The notes under the pieces were generated by a model. The model searched no databases, had not been told where the DNA came from, and saw only the letters and a program-made list of their open reading frames with translations. Positions 1 to 64,000 of a stretch of DNA of 64,000 bases are shown here, piece after piece; the first letter of the stretch is position 1, and each line of letters begins with the position of its first letter. Source of the stretch: Octopus sinensis (Eukaryota); contig NC_043013.1 in NCBI RefSeq assembly GCF_006345805.1, positions 57,598,001 to 57,662,000 on the forward strand, given 5' to 3'. Position numbers and translations under genes: made by a program.

Positions 1-1530
1 TCTCCCTCCCCCTCCTCCTCTCTCTTCGCCGCGTGTCCCCCTCCTCCTTCCCGTTCCCTTGCCTATAAAACAAAATTCCTTTACACGTGGTTACCACTAT
101 TGAAAAGACTGCCTCCACGCGCTGCACTACACTACACTTTCGTCCTTGCCACAAAAAGGCTTCTTCGTTCGTCCCCTGGTGTGGTTAATTTCCTGTATAG
201 TATTCTTGTTATTTTCTCGTTTTGTAACTAATGTACTTTTTGTACATGTATTTTTATTTTGCAGTTTATTGTTTGTCTATGCCAGAAAAAAGGCTTTTTC
301 GTTCGTCCTCTTGTGTTTTTTTTGTACATGTATTTTAATTTTGCAGTCTTATTGTTACGTCTTGTTTGTGTTCGTACTCATGTGCCCCGCTGCTTGAAAT
401 TTTATTTTAATTCTCTCGCAGGAAGGCCTATTGGATTAGTGTTCTGTTATGCCTTCGAAACATGCCTGACTCCTCTAGCGACAGCTGATGACGGGGGTTT
501 TGTCCTTGTGTAACCTGTCCTGTATTTGTTTTTCGTTTTCCGTTTTCTTTGTTTTTTTTTTTTGGCTTTTCTGTTTCTACGTCTTATTGTGATGTCCTGT
601 ACTTCCGTATAATTATTTATAATGCATGTATATACATGTAGATGTAGGTACGTACATATATGTTTGTATGTATGCATATATTTTTATTTATCTCCTTATT
701 TCTGACAGCGCCCCGCATCAGGTTCGTTCCGATTCGTCGTTTCGATCCACTTCTTGGTCCCCTTTTTTTATATATTAATATTATTATATTGAAGATGCGG
801 TACTCTCTCTCCTTTGCTTTAACCTCTTCAATCTTTCTCCCTCCCCCTCCTCCTCTCTCTTCGCCGCGTGTCCCCCTCCTCCTTCCTGTTCCTTGCCTAT
901 AAAACAAAATTCCTTTACACGTGGTTACACTATTGAAAAGACTGCCTCCACGCGCTGCTACTACACTTTCGTCCTTGCCAGCAAAAGGCTTCTTCGTTCG
1001 TCCCCTTGTGTGGTTAATTTCCTGTATAGTATTCTTGTTATTTTCTCGTTTTGTAACTAATTGTACTTTTTGTACATGTATTTTTATTTTTGCAGTTTAT
1101 TGTTTGTCTTGCCAGAAAAAAGGCTTTTTCGTTCGTCCTCTTGTGTTGTTTTTGTACATGTATTTTAATTTTGCAGTCTTATTGTTACGTCTTGTTTGTG
1201 TTCGTACTCATTGTGCCCCGCTGCTTGAAATTTTATTTTATTCTCTCGCAGGAAGGCCTATTGGATTAGTGTTCTGTTATGCCTTCGAAACATGCCTGAC
1301 TCCTCTAGCGACAGCTGATGACGGGGGTGGTTTGTCCTTGTGTAACCTGTCCTGTATTTGTTTTTCGTTTTCCGTTTTCTTGTTTTTTGTTTTTGGCTTT
1401 TCTGTTTCTACGTCTTATTGTGATTCCTGTACTTCCGTATAATTATTTATATGCATGTATATATACAGTAGATGTAGGTACGTATAATATGTTTGTATGT
1501 ATGCATATATTTTATTTTTATTTATCTCCT
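1..1530. repeat. Direct tandem duplication, period 835 bp (1-695 matches 836-1530; the array may continue beyond the window)
   Basis: TCTCCCTCCCCCTCCTCCTCTCTCTTCGCC starts at 1 and at 836, and the copies stay colinear to TTTATCTCCT (~695 and ~1530). Differences are mostly 1-3 nt indels. There are internal sub-repeats (AAAAGGCTT(C/T)TTCGTTCGTCC; TGTACATGTATTTT(T/A)ATTTTGCAGT). Confidence 0.9.
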
Positions 1531-4078
1531 ATATATATATCTATATATAATGTGTGTGTGGTGTGTGTGTGTGGTTTATATACAGAAATAGAAGGGAAAC
1601 ACGAGTATGTATATATCTATAGAATTTTCTATTGTAATTAAAGAACAGAAAGTTAGAAAATGATTCAAGAAAAGCATTTCATTTATTTAACACGAAATTT
1701 ATTTAACCGTAAATTAATTATGTAAATTACATACCAGGAAGGAAAGATAATTGTCCTGACTTTATTATTTATTTCGTTTTTAATTGAACTCGATTTATTT
1801 ACAAGCGTATTCCGAAAGCGAAAATGCTTTTACTTCAGAAATTGAGCCTCATATATCTTGTATATATATTAGTATTAATACAGCTGACATTAAGCATCGT
1901 GCTCCACCTCGTCACCACACTAAGCACAAATAAACATACTCCACTAGCCAAATATATCACAAGTATTTAGAAGTAAACCATCAACCAACACTGCACATAT
2001 ATGTATAATATCCATCTCCTCGACACCACTTGGGCTGCGTTCGATCACCAACACTGTCACCACTAAAAATATGAATTATTAAATATATAAACCATAAATC
2101 ATAAACTTCCATCACTGCCATAACAATTCGGATCAAGAATCTCGCTAGAGACTGAGTGCCATAAAACAAATATTAGCAACGTATGGAATCTCCCGAATTC
2201 CTACGTTATAAAATATTGGATGGAATCAGGCAAATTGCTTCAACATAGATCAGTGCTTTATCCAAAAAGGTAAAAAACGCAACAGCAACAAAAAAAAGCA
2301 AAGGAGGGAGTCAATACTTATGTCTACTTGGGAAAGGTCACATCCGTTGGACAGAAGAAATGCGTCTCATTTTAAACTTTCCAAAGAGGAATCGGTAACT
2401 TTAGAGTCTCATCTAATCTTTGATTTGTGACCAGACAGTTTGGAATAACATCAATGAAAATATTCCTTGTTTAACTATTGCTGGCATAAGATATTCATGG
2501 CCAACAAAAAGCCGAGGTTCCCAGGATTTGGAATATATTTCAAGGAATCTAATCATTCTCTCCTTCTTTCTGTATGTGTGTATGTAAGTGGGTGTGAAAT
2601 TACGTATGTGCATGTGACCTAAACTGTATAGACAAATATGTTTGTAACATAGAGTAATCAATATCGAATGATAAATAATACAACTGTTCGCCATCACAGC
2701 AACTCAAAGCACACGCTCAAACAAGGAAATGTGTATAATTTTAATATTTACGTAAATGGATGCCGAGGTGTTATTTGTTTGCTTCCGACTCTCATAGAAG
2801 ATTTATCACGCATCAAGCACGCGTGAAAATCTCCCTTTCAAAACAATATGTACACCCCACCCCGCCATCAAAGACACATATGCCTTCACACAAATATGCA
2901 CACGATTTATAATATATTGGGAGTTCACTAAATCGTTAGTCCGATTTCAGTAAAAGTGCATTGAATGGCTTGGCAAGGTACGTTCTATAATATGGAAATT
3001 TGAATAAAGTGTATTTATTGCTAAATAATACAAATGGAAGGCAATTGCTATCAACTAACTCATATGAAGAATCGTTAACAAATGCTGATTTTCATATCCG
3101 TATAAGTGCTCGGCCCTTGATGAGGATTCTTGTTAAAGTCGAAACTAATCGCCGTAATTTCTTTGCTTCAACGCATAGAGAAATATATAGCACATTATTT
3201 ACATTTGTTGACGTTGATAGCGTTGATATTAAAGCATCGCATTGATGCTTTAATATATCATTGTGTATAACTAACGAAATCATAAGATAGGTGTATCTAA
3301 TTTTACATGTATGTATGCATGCATGCATGTCTGTCTGTCTGTCTTCTGTCTGTCTGTCTGTCTTCTGTCTGTCTGTCTGTCTGTCTGTATGTATGTATGT
3401 AGACGTACGTATTCAATATACATTTGCGAGTGTGAGAGACAGAAGCAGAATAGGAATTCAATAATTTGGACGAATGTGGAAATATATTTATGGATATAGA
3501 TTTAATAAACCTACTTTATTATCCAACTCGTGTAACACGGTAATCAGAGCCACTTATTTAATGATTTCACATTTACCTTTTACATCGACTTAGATGTAAA
3601 TAACTTTTTTCTTCTTTTTACCAGAGATAATACGTCTAATTGATAGCACCTGCCTTACAGTGATGTTAACCACCTTGCAATGACTCGCAGATCAATTTAG
3701 CAAGCTACAGTTTTAGCAGTAGTTCTATTTAATTTAAGACGTCTTTCACTGGAGCTACATTTAAGCACTGCCCTCACACTGTTTTCATTCATCAGTTACT
3801 TTTGAAATTAAAATCATTTGAGCAAAGTTTTTCTTTACAAACTTAATTCTCAGCAATGAATGCATTAATTAACATTTACGACGTGCCAATTGAAACATTT
3901 TTCCATAGAAAATTACTTATTTCAGAATATTTTCCTCCAAATACGCTGACCTAATATACATAAGTTAAAGACTTGCTTGTTTAGTTTCCTTTCTCTACTC
4001 TTTACTCATTCACTTTCCCTCGCTTATGACATTTAGCAAGAATTTACATAGACACATTGCTGTACATACATACATACA

Positions 4079-4112
<34 letters not shown>

Positions 4113-4200
4113 CATACATACATGCACACACACATATTATATAAGTAAAATATTAAAACATTATATACATGTGTGTATAAGCGAAAAATTATATATATAT

Positions 4201-4262
4201 AAGCGGTGGTGCCCCAGCATGGCCGCGGCCTTAGGGCTAAAACATTTTAAAGGATTTTAAGG
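4201..4262 (+). mobile_element. 3' tail fragment of tRNA-derived SINE (family A)
   Basis: GCGGTGGTGCCCCAGCATGGCCGCGG...CTAAAACA resembles the tail of the intact copy at 5511-5550. Confidence 0.6.
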
Positions 4263-4323
4263 TTTTATAAGCGAAATATTAAAACATATCTATCTATCTA
4301 TATATATATATATATATATCTCA

Positions 4324-4384
<61 letters not shown>

Positions 4385-4440
4385 AGAAAATAAAGAACTT
4401 ATGCACGCACACACATTCGACAAAGACAAACCTGAGTGAC

Positions 4441-5878
4441 GTGGTGGTGAACGCTGCAACCACTTGCGGTAACAGCCCTGTCACCACCACCACCACTAAC
4501 AACAACAACAACGAGAATACTACTGCTACCACCACCACCACCACCACCATCACCACCACCGCCAACTCATCCACTACCTCAACTACCAACAACAACAACA
4601 ATAACAATGACAACAACAATAACAACGATTGCGCCACCATTTCGATATCTGCTGCCACGGCTGTCTCTTCTGCCACTGACACCACCGCCAACACCACCAT
4701 CAAAAACAATAATGACAACAACAACAATTCCGTTCAGACCTTGTTTCCTCCAACACCAAGAACTGAAGGAGGTAAACAAAAGACTGTGACCACCAAACAA
4801 ATTGACGAAAGCTGCTCAAACCCAGGAACAAATTATGCAAGTAATTTTCCACCCCTTCCTACTTGCACAATCAAACATCAGACACCAAATACACCAATTT
4901 TACCAACTGCAGCCAACAACAACATCACCACCAGCAACAACAATAACAAAACAACAACAAATTTCGCCGAGGCGATAAAAGACAAACAGACAACAGTATC
5001 TTTTGCTGCACAACAGATAAAAGATACCAAAGTTTTAATAACGACAGTAGAAGACATGGTAAAAATAAACATACCACAAGAAATATTAGAAAATGAAAAA
5101 AAAAGAACTATCATATATAAAATAAGTAATAAGAAAACAAAAAGTTCAGAGAAGGCTAACACAAGCAAAATCGAAAAATGCTTGAAACCCATCTGGAACT
5201 TCAAACATAGGCGCAGGAGTGGCTGTGTGGTAAGTAGCTTGCTAATCAACCACATGGTTCCGGGTTCAGTCCCACTGCGTGGCATCTTGGGCAAGTGTCT
5301 TCTGCTATAGCCCTGGGCCGACCAATGCCTTGTGAGTGGATTTGGTAGACGGAAACTGAGAGAAGCCCGTCGTATATATGTATATATATATGTGTGTGTA
5401 TGTGTTTGTGTCTGTGTTTGTCCCCCTAGCATTGCTTGACAACCGATGCTGGTGCGTTTACGTCCCCGTAACTTAGCGGTTCGGCAAAAGAGACCGATAG
5501 AATAAGTACTGGCGGTGCACCAGCATGGCCGCAGTCAAATGACAGAAACAAGTAAAAGAGTAAAAGAGTAAAGAGTATGTGACCTGGTGGAACAAGTTCG
5601 CGCATATACAAGTGGTTTTCCACACTGAAGAGTTAGCAAAACGTTTCTCAACGCTAACTCTTCATTCCGATGAACTCACATTAATACCAAGCTATCGTGG
5701 ACAGAAAGTGACTAAGATCACTTTAAACAATGTTCCAAAAACAGCGAACAATCTATGGCTAGCAACAGCCATATGTGTGGAAATGGAAGATTTCACAATT
5801 TTAGAAACTACGGTCACGGAACACAAAAATTGGATGGGAAAAAGAGTAGAATTTCTACTACACATCAACCAAGATGAT
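4441..5878 (+). pseudogene. Tx1-like ORF1 N-terminal part (Thr/Asn low-complexity leader plus conserved ORF1 block), split by a SINE at 5209-5576
   Basis: ORF 4441-5208 joins in frame to 5579 once the SINE and one AT copy are removed (…IWNFKH|VTWWNKFAH…). It is homologous to ORF1 at 27422. Confidence 0.8.
5209..5576 (+). mobile_element. Full-length tRNA-derived SINE with CORE-like domain (family A)
   Basis: A box TGGCTGTGTGG (5220-5230), B box GGTTCAGTCC (5263-5272), CORE-like ATCTTGGGCAAGTGTCTT (5284-5301), internal TA/TG microsatellite and (AGTAAA(A)G)n tail. AT is duplicated at 5207-5208 and 5577-5578. Confidence 0.9.
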
Positions 5879-6922
5879 TACATCGCATCCGTCATCGAGT
5901 ATCGTCTGACCGTCGTGCCTTGTCCCGACCCTACCATCACCAACCTGGAACGTATACTCTTCCGCTTCCTGTGGAAGGGAAACGTTCCGATGGTTAGGCG
6001 ATCCATTTGCTGTCAACACCCGCTAAATGGAGGGCTGGGCATGCCGTGGTTGATGATGCGCAGACATGCGCTGAGACTGCGACATTTCCGGCGCTTCATA
6101 GACGACGGTGAACAGGTGTGGTCGCCTTTTGTGCGGCGCGCTTTCCCGCAGCTCGTCTCCTTGGCCGAACTACAGTCATGGATCAAGCAGAGACCGAGGG
6201 TAGGCGAATGGCACCGCGAGTGTCGCATTGCTCTCAAGCAACTCTGCCGTCCGGGATAAAACTTGTGCGACTCCATCACAACAAAGGCATTCTATAGAGG
6301 ATTAGTGGAAGGGAGGTGCGACGACGATCTCGGGCAGAGTCTGGGCGTCGACGAGAAACACCTGACCCGCCTGTTCAGGACAACTTTCGGGCCGGGACCT
6401 ATGAACAATCACCAAAGATCCCTGGCCTGGCAGTGCTATCGAGAAGCATTACCTGTTCGGGATAAGCTCTACAGACACGGTTCCAGACACACTGGACCGA
6501 CTTTCCCGAGATGCGGTCAGAGCGACGAAACCGTTCTGCACGCACTCGTGCAATGTCCAACCATTTCAGACCTGTGGGCTTATGCCGAACGGCTGCTGTC
6601 ACGTGTGGGACGAATCCGCCTATCGGCCGAGTCTACCCTAAGGTTTGCTCCGCCCCCTTCCCTCAACCTGGAAGGCAAGGCAGTTTTCATCGTACTGATG
6701 GCCATGGTGAAAGAATGTGTGTGATGGACCCGAGCGAAAGGATTAGAGACAAACACTTACCTCTCCAGCAAATCGCTCATCAACTTTTGCAAGTACCACT
6801 TGAAAAGGAAGGTGGGAATGGAGACGAAAGTTTTGTCTCGCGAAAAATTCAAAAATAGATGGGTGAATGTTGCAAAGATGGTGCGTGCGAGTGACGAAAC
6901 CATTTTTAGCATGACCCTGTAA
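5879..6922 (+). pseudogene. Tx1-like ORF2 C-terminal region (post-RT domain plus CCHC zinc finger); no endonuclease or RT core
   Basis: IASVIEYRLTVVPCPD…LERILFRFLWKG…PLNGGLGMP, and FPRC…ETVLHALVQC (first Cys mutated to Phe). One reading frame runs through stops at 6257-6259 and 6722-6724 to the natural TAA at 6920-6922. Confidence 0.88.
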
Positions 6923-7222
6923 ATCGTAAAAAAAGAGAGAGAGAGAGAGCATTTTGCACTCATGTGGTTATTTCCTCCCTGACTGAGGTTCCCGTGGTCT
7001 TTTCTGTAGGCTTTTCTTCCCACGGATGAACCCAATCTTGTTTTATCAATGTATTTTTTTTAAAAAAGTGTTTCTGTGATACACGATTCTTTTTTTCTCC
7101 TCTCGATCCCTTTTGATCGAAATCTTACATTTATTTTCCTTTTTTCCACTCTCGAAAAAAAAGCTCTACATTTGTATTTGTCCCCTCTGTATTCAGCCCT
7201 GTGTGTCTAATAAAAGAAAGTT

Positions 7223-7238
7223 ATCTATCTATCTATCA

Positions 7239-7322
<84 letters not shown>
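7223..7322. repeat. (ATCT)25 microsatellite at the 3' junction of Tx1-like copy 1
   Basis: Directly visible; one unit is ATCA. Confidence 0.95.
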
Positions 7323-10310
7323 CAAATAACAAAAGATCTAGAGTTGCCACCTCTGGTGCCTCTACATATGTCAGAACAGTTGCCATTACCTGCACCCTAT
7401 CTGTCACACTATTAATCTTGTTGAATATCTGAGGCCTTGAGATATACCCCTAATGCAAAACCGAATACCTGAGAGTATTATGGCATGTGATCAAGCAATA
7501 TGCATGACACTAGCAAAAACATATGAATGCTGGCATATCAAATGCTGAGATACAGTATTTCGATTAGACTGGAGAGCAAGAATACATCCGGGAAATTGAC
7601 ATGCCAGTACTCGTAGCTATGACAACATCCTACATCTTTCTCCTTTACCAGATAAATCAATCGCACAAAACGCTACAATTCGTAATAGAACTAAACATTT
7701 GATTTCCTTCGTACTCCCTCCCCCCAATATTCAACCTCTTTTCACTGAATACCCATAAATTCTGTGGTATCTCTGCCCTCCTCTGTTTCGTATTTAGCCT
7801 TAACTTGCCAATCCTAAACCCCGACACAAAACCTAATTAGCTTTATTTACGAAATTATATATTTCTTCATTTTTTAGGTTTTACTTTTCTTTACTTTTTA
7901 TCCTTATTTTATCTTCGGTCCTGCCCCAGCTACCCCTTTTTCTAAGCCTACTATAATAAAATATCACCTACACCCCATCTCCAGCCTCTCAAAGAACCAG
8001 ACTAGCTGATTGCTTTTTTCCCCCGGGCAGCTAACCAAAAATATCCTATTACACCCTTTCACAAACTAAATTCTTAACCTAAATCCACACCTTAATGACT
8101 GCAACTGTTAAGTTAAACAGGTAAATAGTTTTTCATGTTGCACTGTAAGCTCAGGATGAAGTCCATTGTCAAAATGGGGGAAGCTGGGTTTTATTAGCCA
8201 AAACTGTGCAACTATAACAAATTGGTTAGACCTTAGCAAACCTTTATAAGCGGAGATAATTGTACCCTTAGGTTTTTGTGATAGTTTTTTGTGTGAGACA
8301 ACATTTTATGTACCCCACATTTGTTTTGTTTGTTGTTGTAATGTAATTTCTATATAATGGCTTTCTGCCTATAATAAAGAAATGAGTTTTTTGTGAGACA
8401 AAGTCGTTCAGTTGGATTCTGGAAGCTGTGATTGCTTGTTTAGTTTACGTACTTTGGGCTTTGTGTTAGGCCTTTATGGATTTATTTTATGCTTCAGGAA
8501 TTCGCCAGAACTTTCGTCAAATTTTAAATAATTTCAGTGTCACATCTGGGTGAGTAAAAAAAAATCTCTTAAGATATGTTATATTTATGTGAATTTTGAA
8601 CCCTGCATTTGTGTTAGGTTGTGTAGTAATTTTCTATTTTCTGTGAAGAGAAATGTTAAATTTGTATAAATAGCTAAAGGGTGTATGTATTTAATTTTTT
8701 CTTTTAGCCAATTTTTTTTATTCGACAACTCAACTGTCAATTTTGTCAAATGGTTACTCAGCAGGTTTATATGAAGCAGTTTGTGTGAATTTAAAGCAAA
8801 CTAGCTTTTTGTTTGACTGTTTAATTTTTTAACTGTAATTATTGATGTAATCTGGCAGCCGTTTTGTGTCATGAACTTTTAGTTTAAATGGTTGCTTTGA
8901 CATTAGATTTAGGTCCAAGTTTTCAACATTCCAAGGTTCGAAATCCAAGGTTGAACACCGAATTGATAGAAGACAAGGTTCGAAATCCACTGTTCGAAAA
9001 TCAATTTGTACTAAAACCATATTTGTACTAAAATAGAAATCTGGATTTTATGAAATCCAAAATTTTGGAATGCATATTTTTTGAAAAGCCAAATTTGTGT
9101 GCGGCCAATGTTGGTGAAACCAAAAACCGGGATATGGAGTCCGAATTTCTGAACTGTGTATATATGTTAGCCTTGTAACTTTTGACTGCACGTCTGGTGT
9201 AGCATTTGTTGTTTGTTTGTGTATATATTTGTTTGTATGTAAGCTGTTTTTATGCTATTAATATTTTACAAAAAAATTCATGGTGTGGTGCTGTCTTGAA
9301 TTCACCCTATCCTCGTTGATTCTGTAAATTCAGGTTATGGCCACCAGGTAGCAACAAATATATATATATAAACAGACACACACATACACACGCACACAGA
9401 TATCGATCTTTTCAATATTTTGGTCGTGAGAAGTTATCGAGGAACTAAATATTTTAAGGTAGGATTCGATTCCATGTATAAGTAAATTTTGGGTAGTTTT
9501 ACGAGGTTCCTGCTTCTTTGCTCGATTCCTTCTCCAAATTCTTTCATGATTAAAAGAAACACAATTCCAATTTGACATAAGCATGGTTACCATGACCGCA
9601 GACAGTTTTTATTCTTCTTCGTTTTGTTACTAAACTGATATTTAAATTTAAGGTAAAAATATTGTTGCTATGCAAAAATATATCGTATTCTGTAAATAAG
9701 AAGCTACAGGAAAATAAACTGTTAGAATCGCAATGTATCGTAAATATTTACGTATATTTAATTAATTCTGTTTAAGAATATTTATGCCTAAAAACTGATA
9801 TAAATCAATTTTTCTACATAACCAAACTATTAGACTGAATATATTTTTATAAAAAGTAAATGGACCGTGATTATAGTTTCTGTTGAGGTACTGTGCACTT
9901 AGATCCAAATGTAGTTGTTCTGTCGTAGAGTTTATATTTCAGTCAATATCTGCAAACTCTTCGTAGTGGTGTGCAAAAGTTAACAGTAGAACGCGCAGAA
10001 TTATGAGACATACTATAAAACTTATGAACAGATTGTCTATAAAATATGCTTCTACACCGTATTCTGGAACAACTTCGTGTTACATTTGGCACTTAAATAG
10101 GACATAAAACTGAACTACTGAGAGCCTTGATTTCAGCCTTGCGTTTCGTTTGAACTGCGTTACAAAATAAACTGTTAATATTGTTATTGATATCAAATGA
10201 GTTTAAATGAAAATTTTGGTTCTTATGAAACTTGTAACAAAATTAAATATTTGAAAACGATGATGTCTTTAGAGATTAGATATGCAATTGATACTATATG
10301 TACAATATAC

Positions 10311-10530
10311 GGCGGCGAACTGGAGGATTCGTTAGCAGACTGGACAAACGCTTAGTGGCACTTCGTCCGATTTTACGTATTGAATTGAAATCCAGCTGCG
10401 ATCGACTTCCCTTTTTAAGCTTTTGGGGTCAATGAAATAAGTCCCAGTCAAGCACGGGAGGTCGATGTAGTCAACCAACCGCCCTCTTCGAACTTGCTGG
10501 CCTTGTGTCAAAATTTGAAAGCAATATTGT
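10311..10530 (+). mobile_element. tRNA-derived SINE (family B), diverged
   Basis: Head GGCGGCGAACTGG…GTTAGCA, conserved middle GGGGTCAATGAAATAAGT..CAGT and tail GGCCTTGTGTCAAAATTTGAAA, matching other copies in the window. Confidence 0.75.
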
Positions 10531-10710
10531 TAGTAGATTATGTTTGAGAGGTTAAAGTTTTTGATTGGAAAAATATTGAACACAGAATCGAACTTTGTCA
10601 CGTGGTACCGGTTGTCTTGCGAGTAACACCTTTCAAAGAATCAAATGCTGTCTACACTGTAAAATGTGTGATGCCTGCGAAGGAGAATCTTTAGAAGGAG
10701 AGAGAGGCTT

Positions 10711-10933
10711 TGAAATAATCCTTTCCACTACAGGCACAAGGCCTGACATTTTTTTTTGGGGGGGGAGCAGTCGATTACATCGACACCGTGCGCAACTGGT
10801 ACTTATTTCATCGACTTCCAAAGGATGAAAAGCAAATTCAACTACGGTGGAATTTGAACTCGCAACGTAAAGACGGACAAAACGCTGCTAAGGAGTTTGC
10901 CCGGTGTGCTAACGCTGTTGCCAGCTCGCCGCC
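10711..10933 (-). mobile_element. tRNA-derived SINE (family B)
   Basis: The reverse complement reads GGCGGCGAGCTGGCAAC…GAGTTCAAATTCCACC…CTTTTCATCCTTTGGAAGTCGATGAAATAAGTACCAGTT…GGCCTTGTGCCTGTAGTGGAAAGG. Confidence 0.85.
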
Positions 10934-11562
10934 TTAAGAGATTATGAAATAATGAAAGGGTATATTATGACTAAGAATTAAGCAGTACATGAACTAAAAC
11001 AAAAAGAAATACGTTCGACTTTTTATATTCACAAGTAGCTGCTAAGTATATTAGTTCAACTGGGCAGGAAGAGACTAATATATCGACTGCGTTGAATACA
11101 GCAGCCAACATTTATTTCAGAATGATTTTATATATGTATGCGGGAGGTGGTGCGGTTAATACCTGACTACAAATAGGCAGGAGACTTCAGACATTTGAAA
11201 AATATAAATGCACAATGCTGGAATAAAAATTTGTCCAATAAAAAATTAAGAAGACTCTCAAAGAAAATAAGTTATAAGACGGAAAAGAATGACATCTCTT
11301 TAAGAGAGTAAACAAATACAAAGCAGAGGAGAGGAGACGGTTAAAGAGGAGACGAAAGAAACAAAGAAATAAGCTTGAGACACAATGACCGGCAAAGTCG
11401 ACGGCAAACAACTCTGATATGAGAAACATTGAGAAAACTGGTCTGTGGAGAAATAGACAGAAGAAAGATGTGATTACGAGGACGGCGAGATGAAGAATGT
11501 ATGCGTGAGGCTCAACGATTTTCCTATGCACAGGCACACGCACACACACACAGGTATACACG

Positions 11563-11608
<46 letters not shown>

Positions 11609-11625
11609 CACACACACAAATATGT

Positions 11626-11813
11626 ACTTTTATTCTTTTATTTGCTTCAGTCATTTGACTGCGGCCATGTTGGAGCAAATCGACCCCATGACTTACTCTT
11701 TGTAAACCTAGTACTTATTCTATCTTGCCGAACCGCTGCTTTAGGTGGAAGTAATGTACCAGCATCGGTTGTCAAGCGATGGTGGGGGAGGGTACAAAAG
11801 CAAACACACAAAC

Positions 11814-11848
<35 letters not shown>

Positions 11849-11959
11849 AAGGGCTTATTTCAGTTTGTCTACCAAATCCACTCACAAGGCTTTGGTCGGC
11901 CCGAGGCAATAGTAGAAGACACTTGAACTTGGAACCATTTTTTTGATAAGCAAGCTACT
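11626..11959 (-). mobile_element. tRNA/CORE-like SINE (family A), 5'-degenerate
   Basis: Reverse-complement match to 5235-5560 (GACCAAAGCCTTGTGAGTGGATTTGGTAGAC; CGCTTGACAACCGATGCTGG; CAACATGGCCGCAGTCAAATGACTGAAGC). Confidence 0.88.
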
Positions 11960-12233
11960 ATATATAAATATATATAATTTATACCTGTGTGTGTATATAC
12001 ATTTTTATTATATATATGTATATATATTTATATATACATGTATATACATAAATGTATACATAAATATGCGTATATGATTCAGCATATGTCCTTGGTAAAA
12101 GCAGATAGCAATGTAAATAAATGTACAGAGCTAATTTTCATAGTTACAGTACTACATGTTATGCAGTGGAGTTCATCACATACAATTAGTTTCTATTTCA
12201 TTGTGATTCAAGTTTCACACCAATGCAGTCTTT

Positions 12234-12450
12234 AACATTGGTTTCGAATTTTGGCACAAGACCAGCAATTTTGGAGGTAAGCAAGTCGATTATATCGACT
12301 CCAGTTCTCAACTGGTACTTTACTTTGTCGACACCGAAAGGATGAAAGGCAAAAACAGCCTGAGCAGAATTTGAACTCAGAACGTTATGACGAACAAAAT
12401 GTTGCAAAGTATTTTTCCCGGTGTGTCAACGATTGTGAGGGTTCGTCGCC
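12234..12450 (-). mobile_element. tRNA-derived SINE (family B)
   Basis: The reverse complement contains GGCGACGAA…GTTCTGAGTTCAAATTCTGC…GCCTTTCATCCTTTCGGTGTCGAC…AAGTACCAGTTGAGAACTGG. Confidence 0.85.
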
Positions 12451-12495
12451 TTAAATTTAGAATCAATAATGATTGCTATTTAGTCGGTTCTTGTG

Positions 12496-12543
<48 letters not shown>

Positions 12544-12547
12544 AATC

Positions 12548-12790
12548 CAAAATAAGCTACAAGGATATCCAAGGTAGTGTTGTACAATCGTTTCATGCTG
12601 CTTCATTCTATTAAAGATTGTAAGTATTACATCAATTTTAAAATGTAAAGCCACACATATATAAATTCTATATGTGGCTGAAAATTGCTTTACATTTTAA
12701 AACTGATGTAATACTTACATTGTTTAATAAAATGAAGCAGCATGAAACGATTGTACTACACTACCTTGGATATTCTTGTTTCTTATTTTG
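12548..12790. repeat. Foldback/MITE-like palindrome: 104-bp arms (12548-12651 and 12687-12790), ~90% identical, 35-nt spacer
   Basis: CAAAATAAG…GATATCCAAGGTAGTG…CAATCGTTTCATGCTGCTTCATT…AAAATGTAAAGC is matched by its reverse complement. The spacer has its own small hairpin (GCCACACATAT…ATATGTGGC). Confidence 0.9.
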
Positions 12791-13119
12791 ATTATAATCA
12801 CCCCATGGATTTATATAGATAATACCATACAAAATTCTGGTGCCTTTAACTTAAGTACCATATTCATCTGAATCTAAATTTTGCTGAACTTATATATATA
12901 TATATGTATATGTATATAATGTGTGTATGCGTGCACTTTTAACCAGAACAATGCAAAATATAAAAGTAAAAGAGGTTAATAGTTTCAGCTGGTATTTGAA
13001 TATTTCAGAGTTAGTAAATCTTTGATGAATAGTTGCTATTCGCTGTTTTTCCATGTCCTGTAGCGTGTTTATATTTGATATGTGTCGCTATAGTAACCAA
13101 ACAGCCACGTAAAACTCTG

Positions 13120-13620
13120 ATCTGTTATTAATGCATGCTGGATATTTCTTAAAAAGGCCTTTATTATCGGGTTCCCAAAGTTATTCTCTGTAGCTTCAAT
13201 GGAAACCTGGATGTCTTCGTTTTGGCTTTTCTACTTACGTATTCCAAAGGAAGAAGCTGTAGCATAAAGGTGTTCTTTAATCCGGATGTAAAATTACCTG
13301 CTTGTCCTTCCGATGTAGAATTCGCTGTATTTGCTTGATGCCATTTTATACAGCAGGTTGTGAGAGGAGGCTGAGGTAGTGAGTTGATAGCAACGGATTA
13401 CACATCGGGTGTACAATCCGACTATTACGCATACATATTAGAGAACACGTTTATGTTGATGCTTCTTCCTTCAAAATACATCTACAGAAATGCCAAAACG
13501 AAGAGATCAAAGTTTCCATTGAAGCTAGAGAGAAAGGAGCCTTAGAAATGTCCCCTATGCCATAGCGATGCATTTCAAATCTACAAAACTACACGACAGA
13601 GAAGATGGCGAATAACAACG
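13120..13620. mobile_element. Penelope-like element relic: two GIY-YIG endonuclease fragments in inverted (head-to-head) orientation
   Basis: The minus strand from ~13358 translates LLYKMASSKYSEFYIGRTSR*FYIRIKEHL…QNEDIQVSIEA (YIG at 13309-13317). The plus strand from ~13424 translates IHIREHVYVDASSFKIHLQKCQNEEIKVSIEAREK. The DNA is an inverted match at ~13186-13233 and ~13484-13531. Confidence 0.7.
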
Positions 13621-13820
13621 TTTCCTTCAGAGATATTCTGACGAAATACCAGAAGCCTATCAGCCTGTTTTATTTTTGTAAATTGCATTCTTCTAGCTTT
13701 AATATATACATGTACATATATCTTGTGTGTGTATATATGTGTGTATATATGCATGTATAAACATTATATCTTGCGTGTGTGTGAGTATGTCTGCATATAT
13801 TTTTTATATACGTACATATA

Positions 13821-15342
13821 CAGTAGCGGCTATAATATAAGGCTCAGTAAGAACAAATGTATTTTAGAAGATTAACATCACGTTGAGATAGATATTTTGC
13901 ACCTATTTAGATATATCTGATATCTATTATTCGTGAGAATTTCAAGAGAATTTCTTAAGTTATGAGGAAATAAACAAACAATCTTACAAAAAATGAACCA
14001 CTAACCGAGGTATTTGTTGCTTAGAAGACTGTTAATGGGTTATGACCTTACATTATTGGAACATTCAACTGTCAACATGGAGGCTTGTGCGAGACGACCA
14101 GTGTCCTGTGCCGAAAAATAAAGGATTGTGTACCTTCACGGAGAGGGCAAGTCAAATTCTGTAATAGCAATTACTATAGGAAGATCTAAAAGTGTTGTGC
14201 CACGAATTGTAGCTCGTTTTAGGTTGTCAGGATCGACAGATTCTAAACCCCAAACCAGTAGACCTCGTAATACTTCACCAAGACAGGATGGTATTATAGC
14301 TAGAATGTCACTGAAGGATAGATTTAAGAGTGCTGCTGAGATATCCATGAGTTTAGCTCCACTTCTGATGTCAACATATCGCGCAAAACAGTTTCTCCGA
14401 CGTCAGGAGGTTCCGGGTTGCTTGTTCGGGCACCGACAAAGAAACCTCTGATCTTCAGGTAGAATCAAATAGCCTGTCTTTGTTTCGCTCCCGAATATGT
14501 CATTTGGACAGAAGAACAGTGGTCGCAGGTTCATTTTAGCGATAAATTGAAGTTTAATGATGTACGTCCCACGAAGAAGTGGCGAAAGGTTATCTCGTGT
14601 ACGTGTGAAGAGGACAATGAAATATGGAGGATGCAGTGTCATGGTATGGGGAGTGATCTCTGCTACTGGTCCTAGTACAATTATTCGCCTACAATGGACG
14701 GTCAATTCTGAAATCCACAAACAGATGATCAAGCAGCATGCTCTTCCACATCGCCGACCTTGGTCAGTTCATCCTCCTGTCTTCGTGCAGGACAACGCTT
14801 CCCGTGACACTGCAAAGAGAGTTGAAGACATTTTGAGTGATGAAGGGATTGAGCCAATGGACTGGCCATCTCAAAGTCCCGATCTCAACCCTATAGAAAA
14901 CGTTTGAAAGATTATTGGACATGGGGGACGAAGGAGAAATACAAAGAGCAGATGAACTCGGGAATTATTGATAAACGAATGGAACAATATTACTCAATCG
15001 TTTTACAAGAAATTAATTCAGCCCTGTAGTAACAAATGTCAGGAGGTCATTGATAGTAAAGGGATGCTCATAAAATATTAATAGTAAGGGTCTCTATTTT
15101 GTTCTTGTTCCATTTTCCTTAGTGACCCTTAACTTTTGGCTGTTGTGATTTTGAAGATTATCTGTTTATTTCCTCATCAGTTACGAAATATTTATTCCAT
15201 TCACTTGAGATTTTCAATAAAGATAGATAGTAAATATATCTAAATATGTGTAAAATATCTAGTCTCAGCGTTTTGTTAATCTTTTATAATAAATATTTCA
15301 ATGTACTTATTCTTACTGACGCTTATATTATGGCCGCTACTG
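13821..15342 (+). mobile_element. Full-length degenerate Tc1 (DD34E) DNA transposon with long IR/DR-type terminal inverted repeats
   Basis: TA-flanked termini CAGTAGCGGCTATAATATAAGGCTCAGTAAGAA and its reverse complement (3 mismatches in 33 nt). Inverted similarity continues inward to ~13995 and ~15155. Confidence 0.93.
14077..15081 (+). pseudogene. Tc1-family transposase pseudogene
   Basis: HTH region (GRSKSVV…RPRNTSPRQD), WSQVHFSD, KYGGCSVMVWG, FVQDNAS, WPSQSPDLNPIENV and C-terminal VIDSKG..KY*; contains stops and frameshifts. Confidence 0.92.
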
Positions 15343-17346
15343 TATATATTTATACACCGCCAGTGTCAGAATCTGTAATACGAGATGCACACGTGAGAAC
15401 AATGTGCTTAATTAAACGAGGTAAACCGCACCTAATTAATACTCACCCGTTCTAATTACCTAATGAAACTAACCAATCTACCTCAAGCAAACCTCTACCC
15501 AGCGAATTTACCAGTGCAAGAACAAAATTTCAGTGTAAGAATTACCACTTTGTTTAAATTACCATCACATATGTATCAATCATTTTCGCATCCTAACCAA
15601 TGCATCTATCTATACTCGCATTCTGAAGAAATTTACTTACTCCAGTAAATCGAAACGATCGTAAATGCAACCTCATCTGCTTCTTACACACAACAGAACC
15701 GTGAGAGGAGAAAGAGCTGCTAAAGAATTCTTCTTTGTCCTAAAACTGCCTCCCAATATCTTGGGCACCAGTGTAAGCATTGGAGATACGACGAAAACAA
15801 AATATATAAAATACTGAGGAATTAAAAATGCTAATTAATAAAGATATAAAAACATTGCAAGAACAAGGAAATGCCTTAAAGGAATTCTGAAAATAGGTGG
15901 CAAGAGTTTGGAAATTAAATAACAAAAATATGATATGAATGCTTGTATATAATAAGTAGGAAGATTTAAGCAACAGCTGCGATTTCGCATAGAACTCTGC
16001 TTTTCTTTCTCTGATCTTTGCCAATTTAAATGATCTTGTTTGATGCAATTGTTTGAGAATTAATTTCTAAGAAACATTTGTAGATGCTAACAAAGTGTAA
16101 ATATTGCCATGTCTTAGTGTCTCCCTCGGGGATTTCGGTCAATCATTAAAATGTTAACATATTTCTGAATGACTTAACAGTAACTTCACAAACCAATCAA
16201 ATATGCAACTTTTAACTTGGAGGCCAGAAGAAAATTTTGTATTTGTCTGCTGAAACATGATATTGAAAGCTAAGAAACTAAGGTCAATACCTCATTAAGG
16301 TAAGCTAGTAATTTTCATATTCTGAAAACTTCGAAACATTTAAAACAGAAATTCCATGCATTCATTTGTTTAAAAGACGTTATTGTTATAATCTCAATAT
16401 CTGTACACGACTAGTTATTAACGGAGTAAAAAAAGGGTCCATGGAATTCTAACCGTGACAGATCTGTTTCATTTCAGATTGTGTTCATCCCAGGGTACAT
16501 TCATTAGTATAAATTCTCATTCCACCAGTTACTTTAAAAGATCCTTGTCACATGAGAGAGACCTGGTTATTTTTTCTAACAAACTGTCATAAATGGTGAC
16601 ATCTTGAGTGTCATTGCTCAAATCCCTCGCTTAAAATCCTAAAACTTTTCAGCGTTTAGGAATGCAAAGTTATGAATATTAAAGAAAACTGTCTACGACA
16701 TTCCCTGGGTCTCATTTAAAAGAACATGAAGATTAATGACTTCATAGTGGAGACATAAACATAAGTCTGACGATGACGATGGCTATTCTGTCAGTTTTGA
16801 ATTATAGACATTCCAGTTGTTCACCCCGTAGAACTACCAATCCTTTGTATCTTAAACGTAATCCTCAGTTAGTATCATTGTAAACTGTCTGTATCAATAG
16901 TGGGCATTTGTATCTCAAGTAATGTATATTTTGTGTCATATTGCAACTGGTTGAGTATTCCTCAGACATTTAAGCATTGAACATAGACGACTCACACATA
17001 CACACACATACTTATAAAGACCGACAATTAAAAGCTCTCTTTTGAGTGCTCATATCCTCATTCGTAATATACACTTTCTGTTGTAGTGATTTCCTATTTC
17101 TGTTGCTCTGTAACATATCAAACCACTTTACATGCTCATCGTTCGAAATAAAGACTCTCTTCTCCGAAAATAAAGCAAATAGAATTTCTCATTGAATCAC
17201 AGAAGAAGGAAACGGGAAGCACTCGAAGGTCAATAGCTGCAACGGTCATACATAGATTGAGAGTTGATGACGAAAGTGGCGAGGAATTAACGAATCATCG
17301 TTTATACACACACACACACACACACACACGCAAACACATCTATCTA

Positions 17347-17410
<64 letters not shown>

Positions 17411-17412
<2 letters not shown>

Positions 17413-17512
17413 TGTATAGGTAGATTCATAGGTAGGTCAGTAGATAGATAGATAGATAGATAGATAGATGTATAGGTAGATAGATGTATAGGTAGATTGA
17501 TAGGTAGGTCGG

Positions 17513-17554
<42 letters not shown>

Positions 17555-17625
17555 GATAGATAGATAGATGTATAGGTAGATTGATAGGTAGGTCGGTAGA
17601 TAGATAGATAGATAGATAGATAGAT
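17411..17625. repeat. Compound (GATA)n satellite with a higher-order unit
   Basis: GATGTATAGGTAGATT(C/G)ATAGGTAGGTC(A/G)GTA(GATA)n occurs three times. Confidence 0.85.
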
Positions 17626-18726
17626 GCATATGTGGATAGAAAGATAGAGACGGAAAGACAAAGAGAGGGAGTGTTACATAAGTAGTAAAATTTTTATGTT
17701 TTTTATTGACCTTATACTATATATATATGTATGTATACAAACACACACACACACACACACACATTCACATAGGTGTATATATATATGTGTGTGTGTGTGC
17801 ATGTATATGTATCTGTGTGTACATGTATCTGCATGAGTGTGTTGAAAGAGCAGTCACTAACATGAATCCACTTTCACGTGAAGGGCTCTAGACGAGGTTA
17901 GACGTTGAGAATAATATTATATATTACATGAAATTAAATTGCATTATTATGGCCACGTGCTCCGATTTCCACGAACGAAGAACAGTTTATAAAATGTATA
18001 ATTAAAATTGGAGAAACTAGGAAACTAGAAAACACGGCATTTCTGAATATGGATGAAGAACTATTAAATTGAGTGAGAGTGCAGGAGTGTAAACAAAAAA
18101 GAGGGAGATTGAGATAGAAAGGGGGTGATGCGATAGCGAAGAATGGTTAAGATATAGCGAACTAGGAAATCTATAATTTGGCGGAGAGATTTAGAAGGAT
18201 TTAAATAAATAGGGAAACATAGATGAAAGGATGTGTGTGTGTGTGTGTGTGAGACGCAGGCTGACTAGAATACTGACTTAATGGGGAAATCGACAGTAAC
18301 TTATTAATCTGTAAATAAAGTAGGAGACACAGGTACACATTCATTGTAAGGAATGTAAAAGAAAACTGTCAATATTTAGAAAATAATTTAAATAGTATTA
18401 TAGAAGCGAAGGGTACAATGAAAGTTTTTGTAAATGAAGAGATGTTAGAGATAAACAAAGAAGTATATCTTAAATGCAAAAAAGATGATTATTGTCAAAA
18501 GGAAATCCAGGTCACTTTTGAACAGTCCCCTCTCTATCACTTGTAAACACTTGGACTCAATTTGCTATGTATAAAAGGATTGTCTTTAAGTACTCTGGTT
18601 CATATTTCAGAAAGATTTGTATCATTTCTACAAAACATTTCATTTGTTCGAATATTTATTGCTGAACATGAAACATAGGCTATCGGTAGCGAGACATTCT
18701 TACTTTATATAATACATATATACGGA

Positions 18727-18765
<39 letters not shown>

Positions 18766-18810
18766 ATGTAAGTATATACGTATGCATGTATGCAATGTAT
18801 ATATATATAT

Positions 18811-18839
<29 letters not shown>

Positions 18840-18842
<3 letters not shown>

Positions 18843-18964
18843 TAGAAAAATTGAGGTAATCAGATCAGATGGTTCATATTTGTAGATATTTATTTATATA
18901 TTACATTTTTTACATATATATCATATCATTCGGATTAGCGCTTGCTCCCATTCTAGTGGGTTTT
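18840..18964. mobile_element. Fragment of an interspersed repeat also present at 20341-20465
   Basis: ATTAGAAAAA(A)TGAGGTA(A/C)TCAGA…GATGGTT…AGATATTT…GCGCTT..(T/C)CCATTCTAGTGG is shared by both loci. Confidence 0.7.
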
Positions 18965-18981
18965 ATATATATATATATGTA

Positions 18982-19022
<41 letters not shown>

Positions 19023-20218
19023 GTATATGTATATATATACGCATGTATGTATGTAGGTAGGTAGGTAGGTAGGTAGGTAGGTATATGAGTGTGTGTTTTG
19101 TATATTCTTACCAGGATGAGAATTATTAAATATATTTATTCTGCAAAGTTGCATTTTATTAAAGATACATTATCATAATATTTTATCTTAGAAATAATAA
19201 CACACTTTATATTCTGGTAAAGTCTTTGTCTCGACACTATTTAACGTATATCAAAATTTGAAACATTATGTCAATTTACATATATTAATATGTTGATTAT
19301 ATAAACGAAACCATCATCTCAGATAAAAGAAAAAAACAAAACCGTCTCTTGTAGACAATCAACAATTCATCTCAACTATGTAAATAGCTCTAGTGATCGT
19401 TTTTATTGGAACCCGCCATCGGCAACTGTCTCTCCCCCTCGGCTCCGCTTTCATGAGATTCACTATGAAAGGAATCTTCTTTAAAATTATTTCGTATTGT
19501 TTAATCAGAGTCGAAAGTGTGGCATTCATGACATCTTTGAGATCGACCAAAATAGGTCGAAGAAGACGGATAAAGCAGCAAACCGAACCCCTTAAATTCT
19601 GCTGACCAAAGAGCAAGTTGTTTGTACTCAAACGAGTAACTATGAAAGTTCACTACTCAAATTCATTAGACACTTCGTCCTCTGGACTTCCTCATATTTT
19701 CCAGTCAACAATATTTTACTGACAAATCTTTAGTTTGCTCGAGATATTGAAACAGATTTATTCATGTGTTGCACTGAAACATTGAAATCGAAAACATAAA
19801 TAACAGAATAAGGATTTTCAATCCCGGTGTTGTGTTTGGTACAGTATTGAACCCGAAGTGGTTCGGGGCGCTGATACCTTACACTTCTGACTGTGTCCGT
19901 GTGAAACATTTTCATCTATTTCTTTATCTATTTATTTTTCTTTTTAAAATTTATACTCGATAAGAGTATCATTATGGGCTCTTCACGTTTGAAAATGTGA
20001 GATATGTCAACGTGTGTACGGATACTATTGGAACTTTTATCTCTATCCCATCGTCTTTAATGATGGTCGTACTGACCCAGTCACTAGCCAGCCATCATGT
20101 AGACATGTGTTTAAGTATTTTACGTATGAACGAATATATATCCTCTCTCTCTCAGTCATATCCACACACATATGTACATATAAGTACTATGCATATGTAC
20201 ATATACACACACACACAC

Positions 20219-20580
20219 ATATATATATAAGGCAGATACATATATAAACATACCTAAATACATGTACACCACTACACACTCAATAACACTATAAAAATAT
20301 ATATATTAGAAGGTTTGGAGATGATGTACAGGTATTTAATATTAGAAAAAATGAGGTACTCAGAAATTCGGATGGTTTTATATTTACAGATATTTATTTG
20401 TATATCACATGTTTTTATATATCATATATCATATATTGCGCTTACGTCCATTCTAGTGGAGTTTTCAAATTGAACTAAGTTCTTGGGGAAATTTTGACCA
20501 TTTTCATAGTGTTGTTGAGTGTGTAGTGGTGTACACGTATTTAGGTATGTTTATATATGTATCTGCCTTATATATATATA
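20219..20580. repeat. Inverted duplication (arms ~20219-20296 and 20501-20580) around a repeat-family fragment; PLE-like architecture
   Basis: ATAAGGCAGATACATATATAAACATACCTAAATAC(A/G)TGTACACCACTACACACTCAA(T/C)AACACTAT is matched by its reverse complement (~95%). Confidence 0.85.
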
Positions 20581-22316
20581 TATATGTATATATACATACA
20601 TACATACATAAACAAACAAGCTGAGGTATATCTTCTCGGGTTCAATAGCATAGTATATAGCATATCTGAGAAACTGGATCTATGTGATCAACTAGTGACC
20701 TACTTTCATTGAAATTTCTGACTTTGTGCCTGAATAAGAAATTATTTTGTCTTCTAAAACTAACGACGGCAGGATAGTTCTGAAGAAGACTTTACTGCTC
20801 TCTCTCTCACTTTCTCTTTTTCTCGAAGTGTCAGCAATCACTTAGGAGTTCTTTGTCTAATATTCTATTTTTAAAGGATGGTATTTGCTTTGAAAGCGTG
20901 CTGGTTGTTATATCTAGCAGAGCTAACGAGCATCTAAATGCTTCTTCCCTTATAGATTCAATGACTGACGTGATTAGCTCTAAAGGCAAAGAAGAACAAT
21001 TTCCACTGTGATAATGGCCATATTTATCTATTAAGCTTGCCACGCTCAGTCTGTGTCGTATGAATGCACCTTAAACCTTCATAGGGTAATTACAACAGCT
21101 GCCATAGACTACTTCACACGAAAAGACATGAAGGTAAGTAATTTCAAATATCCGAATTAAGATAAATTATTTTTTGGTTTATCTTCTATTTAAATATGCT
21201 ACCTTGCATCATTACACATTTCATCATTTCTCTCATTTTCCGAGTTTATTTCTTTTTTAGGTGTTCTTTTAAAATTGTATGAGTAAAAGCGTAATGAATT
21301 GCTGTAAAATAATTGTGAAATCACTTCTCCTTACACATTTACGAAGCCTCAAGTGTATGTTATTTCCGTATGTTCATAATAACCACCATTTTATTTCAAA
21401 AGAACTCAACACTGAAAAATATAACTTATTTCCATGAACGTGACAAAATCTTTCGAAAAATTAGCCAACGAATTTCCTGACTAGATTATTTCCAATTAAT
21501 TTCCAATCTCTCGTTCAGTGTTCTATGTAGTTATTTTGCTTTAATTTACTCCGTTGTTTAGGTTTTGTTTTTCGTTCATTATTTTTCTCTTGATTTTGTT
21601 TGTTTTTCGGTTTTGATTTCCAAGTACTTTTTTTTTTTAAGTTCTTCCCTTTTGCTCTTTTTCCTATCAAATATTAAAAAGAAAAAGAAACGAAAATATT
21701 TTCTTGTATTTTAATTCTTACTTTTATTTTCATGATTAAATGTGAGATTATACTCGAAGCTTTAAACTATTCAAATCATTTTACTGCACACAAGAAATTC
21801 TGATTAACTACATTTTTTACACACACACACACACACAAACAAACAGACATTTGCTTACCAACACAAACTTGTGCTCTCACACATATAAACATACATATGT
21901 GCATGCGCACGCACACACATGTATGTATTATGCGTTGCGCATATGCCTACATGTGACATGTCTGCGTGTGACTGTGTTTGTCTATTTGTATGTGGGAATA
22001 TACGTACATACACCTCATTAATACTTGTCCACATGTGGCATGTGCGTGTGAGTGTACGTAAGTTGCGGTGTGTGTGTGTGTGTAAATATGTGTTACGTAT
22101 GTGCGTGCGTGTGTAGAAAAAGAGTCGCCATTGATTATTTAGCAGGTTTATTTGGCATATTTGAATTAAATTGCAAGGAGAATTTTTATGGTGAGCCATT
22201 TTATCTAAGGAACAATGGGAAGAGGGAGAGATTTTCCTCTTCAGCCTAAGAGACTTGTAAATGCATTCCAGCACATGTCTGTAGATGAAAGTCACGCACA
22301 TGTACAAACGCATACA

Positions 22317-22510
22317 CATATACGTATATGCATGAACATACACACACACATATACACACGCATATACGTATATGCATGAACATACACACACACATATACA
22401 CACACATATACGTATATGCATGAACATACACACACATATACACACGCATATACGTATATGCATGAATATACACACACACATAGACACACGCATATACGTA
22501 TATGCATGAA
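22317..22510. repeat. Minisatellite, five 42-44-bp units with the palindromic core CATATACGTATATG
   Basis: The core CATATACGTATATGCATGAA starts at 22317, 22361, 22405, 22447 and 22491, separated by CA-rich linkers. Confidence 0.92.
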
Positions 22511-22721
22511 CGTGTCGGTGATAATAAATCAAAAGTTAAAATAAGGAAACTGATAAACTGATGTGAACTCTATTGATAATTCTTTTCGTCTTGTAGCTTA
22601 TCTGATGAATCATATTCAAATGGAAAATGAAAAATTTCCCTTAGATTTTTTGTTTTTACAATATTGAAGAAAATTTCATTAAAGAAAAAGTCACTGATAC
22701 TTCGGGAAGACACATAGGTGT

Positions 22722-22757
<36 letters not shown>

Positions 22758-22863
22758 GTAAGTATGCATGTGTGTGTGTTTGTGTGTCTTTTAGGGTGCA
22801 TGATAATCAGTATATTCTATGCACAGTTACTTTTATCAGATACTTTTCTATTTGGCATAGGTA

Positions 22864-22903
<40 letters not shown>

Positions 22904-23004
22904 CATATATACATATATACATATACATACATATATATAAATGTGCGCATGTATGTGTGTATATATATATATATGATTTTTTATATTATTTACATTATTT
23001 ACCT

Positions 23005-23130
23005 TTGACAGATACTTGTCTTCATCTTGTTTGTAGTTGACACGACGTTTCGGTGATATACCCGCCAGCCTTCATCAGGTGTCTTGGGGGAATTTGGAAC
23101 CTGGGTTCTCATTCCTAAGGTATTTTTCGA

Positions 23131-23178
<48 letters not shown>

Positions 23179-23250
23179 CGTCCCTGCTTGAATCGAACCC
23201 GGAATCGTGGGGTTAGTAGCCCGCGCTCTTAACCACTACACCATATGCGT
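23005..23250 (-). mobile_element. tRNA-headed SINE-like retroposon with a hammerhead ribozyme in its 3' part
   Basis: A box TGGTGTAGTGG (23243-23233), anticodon-like arm GGG-CTACTAA-CCC, B box GGTTCGATTC (23199-23190), an (AAT)n spacer at 23131-23176, then the hammerhead motif. Confidence 0.75.
23039..23083 (-). ncRNA. Type I minimal hammerhead ribozyme
   Basis: The minus strand reads GACAC-CTGATGA-A-GGCTG(GCGGGTATAT)CA-CC-GAAA-CG-TC-GTGTC. Stem I GACAC/GTGTC is a perfect 5 bp, the core is intact, stem III is the palindrome ACGU, and the cleavage triplet is GUC (cut predicted between 23044 and 23043). Stem II has a 1-nt bulge. Confidence 0.82.
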
Positions 23251-23564
23251 GTTAGTATGGCGTGCGTGGGTGCGTATGAAGATCAAAAAGAAATTGTCCT
23301 CAATGCCGGCAGCAGTGTGTAGTTGATTTATTTAAACTGAACTTTTAAATATCAATTCGAGTAAAGTCTTTGTGATTGACACATCATTCCGATTACTGTC
23401 TTGGTTGGACAACAGATTAACAATTGCCGATGAAAATAGAAAATTGCCGGAAAATAGGTGCTCCCAGTTGTTTAACAGGATTTTCAAGCGAATTACACAT
23501 GGAATGAGCAAAGAGTTACAGCAAAAATATTGTGACAATGGATGAGACTCGCGTTACACGAGAA

Positions 23565-24096
23565 TCTATATATATATAAAACAGAGAATGTCTGTCTATC
23601 TGTCTGTCTGTGTGTTTCCCTAAAACTTGAGAACTACACAACCAATTTCATTCAAATTTTATACATGCCTTACTTAGGGTCCATGTTGTTTCATGGACAA
23701 AAAATGTTCAACTTCATGCCTAGGGCGAAGCCATAACAATATCATATTTTCTCCACTATTTCAGTATCACGTGTTAAAAGTGAAACAAAACCATTTCTCT
23801 ATTTTATGTCAGATACTTTCACTTTAACAATAAAAAAGATAATAATCACAATTGAAATATATGTAGTCAGTAATGATTGAAATCAAACTAAAGTATAATA
23901 TAATCGTAATATAACAAAAGTAAAAATAGCAATTGGTATAAAATTGCATCAATGACTTGAACTTGAATAAGTGGTTTCACATTAATAAGAATAAATTAAA
24001 AATAAAATTAGCGTGCAGAAATAGAATAGTTCAGATGGAGCTGTGCACATACCGTTTACCACGGCTTTTACATTAGATTATCTGCTAATTAGCTAG
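23565..24096 (+). mobile_element. Non-autonomous Helitron-like element (DINE-1/Lep1 type); 3' end uncertain
   Basis: The 5' end A|TCTATATATATATAAAA is followed by a (GTCT)n tract and AAAACTTGAGAACTACACAACCAATTTCATTCAAATTTT. A weak hairpin (CCGT..ACGG) and a CTAG lie near 24052-24096. Confidence 0.55.
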
Positions 24097-24457
24097 CATT
24101 AAGTATCTATATGAAGTTTGGCTGTATGTAATGTCAGTTTTCTCGAACAGCCGCTTCTACTGAGTACTGCTTTTGGTTTATTTCTTATACATAAAGGACT
24201 ATAGCTTCAACTGCGTACTTCTTCTTGATTCACCGTAAGGTTGGTTGTTATTATTATTACTGTTTAACTATTGTTATCACGTTTGTTGGTTCCTCGTAAG
24301 GGAAACGTTGTTGTATTGCATATGTTAAATAATTATAAACTGTAACCCTCCCCCTTTGGGAGTAGGAGCTTTGGTAATTGTTTAAAATTTGAATTGTGTC
24401 CTTGTTTGGAAAAATTGACAATATTTTCACCGTTTATACGGAAGCATCTTTGTTACA

Positions 24458-24965
24458 ATGTCTTCGATAGAAGAAAGTCCAAAAATGAATTTCGCTGCAG
24501 CCATCAGCGGGCGCGAACTCATTAAAATTTAAATGGAAGAAATACAAACCTATTTCGGTTTGATCGGGGAATCTAGGACAACACCATCGAACGAAATAAA
24601 GAATTAAATTAGAGAAAATACTATTGTCTATAAAGTATACAATGTAGAGAAAAAAAAAGATTTGAGCACCTGGAGGAAAGCACCATCGAAAAGTGTCTTG
24701 GTGCGACTATGAAAGATATCTAACCAGAGGCGGTAAATTCACCACAATAAAAGCAAGGTTCGAGTCAACAGAGCGTGCAAGGGAGTACCTTGGAAAGGGG
24801 AAATATTTTACTTTTACCTTTATATCTGGGACGTAGGACGTCCCGGATAAAAATTTAAAATTTCCCCTCAGAAGTAGAGGTAGGCTGGATTGTAGCCACA
24901 CTTCTATACAAGAGGGAGGACAAGATACAATTGATGGAAATTGCAAGAGACGGGCCGACAATTCC
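24458..24965 (+). pseudogene. Tx1-like ORF1 5' fragment (copy 3)
   Basis: Frameshifted translation MSSIEESPKMNFAAAISGRELI…IRENTIVYKVYNV…KARFES…ILLLPLYLGRRT; the ILLLPLYLGRRT block (24804-24840) is identical to ORF1 at 27422. Confidence 0.82.
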
Positions 24966-25089
24966 AATCTGTTATATATTTTGAGTATTGTTATTACTAG
25001 CGATATCAAGATATAACTTTGTATTTTGTATTTTATGTGTAGATGTATATATATAGAAGTACATGTAATACATACACATATATACATGC

Positions 25090-25129
25090 TCTAGCAGTAT
25101 GACCCGGCAACGACGGGTCATAATGCTAG
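25090..25129 (+). mobile_element. 40-bp minimal Helitron-type terminus (TC…hairpin…CTAG|T)
   Basis: CTAGCAGTATGACCCG-gcaacga-CGGGTCATAATGCTAG forms a 15/16-bp stem; the segment begins with TC and ends with CTAG before T. Confidence 0.55.
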
Positions 25130-25191
25130 TAATAAATATAAAATTGTAATGATTAATTGCGTAGGTTTATAAGCACACACATAAATTATAT

Positions 25192-25337
25192 TTTCTATTA
25201 TAGGCATAAGGCCGGAATATAGGGCAAAGAGATAAGCGGATTACATATGCCCGATTGTGAAGCTGGCGTATATTTCATTGAACGTTGAATGAAAGGCATT
25301 TTGTCTGGCGTGGAAAAGATTCCGACAGCTGGCTGCC
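25192..25337 (-). mobile_element. Highly diverged family-B-like SINE flanked by a 23-bp direct repeat (probable TSD)
   Basis: ATAAGCACACACATA(A/G)ATTATAT occurs at 25169-25191 and 25338-25360. The interior has GGCATAAGGCC and TGAAAGGC, resembling family B. Confidence 0.55.
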
Positions 25338-25463
25338 ATAAGCACACACATAGATTATATAGTACATACTCTACAATAAACATTTAAAAAATGATTATAA
25401 CTATCTATCTACGTTCTTCTCTCCTTCCCCACTCTCTCGCTTTCTCTCTCTCGCTCTCTCTCC

Positions 25464-25517
<54 letters not shown>

Positions 25518-25540
25518 ATGTGTGTGTGTGTATATACTAT

Positions 25541-26199
25541 ATAATTTGGGTTCAGCAACGATTAGCTTCACCACACACCGAAGTTTAGAAATAGCAGTCA
25601 AAATCTTAGCTATTCCTTCTACTTTAAAGGGAGTTCCCAGAAAATCCAAAGTACTTGAAAACAAACCACGTAGGCAATCATAAATAATTGTATCTCAATT
25701 ATTAATAATTGTATCTTAAATTTGAAGGCACTGGAAAACATCACTTCACCTAACGGTATCAGAGAGATCGTATTCCGTGTTAGTGCAGCCAAATTAAAAA
25801 TAAATGAATGAGAGTAAGTCATCCTCCCTCGCCCTCCAGCGTGTTGCCAAAGTAAGATGCTACAGTTTTTTCTGGGGGAAAATTTCACAATTATTAATAA
25901 TTGAGATACAATTATTTATGATTGTGGAATCCTACGCTGAAGAGACGAAAATAGTCGGGTAAGTTATGATTATTTATTATTTATGCTTTATACTGGCTCA
26001 ATTCCGAAACGCGCGTCCGTGGGTAACCTATTATAGAATGATTTTCGTCATTTTTTTCCCTTTTGCCCACGTGGTTTGTTTTCAAGTGCTTTGGTTTTTC
26101 TGGGAACTCCCTTTAAAGTAGAAGGAATAGCTAAGATTTTGACTGCTATTTCTAAACTTCGGTGTGTGGTGAAGCTAATCGTTGTTGAACCCTGATTAT
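25541..26199 (+). mobile_element. Penelope-like pseudo-LTR region with nested inverted repeats and a hammerhead
   Basis: 137-bp inverted arms at 25541-25677 and 26063-26199, a perfect 35-bp inner inverted repeat at 25677-25711 and 25888-25922, and a hammerhead motif at 25931-26023. Confidence 0.7.
25931..26023 (+). ncRNA. Type I hammerhead ribozyme motif with a long, weak stem II region
   Basis: CCTACG-CTGAAGA-(62 nt)-GAAA-C-GCGC-GTC-CGTGGG. Stem I is 6 bp (one G-U), stem III is the palindrome ACGCGCGU, and the triplet is GUC. Stem II pairing is not obvious in this copy. Confidence 0.65.
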
Positions 26200-26299
26200 N
26201 NNNNNNNNNNNNNNNNNNNNNNNNNNNNNNNNNNNNNNNNNNNNNNNNNNNNNNNNNNNNNNNNNNNNNNNNNNNNNNNNNNNNNNNNNNNNNNNNNNN
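26200..26299. other. Assembly gap (100 N, probably a placeholder length)
   Basis: Run of exactly 100 N. Confidence 0.99.
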
Positions 26300-26527
26300 C
26301 TCCCTCTTCAAACTGTCGAAATATTTTTCTAAAGTCTTCTTCTCGACTACCACTTCTTCCATTTCTAGTTCACTCGCAACCAGGCCTCTGCCTGCTGCTC
26401 TCGCATACGTCTGGTCTTGCATTTTCAAAATCTCCAAATAAAATTCACCACGTCCTCCAGCAACGAATTCGAACTCACAACCGCGATACACAATAACCGT
26501 AACACAAAATAACCGACACCAAAAAAA
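26300..26527 (-). mobile_element. 5' UTR and ORF1 start of a further Tx1-like element (copy 4), cut off by the gap
   Basis: ATG at 26422-26420 gives MQDQTYARAAGRGLVASELEMEEVVVEKKTLEKYFDSLKRE, resembling copy 3 (NFAAAISGRELI..EEIQTYF). The T-rich UTR shares TGTGAGTTCGA(A)TTC with the UTR of the element at 26957. Confidence 0.6.
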
Positions 26528-26956
26528 CTGCTAGCTGCAGATATCTTTCTCGACTTCGTAAATATATGTATCTAATTTTCAGTGAAGTTTATTCACTGAT
26601 TACCAAAATCAGAAATATTAAATTTTTAAATATCTCATAAAGATATGTACGGTGGTGGGATAATAGACTGGTTGTATACTGTCAATTTAACGTGACAGTA
26701 ACGGGTTACACCACCGCTGTTTAGCCCTAGGAACCATCGACGCTTCCTGTCGGCTTCGACACATTTTCTGTGTCCTTATATATTTACGAAGGGGAGACAA
26801 ATACCCCCAACCATTCTATCGTCCCACCACAGTACATATCTCTATGAGATATTTAGAAATTTAATATTTCTGATTTTGGTGATCAGTGAATAAACTTCAC
26901 TGAAGATTAGATATATATATTCACGAAGTCGAGACAGATATCTGCAGCTAGCAGGC
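26528..26956. repeat. Palindromic hub: a reverse copy (26528-26811) and a forward copy (26808-26956) of the ~355-nt hammerhead-bearing repeat
   Basis: ~140-bp inverted arms (26528-26668 and 26814-26954). 26607-26811 is the reverse complement of 32408-32612 (~88%). There is CAAC microhomology at the inversion junction (26808-26811). Confidence 0.9.
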
Positions 26957-27204
26957 CTTTTGAATTTTTCCTCGGAATACGTCAAACATTTTTCTGTTGT
27001 TGCAAGCCGTTGTGTGAGTTCGATTCCGTTTGTCTTTTTGTTTTGCGTTACACGTGAAAAATTTTTGAACTGTTGTTTTTTGACTCAGTAATTTTCGCCC
27101 TTCGGGGTAGAAAAATTCTTTGTTTTTTGTGTGAACTGTTAACCTGTATAGGTTATTTTTGAAAAATTCCCTCGTCATTTGTGACAAGTTTCTTGTTTTC
27201 TATA

Positions 27205-28688
27205 ATGGAACTTGGCTTAAATTCAAAAAAAGATTTTCTCGAGATGGGAGAAGGCACAACCGATAACAAACAAAAGGTTACACAGGCAAAACCAAGTTTC
27301 TCAGAACGCCGTAGGCGGCAACGTGGTAGAGCTGGAAGTGGCTATGGAAAAGTTCTTCCAGTTCAGAAAGTTAATTTAAAAAAACGGTGAAGAAACGCGA
27401 TTAATACCGCCCCCTGAAACTATGGAGGCAATTCGAGAAAAGACGGTTACTTACAAAGTATATTATATAAAAGAAAAAAGAATAACCGACGTGAAAAATT
27501 ATATAGTCGAAAGGTGTATGGCGCCAATATGGAGTAAGGTTCGCTACGTCAGCCGAGGTGCGAGAAGCGCTACAATAGAAGCTCATTTCGAGTCGGCTGA
27601 TGTAGCGAAGGAAATGTCAACACAAACATTGAAAAGCGAACATATCCTATTACTTCCCTTGTATTTGGGGCGTAGGACGGCGAAAGTTACAATTGAGGAC
27701 ATACCAAAGGGATACGAAGTGACGTGGGCGGCAACAGCGGTCATATTTGATGTGGAGGAAAAATTAACAATATTGAGCATGAGGAAGAAAGAGGCAACAA
27801 ACTGGAAAGGCCAACAGCTTGAGATGATTATTCAAGTAGAAAATTCTACGCAGGAAAGCTTGCCAGATAGGGTCTTCGTGGGGGAGGGGCATACCATACG
27901 TGTATCGGTAGAGGGACGCAGGCCCAGATGTTTCAAGAGCGGGCAAAAAGGCCATGTTCGCTCCGTATGTACGAAAAAAAAAATGGTCAACGCCCTGCCT
28001 CAAAACGCTGTGAAAAACACAGAGAACAACAAAGTAGACAACACAGCAACAACAAAAGAAAACACGGAAAAGAAAAAACAAACTGAATTTCAAAAAGAGG
28101 ACAAAAAGAATGAAAAACAAAACGAAAAAGAAAAGGAAGAGGAAAATAATCTAGCAAAAAAGATGAGCAAGAAGAAATGGAATATACGACTGTGACAAAC
28201 AAAAAGAAAAATCTAATACCCTGACTCTCCACCCCAAACAAAAAACAAAATCAATATAAAAAAAAATTTCCAATCCCATCCCGCTGGTACTACGTTTGTA
28301 GGACAGCAATTCAATAAACCCCACCCCAACTTTAAAAGGGTTTAAATCAAATGATAAGTGTATAGCTTATAATACGAGAAATGAGAGAGTTGTGAGGTTC
28401 GTGAAAACAAGAACTCAAATCAAATGCTTTAAAACGACAGAGAAGGACCCGGAATGGAGATACGCAAGGGTCGGCGAGGAGGAATGGAAGGAGAGACTCT
28501 TCCAACATGTAAAGGACGGTTTCATTAAGGATCTCACCCAGAAGGTGATAGCTGGTAGAGTGCATATCAGCCCGGCAGCCACACCAACCCAGAGCCCGGT
28601 GGCAACGCCGGTGAAATACCCAGCAACAACGGAGAGTGTGGGGAAGGCAGGCGGACATAACCTGTCATGCTCCCTCTCGCAACCGTAA
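27205..28688 (+). pseudogene. Tx1-like ORF1 (nucleic-acid-binding protein with a CCHC zinc knuckle)
   Basis: Starts at ATG 27205 and is frameshifted into ORF 27422-28195 (RPRCFKSGQKGHVRSVC knuckle, second Cys mutated to Ser). A K/E-rich tail follows, with a final segment at 28392-28688. Confidence 0.8.
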
Positions 28689-28710
28689 GTAAATTATTTT
28701 TCTTTCTTCG

Positions 28711-31700
28711 ATGATTAAGTTAGGCTGTATAAATGTGGGTGGAATGGGGTCGAAATGGAAACAGGCTTGTTTGCTGGACGACCTCATTTCACATAGAATC
28801 GATGTGGCTATTGTCACCGAGTCCAAGATGAAAGGACCATAATCGTTCTCGCCACTTCTCAATGGCTACAAGAAATTTATTTCTCCTAGCCGAGGGTGAG
28901 GTGCAGGCGTGGCAGTCTTTATCAGGAATAACTTGGACTTACAGGTAAGTACTGTCTTTCTGGACTCAGAAGGTAGGCTGGTTGTCCTAGATGTGACTCA
29001 CGTGAGTAAGCAGTCCTTCAGGTTGGTAGCTGTCTACGCTCCTAATGGGTGTGGGCAAACCGGTTTTTATCGGGACCTGGATCACTTTCTAGTGACGTCT
29101 AAAACGGTAGTCTTGGTAGGGGATTTCAACACTATTCTCGCTGCGCGGGTTGATAGTGTAGGCTCGAACGATAGGAAAGGGAATCCTTGCCTCAAGGCTC
29201 TACTAGCGAGCTTTAATCTAGTAGACCGTTTTCGACTGGATAAGCCGAACTTTCCACAGTGGACGTTGAGTAATAACGACGGCTCACGCAGATCGTACAT
29301 AGATAGAGTATTTGTTAAGGAACGAGATAAGAATAGTGTTAGCTGTCCACAATTTTCTGTTGTGCCTTACACGGATCACAAACTTGTGACGTGTGAGGTA
29401 CAGGTAGATAAATGCCATAGACAGGGTCCCGGGTACTGGAAAATGAACAAGTCTATTTTGACTGGTGAAACTTTCCGCAGCCGGATTAAGGAATTAGTCC
29501 AGAGGGCATTATGTGGCACCATCATTAATAATAGATGGTGGCTCGCCCTCAAAAGAGCCATCCGTTTGGAGTCCATTAGATTTAGCAAGCAGCTAAGTTT
29601 AGATAGGGCGAATTCGTTAAGACCTTAGACGAGGCAATGGAATCTGGCTGTACATCTGGAGTGTTAGCAGCGAGAACGGTCTTGTACCGTCACCTCAACG
29701 CCAAGCATGAGGGGTGTAGAGTCAGAGCTAAGTTACGTACAGGGAAATGAGAAGGTATTAACGTTGCCGGATGGGCCCGTCGTGAGGAGAGTCAGGAGGG
29801 CAAAAAGTCCTGTATTAAGGTCTTTCACTGACGAGCAGGATCGCAAGATCTATGGACAAATGCTGGTTGTTTGGGGATGGCGGTCCGCTCGAGCGAGGGG
29901 AGGCCTTAAAGGACTTCCTAGCCGGTGGTCCGCGGCTCTCGACACGTGAGGCGGAATGCTGTGAAGGATCGATCTCTCCCGCGGAGGTAAGAGAGGTTAT
30001 GGCCGGTTGCGCCGGGGAAAAGTCGCCGGGGTTAGATGGTCAGCCCAATGAGTTCTATTGTTGTATGCCGGACTTGTTCGGAGATATACTGGCGGGAGTC
30101 TATGCGAACTGGCAACATAATGGGAGGATTCCCAGTTCTGTGAGCCGGGGAGTTGTGACGCTGGTCCAGAAAGACCCGAACAAGAGGGATAGGATGAGTA
30201 ATTATAGGCCCATAACTCTACTTAATGTAGAGTTTAAGATTTTGGCCAAGGTGTTAGCAAAAAGGTTGACGGCTGTCGTGGAGAAACTTGTCGGGAAGCC
30301 ACAGAAATGTGCAATCCCAGGCAGGTCGATCCAGGATAATCTTCACCTTCTCCGCTACACTATAGACAAGGTCGGGAAATTAGCCGGCAAAGGAGGGGCA
30401 TTGGTCCATTTAGACCAAAGTAAAGCGTTCGATAGGGTAGACCATCGGTACTTCGCGACTGTCCTCGGGGCGGCTGGGCTGGGCACTGGCTTTTGCGGGT
30501 GGATCTCAGCTATGTACAGCGGCATCAAGTCCAAAATCCAGATAAACGGTTACCTAACGGAGCCGCTTTCGATCAAGCGTTCAGTTCGTCAAGGGTGTCC
30601 CTTGTCCCCGCTCCTGTATGTTTTGGCTCTTGAGCCATTGCTGCGGAAGTTGGAGAAGTTGGGAGGCAACCCTAATGAAATCGGATGCGGTAAGTCTATT
30701 TCTGCCTATGCGGATGACGTCACCCACATTGTGTCCAACGAAGCACAGCTAACTCGTGTAGAAGGTGCTCTCCGAAGATACGAAGTTAACAAGGACAAGT
30801 CCACCGGTTTGCGCCTCGGCACCTGGAGGAACAAGCCGATATTGTCCAGTGTTGTTGGACACTGGACAGATGGTCCTGTTAAATTGCTCGGAGTTTGGTT
30901 TGGTCCAGACTCCCAGACGGAGAAGAATTGGAGCGAGGTAGCGAACAAGGTAGAAGCTATAGTACGGAAGTGGTCCGGAAGGCATCTTTCATTGAAAGGG
31001 AGGGCGGAGGTGGTACAGATGTTTATAGCCTCTGTCGTCACCTACCGCCTGACCGTCGTGCCTTGCCCCGATTCGTGGTTAAACAAGTTGGAACGACTCC
31101 TTTTCCGCTTTTTGTGGAAAGGAGGAAAGCCACTTGTAAGACGCTCCGCGTGTTGCCAGAAACCGCTAAATGGTGGGCTGGGGATGCCTCGGCTAATGAT
31201 GCGCAGGCATGCGTTGAGGCTGAAACATCTCTGGTGTCACCTGGAGGGTGATAAGGTGTGGAGTCCGCTGGCAGAGAAATTCTTCCCGCGACCGGCCTCT
31301 ATGGAGAGATTTAAACCCGGTTTCATTAAAAGACTAACCGGACTTTATGGCAGAAGGAGTGCCGACAGGCACTCTGGCTAATCCACAAGGTGGGCAAGGC
31401 CGGCAGCGGGAATACCACCTCGGTGTTCTATAGAGGGCTGGTAGAGGCAAAAAATGACGACGTCCTAGGAGGGGCTCTGGGGTTCGATGAGAATCAACTC
31501 TCCAACCTGTTTAAGAAGACTTTCAGGCCGGGGTATTTAGACAATTACCAAAAATCCCTGACCTGGCAGTGCTATAGGAATGCATTACCTGTTCGCAAGG
31601 AGTTATCCAGGCACGGAATGTCAGTGCCACCGACATGTCCAAGATGTGGGTTGGACGATGAAACCGTTCAACACGCTTTTGTACAATGTCGGGAGCTGTC

Positions 31701-32010
31701 AAGCTTGATAAGTTACATTGAACACATGTCGTATCTGGGACGAGTACAGCTGTCGGCTGGATCTATGATAAAGATGATAACGCCAACTGGACTCCCAAAG
31801 GAAGGTAAGGCTTGTTTTTACTGTACGGTGACAGTTCTGAAAGAGTGTGTGTGGAGAACCAGAATGGAAGGTTTAGTGACAGGGTCCTTTGTCTCTGGCT
31901 CCGGTTTGTTAAAATACTTCAGATATCATCTGAAGAGCCTGCCACAGAAAGAGTATATGAAACGTTGGAAGGATGTGATGAGAAAGGTGGATGTTAGTAA
32001 CCCAGCTTAA
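28711..32010 (+). pseudogene. Tx1-like ORF2: APE endonuclease, reverse transcriptase and CCHC zinc finger
   Basis: APE motifs INVGG, VTES, LVAVYAPN, GDFN, YIDRVFV, TDH and GPGYWKMN. RT motifs YRPITLLN, DQSKAFDRV, QGCPLSP and YADD. C-terminal CPRC…ETVQHAFVQC. Several stops and frameshifts. Confidence 0.95.
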
Positions 32011-32321
32011 TCATTGAAGAAAGGAAAAATTAGTTGCTGGGCCTTATAAGCTGCCGGGTTCAAAATTCGAAACCGGCACTTCTCATTCCTTTTCATTTTA
32101 CATATGTTATAATGTCTAATGATTTTTTTTTGTTAAAAAAAAAACACGCACTAAAGTTCTCGTTATAAAGGCGAAAGTAAGCCAAGTTTTCGTTCAAGTT
32201 ACATTATAATTAAATTTTTATAATTTTTAAGTATCATTCGAACTCTCATAATATTCTTTGTAATTGTTTGTCTTGTGATGTCCAATTCTATGTAAAATCG
32301 CATGATTTTAATAGAGATTTC

Positions 32322-32612
32322 ATCTGCAGCTAGCAGGCTTCTGCTACTCTAGACCGATGATGGGCAAAGACCCTGAAACATGCGTGTCTCTAGATGCAGG
32401 CCTAGCTGTTGGGAGTATTTGTCTTCCCTTCATAAATATATAAGGACACAGGAAATGTGTCGAAGCCGACAGGAAGCGTAGATGCTTCCTAGGGCTAAAC
32501 AGCGGTGGTGTAATCCCCTACTGTCACGTTAAATGGACAGTATACAACCATTCTATCACCCCACCACCGTACATATCTCTATGAGATATTTAGAAATTTA
32601 ATATTTCTGATT
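32322..32612 (+). mobile_element. Continuation of the hammerhead-bearing repeat (retrozyme or PLE pseudo-LTR-like monomer)
   Basis: Begins with the duplicated target and contains the hammerhead. 32545-32612 repeats 26808-26875 (68-nt terminal redundancy). Confidence 0.85.
32348..32394 (+). ncRNA. Degenerate type I hammerhead ribozyme
   Basis: TCTAGA-CCGATGA-T-GGG(CAAAGA)CCC-T-GAAA-CATGCGT-GTC-TCTAGA. Stem I is 6 bp, stem III is a near-palindrome (ACAUGCGUGU) and the triplet is GUC. The core has U4C, so this copy is probably inactive. Confidence 0.72.
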
Positions 32613-32644
32613 ATTATTAAATATATATACATATATATATCTAA

Positions 32645-32792
32645 ACGGACGCGCTTTTCAGTCTTCGTGTACTAATTTTATTCAGAAGGCTTTCGTCAGC
32701 ACGGGACTGTCCATTATGCCAAATAGTGAGACTGAACCCAAGCTATGTGGTTGGGAAAGAAACTGCTTACCACACAGCCACGTCTGTGCCTA
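32645..32792 (-). mobile_element. Diverged 5' half of a family A SINE
   Basis: The reverse complement reads AGGCACAGACGTGGCTGTGTGGTAAG…CCAACCACAT…GGGTTCAGTCTCAC. Confidence 0.75.
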
Positions 32793-35099
32793 CTAAATGT
32801 TATACAAGGGTTTCACCGACATTAATACCTTTTGTAGACGCAAGCATACACACACACATAAGGTTGACGAAAGGTAGAAGGTGAGAGGAAAAGAGTAGGA
32901 TTGAAAGAGAGAGTGATAGACAAAGAGAGGGGATTGTGATGAGTGGATTCAGATGAAGGTGATGTGTAACAAGGTAGTCCAGAACAGAAAAAGGCTGTTG
33001 TAGAAACTACAGAATTAAAAGAATGACTCAATAGTGTCTGCGTCGATGAGATATTTTTAGTGTTCTTGTTGATTAAGTTTGGATTAGCCCTAGTTGAGCA
33101 AATCATGTCAAGTATTTCAGCAACGAAGAATCAATCTTATAATATATATATTCGACTACATGGATCTGTATGTCCATCCCACTTTAAAGACGGTTTTATT
33201 TTTATGATATCAAGCGAACACGTAAAGACTTAATCGTTGCACAAACAAGTGGCAGATGTGGTTCGCGGAGAGACAAAGATAGTTCAGTGAATAACAGCAA
33301 TGACGTCATTAAGATGTGAGTGGCAAACCACGAAGGATCGAAAATTAAAAAATCTTATGTAAAATATGGTGCATTCATTCATATCTCAGTATATGACTGG
33401 AGTTTGAAAGAATGGGACATATAAAGCAAATTATAAAAGATAAAAAAATACGAAATGAACTCTAGTGGCATTTGGGATCAGAATACAAACGAAGTTATCT
33501 AAATATTAGTATTAGACACAATTCAGTTCATCCTTGAAAGTTTTGCAAAAATGTGATAACATTTCTTATATTAAGATAAGGCTAATCGTTTATAGAGGAT
33601 ATTTCATGTGATATGTGTGTGTGCATGGATGTGTGTATGTAATGATGTATGTATGTAAACAGGTGCTCGCATTGGGTTGTTAATCAGTTTAGCATTAACA
33701 TAAACCAAATAAGATCAGTTAAGTTTCTTCACGTACACTTTCACGCATCCTCTCAGAATCCGCACTCAAACCACCCACATCCTAACAGCGCCCTTCACTC
33801 ACCAAGCAACTCTATCCTTTAAAATTCTCCCCCAAATTCCAATCCAGCTCCGTTGACCGCAATCCAAGAGGGTTCAAAATGTCGGTTGGCAGTTCATTTA
33901 GTACTTCATGCAATGATCTTCGCAACAACAGAGAAAGCCACTCGTATGCGTAATTTGAACTCGCTATTTTGAGGGGCATAACTAAATTCCACAGACATTT
34001 TTATTAATATTTAGTTTTAAGTCATTAGCAATGACAGAGCTGTCATTGTGTCACAGACATTCCACCCATGACTGTCATATAATAATATATTCAGACACAG
34101 TATATATGAGTTATTCTTAATTACCAGAGAAGAATATGGTTTAAGGGAAGCGGGACAGCTACATCCACCAGGTTTACCTGTTGTATCATCGTATCAACCA
34201 CTAAGAATGGCAACAAACAGGGCCAAACGGGAGAGTGGGGAGTCATTTGAATCTCTGCTCCGACTCACACCCACTCCAGTTTATTTATTGTTTGTTGTTC
34301 GTTATTTAAACAATCTCGTTAGAAATCATAATTATAGGTAGAAATCATTTGAAATATCTCTAAACCAACCCTGAAATAAATTATATTTCTCTGCTTCGTG
34401 TTTTCGCTACAGAGTTATCTTTCTATTGTCTAGAAGAACTAAAAGAAACATCTAACTTTCTGAACAGCAACATAAACAAGAAAGAAAGAAGGAAAGGAAA
34501 AAGAATTGAAAGCACGTGATAAACCCAGAGACATAATTTCTTAAGAATTTGACAGTTCTATAGTTTATGTTCTCATAATACTGCGCTATTTTCTTGTGTA
34601 TATTCTAGATAGATTGAAGGTTGAGATATTCTAACACTCAAATTTGTAGCTTAAATCAAAATTAATGTACATTGCCGGTTTCCATTCTTTTTGCCTTTGT
34701 CTTTTTTACTCTTCTTTTCAATTGCTTTTATATATTTTTCACTGGTTATATATTTTTAAAATGTAGCAAAAAGAAGGGAAAAATATTATTAAAGAAATGA
34801 AAGTAGAACCATGTGTCTAGTCGAGATTATAGTTTGATCGGTTGTGTACTTTAGATCGACTTTGAAGAGCTTATATTTTGAGTACAATTTCTAATGGAGT
34901 AAAATTTGCATTCGATTCTCCTCAAGTCTTCCAAACAAGAATTAGTCTTAAGAGATGTTTGCATTTATCACATTATCAAACTTAGAATCGGTAATATCTT
35001 GCGGTTATATTTTTAAAAGATATTCTTAGAATAGCAAAGAAGTTCGCTTCGCAATAACAAAGTCTAGTATTTGATTTTACAACGTGGTTTGTTTCGTAA

Positions 35100-37070
35100 T
35101 TCCTGTTTTTATAACCTGTTAGGTTCTACCAAGCCTTGTTATTGAAATGGCCTTCATTGAAATGATTGTGATATAAAGATGTCTATAAGTCTCCTGTTCA
35201 TCAATTCTCGAATCGTCGTAGTCCATAGGAGTTTAAAACGGGTGAGTTTGGGCTTCATAAGTGTCACGCCAACAAGATCGTAAAAATTGTTTGACATCCA
35301 TTCGTGGGTCATGTGAGCTCTGTGAGATGATGAATAGTTTTTAAACACTTATGGCATTTCACTGTGTACTTCATCTAAAAACAGTCTCCGATACCGCAAC
35401 GAATCTAGCAACATTCATTCTGAGACCCCGTGAAAAGATGTGAGGTGACATAACCTGACCTTTATTCTTCACTCCTAAGACTATTGTAGTTTCTAGAATC
35501 AAGGTGTCTATCACTCCGGGTACATCAGAAGAAGCTACCTTCCAAGGGGGACCCAAAAGAAACCGCAAATTTGCAAAGTTATTTTATTCACCTAGTTTTA
35601 CATGTTTACAATTCTATTGCCTCCAAAATATTCTCCATTTGAAGCAATGTATCAGTCCAGACGAGATTTCTATTGTCCGAAGCAATGCTGGAAATCTTGC
35701 GAAGTGATGCTTTTTAACGCCTCGGTGGTTTTTTTCTTCACCTCTGCCACATCTGAAAATTCCGTAGTACCAGCTTTCATCACCAGTGTTGACCTTCGAA
35801 AAAAGGCCCTGATCAACTTCTAACTGTTCTTTTTATTCGTGACATGCATACAGTTGTGACTTCTTTTCCATCTTCCGTGAGCAAGCGAGACACAAATTTT
35901 GCTGTAACTTTTCATTCTCAGTTCCTGGCACAAAATTCGTTGATGGGAGCTTCAGGAGACACCAGTCATATCAACAAGTTTGTCAGTTGTTTGCTGTCAA
36001 TCCTCCATGATCAGTTCATGAATTTCCATGTTTTCGTTTTGGAGGTCGACAGTCGCCCTAAACGAGGTTGGTCTTAAAGCGACAAGTGACCATTCCTAAA
36101 GAATAAAGACAAACTCGTAAACTTGTGTTTTATCCATGGCAGTGGCCTTGTAAGCTGTTGGAAGCACGACAACTGTTTTGACAATAGAAAACAGAATTTC
36201 ACAGAAGTATGCATTTGTTTCGTTTCAGCCATCGCAAAACTCGACGACCAGTTGAGAAGCACTGCAAAACAAAAACGCATCACCTGGCAATATGACCTCA
36301 CTGGACACCGCCGATCGGCAGAGTGATGCCTGAGGTTTGCATCAAGTGCCTTCTAGCAGTGGAAGCTCGAAATACAAAGAGCTTGTCCTACAGTGAACGT
36401 TTCCGGTCACTTTTGGGAACCATCTGTCATTTCTTGTGTTAAACTTTTGGTCTTAGTTAATTTTTTTCGCAAAAGCGAACAATCAAATGATGTTCGCAAT
36501 GTTGGGGAAGAGTTTTAATCTTCTTAAGTAACCGCTTGGCACGGATCAAATTGTTTTCCTGTATCTTTGAGACATGAATTAACTTCTCGTCAATCGTATA
36601 TCTAGCATCGAATATCTTCACGCACCACAGTTTTGCTAGTCCACTCCGACTGCTACAGTTCTTTAGCAATGGTACTCATTGCTTTTCCAGGATTATCTTC
36701 GTAAATACTTTGGGCCCGTTTCATAACTTGTGGTGCATTTATTGAGCACAAACATTGATAATGTCTTTTGATTTCTGTTTCTTTTATTTATTTAATATTT
36801 ATTGGTTTTTACATTCGTAAAGTTTAAACATTCTTGCTTCAGGCCTCATAATTCCATTTAAATTTGAGTACAATAGGTGTTGCACCATTTAGAAAGATGC
36901 CAAAATCTGAATTTCTGTGTTCTGTATATAGACTAACAATGCATATCTTTTCATTTCTTGTGTTAGCATTTCATCGGCCATTGCGGTTCTGAAACAAATA
37001 AAAAAAAAACATTTTGAATAGGTTTGAAGGGAATAATATACTGATAATCTAGTGTCTTCTAATACCCTAT
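35100..37070 (-). mobile_element. maT/mori-like (DD37D) Tc1-mariner relic interrupted by a mariner; boundaries approximate
   Basis: Minus-strand fragments in the expected order: MADEMLTQEMKRYAL (~36980), ENNLIRAKRLLKKIK..FCEKN (~36560-36460), DVP..TIVLGV.N.GQVMSPHIFSRGLRMN (~35530-35410), SH.AHMTHEWMSNNFYD and PNSP.LN/PMDY (~35330-35220). Confidence 0.65.
35543..36428 (-). mobile_element. Internally deleted mariner (irritans/Hsmar2-like) nested in the maT-like relic
   Basis: HTSVKFCFLL, FRNGHLSL.DQPR.GR.STSKT and NTGDESWYY. Degenerate TIRs are AGGGGGACCCAAAAGAAACCGCAA (~35544) and TTCCGGTCACTTTTGGGAACC (~36401). Confidence 0.72.
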
Positions 37071-39440
37071 ACATACATACACACACACACACATGCACGC
37101 ATACACACGCACACACTTATATATATATATACGTGCCCATGCAAGTGTGCATAACTACATGGTCTTAAGTACAGCTGCATATGATCTTATATATTCTAAT
37201 ATTGAAGAATTAAGTAGTAGTAGTAGTAGTAGTAGTAGTATGGCTGCTAGAAACGTTTAGGATAACAGAATGGTGGATGCAGCCACTATAACATATACTC
37301 TAATTATAAAATAGCTTCATCATCGCTAATTGCAGTGATGTTGTTGTTAACTACGACGATGATGATGATTATCCTCGTCATGCTTTCCCTCCTCCTCTCA
37401 TCATCATCATCATCGAAATGGTGACGGTAGTGTTGTTGGTGTCACCAAGAAAACTATTCATGTCGCCTGATTGTTGAAAATAATGGCCCAATTACAACAA
37501 TGTTTTTCCTTCACTGCTGTATAATTTTGACATTAGTTTCTCATCAAAAAACACTACGACCATATTTCTACTTCAATAATTTAAATTGTTTGTTGCTAAC
37601 TTGATTTTTATATTTCTGAGGAAAATAACAATAAAATACTTTTAAATGCTAAATTTTGTGTGTGTATTTGTGTATACCTACATATCTATGTGTCTACACA
37701 CACACGCACACAGGCATGCACACACATATATGAATTTAAAACTTTAAAAAATGTTACAAAAAGCACATTTTAGGGGAAAATTTAATTTTTACTAATATAT
37801 TGAAAGATAGAGAATAATTAATTAGAAGAGAGCAAAAAGTACATTTGTTATTAATAATTTCACTTTAGATTAATTAAAAGTAAACTTGATACAGCATTAA
37901 TTATTTTGATATTTAAACAAATTAGTATAAATAAAAGGACAAACATATTAATTTCAGTTTAATTTCTCAACACTTTCTTCGGTTTTCCTCGTCACCTATC
38001 TACATTATACCGCTGCCAGCTGTCTCTGATGTAGCTTCGGTGTCCAGTTTCATCTACAAATTAAAATGCTGCTTTCTTCTTAATCACTCAATGGAGGAAT
38101 AAGTTTATAATAAAAAGAAGCAAAAATCAACAGCAACAAACAAAATATATTTTAAGTTCTCAGCTAGAAGATTCCAGTGAAAAATAATAGTAAAACTATG
38201 CTGCAATAATACTAATAATTACTATTTTTTTATAATAAATAAAATGATCATATAATACGGACTACCAAAATAGCTACGTGGGGAGAAGAGTTGGCTGCAG
38301 AAATGGTCTATTAAACCTATTCTATATTTACATGATAGTTCATTTTATCAAGCCCCAAATAATAGAAGGCTAATTTGACGTCAGCGGGATTTGAAGAAAA
38401 TGGTAGAACAAATATTGCATGGCACCAATATGTCCGATGCTTGAGCGATTCTTTTAATTTAAATCCCTTGAAAATTCATAACATTTTAATTGCGTCACAA
38501 AATTAAAGGGAGGGAGTCATTCAATGAAATCCACCCAGTTCGTTATAGTAGCGAGTATGGAATGCTGGTATTGAAGTAAAAGAGCCTTATTAGTAATACT
38601 ATTTCTTTCTAATATAGATACAAGAATCAGTAATTTGGGAGGAATTGGTTAGTCAGTGAAACTGACCCTAGTATTTGACTAGTGGGTTAAGCATCGAACG
38701 ATATTAATTCACTTCTGACTCACTCTGTCTACCATTTCGTTATTGTTACCATTTATGGAAGAGCGACTTCCAAGGCAGTAACAATTTTGTAGGAACAGAA
38801 ATAAAAGCATTTGACAACCACGCTGGGTGATTGATGTAGAACTTTCTATATAAATCGCAAGATGAATTATAGTGAATTGACCAACAGAGGAAAACAAAGT
38901 AAAATGAAAAAAAGTACTGTAGGTGTTATGGCGAGAATCATGACACCCCCTGTAAGAATGGACTAGCCGAACTCGTATAAGTAAGCAAAGTGTTCGACTA
39001 GGAGCGAGGGATGGGAAATCGCAGAAAGTCGAAAGATGGCGTCCGTGGAGTTACAGGGAATTGTCGACAAGTTGTTATAGTTCGTTCAGAGATGTTTAGG
39101 ATTGGTAACAGTTGTTGGCAGAGTTTTTGGAAATACATCAAGTGGAGACAGTTGGTGTCTGCCCCGTTCCGTGGTTTTGTATATCATACTGTTATTAGTG
39201 CACGACACTAAGGTGGAATATACTGAAACCACGGTGTAAAAGTATGACAGCAACTTGGAGTATGAAATCCTTAGAAGCTAATAATGGATCTTTAAGAACA
39301 ATGACAAAATATCCGAGGTTAAATCTTGTGAACTTTGCCTATTCACCTTCGAGTAGAAACAAGGTAGAAAACATAATTTTTACTTTCTGCAAAATTTATC
39401 CGGTAAAATAGCAGGTGAGCGCAAATATAAAGAGCAGAAC

Positions 39441-39492
<52 letters not shown>

Positions 39493-40173
39493 CAGAGAGA
39501 GAAAGAGAATTTCGTGTCTGGCATGCGTAAAGAAGATTATATTCTAAATTCCTGCATTATTTCGAAAGCAATTGAAAAACAAGTGGAAAGGAAATATCTA
39601 TGAAGTCTTTTATTAATTTGTGTTCCTATTTATGAATGTGTGTGCGTGTCTTCTTACATATGTATGTGTGTGTGTTTGTGCACGTGTGTGCGGCGGGGTG
39701 GTGGAATTCGTTTATATGAATCAGTGCTATTCTGTATACACTGGATTCCGTCTCTGAAGCAGTTGTTCTTTAATGAGTCCTTGAAATAATGAGAAGTACA
39801 GCATTCCTCGTCAAAATAGATTTACACTCATTAATGCTATTACCTAAATTTCTAAGTATTATTGGCGGATTACTGGGTTTTATATTATGTGCGGCAATAT
39901 TATAAATAAGTTTATGACATTCCCACTCAAAGTTTGGGAACGTTGTATGTACAAAAGAATCAGCCTCTATGTGGTCACTGAAGTTTGTAAAAATAGTAAT
40001 TAAATCTCCTCATAATCGGAGCTTTACAGTTTCTGTTAAAGAACTGACTTTTTGTTCTCCAAAGTGTCAAGAAAGAAACAGAATTTTCAAAGCTGGAGAA
40101 TCTTTATGAAACGCCAGTTTAATCAGAACAAAGCACGGCCTCAACACTAATAACAACATCGGTGTTACATTAA

Positions 40174-40268
40174 GAATCCGAGGTCGACTTTGCCTTTCAT
40201 CCTTTCGGGGTCGATAAATCAAGTACCCCACAAAATCTAGGCCTTGTGACTATAGTAGAAGCGATTAT
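40174..40268 (+). mobile_element. Family B SINE fragment
   Basis: CCGAGGTCGACTTTGCCTTTCATCCTTTCGGGGTCGATAAATCAAGTAC…GGCCTTGTGACTATAGTAGAAG. Confidence 0.8.
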
Positions 40269-40844
40269 ATCATTCATGAAATTAGCGCATAATTATTTAG
40301 TTAAATCGTCAGAACATTAGAGGAGACACGATATTTTGTAGTATTTATTTATGGCCCACGTTACGTAAATAAGGTGGCATGGTCTGGCTTGGAATAACTT
40401 TGTGGTTAATTCTGATCAATCAGGATTGTCCAGTGGCTAAACATCAAAAGATTAACAAAGAGAATAACTGCTCCAATCACCCGCCCCTTCTGCCACCACC
40501 AGCATCACTAAATTTTTAAACGCCTTATTTCAAAACCTCTTAGCAGATTCTAAAAGATCATAGATGTACTTGAAAATGATATTCCATGGTATTATTTCTG
40601 ATGAGTAAGGAATATTCCAGGAATTGGTTTGACGAACAGAAATCCAATTGTTTTCCTTTCTCGAAAGATTGCTTGAATCATAAGAAACATGTATGGAAGG
40701 ATGTGTTTAGGTTTGTGTGTGTTTACGTATTGACATATATGCGGATGTGGATGAGAATGTATGTGTGCGTCTCTCTCTCTATGTGTGTGTATGTATGAGT
40801 ACACATGTAGGTACATACATACATACATACACACACACGCACAG

Positions 40845-40908
<64 letters not shown>

Positions 40909-41191
40909 ATCACGTGACCGACCAGACCATCAGATGTAGTTACACGTCGCTGGTCACAATGCGTTCGCATTGTTTTAGCCTTCGAATGACGCCACCACTC
41001 TGGCTAAGCGAGCAGGCCAATATATATATATATATATTATATGTAGAAAAATACAAACTGGGACAAGAACGTAAAACATTTAGAAGACGATACAAAAAAC
41101 ACGGACGGGACATTCGAAGCCTTCAATCTTCAATTTCGGCTGATTAACCTTGAGATCGCTCCGATCCGGCCAGCCCCAAGGAAAAACTAAG

Positions 41192-41239
<48 letters not shown>

Positions 41240-41679
41240 GTGTATGTCTGTATATATGTATAAAAATATCTCTTGAATGCGCACATTCCAGATTTTCTTC
41301 AGTAAATGAGCAAATGACGTTTTTATAATTAGGGATTGAAAATTTGCGTTGATTTTCGAGTGTAATATTTGTAACAGTCCTTGCTTTTCTAACAGTGGAT
41401 TGGGAGTAACATTGCTGAGTGGAAAAAGTGCTTCTTGTTATTTGTTTCGTCGGGGAATGTCCAGGGTTCAAATCATGTTCATATTTGTCTTCCTTCATTT
41501 GTATAAATAAATTAAAGTAGCAAAATAAGCAGTATCGTCGAAAGTACTGATGTTCATCCTGCCCTAAAACGCACAGACCTTCTACCTGAATTTGCGACCC
41601 TGTTAAGCTTTATCCTATTTATCGCCTGCCATAAATACTGTACCATAATGCAAGAAATATAGCAAATAACAGTTTCAAA

Positions 41680-41830
41680 TACTGTGGTTGGGGGTACGTC
41701 GTGTATATCGACCAATGTGCAACTGGTACTTATTTTATCGCCCCCAAAATGGTGGGAGGCTAAGTTGACATTTGAACTCGCAACGTAAAATCGGATAATT
41801 TGTTGCTTAGCATTTTATCCGGCGCCAGCT
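41680..41830 (-). mobile_element. Diverged family B SINE
   Basis: CAACTGGTACTTATTTTATCG…ATTTGAACTCGCAACGTAAA…GCTTAGCATTTTATCCGG matches the copies at 10.8 and 12.3 kb. Confidence 0.75.
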
Positions 41831-44269
41831 TGAAATTGAGCAAATATTTAAAATGGCGTAACTGTATAAGACATTCAAACATTATGTGGTGTTATATAAT
41901 GGAAGTTAAAGAAATCACGTTGTTTAATGATTGGACTATTTGGCTCACAACCATGGTGGAGTGGGTTCAGTACTTGAACTAGAAAACACGTTGTGTCCTT
42001 GATCAAGGCACTTCATTTCGACGTGGTTCTAGTCTACTCAGCCGAAATTAAGGTACAACCGAGTGCTGCTACAATTCTCTCAGCCCGTCTCTCTAACGTT
42101 CTGGATGTATCACTCGTTCAAAAGTTGAATGAGTTGAGTTTGACTATGTGTACTAAGGACTACATGGGCGTATAAAACATTTAAATGTTGCCAAGTAATA
42201 ATCCCTCGAACGGGCCATCTAGATATTTATTTTACACAATGTAATAATTTGTGCTGTAATTGAAGAAAACATTATCATAACTTCGGCTGTCTTTTAACTG
42301 GTTTATGTAGTGTAAAGCGTCACTTTAGTCCGGCAAAAGTTGTGCCTGTTTAATATAACACAGGATTAACATTATTAAGCCAATAATTACAATATTGGAC
42401 GATACTTAGCAATCCATGATGTCATTTTAGCAACGTTTAGCACAAAATGGCTGTTTTGAAAACATTACGCTGCTTTACCAAAACAACAGAAATAGATAGC
42501 GTTAATATTGCGTATATTTTATACTAATGCTATTGAACAAAAAGCAAAATTGTTGATAATATATAAGAATCCATTAAACTAGAGGTGGTTCTTGAAAAAC
42601 ACCTTTAAAAATGTGGCGTTATTACACGAAACATAAAGTTAGACGACATTCTTTAACAAAATATAACAATAGATGAGGTTATTCAGCAGGAATTATAGAT
42701 AACATTATTTAATACATTAATAGCTAACCTTTCTAAACTGTTGTTCATCAATATGGCATATTTAACATCTTATTCGAATCAGTTTAAGCTCACTGACGGA
42801 AAGTCAATTGTAATTTAGAAGACAGTGTTGTAAACATCTTCCCGTAATGCTATTCCCTTGCGAAAATTAATAAATGCAGAAAAAAGAAACTCTACCAACT
42901 GAGACAGAGTAATTGATGTTATTTCGTTTGTTAATGATACCGTTACTTAATAAAAACTTTCGATATAACTAAACCATGCCGATATATCTAATAACTGTTT
43001 GGTGTAATAGAGAGTGAAGTGTTAAGTGAATTATCGGAAACAAATAGGAAAGCGACAGCTGATTACAGATAACACACACACACGATCTATGGGAGGAGAA
43101 CTTGATTTAACCAACGAAGTTACAATTCAAAGATCGCTTACAATGGCAATAATATATCTAGATTTCATATTCGAAGTAAAAGCATTGAAACATGTCTTCT
43201 GAGATTTTCTTCGATATTTCTTGCTTACTTGTCATACTTTACCAATTGAATTTCTTATCTTCTCACCTCGCCTCTACTCCCTTTCAATATATCTCTTCTC
43301 TTTTTTAATGTTCATTTCTCATGGTTAAACTATGCGCATTCCTTTCACCCATTAGTACCATTACATGAGTAAGTACCAACGCAATTGCCAAGGGTGTAAT
43401 TACTCTGGGTATGCGGCTACTTTCAAAATACCTCACCAACTGACGACTGTGCCCTACATAGTTACGGTTTGCCATTTGGCGCGGTATCTCTTTCCGTTCA
43501 GCGACCCAGCCAGATATACAGCTGTCATGTGAGCGCAGCATGGGGGATTGTGAAGAGGCAGCGTATGAGCTCAACTGAGCCATTGGTTCTTCTGACATTG
43601 ATGCTGAAGAGAGGAATCACTCAAGCTCCGCCAAGAGCACTGCATCCTTAGGGGCAGCGTTCATGGTTGTGTAATCAGCAAACGAAAGATTTACGACTCA
43701 AGCTTCCAATTCAAATTCATGATAATGGAATTGGATCGCGACAGTCATGGGAATCCACACACACGCAAACTCATACACACACGGACACACACACATATGA
43801 TTAGAGTAATGCCTGTAACTAGATTACTACTGTACTTTTATCGATCGTAGAATAACGGGAGGAGAAATTAGACAAAAGGAAGCAAAATATAAACAAATGA
43901 ATAAAGAGATGTAACCACAAGATTTTGATACAGGTCTTACGATATGCGAATATTGGTTCTCGATACCTTCTCGATAATTTTATTGGTCTCCAGCTTGGTG
44001 AGCTGGTGATGCAGAGATAAATTACCGTTCTTCCAGAACACAACCACCATTCCCTCCCCCACACAATATTCCTTCTCTATATTGAGTACAATATAAAAGA
44101 AGTTGTTCATGTATATGAATAAATATTTTATTTGTGGATTAACAAGGCTACAATTGGTTTCATGCCGTGATTTTCAACAATTTTCAAGCGTTCCACATGG
44201 AACGTTATTATTTCGTTCCATCTTCAATTAAAATACGAGAAATCCACACAAAACTGTGCGAGGTGTTAG

Positions 44270-44526
44270 AATAAACATGGTTCCAGATTCAGTCTCATTG
44301 CATGGCACCTTGGGCAAATGTCTTTTACTTCAGCATCGGGCTGACGAAAGTCTTGTGAGTGAATTTCGTTGACGTAAACTGAAAGAAGCCTATCGTATAT
44401 ATATATATCTTTATGTATGAATGTGTGTCTGTTTGTCACCCCACCATCGCTTGACAACCGATGTTTGTGTGTTTACGTCCCGGTAACTTATCGGTTCAGC
44501 AACAATACCAATAGAATAAGTAAGGC
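44270..44526 (+). mobile_element. Diverged family A SINE
   Basis: CATGGTTCCAGATTCAGTC…GGCACCTTGGGCAAATGTCTT…CTTGTGAGTGAATTT…CGCTTGACAACCGATG…GTAACTTATCGGTTC. Confidence 0.85.
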
Positions 44527-44565
44527 TGTGTGTGTCCGTGCATGAGTGTGCATGTGCAATAAATT

Positions 44566-44610
<45 letters not shown>

Positions 44611-46754
44611 TATCAATGTATATGCGAACATACACACGCATACAGACACACACACACACACACGCACACATATATATCCATACAAATATATTAGTATGCA
44701 CATATACATACATATACTTAGTTTATATACATATGGATATAACTAACATTATTGAGGTTATATTAATACAAGAATTGTATTTCTAATAGGGCAATATTAT
44801 CTTCAGAAACAATATATGTATCGAGATTCCGCAGAACCGTCTTCAACAATGCCACAAATAAATGGCAAGGAATACTACACAAGGGTCTTTGTAGAGCAAG
44901 CATTCATATAGTTAGTTTTAATTTGTTACATTCATTCCCTTATCTTCCGTGGTGGGAGACGTTAACCAATATTCCGGTTATCTTTGAAAAAAATGCCTGC
45001 AATTTCTTTTACTTTATAGATACGGTATGAAATGTGTTGCTAAGGATACTATTCTGTCTGAAGTTAGCTGCAGGAATGGATAACAATTGTAACATGGGAT
45101 TTTAGAAAAATTATTCCAGCTTTCTTGAACAACCAGAAGTCAATGCAGTGAAGAATAATTGCCATAATATTAAGCTTATAAGAAGTTACTGCTTTCAGTT
45201 TTTGAAACAGTTTTTATTCCGTCTCAATATCATCAGATTTATGAATAGTTCTACACAACAGTTTCCCGAGTTACAATATCGCTTGCATTAACAAAACTCT
45301 GTAGAGTTACTATGGTATAACAAAAGTAATAGGAATTCCTTTATCAGCATTTTTACGGGAACTACCCATTGCACCATCACGGTTTCTTGATTCCTTCTTT
45401 TAATAATTGCAATGGTTTCATTACCTTCCGTTAACTATTTACTTTCGCTGCTGTGAGTCTACAAGATTTCAACGAAATCTGTTTAGCTATGTTTTACTAC
45501 AGAATCCTTCAGATATACGCTTTATACAAGAACCTCTACATGAGTGTAATTCTAAACTTAGACATGTTTCTATTGTCAAAACAATTTATTTCTGACTAAT
45601 TAATATGAAATCAGAATTACAGCTATTTTCATGTATGCATATTTTATTGTCTTAATCAGGGGACAGCAGAGAGAGCCTATGACAATTTACAATGAGAGCC
45701 TGGGGAATAGAGACTGGAAACCACAACATAGAGGTTATTGCAGTAGAAATCAAAAAGTATCGATTTCTCTCTACTGAAACGAGAAACCTAGTTCCAACTA
45801 ATTTGAGTGGACTCATCCCAGGACACTAAAGGATCAGGTTCTGATGCTAAAATCTGCCTTGGATTCAGTCCAGCACTCAAAGCAAACAGTGTCATTAGCT
45901 GTAGCCAAAGTTATTCTACGATGGCAGCGATGATGATGATGATGATGATAATGCTGATGATGATGAAGAAAAAGAGGAAGAGGAAGAAGACATGCGTGCT
46001 CCGTAATTGATGAACCATGCTCATTACTCTTACGTATAATTAAGTAGAAAGGCGAGCAAGTAGACGTGTATAATTCTCTTAAATACGAGACAGCCCGACT
46101 GTGGAAGATGAAAAAGGTAACGATAGAGTCGATTCTTGTTGGGGCATGGAGGGACAGTATCAGAAGGTATTGAGAGGAACACAAAGGAAACGGGAATAGA
46201 GTGTCCAGTAGGGCTGTTGCAAAAAGTTTGCCTCTTTTGTACTGCCAAGTAGGCAATTATCAGTGTTAACGACTTGATTACTGAAGAGAACGAATGACAT
46301 GGTGCCGTAGGCTCTCCAGGCTGCAAGTCAGCTACTCATGCAAGATTCCAGGAGTTCCAACAAAGCTTAGTTGAAAGAATAACAATGAATAACAATATCG
46401 ATATTATTAATATAATGTAGGAGTAACATTCTATAAAAATCGAATGCAAGAATATATTATTGGTATAAACCATGAGGAGCAGATACACGAAAACTTATTC
46501 TTTAGACCAAAATATTGGGCAACCGAACTTAACTGATTTAACGCCCTTATCTGATCGATTTTTGCAGTCACATTCTGCGGCACCATTGAGGCCGTTTTTG
46601 TAAAACAACGCTTCGATGTTATTGGGAGATAAATATAACTTTGACGAGTAGAATAAACTATAGTTTGGTAGTTTTGCAGTTCTAGTTCAAAAGGTGTGAA
46701 CGTTTTCCAATTTTGAAAGAAAATAAAAGAAATCCGGATCATTAGTTGAGTATT

Positions 46755-47380
46755 TCATCGTTTATAGAAGTTATCTTCGTCACTACCTGAAGTATCACTT
46801 TCACAATCACTAACTTCATCTTTCAACTCTTCATCGGCTTCAATGGCTCTGATATGCTCGTAAAGCTTGTTCAGATGAGACTTAGCCTTGTTAATGCATC
46901 CCTGGACTGTTTTTCTCTCCAGATTTTGAAATGAGGCATACAGTTGTGCCAGTGCTTCCTCGGAGGTGTGTGTTTGTGGTGTGCTGTCTTTCCACTTCTC
47001 CCTTGACAATAGCCCATGTGAGCGCGACCGTCTGAAAATCGGAATGATGCGGTAGAGAAAAGATGACCTCATGACCTTTTTCTCTTGCCAAGGAACAAAC
47101 AATTGGAAAGACGTGTACATTGTTGTACTCTCTCAGCTTTTCTCCCATCTGCTTCGAATGGAATTTCTCGTTCTCGACATGTCGCCTGCATTTGAGACTT
47201 CTCCTTCCACCATCCTTTTGGTGTTGCTTTAGAGAGATTAGAGTGATACTTGGCATTATCTATCACCAATAACAGCGCTACTAATCCCTCGGTGATCGAG
47301 AGCTTTGAAGTGCTTCTCCATCCACTCGACAAAATACTTGTGGGCGAACATCCCATGGCAGTTTTTCGTTTGTTTTCATC
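46755..47380 (-). pseudogene. IS630-Tc1-mariner transposase C-terminal relic with a long D-to-E spacer (Sailor-like)
   Basis: Frameshifted translation CHGMFAHKYFVEW…LLVIDNAKYH…(~78 aa)…GHEVIFSLPHHSDFQTVALTWAIVKGEV…, followed by an acidic tail. No TIRs were found. Confidence 0.68.
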
Positions 47381-48001
47381 TTATATGCAGAGTGTCCTTC
47401 ATTAAGTGAAATTAGTTTTCGATACAGCATTCCATCACATCCCGAGCAACAACTATTGCCAATATGTATGATACTTTTTACTATTGACTATTGATATATG
47501 CAAACAACTTTTAATAACTTTTCGGTGACTATTTTGCCCTTATATACTTTTTTTATTATCCTTTTCTCCTCTTTACTTCTTTCTTATTCGTAACCTATTC
47601 CACTTGTATTATATATATATATATTAGAAAAATGACCTCTCTTAACTATCCCAATTTTTATTTATTACATTTTAAGAATTATTTTGTGTTTCTTACTAAC
47701 CTACCTGCTATTAACCAAAATCTTACAGATGATATACAATCATAATTCTCTCATAGATATAGTTTATCTTTTAGGTGATGCATATAGATTTATAATATTT
47801 CCACCTTTTTTCTCTTTATTAGTGTTACTATTAATTTTATTTATCTATCATAATAATTATTACTTCTAACGTTTTTTTTTTCAAATTTAGATTTTACGCC
47901 GATTAATATAATTAATAGATTATACATTACATTCTATATTTTACTTATAAAACTTTAACTTTATACATATACGTATGTCAATTACTATAGATATTATTAT
48001 A

Positions 48002-48546
48002 TTGGGTTGTCCGGAAAGTTCGTGCCGATTTATAGTAGCTTATCTTTCGACTTATTTTAGAATATGGTTGAGTCCATAAAATTGGATTTACACCTCCATT
48101 TAGAGCACAGCTTAAGCTATCTTTTCGTGGAAGAAGATTTATGTTTCTATAATCTGTGTTAATTATGTAACCCTTTAAAATGGAAGATAAGAAAGTTCAT
48201 TTTAGAACCAGATAAAAATTGCTGCGGCTCGGCTGGGATGTGTCACCCCACCCTCCATATTCACCAGATATTGCTCTTTCGGATTTCTACTTATTCAGGT
48301 CTCTGCAGAATAGTCTTAAGGGTAAAAATTCCAATTCCCTGGATGACGTAAAAAGATACCTTGATGAATTATTTGCCATGAAATCACCTCAATTCTGGGA
48401 AGAGGGTATTTTCAAGTTAAAGGAAAGATGGAGACGCATTGTGCAACAAAATGGTTCATATTTGGTTGATTAAAAATGTAATGGCAAGTACTGATTGACA
48501 GTTTTAATTCCTTTAAAAATCGGCACGAACTTTCCGGACAACCCAA
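48002..48546 (+). mobile_element. 545-bp internally deleted mariner with perfect 30-bp TIRs
   Basis: TA|TTGGGTTGTCCGGAAAGTTCGTGCCGATTT (48002-48031) and its exact reverse complement (48517-48546)|TA. The N-terminal MEDKKVHFR (ATG 48180) is joined to the C-terminal HPPYSPDIALSDFYLFRSLQN…GIFKLKERW. Confidence 0.95.
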
Positions 48547-49979
48547 TACAAAGTTATATGGATGTATATATATCTGCATATGCACACGTGTGCGTATGTA
48601 TATACATATATGCACATATCCTTTTTATCTTATTTCGTAGTTCCTTTTACATGCATCAGTATACAAAATATATCTACATATTTTGAAATAATATTCTTTT
48701 CTTATATTGGAGATTTATATATAGGAATTACTTCTCGTAGTATTTTTATTATACTTATTTTTTCGCACCTATCACTCCATAATAATCAAAACACTTTTTC
48801 TTACATCCACTTTCACCACTACGTTATATAGTTAGAAAATTATTTATAAATATCACTACGGTTTTCTAACTCTTTTATCCATAACTAGATTCTCAATTCA
48901 TATTGTAATTCTTTACTAACTAACATAGTTAACATTAGAATATAGAAACGTGTATTTCTTCGAAAAATCTTTCTTCCGAATTTACCTTATTCAACTTCTC
49001 AAGAAAGAAAACTCTTTTATCAGCGTGCGTGATTTGTTTTTCAATATTTTTAACCACAGTAAGTAATTTTTCTTTCTTTTCTCCATTCTGTAATAATAAC
49101 AACTCTTCTTCTTTTTTTTAGTCCTTCCTCTTAAACGTATTTCACACAAACGTATATAATGCTTTTTCACGAATACTAAATCTCCCCTCTCCCCATTATA
49201 TTAACCTTATAATTACTTCCTCACAACCTTATTTTTTTGTCATTTGAATTTCAACTAACTTATATAAAATTATACTCTCTATTTGTATTTCTTATTCTAG
49301 GGATTTTTTAAAAACAATTCCTTTTTAATACACACCATAATTTATTTTCATTATTTCCATTGTATACCACTCATAATTGTCAAATCACATATAAATTTAA
49401 ATATAGTTATGCTGTCCCAATGGACGCTTATTTATTTGTACAAACACACACAATTATATAAATATATATATTACTTCTTATGATGAATGCTTTAAATGGA
49501 ATGTCTATCACTTACTTACTTACCTTCATATAGAGAGCATGTTTCACTTATATTTCCGCATTAGTTACAGTTCATACACAACTAGACTCAACACTACCTA
49601 AGTATGTTTCTATCTTTCATCTTTCATAATCACATTTTGAATATCCGAATATGTTATACGACGCTCACTGCATCTTGTCTTCTGTAGCAATATAATAGTC
49701 TTCTGATGTATTCTTTTAGATGTATTCTTCTTTCGCACTTAGGAAAACGGTAATATGTAATTAATTTAATTATAATTAAACTAATTTCTATTTTTTTCCA
49801 TATTTCTTACATATTAATATTATTGTTTGAAACGATCGTATGCATAGATTAAAATTTTATAAAACTTTTAGCATCTTCTCTTCTCCATCTTTAATTGTTT
49901 GTTGAATTTCTATAGGATACGTGTTCTATAAATGTTCATAACACACCTTATACTTATACACACGCACACACAAACACAC

Positions 49980-50028
<49 letters not shown>

Positions 50029-51535
50029 GCAATTAGAATGAATGCAGAGGTTAATACGTCAGTATGTTTTATATTTCTTTAGTCAATTTTACAGGACACT
50101 TGGCTTAGGTTTGTACGACGTACGATGGTGTTGCATAGAAAACTAGTAATTGCATCTACACCCATTTATTTTCTATTGGTTAGCATTCTATGCAACTTTA
50201 AGGTCTGTCAAAGGATGTGTGCTATCTAGTAGGCAATAACTTGACCTTAAGTACTTGCTGGCTTTCTAAGCAGCAGGAACGTACGTCAGATGAATTTAAA
50301 CAAAATATGATGTAAAATGGACTGTAGAAGAATAAATATGCATATGATTTAATCTTTGTATTAATTGTAAATATCTTGGATATTTGCCAGGTGAAATATT
50401 TATAATCCAGCGAAGCGAACCTAGGATTTATCCATCGGAGGAATTAGAGTGTTTGCTCCCCTTAAGCAATCCTAGGTACTCCATACAACTCTCTACCTGA
50501 ATACTCCTATGGTACCCGCCTGAATAATTTACCATCATATATATATATATATATATATATACGCAATTCAACTTCTACATATTTTATTGATTACCATATA
50601 CATGTAATTCATGAAAAAGAAAATTCAGTCTCAGAATGATTTGAACCTTCGACAAAGAAACTCATTACTAAATGAGGTATTGTTACAGAAACACTTTGTC
50701 ATCTCCTTCGATGTTCCACCCAACGCATACAATAAAATATTCACGAATAGAGAATCTATTTCTTAGATTATTATGCTACATACTGTGAATTAATAGCTAC
50801 AGGGATGATGGTGGTTCGGCGGTTGGGATAGCGGGGGGGTTGTAGTTAAATTGGCTACATTCTAAGACTTGAGGACTGCGTGGCCATTGAAATTAATCAA
50901 TTAAATACTAATGATACACTCATCAAGAATAATGCTTTCATGACAAATGTAGAATTCCTACATTAAGCAATAAGTTAATCAAAAGGCAACATCAATGTAT
51001 GATTTATTTACCTGCAACATTCAACGTTCTCACAAACGCAAATAGAGACACAAACACACAAACATTTTTCATAAAAGAGAAATGCTATGCATGCATTCGT
51101 GAGCAACTCATTCATGCATGCTCACATGTACAAATAGAATCATGCACCAAATAAAAAGAGGTATTCATGCATGAAGACGAACGTATGCCCGGATCTATAT
51201 ATTAATTATCTTTATATGATGTACTCTGCAGTTTTCTCCCTCTCTCACTTTCTTCCAATCGACACTTCAAACACGCATATAAACAGCACACAGTAGAGCA
51301 AACACGTATATATGGATATAATAAAACACACATTCACAGGTACAGGCACGCACACGCAAATACACACAGCAACTACATTAATACTACATCAAATAGTTGT
51401 TATATTAATGAAACATCATCTCAGATCAGAAATTCAAATTTGATTTCAAGAAATTTGCGTCTACGTTTCTTGCCAGCGTAAATTATATATCTATATATAT
51501 GCGCATGTGTGTTTGTTTATATACGTGTGTGCGTG

Positions 51536-51582
<47 letters not shown>

Positions 51583-51898
51583 GTTGAAGACTATGTATGT
51601 ATATGTGTGTGCGTGCATATATATGTATGACCACGTTTTCAATTAGTTCATAAAGACTGCTATGTGTCAAATGTATGCATATAAAAATGGATGAAATTAT
51701 AACACCACCCCAATGGCGTCGGGGCTGAGAGAAACAGGCAGAAAGATAGAGAGAGAAAGAAGGTATTTTGTTGATTAAAATGTACATTTATTATTATTAT
51801 TATTATTATTATTTATACTTTTGTTTTTGTTCTTATTGTTAATACGGCTGAACCGGTAATGTTTGTGAGTATATGTACATACATACATATACATATAT

Positions 51899-51949
<51 letters not shown>

Positions 51950-52961
51950 ATATATATACATATATATGTGTGTGTGTGTGTATTTTATTTGCCAACCGAC
52001 TATTTCTTTTTTCATTCCATCCCTGCTTTCAATAAATCACTTTTAATTTAACAATATGAAAACAGTGAAGCATTGTGGGAACAGAAACACTTTGTTGCAT
52101 AAATACATAGGGAATAATTAATTTTATCGATTATTTTCTTTAAGAGATAGCAACGACGACGACAACAACAACAACAACAGTAAGGAAAAAACAAAAACAA
52201 AATGAAACAACCGAAATAAAAAAAAGAATGGAAAAGAAAAAAATGTGTTAAAGAACTTGTAAAATTATTATTGCTAATGAAAATAATAATAACAAAAACA
52301 ACAAGTAATATTTAAATAGGAGAAGCAACAGAATAGAGACAAATATAAACAAATGAGAGAAATGTGAAAATAAACATAAAATACCAGTAAAAATTGACGT
52401 TATAATAAATTAGTAAAAAAAAACCATCGACGTCGGCGTCGGAGAAGAAAATATTAGCAATAGAAAATGAAATGAAGAGTTTTAATATGTCTACCAATTT
52501 ACATTATCGCATTTTTAGTGTTTTGTTTGTTCTAGCTACATGTGTATATGTATTATATAGCTACATGTGTTGTGTGTGTATAACGTGATACAACTATCTA
52601 TGAGTGTGTATATAATGTTCCATGGCTACTAGTGAGTGTGCATAGCTACTTGTGTGTGTGTTTATAATGATTTGGTAGATGAATATTGTATGAGTGTATA
52701 TATTCGTAGTGGGTGTATACTGTGGTTTTAATAGTGGCTTTTTGAATTTTATGTTTATGTCTGGTGTAGTGTGTAGGTATTTGCGGTTTATATGATGTGA
52801 AAAGTGTGACTGTCACATGGTGACTGTGTGTGTAGGAGGTAGGTGTAGTGTCAATTCTATGTATATATGCATATATAATTATATAAACACACACACACAC
52901 ACACCCACATATATATATATATGTACGTATGTATGCATGTATGTATATATGTACTGATATG

Positions 52962-52993
<32 letters not shown>

Positions 52994-55900
52994 CATATCT
53001 GTGTATATATGTTTATGTATAGATGTAAGGATAATGTGTGTGTGAGTGTAGGAATGAATGTATGACAGCATGTTTGTAGAGCAGGTAATTCGGCGCGTGT
53101 GGTTTGTGGAATGATTGCAATGCGATTTCGAGACTGAAGAAGTAAGTAGCCGGGCACAAGGATCATATCTCCCCAAAAGATTTTCCCACCCATTTAGATA
53201 TGCAGCTGGACTAAGCAATCAAATGAAAGGTCATACACCGAAAATCGTGAAGGCCATGAAGGAGGAGGCAGCTCGGAGAGAAGGCAATCCCCATGCATGT
53301 GTGTATGCATTTTTATTTTGTTAAGTCCCTGCGCAGCCATAATAGAGTAGGACAACAATCCAGACATTCCTGGTGGAGGCCATCCAGTGTGTGTGTGAGA
53401 GAACAGAAGAGAATAACTCGAGGATGTTCCACTGTGATTTCTATTAAGTTCAATGGCTCCATAGAGGCTTCCCCGTTTGTGCTAGTATACCGAAGTGAGG
53501 TTGCGTATGTATTGGTGTATATGTATGGATATATTTGGTGTGTGTTTATCCCTTTTCTGTGTATCCAGTGGGTGTATATGGTGTATATATTTATGTGCGC
53601 TGTGTGTATCTGCTGTGTGTATGTTTAATTTTATGTTAATTTTTCAAATAATAATCCATTGAATATCAATGGCAACAGCAGCACCACCACTACCATTACC
53701 GACAGCGCCACCGCCATCAATGAAATTCCTATTACACGGTTGGATTGTTTTTATCTGTGAACTGATTATTCACGCTTCAATGAATTGCTAAAACGACAAC
53801 AGCAGCAGCAACAAACACAAATCAGCGTTAATTCCTAACATAGGATTCAATATTGCTCTATTACAGGTTAGAATTGATAGAAAAAAATACAAATAAATTA
53901 ATAATCGAAAAATAAGACGGTGAATTGGCCGAGTTGTTTGAAAGGATACCTTGTGGTAATAATGCAGGGTCCCGTGAGTCCATTTTACTTTTTGTTCTAT
54001 GGAAGTTATCGAATGAAGTAGAAGGCAAGAACAGTGGACTGTTATGACACTGGATCGCAAGTGTTGTTCCGAGTATTTGTGATCTGGGTTCAAATTCTAA
54101 TTCCTCTCACTAGCTTCTTTATAATGGAACAATATGTCTTCGTGTCCCCAAAAACGGCGATGAGGTTTTACTATTATACGGAGCGTGCATTAATTGCAGT
54201 AATATAACAATTACATCTCTATGCACTGATGAAGAAAATGCACCATGTGAGATAAATACTTAACATAAAAAGGAAAATCTTCCACTATGAGGTACAAGTT
54301 TTTCATTTTACCTCATTCTAACGTTCCCAGTTCAAGTCCCGATGGTGTTAAATTTATCCTTCATCATCTCGTAATCGATAAAGTTAAGTACCACTCAAAT
54401 TCTGGGACATTTAATACAATATGTTCTCCTTCCCAGATTTCTGCCAGAAACTATTATTATGTTTCATTAAATTCTATTCTACCAATTCTATTGAAGCTTA
54501 TTTTTATTGACAGTCTTTTGTAATAGAAGAAATAGAAACCATCCTTATAATGCTAGTCAAGGATGGACATGAAGCATTTGAAAAGCACCAAGCGAAAAAG
54601 ACTTTTGTATAGCGTTGCATCCTAACTGGAAGAGCATTGAGGGGAAGTTTAACTTAATTATTCATTGTCGAATTAAGTAACTACCAGTGACATACGAGGG
54701 GGTGTCTATTCAGTTTATTATACTACTCCTCACCCTTATCAACTACAGAGCTTCTGGCAATGTCGCCCATCAATAATCAAGCAAAAATTTGTGTAAATTA
54801 CATAGGCTTTTGCTTTTTTATCTCAACGTAAGAAATCATTTTAAAGGAAAGCGATACATTTTCACAAAGTGCAAAGTTTCTTAATTTTAATTTTACGTTT
54901 TCTTTTTGTGCATGTGAGTATCCAAGTACGGAGATCGATTCCTGTCGTGGTTGACTTTTCCAAGTTATCAATAAATTAAAAACCAATGAATGAATGAATT
55001 CATCACAGTTCACTTGTTTCAATAATCCCCGAATTGGCTGTGTGTATAATCTAAAACTTATCATCAGCAGCAGTGGTCTTCAATATATCAATCCTGTTAG
55101 ATCCTGGAGTAAACTCCATTGTAGGCACGTGACGAAAGCTAAGAAAATAATGTTCAGACCAATACAACGGATTATAGACCAGGATTTCAAATCTACAGCA
55201 ATTATTTTATTCTTCTCAGTGAACTTTAAATCAACTTGGCAATCAGAGGTATTAGAACCAGTTCACACACAAATATTATTTTTAGTGTAGTGAAAATGAT
55301 TTTCTTGGTTTGTTCCACAACAGACTCTGTAACAACATCTATTGACGTAAGAGGTTTCATTGCGGATCCTTCCTTTGATCAATTCTGCTTCTTCATAGCT
55401 TATCAAAACCTTTGCAGTGATGGCAATACCACTTTGACCTTAGGCAAAATATATCTAGGATTCAATTACCTAATGTGCTCCGTCGATTATTTTAACAGTG
55501 TGGTGCGAACTTAGGGAATTGTGTGGTTTTTCTTAAACTTAGCCCATCGTATAGTGTTAACATGGTCGGTTGGTTTTGTCTTCACTGTTTTAAACCTGAA
55601 ATATGTGGTTTTGGTGTGGATTTAGCTTCGATTTCTAGCAGATGGTGCATCCATACAAATATTATCTTTATCACATATCTCTCATGCAGCTCAATTCTGG
55701 CGCCAAACGTTACTCTGGAGGATTGGAAAAGTTTACTTCTTTAATTTTTCTGATATGGACATACGCATGCACACGCTCGCACAGTCACACACATTCGAAC
55801 ACATACAAACGCGCGCGCGCGCACACACATACACACACATGCACACACATACACACACTAAGGTATTCATTTTGTAAAATCATTTGTCTCATCCTATATT

Positions 55901-57023
55901 TTATTCACTCTTGCTACGACTCAGCGATTATGTGTTGATGTCTTACTGCATTTTCTAAGTACATATGAAGCCTTAGACATTTAGGAGGAAGAAGAAATAA
56001 AGATGATATGATTTATGGCATTCTCTAGATCATTACCAGAATAAATGAACTGAGAATCGAAGTTAGATCTCACAATCTGATTGCTCGAAGCTTACCTTGC
56101 ATAGGCTGTAGAACTCGCTAATATATATTAAAAAAATAAAAAAAATTCTCAGTTCTCGATTTCTTCCTGGTTTCACATTATTACTTATATTATTTCGTTT
56201 ATATTTCATTCACGTGATAAACTTATCGTTACAATCATTTTTCCTTCAACATCTCAAGCACTAAGCTGCTTATTAGATATGATTTACTGAAATAGATGTT
56301 GCTTTTGTTTTGTTTTTGTTGTTGTTTTTTTCCCCCTTTTCGTATTTCTTCTATTCACGCTTCCATATAAATATATCCATGCGATATGAATATATTTCAT
56401 CTCCCCTTTGAAATTCTTCAATGATTAATGTATACATTTAATACTTTTCTTTCTGCCTTCAAATGTGTTTTATCTTACAATTATGGTACACAAGTTTGCA
56501 GTTGATTTGTATTTTGTTTGCTCATTCGGTTGAGCTACGCTAGATCAGTAAGAAACTAAGATACTTCGTAAGACATCCTGGTAGAATCTCCGTCTTTTTC
56601 GACGATGAATATTCAGTCCTCCGACCAAGTGTATTACAAGAGAGGAAATAAAAGTATAAGCGGTTGTGTATACGCCAGGTACAGGTACATTTAATGTAAT
56701 TCTCAAACGAAATCGACATGATATATAGTGGCATAGATGGAACTTCGAATTAGAGGCAAAATCTAAAGAGGGAGAGAAGAAGAGGGTGGGATATAATGCA
56801 GAGAGAGAGAGAGACGAAGAGATAGGGACGAAGAGAGAGAGAGAGAGAGAGGAATGAAGCGACGTCTATAGGATGATAGATAAACTGACTACGACTGAAA
56901 ATGAAATCGATCTGAAATAATTAAAGCAAGGGGTTTAATCAAATATTCTAATGATTCTGGCATTTAACTGTCCAACAAAATATATCAATGATTTCGTCTT
57001 CCTCCACCACCGCAAAGACACAA

Positions 57024-57225
57024 TACTGTAGGCACAAGGCAAGATATTTCGAAGGGAGAGACTAGTCAATTGTATCGACCCGTGTGCTTAGTTGTTACGT
57101 ATTTTATCGACCTCGGTAGGTTGAAAAGCAAAGTCTACCTTGCCGGAATTTGAACTCAGTGCGTATAGACAGAAGAAATTACGCTAAGCATTTTTACCGG
57201 TGTGCTAACTATTCTGGCTGCTCAT
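57024..57225 (-). mobile_element. Family B SINE
   Basis: TTTTATCGACCTCGG…AAAGCAAAGTCTACC…GGAATTTGAACTCAG…GCTAAGCATTTTTACCGGTGTGCTAAC. Confidence 0.8.
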
Positions 57226-57231
57226 CACAAT

Positions 57232-57351
57232 AATATTAATAATAATAATAATAATAATAATTATCATTATCATTATTATTATGATTATTATTATTATTAT
57301 CATCATCATCATTATTATTATTATGATCATTATTATTATTATTATTATTAT
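57232..57351. repeat. Compound (AAT)n/(TAT,CAT)n trinucleotide array
   Basis: Directly visible. Confidence 0.92.
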
Positions 57352-57459
57352 AAAATACATCGGAACAAAAACATCACACAACCAAATAATTTGATCAAGG
57401 CAGTAAGTATTGATGTACAGAAAATGTGGGTATATAGAGAAATATAATAGGAGTGACAA

Positions 57460-59090
57460 AAGTAGAATGCAAGTGGGGTTAGACATGCTCTGGAATGCCA
57501 TTTCTGTGTTAGACTGAAAAAAGAAAGGGGAGCTTAAAAGCGAACAGCAATACAGGGCAGTGAACCGGAAGTATAATATTGAAAGAAAGGGTCTGAAAAT
57601 GGTAATGGCTGAACTGAAACAACGCCTCGTTGCAAAGAAAGCAAAGATGGCAGGATAAGACCAAAGAACGAAAGGTTACCAGCAGAATATGTTATTCAGA
57701 GTAGATTAGAAGAGATTCTACAAGGAAATAAATGGAGAGTGTACAGAAGAAAAGTTAATGCCAGATAAAAATGAAAGGCAAAAGTTTTGGATTGACATCT
57801 GGAGTAAAGACAAGGTGCACAAGACGGATGCTGAATGGTTGAAGGGACAAAGAAATAGTAGCTTGTCCAAAACAGGCAGAACTAGTCATTTCAGTGAAGG
57901 AAATCAGCAAAAATGGGCATGTGGAAGGCCCTGGGACCAGTTGGAGTTCAAGGCTACTGGATTAAAAGATTTGGTGAATGCCATGCACAAATAGCTGCAC
58001 AACTCAATTGCCGACCAAGTAACACCGGAGTGGTTGACAATGGGTTGACATCGAAAAAGGCAATACGGTCCACAATTACAGGTCGATATCCTACTTGCTA
58101 CTTATGTGGAAATTATTGACCGGAATAGTTGCAGAGTCAATGTACGGACATCAGGAAACAAATGTCCTGGCAGAAGGGTTGCAAGCCTAAGTGCAGAGGA
58201 ACGAAGGATCAAATCCTGGTAGGCAAAACTGTATTTAGAGGAAGAAAACTAACTTAGCCATGTCATGGATCAATTATTGTAAGGCGTACGATATGATCCT
58301 ACATTCTTGGATTATGGAATGTATGAACCTACTTGGCATTGCATCGAATGTTGACCGATTGCTTGGAAAAAGTATGGCGAAGTGGAGGACCTAACTGACA
58401 GCATATGAAAGGAGTTTAGGAACGATAGAAATCAGGAGAGGCATCTTCCAAGGGGACTGCCTGTCCCCACTGATCTTTGTACTGTGCTTGATACCACTAA
58501 CACTGATTCTGATGGGTGGGTGTGTATTCAAAAGCCGCCAACAAAATGTCAACCATTTGGAAAACCTCAAACTTTATGATAAAGATGAATCCCAAGTTAG
58601 TTCCCTCGTTGATACAATGTATACTTTCACTGCTGATATCAGAATGGAGTTCGGATTGAAAATGTGTGGTGTGTTAGTCTTCGAGAGAGGCAAAATTAAA
58701 TGTATGGACGGGTAGCGATACCATCGGGGGAGGTTATGAAGTGAATAGAAGAGACGGGCTATAAGTATTTGGAGATATTAGAAATGGATAAATTGATCGA
58801 GAAAGAAATGATACAAAAATTTAAGGTGGAGTACTTGCGCAGACTGAGACTGATCCTTAAGGCGAAGTTAAACGGATGGAATAAGATTGAAACACCTGGG
58901 CGGTTTCATTCCTTAGATATGGAGCAAGGGTAATCGTATGGGCAGTAGACAAACTAAACAGCTTAGACAGAAAGACAAGGAAGTTGCTGACTACATATGG
59001 GACACTCCACCCAAAAGGTGACACAGACAGACTATGTACCAAGAAAAAGAGGAGAAGACGAGAAGACTGATTGGATGCGAAGGACAGCCC
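57460..59090 (+). pseudogene. R4/Dong-clade-like non-LTR retrotransposon RT relic (fragment A)
   Basis: KYNIERKGLKMVMAELKQRL…FWIDIWSKD…AEWLK; WKLLTGI; KAYDMIPHSWI; IRRGIFQGDCLSPLIF; MEFGLK.CGVL; YKYLEILE; SLDRKTRKLLT.YGTLHPK.D.DRL. Many frameshifts. Confidence 0.82.
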
Positions 59091-59095
59091 TGGCC

Positions 59096-59422
59096 CACAA
59101 AGACAAAGAAAAGAAGGAAGTCAACAATTATGGACCTATTGCTTGCCTAATGCTAATCTGGAAACTATTAACTGGCCTTATAGTAAATGAAGTTTATAAT
59201 TTTGTGGAAAAAGCGAATATATTGTCAGAGAAAGAAGAAGGCTGAGGATGATGAACTGCCGTATGTCGAAAAGTAGAATAGAAATGAGGTAGGAGTAAAG
59301 AAGAAGAATTTAGCTGTTGGATCGATGGATCAGGGGAAAGCTTACGACAGTGTCTTACACAGCTCTTGGAGTGCCTGACGACGCTCGGAGTCAAGAAGAC
59401 GATAACTTTACGGAAATAACAA

Positions 59423-59462
<40 letters not shown>

Positions 59463-60414
59463 AAATAGATATAATATGTGCAAATCTGTTGCTAAATAAC
59501 ATGAAAATACGCAGGAGCATTTTGCAGTGAGATTCGTTCTTCCCATTACTCTTTGTCATTGCGCTAATCCCTCTGACAAGTAGACTGAAAATACAGACCT
59601 GCCTATGGGTTTACTAAATCCAAGATAACAATAGATCACCTACTTGATATGGATAACCTTAAGCCATATATTTAAAATGAGACAAATATAGATTTTTTTA
59701 TCTAAACAGTAAGATGATGCAATAAGGATACTGGAATGCAGTTTGGAGTAAATAAACATGAAGAGAGGCAGGAAGGTAAACTCTCATGGCATAAAATTGC
59801 CACAAGACTTCATTAGATTGCTGTGAAATGATGAGGGATACAAATATCTAGGAATGCTGCAAGACGATAGGATAATGAAAAGAGAAATGAGGAAGTCACT
59901 AATGTGTACAAGAGAATTAGGAAGGTGCTCGAAACAAAATAAATGGTGGTGAAGAGCATCATTCTAGTCATAACTAAATGGTCTATGGCAGTATCGGAAT
60001 ACTCCGTTCTTTTTTGAAATGGACAAAGCAGAGCTACAGGACTTGGATAGAAAAAGGAGAAAGCTGCTCACAATGCACAACGCACTCCTCCGTGAAAACA
60101 TAGAAGACACTGTTAATGCCATGATATTGGATCTGAAGAGGAATAAAAGAATACTATCGGCAGCCAGTGATACTCAAAGAATGGCCGAAACAGTAGCAGA
60201 ATTCAAAAAGAAGCTGAAGGAAAACAGAAGAAACAAATGGAAAGAAATCGAACTATATGACCAATTCATACAACAAACAAAGAATGCTGGAAGTATAGAA
60301 CGCTGTCTCTGGCTGACGGATGGGAACCTGAAGCAAGAGACAGAAACGCCTATTACAATCGCGCAGGAAGAAGCCCCTAAAACCAATATGATAAATGCAA
60401 AGATAACATTTTAA
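59096..60414 (+). pseudogene. Second, more decayed R4/Dong-like RT relic (fragment B) in tandem with A
   Basis: Restarts at KDKEKKEVNNYGPIACLMLIWKLLTG and continues with YKYLGML, ELQDLDRKRRKLLTMHNAL and WLTDGNLKQETETPITIAQEEAPKTN. A (GA)n insertion lies at ~59426-59458. Confidence 0.78.
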
Positions 60415-63400
60415 AGGTCAACAAGGCAAACTGCTATCAAGGATTGATCCCCCCTAAAAAGACGCTGTCACGTGCCGAGGAATATACTAAGAAGGAATGA
60501 TGGGTTTTCTCTCCTGAGGAGAGTTTAGCTTCGTTGATAGAAGTCATCTCTTTCTGAAATGAAATTAATTTCTCTGCTTTTCCGAAAACCAGCAAAACAA
60601 TAGAATAAGCCAGCTCTGTCTAAACGAAGCACTAATCATTCACAACATGGAACAGATTGTAAAGGAAAAACTTGATAAAGAACATCAACTGATATATTAC
60701 CACGACTATATGTATCTTTCAAATTCATTGACAGCAAGTTATAGGGCTTCCTTTACACACACAGTCTGTGGAAATAGAGCCCTTGGAAGATATAGGACCG
60801 TGCAGCTTTTAACAATACATTACGAAATTGTTGGGGTTGTTGAAAGTAAATTGTTTTCAGGGTAAGTTTTATTATAGTTTGCAAAGTACATCGGATCATA
60901 ATTTGATCAGCTACTATAACACCACCTTTCTAAGTCACCCGGCAATATTCAGTACCCAACAATGCCATTTTTGTTTAAGGAAATCGGTTCATTTTCTGAG
61001 ATCCATTTACTCAGTTCACCTTCTCAATTTCACCTTGATGGAGTCCAATGCTGTTATGATAATTGGGATTATCTGGAACTTGGTAGGTGATATTGATCTC
61101 ATCTGTATAACTTAGATCTTCAAGTTACTATAGATTTTTATTTTATATTTCTTCAATCGTTATGTTTTTTTATTTTTCTGGAATGGTTACATCAAGAACC
61201 TTCCATTCCAAATGTCATGTATTGAGCAGTGAAAACAGAAACAGACATTAAGTTGCCTCCTTTTACATTTCTCTTTAGCTGGAATTTTGAACGCTCTGAG
61301 TATGTTCTCAGGATTAATTTCTCATGGATGGCAATACTCTCAGTCGCCGTCGGTAAGAAGGCCAATAGCAACGATGATAATCCAGAAGCCAACTCCGACC
61401 TCATTATACTCCAGTCGGCACAGAACTCTTCGTGGTGGAGGAGGGTAGAAGGCCCGAGCATTAAATGTGTTGTGGCAACTGCCATCTAACAATTACCCGC
61501 TCAAACCCAATAAAGAAGGCAAAGACAGCAGTAGACGCCTAACGAAAGAATAACAACAGCATCAAAAAGGCCAACAGACACAATAAGAACAACACAGAAA
61601 TTATTTCGACAGTGGCAACACAAAACAAAAACAATGACAATTAAAAAGGAAACCGGAACGAACGCCACAAACAAAGAGAAATTGCAGCAGCAATGAAGGG
61701 AAAGAAAGCTACAAGGTGCATCTCTTAAATTATTCAGCAATTAAGAAAATAATGACATGGTGGAATATTTAAACAAGCATCCCAACCATGAACGGGACAA
61801 TAACCCAGTATACTAATACAAGTACTCTTATTAGACACTATTGATGCGATATATTGCAATCACAAAACATTAAAGACTATACGAATGACTGGAGGAAGTT
61901 GAAAGTTTCGAACGAGAAGAGATTTTTAATAGAAGGGGATACTGTGTTGTTTGTTTGCATAATTGTGAACTCCTGGTAGGATTTTTGTTGTCGCGTTTTG
62001 ACTATTTTCCTTCTTTAGCAACACAAGGCTAGGAATTAAAAATACCACCATTTCTAATCTCTTCCACATTTTCCTTGTCTGTACTTAAAGATCGTTGCAT
62101 TATTGATATACTTTTTACTCAATTCGTATATTAACTTCATTCACAATGATTCCAGACGTCAGCAACATAAAACTGAACTCTAAACTCAGAAAGACATAAC
62201 AACGTTATGAAATCTAAGATTATAATCTTGTAATATTCGGAGATAATACAGCGTAATTTGAGGGCGATTTCTCTGCGACTGCCTCCTGAACTTGTTTCTA
62301 AAATACACTCACGGGATTCCATAGAAATAAACCTATTATACACCCGTTATACAAATATAAATGTGATTTATTTACTCCTATGAGATGGAACTGATTTTGT
62401 GTAGTGACAACGCAATATTCTCAGACGCTGTGTAAGTTGTTGTCATAGAACAAAAAAATTTCAGCATTCTTTTTATAATTCCTTCCTTCCATAAATTTTC
62501 ACATTAAAGATATTTTGTAAAGAGTGTGTTTGTTTGGAATTATTTTTGAAAATTTATTAAAAAATACAGAAGAAAATCTATCTAAAACATCGTCATAGTT
62601 TGAATTGAGAAGTTTCCTTTGAACAATAATTTTTTTTTAATACGATAAAGAAATCCATGAATATTCTAAATGATAAAGTGTAGCTACGATAACCTTTTCA
62701 AAAATCTATTTCTAAAAGTAGCACCAAAATATTAAATTCTGAGATTGTTTTGAAATAAAGTAGAAGTTATCTCACTTGTAGTTCAAAAAATCCTCAATAA
62801 TATCTGATATAGGTTTGTTATTAGTTTGTTCGGCTTTCATGTCTGAATGCTACTAAATTATTGCGAAAGGATGGGGGACTGTGTCCTTTCTTTGTGTGAA
62901 AGGAGTTGAGAATAATGTGTAGAGAAAGACAGACATAAATGTGTGTGTATGTGTGTGTGTAAGGAGATACACATAGACAGAAAGAGAGAGTGAGCAATAT
63001 ATAGTGAGACATGCAGAGAGACAGAGAGGGAAAGCGAGCGGTAGGGTTGAAGATTGGCAGTGGGGGATGGAAACGTAGAAAGATTCAATGATTTTAATGC
63101 ATCAGTTGGCAACAAGTAAAAATGATAAAAATAAAAATGATGTCGTAATGATATTTACAATAAACACGAGGAGAATGTGCTAGAAAAGAAGTGAGAACTG
63201 ATTTTATTTTCAAATAAGATTGTCAGAGAGGAGACACTGTATGGATTTTGAGGCCACCCTGATGCTATTAATACTGTTGAAGTTCAATGTGATTATTGAA
63301 GTGATTGCAGTGGATGATTCAGCGTGATGATTGCATGTAGGGGGCGCTTTAAAGTAGGCAAACGACGGCCTGAGGTGGTGGTCATATAAAGTTGCATAAG

Positions 63401-64000
63401 TAATGGAAAGAAAAGAGAGAGAGAGAGAGAGAATGAGGCTGAGAAAGAGAGAGACATAACAGTGAACTCACTGTTTTCTCGTCGTTGTGAGGAATATTGA
63501 CGAGTTTGTCGAGTGGCTAATTCCTGAATTCAGTCTAGAATGATTGTTGGTGCAGGTGGGTAGTAAGAAGCCCCGATGTAGGTATCTCCGTTGGGGATTT
63601 CACATTTGCCTTCTAAGGGTCAAACATGTAATTAGATCTGACATAACTATGGCACCACTGAAAATGAGATCTAATTGTCCTGGTGGTGGTTTAGCAAAGT
63701 TTGAGCAGTGAGCTTTAGCAAATTGAAGCGATTACAGAAACATACATACATAAATACAGATACACAGAGGCACACACGTACACCCATGCACGCGATCACC
63801 CTCCCTCCCACACACGCATGTATACTCGTTCACGCCATACGCGCACTGACGCACACCCGTATGCAGTTAAGTGAAGTTCGGGTAATCATCTTGTAGAATG
63901 TTGGGCAAAGCTCATCCGTAGTTATTGGCTACCTGATGTCATCATACGGGTGAAATGCACACTTGCCACTGTATATATACCAGGAATCCCATAGTAACTG

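What the first reader, a model, noticed from the sequence alone, without database searches (positions are those of the whole stretch)
26300..32612. Candidate new system: Tx1-like retrotransposons that target one site beside a hammerhead ribozyme
Seen: the full-length Tx1-like element (26957-32321) is flanked by a 17-bp direct repeat ATCTGCAGCTAGCAGGC. Removing the element restores a continuous repeat in which this site ends 9 nt before stem I of a hammerhead. Seen: a second Tx1-like 5' end on the minus strand (26527 toward the gap) starts right after the same sequence (ATCTGCAGCTAGCAG, 26542-26528) in an oppositely oriented copy of the repeat. Its UTR (~105 nt vs 248 nt) and ORF1 N-terminus differ, so it is not a simple inverted duplicate. 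Established: Tx1-clade APE elements include target-specific families, such as Tx1L/Tx2L in DNA transposons, Keno in U2 snRNA, Mutsu in 5S rDNA, Dewa in tRNA spacers and Koshi/Kibi in microsatellites. Inference: this family parasitises a self-cleaving ribozyme repeat (retrozyme or Penelope pseudo-LTR), a target class I do not know to be described. A weaker hint is ATCTGC-taatt-AGCTAGCA at 24080-24098, ~360 nt upstream of copy 3's ORF1.
Basis: partly seen in the sequence, partly recalled or inferred. Interest (0 to 1): 0.88.

Follow-up and report, generated by a model that had tools for sequence, protein, structure and literature searches.

The report
Octopus LINE that targets a ribozyme-like repeat
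A decayed L1/Tx1-type jumping gene sits at one exact spot in a 355-base structured repeat carrying a hammerhead-ribozyme-like motif, and related copies in other octopus genomes sit at the same spot, so this lineage is very probably site-specific, a habit already known for Tx1 elements but not for this kind of target.

Summary
A structurally complete but decayed L1/Tx1-type element (26957-32321) is flanked by an exact 17-bp duplication. It lies inside a 355-nt, AT-rich, strongly folding repeat (z = -7.2).

A second element starts at the same nucleotide in an inverted copy of the repeat. A motif HMM built from outside ORF1 N-termini ranks that ORF 2nd of 1,636 six-frame pieces (E = 0.049). It also shares the 5'-UTR motif TGTGAGTTC.

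The decisive evidence came from other genomes.
- In Octopus bimaculoides, a non-orthologous locus has a related element at the homologous position of the homologous repeat, flanked by a different, perfect 19-bp duplication.
- A second element at that locus starts directly after the regenerated site.
- Two Logan contigs share the same upstream repeat flank up to one point, then carry different 5' UTRs.

The "hammerhead" fits a type I fold, expected 0.04 times per window by chance. Its core reads CCGAUGA (U4 to C), Rfam reports nothing, and only one copy is visible. Ribozyme activity is therefore unproven.

Tx1 families are already known to target transposons, satellites and small-RNA genes. I file this as a new member of a known kind with a new target class. 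Use of the repeat's promoter or ribozyme is untested.

The parts
26300..26527 (-). 5' end of a second Tx1-like element (#2): about 103-nt 5' UTR, then an ATG-initiated ORF (MQDQTYARAAGRG...LEKYFDSLKRE) that runs into the assembly gap at 26200-26299
   Evidence: It starts directly after the site. A motif HMM from 18 outside ORF1 N-termini ranks this ORF 2nd of 1,636 six-frame pieces, E=0.049. The 5'-UTR motif TGTGAGTTC lies at 26479-26471, 50 nt from the junction. The best nhmmer non-self hit in the window is the ORF1 N-terminus of element 1, but E=0.93.
26528..26542 (-). Target-site copy ATCTGCAGCTAGCAG at the 5' junction of element #2
26543..26811 (-). Inverted copy of the repeat (A 26811-26607, B 26606-26543), head-to-head with the plus copy
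   Evidence: Inverted repeats I1 (93%) and I2 (91%); BLAST
26808..26939 (+). Plus-strand repeat upstream of the insertion: the last 68 nt of A (26808-26875), then B (26876-26939). It includes a TATA-like box at 26912-26921, 25-28 nt upstream of the site.
   Evidence: Direct repeat D6 (96%). The TATA-like box lies at the same distance in window #1, window #2 and O. bimaculoides.
26940..26956 (+). 5' copy of the 17-bp target-site duplication ATCTGCAGCTAGCAGGC
26957..32321 (+). L1/Tx1-type non-LTR retrotransposon #1, structurally complete but decayed. 5' UTR 26957-27204; ORF1 27205-28195 (frame-broken near 27290-27380; CCHC knuckle with Cys to Ser); ORF2 28711-32010 (APE to about 29625, RT 29819-31378, zf-RVT 31330-32007); 3' UTR 32011-32321, ending ...AATAGAGATTTC with no poly(A).
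   Evidence: relatives
32322..32338 (+). 3' copy of the 17-bp target-site duplication
32339..32407 (+). Type I hammerhead-like domain. Helix I TCTAGA 32348-32353 / 32389-32394, extended by CTGC/GCAG and AGGC/GCCT. Core CCGATGA 32354-32360 (U4 to C). Helix II GGG/CCC with a U.U at its base, 32361-32374. GAAA 32375-32378. Helix III ACA/TGT with loop TGCG, 32378-32387. Predicted cleavage after C32388.
   Evidence: Descriptor scan: chance 0.04 per window. No Rfam hit. A U.U at the base of helix II is known from axolotl HHR_Amex2 (PMC7229834).
32408..32612 (+). Segment A of the repeat, ending at the repeat's natural 3' end (...ATTTCTGATT). An octopus-type SINE follows.
   Evidence: The inverted copy in O. 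bimaculoides ends at the same point.

Best explanation
This is a site- and orientation-specific lineage of L1/Tx1-type non-LTR retrotransposons of octopuses. Its target is one position in a 355-nt, highly structured, retrozyme-like repeat with unit order B - site - hammerhead-like domain - A.

Shown:
- Element 1 inserted with a 17-bp target-site duplication.
- Element 2 begins at the same nucleotide in a second copy of the repeat, in the same relative orientation.
- Related elements in O. bimaculoides and in a third data set occupy the homologous position of the homologous repeat.

Inferred mechanism:
1. The APE endonuclease nicks the bottom strand at the left edge of the site (top strand GAT^ATCT).
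2. The freed 3' end, ...GCCTGCTAGCTGCAGAT-3', anneals to the copy of the site carried at the 3' end of read-through transcripts from resident elements.
3. Reverse transcription therefore starts exactly at the element's last base (...GATTTC, no poly(A)).
4. The top strand is cut 17-19 bp downstream, which gives the duplication and regenerates an intact site. That regenerated site explains the tandem E1-site-E2 arrangement in O. bimaculoides.

A multicopy repeat is a harmless landing pad, and it may also supply transcription.
For: - Exact 17-bp duplication, and the same 15-mer at the second junction: 3 hits against 0.06 expected.
- The repeat's circular order A-B-site-HH-A is seen in pieces without an element.
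- Element 2 is a Tx1-like 5' end: HMM rank 2 of 1,636, E=0.049. TGTGAGTTC lies 58 and 50 nt into elements 1 and 2, and also in L062 E1 and L068.
- L062 was chosen only by ORF1 similarity. Its element is 72-87% identical to element 1. It is flanked by the perfect 19-bp repeat TTTTTCAAACAGCTGGTCG (9764-9782 and 15393-15411).
- The L062 upstream flank is homologous to B and is preceded by an inverted copy of A (75%). A second element starts right after the 3' copy of the 19-mer.
- L062 flanks do not match the window, so the loci are not orthologous.
- L065 and L068 share 75%-identical B-like flanks that stop at one point, followed by different 5' UTRs.
- Out-group relatives sit elsewhere: Argonauta L001 has a 17-bp duplication in AT-rich DNA, and L063 is not in the repeat. 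The habit therefore belongs to a sublineage.
- Target-specific Tx1 families are established (PMC4494074).
Against: - Only about seven junctions at four loci were seen. No genome-wide census was possible, because the host genome is not in any DNA collection I could scan.
- No uninterrupted site was seen, so the empty-site sequence is inferred from the duplication.
- The site sequence differs strongly between the window (ATCTGCAGCTAGCAGGC) and O. bimaculoides (TTTTTCAAACAGCTGGTCG). What the endonuclease reads is therefore unclear. The conserved block is upstream: GAAGNCNAGACAG.
- Every repeat copy seen lies next to an element of this lineage.
- All element copies seen are decayed.
- The nick positions and the read-through priming step are inference by analogy with R1 and R2.
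Confidence: 0.75

Rival explanations
1. One ancestral insertion was copied as a composite. On this view a single element landed once in the repeat. The unit [A'-B-site-element-site-HH-A] was then multiplied by the repeat's own amplification or by segmental duplication, so shared junctions reflect descent and not targeting.
For: Every repeat copy seen is associated with an element. Retrozyme-like repeats amplify as tandem or inverted units (PMC8557442).
Against: The duplications differ in sequence and length between loci (17 bp against 19 bp), yet each pair is perfect, while the elements differ by 13-28%. Elements at the same junction have unrelated 5' UTRs of different length (window #1 against #2; E1 against E2; L065 against L068). 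E2 is preceded only by the 19-mer, with no A'-B.
Confidence: 0.12
2. The repeat pieces are the element's own termini. On this view A'-B-site is the true 5' end (a promoter region) and site-HH-A is a 3' extension, so there is no separate target family.
For: A TATA-like box sits 25-28 nt upstream of the site in three variants. The flank is always present upstream.
Against: The window's right-hand copy and the inverted copy in L062 both end at the same natural 3' end, A205, and have variable 5' truncation, as an independent retroelement would. The A-to-B continuity shows tandem units. E2 lacks A'-B. The site is duplicated exactly, as a target-site duplication is. The 355-nt unit folds as a closed rod only when the element is removed.
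Confidence: 0.08
3. Coincidence under a weak nick preference. On this view the endonuclease only prefers AT(C/T)T, and two hits at one place in the window are luck.
For: Targets of relatives also start with ATT or ATCT: (ATT)n in L002, (ATCT)n next to famB, TATTTTT in L001.
Against: The unit has 17 AT[CT]T sites on the two strands, so the same site and orientation has odds of about 1 in 17 even if both hits are granted to fall in the repeat. The same position recurs in two other data sets. The O. bimaculoides site starts TTTTT, not ATCT.
Confidence: 0.03

Closest known systems
Target-specific Tx1-clade LINEs: Tx1L in the piggyBac-type Tx1D of Xenopus; Tx1-Mar in Mariner-N4; Tx1-9_AMi in Harbinger; families in LTR elements and satellites; Keno (U2), Mutsu (5S), Kibi and Koshi (microsatellites)
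   Same: An APE plus RT plus zf-RVT LINE with an RRM/CCHC-type ORF1 and no poly(A). It inserts at one position and in one orientation in another multicopy sequence, with a duplication of 15-20 bp, and tandem reinsertion occurs.
   Different: The target is a retrozyme-like repeat with a hammerhead-type motif, a class I did not find described. The host is a cephalopod. The site sequence itself has diverged between species while the position is kept. Placement in Tx1 rather than L1 was not tested by phylogeny.
Metazoan non-LTR retrozymes (Cervera and de la Pena 2020, PMC7229834), now argued to be non-autonomous Penelope-like derivatives (bioRxiv 10.64898/2026.07.22.740005)
   Same: For the target repeat: a 355-nt unit, 42% GC, more than one unit in tandem, a type I hammerhead architecture with a short helix III and a U.U at the base of helix II, a very stable rod-like fold, and a head-to-head inverted 5'-truncated copy as in Penelope-like insertions.
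   Different: The one visible ribozyme has U4 to C in the core. Only 1.2 units are seen, not long arrays. No expression or circular-RNA data exist. No Penelope-like ORF is present in the window.
R2 and R1 rDNA-specific LINEs
   Same: The proposed logic is the same: co-transcription with the target, read-through target sequence at the RNA 3' end annealing to the nicked target, and, for R2, a self-cleaving ribozyme that trims the co-transcript.
   Different: R2 uses a restriction-like endonuclease and carries its own HDV-like ribozyme at its 5' end. Here any ribozyme would belong to the target and lie 3' of the element, and its use is pure conjecture.

Membership tests
L1/Tx1 group of APE-type non-LTR retrotransposons | ORF2 with an N-terminal apurinic/apyrimidinic-type endonuclease | tested here: met
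   PF03372, E=3.5e-8. Human L1 endonuclease structures match at E=4.5e-8.
L1/Tx1 group of APE-type non-LTR retrotransposons | RT closest to L1-group RTs, followed by a C-terminal zinc-binding domain | tested here: met
   PF00078, 2e-28, and PF13966, 1.2e-10. Human L1 ORF2p matches at 7e-45 against R2 at 1e-22.
L1/Tx1 group of APE-type non-LTR retrotransposons | Target-site duplication flanking a full-length copy | tested here: met
   17 bp in the window, 19 bp in O. bimaculoides, 17 bp in Argonauta.
Tx1 clade specifically (as opposed to the L1 clade) | RT phylogeny places it within Tx1 | not tested
   No reference Tx1 or L1 sequences could be fetched. Indirect support only: among recently active O. 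vulgaris insertions the only L1-type LINE class listed is 'L1-Tx1' (PMC13282606), and the ORF1 is of the RRM plus CCHC type (P0126 is named a CCHC-type domain protein).
Target-specific Tx1 family (criterion of Kojima 2015, PMC4494074) | One type of sequence in more than 20% of the flanks of the family | tested here: inconclusive
   All six 5' junctions seen for the sublineage lie in the same repeat, as does the one 3' junction that shows flanking DNA: window x2, L062 x2, L065, L068. The sample is tiny and there was no genome-wide census.
Metazoan non-LTR retrozyme (the target repeat) | Type I hammerhead with the conserved core CUGANGA...GAAA...UH | tested here: inconclusive
   Helices I-III, GAAA and the UC cleavage site are present. 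The core reads CCGAUGA in the only copy visible. There is no Rfam hit, but Rfam also misses a canonical-core mini-hammerhead at 15618-15669.
Metazoan non-LTR retrozyme (the target repeat) | Short tandem repeats of about 150-450 bp with low GC | tested here: met
   355-nt unit, 42% GC. A runs directly into B in both window copies. Only about 1.2 units are seen, not long arrays.
Metazoan non-LTR retrozyme (the target repeat) | Expressed as self-cleaved linear and circular RNA | not testable with these tools
   No transcriptome access. The fold is unusually stable: -124 kcal/mol against -84.9 +/- 5.4 for shuffles, z=-7.2.
Penelope-like element pseudo-LTR | Adjacent Penelope-type RT / GIY-YIG ORF | tested here: not met
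   No such ORF next to the repeat. Of the seven other long ORFs in the window scanned against Pfam, none had a match.

The most novel reading that the evidence does not exclude
The element does not merely land in the repeat but lives off it. On this reading the repeat's TATA-like box, 25-28 nt upstream of the site in all three variants, starts transcription at about the first base of the site. The repeat's hammerhead, 67 nt past the element's 3' end, then trims read-through RNA. The result is a template bounded by target sequence on both sides, a ribozyme borrowed from the target. R2, by contrast, carries its own HDV-like ribozyme. The kept position despite a diverged site sequence would then reflect selection for promoter and ribozyme spacing.
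Probability: 0.15. Interest if true: 0.8.

Novelty: new member of a known kind. Interest (0 to 1): 0.5.

Why it matters
- It adds a cephalopod lineage and a new target class, a retrozyme-like hammerhead repeat, to the list of site-specific Tx1-type LINEs.
- The targeting is kept across octopus species even though the 17-19-bp site itself has diverged. That makes it a natural case for asking what an APE-type endonuclease actually recognises.
- It points to retrozyme-like repeats in cephalopods, which the papers I could search do not describe.
- If the promoter or ribozyme of the target is used by the element, that would be a new form of dependence between two retroelements, and it can be tested directly.

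Tried and rejected
- **Rfam, whole window and small sub-windows.** No hammerhead was reported. I wrote a descriptor scan instead.
- **Metagenome and viral-contig scans for the 17-mer.** There were 54 metagenome hits, all chance matches in unrelated DNA, and no viral hits.
- **RT homologue search.** The best hit was Argonauta hians at 59%. That element lies in AT-rich DNA, not in the repeat.
- **ORF1 word-indexed searches.** They returned only 1 hit and 4 hits. The exhaustive representative search found the useful relatives.
- **Exact look-ups.** The window's RT ORF and P0125 are not on record.
- **Direct similarity of element 2 to element 1.** Not significant: Smith-Waterman z=3.7 but equalled by shuffles; nhmmer E=0.93; two broader N-terminal HMMs failed.
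- **The repeat as a SINE partner sharing the element's 3' tail.** Rejected, z below 0 in both species.
- **The 24080 hint and the sequence left of the gap as repeat copies.** Rejected, z about 0.
- **Orthology of L062 with the window.** Rejected.
- **Cluster names as a way to settle Tx1 against L1.** Uninformative.
Full report
**What is at the coordinates**

The 17-mer ATCTGCAGCTAGCAGGC occurs exactly at 26940-26956 and at 32322-32338. Its first 15 bases occur on the minus strand at 26542-26528. That is three matches against 0.06 expected. The bases just outside the two plus-strand copies differ, so the duplication is exactly 17 bp.

Between the copies lies a 5,365-bp element.
- Its 5' UTR is about 248 nt.
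- ORF1 has an RRM-like body and a CCHC knuckle. The second Cys is Ser in this copy, but it is intact in the O. bimaculoides relative P0126.
- ORF2 starts at ATG 28711. It holds an APE endonuclease (PF03372), an RT (PF00078) and zf-RVT (PF13966).
- The 3' UTR is 311 nt and ends ...AATAGAGATTTC without poly(A).

The copy is complete in structure but dead. ORF2 has in-frame stops at 28840, 28897, 29626 and 29665. It shifts from frame 1 to frame 2 between 29625 and 29885 and back near 31340. The ORF1 N-terminus is frame-broken as well.

Against solved structures, the RT matches human L1 ORF2p at 7e-45 and R2 proteins at 1e-22 or weaker. The endonuclease matches L1 EN. The element therefore belongs to the L1/Tx1 group. 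I could not build an RT tree. The Tx1 label rests on two indirect points. Among recently active O. vulgaris insertions the only L1-type LINE class listed is "L1-Tx1" (PMC13282606), and the ORF1 is of the RRM/CCHC type.

**The host sequence**

The flanks belong to one repeat. Its pieces are:
- A: 32408-32612, and inverted at 26811-26607, 93% alike.
- The last 68 nt of A: 26808-26875, 96%.
- B: 26876-26939, and inverted at 26606-26543.
- The site.
- A 69-nt hammerhead-like domain: 32339-32407.

Joining the two flanks gives a 355-nt unit with 42% GC. It folds into a closed, rod-like structure of -124 kcal/mol. Dinucleotide shuffles give -84.9 +/- 5.4, so z = -7.2 and 0 of 200 shuffles fold as well.

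The plus copy holds about 1.2 units, and A runs straight into B. The plus copy abuts a head-to-head, 5'-truncated inverted copy. Both the window's right-hand copy and the inverted copy in O. bimaculoides end at the same base of A. The family therefore has a fixed 3' end and variable 5' truncation, as retroelements do. Tandem units with an adjacent inverted truncated copy are the arrangement described for Penelope-like elements (PMC8557442). Size, GC content and tandem layout fit metazoan non-LTR retrozymes (PMC7229834).

**The hammerhead**

Rfam reports no hammerhead at the gathering score, or at E<=10 in 451-nt and 101-nt sub-windows. Read by hand, 32348-32394 is a type I hammerhead with these parts:
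- Helix I: TCTAGA / TCTAGA, extended by CTGC/GCAG and AGGC/GCCT. The last four bases of the site take part in this extension.
- Core: CCGAUGA.
- Helix II: GGG/CCC over a U.U pair.
- GAAA.
- Helix III: ACA/UGU with loop UGCG.
- Cleavage after C32388.

My descriptor scan finds it only if U4 is relaxed. The chance expectation for that relaxed descriptor is 0.04 per window, from 100 block shuffles. The same scan finds a canonical-core motif at 15618-15669, expected 0.02 times, and Rfam misses that one too. Rfam silence is therefore weak evidence against these short-helix-III forms.

The U.U at the base of helix II is known from active axolotl ribozymes (PMC7229834). U4 to C is not, so this copy is probably impaired. 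It is the only copy of that half of the domain I could see. The inverted copy in O. bimaculoides keeps only the GAAAC...cleavage-site half. Whether the family consensus is catalytic is open.

**The second element**

On the minus strand, the site is followed by about 103 nt and then an ATG-initiated ORF that stays open up to the assembly gap. Direct comparison with element 1 is not significant. Smith-Waterman gives z = 3.7 but is equalled by shuffles, and nhmmer gives E = 0.93. Even so, that nhmmer hit is the best non-self hit in the whole window, and it falls on the ORF1 N-terminus of element 1. Two broad N-terminal HMMs failed.

Two results support it.
- A compact motif HMM was built from 18 ORF1 N-termini taken only from outside the window. 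The consensus is ..SFAEAAGg...eelekYrnliKke. It ranks element 1 first (E = 1.8e-5) and this ORF second of 1,636 six-frame pieces (E = 0.049). That is ahead of two undoubted Tx1-like ORF1s in the window.
- The 5'-UTR motif TGTGAGTTC occurs three times in the window, against 0.52 expected. Two of the three lie 58 and 50 nt into elements 1 and 2. GTGAGTTC (the motif without its first T) lies 33 nt into the O. bimaculoides element, and the full TGTGAGTTC is also in L068.

I accept the fragment as a related but distinct element. It is not an inverted duplicate of element 1.

**Copies elsewhere**

The RT search reached only 59-62% identity. The best hit is in Argonauta hians. That element has a 17-bp duplication, TATTTTTAAAATTTGTA, in AT-rich DNA and is not in the repeat. 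The word-indexed ORF1 search found almost nothing. The exhaustive representative search with ORF1 found same-lineage proteins. P0123 (XP_052823724.1, O. bimaculoides) could be located on chromosome CM046605.1, giving locus L062.

At L062:
- An element 72-87% identical to element 1 is flanked by a perfect 19-bp direct repeat, TTTTTCAAACAGCTGGTCG (9764-9782 and 15393-15411).
- Its upstream flank is homologous to B, in the same orientation.
- That flank is preceded by an inverted copy of A at 75% identity. The repeat 3' ends of the two species align with z = 9.3.
- A second, different element begins directly after the 3' copy of the 19-mer and then runs into a gap.
- The rest of L062 does not match the window, so this is not the orthologous locus.

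Two Logan contigs from another sequencing project, L065 and L068, carry related elements. Their upstream flanks are 75% identical to each other and homologous to the end of A plus B. The shared flank stops at one point, after which the two 5' UTRs differ.

More distant relatives are not in the repeat. These are L063/L064, window copy 3 at 24458-24960, the internally deleted element at 4384-7225, and Argonauta.

**Interpretation**

About seven junctions at four loci in three data sets fall at the same position and orientation of one repeat family. The elements differ in subfamily and in 5' UTR. The duplications differ between loci but are perfect within each pair. Independent, site-specific insertion is the simplest reading (confidence 0.75).

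The alternatives fit less well.
- **Descent from one ancestral composite (0.12).** This is hard to square with perfect but different duplications, and with unrelated 5' UTRs at the same junction.
- **The repeat as the element's own ends (0.08).** This conflicts with E2 having only the 19-mer upstream, and with the repeat's own fixed 3' end.
- **Chance under a weak AT(C/T)T nick preference (0.03).** The unit has 17 such sites, and the position recurs across genomes.

The repeat is also not a SINE partner of the element. Their 3' tails show no similarity, with z below 0 in both species.

The mechanism is inferred by analogy with R1 and R2:
1. The bottom strand is nicked at GAT^ATCT.
2. The freed end anneals to site sequence carried by read-through RNA.
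3. Reverse transcription starts exactly at the element's last base.
4. The top strand is cut 17-19 bp downstream, which regenerates the site.

The regenerated site accounts for the tandem E1-site-E2 arrangement. The missing poly(A) and the conserved terminus (...AATAAAGAAATC in relatives) fit this scheme.

One puzzle remains. The site sequence differs strongly between the window and O. bimaculoides. The block just upstream, GAAGNCNAGACAG, is conserved, and so is a TATA-like box 25-28 nt upstream of the site.

**Comparison with what is known**

Tx1 families are known to target a piggyBac-type transposon, Mariner and Harbinger transposons, LTR elements, satellites, microsatellites and U2/U5/5S genes (PMC4494074). 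This finding therefore works like, and very probably is, one more target-specific Tx1-type lineage.

Three things are new here: the target class, the cephalopod host, and the conservation of position across species. My paper searches found no LINE reported to target a retrozyme or hammerhead repeat, and no description of such repeats in cephalopods. The searchable library is incomplete.

The most novel reading still allowed is that the element depends on the repeat's promoter and ribozyme for its transcript ends. I put that at about 0.15.

**Limits**

- No genome-wide census was possible.
- No empty site was seen.
- Only one hammerhead copy is visible.
- There is no RT phylogeny.
- The host species of the window was not identified. 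Octopus-type SINEs and the closest relatives point to an Octopus species.

Noticed in passing
window 15618-15669 (+): An isolated type I mini-hammerhead motif with a canonical core: GCATT-CTGAAGA-[ATTTACT/AGTAAAT]-GAAA-CG..CG-TA|AATGC. It is expected 0.02 times per window by chance, is not reported by Rfam, and has no repeat structure around it.
   Followed up: partly
window 4384-7225 (+): A second, more distant Tx1-like element. Its ORF1 is interrupted by an octopus-type SINE (about 5200-5560). It is internally deleted, so ORF1 joins the RT C-terminus at about 5866/5879. Its 3' end, ...AATAAAAGAAAGTT, is followed directly by (ATCT)n at 7226-7320, and a short (ATCT)3 lies upstream at 4287-4300. 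This may be a microsatellite target or a microsatellite tail.
   Followed up: partly
window 24076-24960 (+): A third Tx1-like fragment (5' UTR plus a broken ORF1 from ATG 24458). AGATT-ATCTGC-TAATT-AGCTAGCA at 24076-24098 resembles the target site with two indels, but the surrounding DNA is not the repeat and it lies about 110 nt further upstream than the UTR homology reaches.
   Followed up: partly
window 25541-26199: A foldback or MITE-like palindrome. The outer arms are 137 nt (25541-25677 / 26063-26199, 96%) and the inner arms 38 nt (25675-25712 / 25887-25924, 100%). It ends exactly at the 100-N assembly gap, so the join to element 2 is unverified.
   Followed up: no
window 26912-26921; 26569-26559 (-); L062 about 9738-9748: A TATA-like box (TATATATATT / ATATATATTT) sits 25-28 nt upstream of the first base of the target site in all three repeat variants. 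That spacing would place a transcription start at about the site itself.
   Followed up: partly
L062 9764-20288 (O. bimaculoides CM046605.1): Two different Tx1-like elements lie in tandem, separated only by the 19-bp site. Both are decayed, and the second runs into a 100-N gap at 20289.
   Followed up: yes
L001 6869-12667 (Argonauta hians): The closest RT relative (59%) has a 17-bp duplication, TATTTTTAAAATTTGTA, next to (ATTT)n. Its 3' UTR appears to be tandemly duplicated, with a second copy of ...CGGTGAAGATGAGA... starting near 12425.
   Followed up: partly
L002 2008-2105: A related element from a JGI metagenome contig ends ...AATAAAAGAAATC and is followed directly by (ATT)n that runs to the contig end.
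   Followed up: no
window 5200-5390 (+) and 32627-32792 (-): Copies of the abundant octopus-type SINE with a (TA/TG)n tail. One abuts the 3' end of the repeat at 32613.
   Followed up: no
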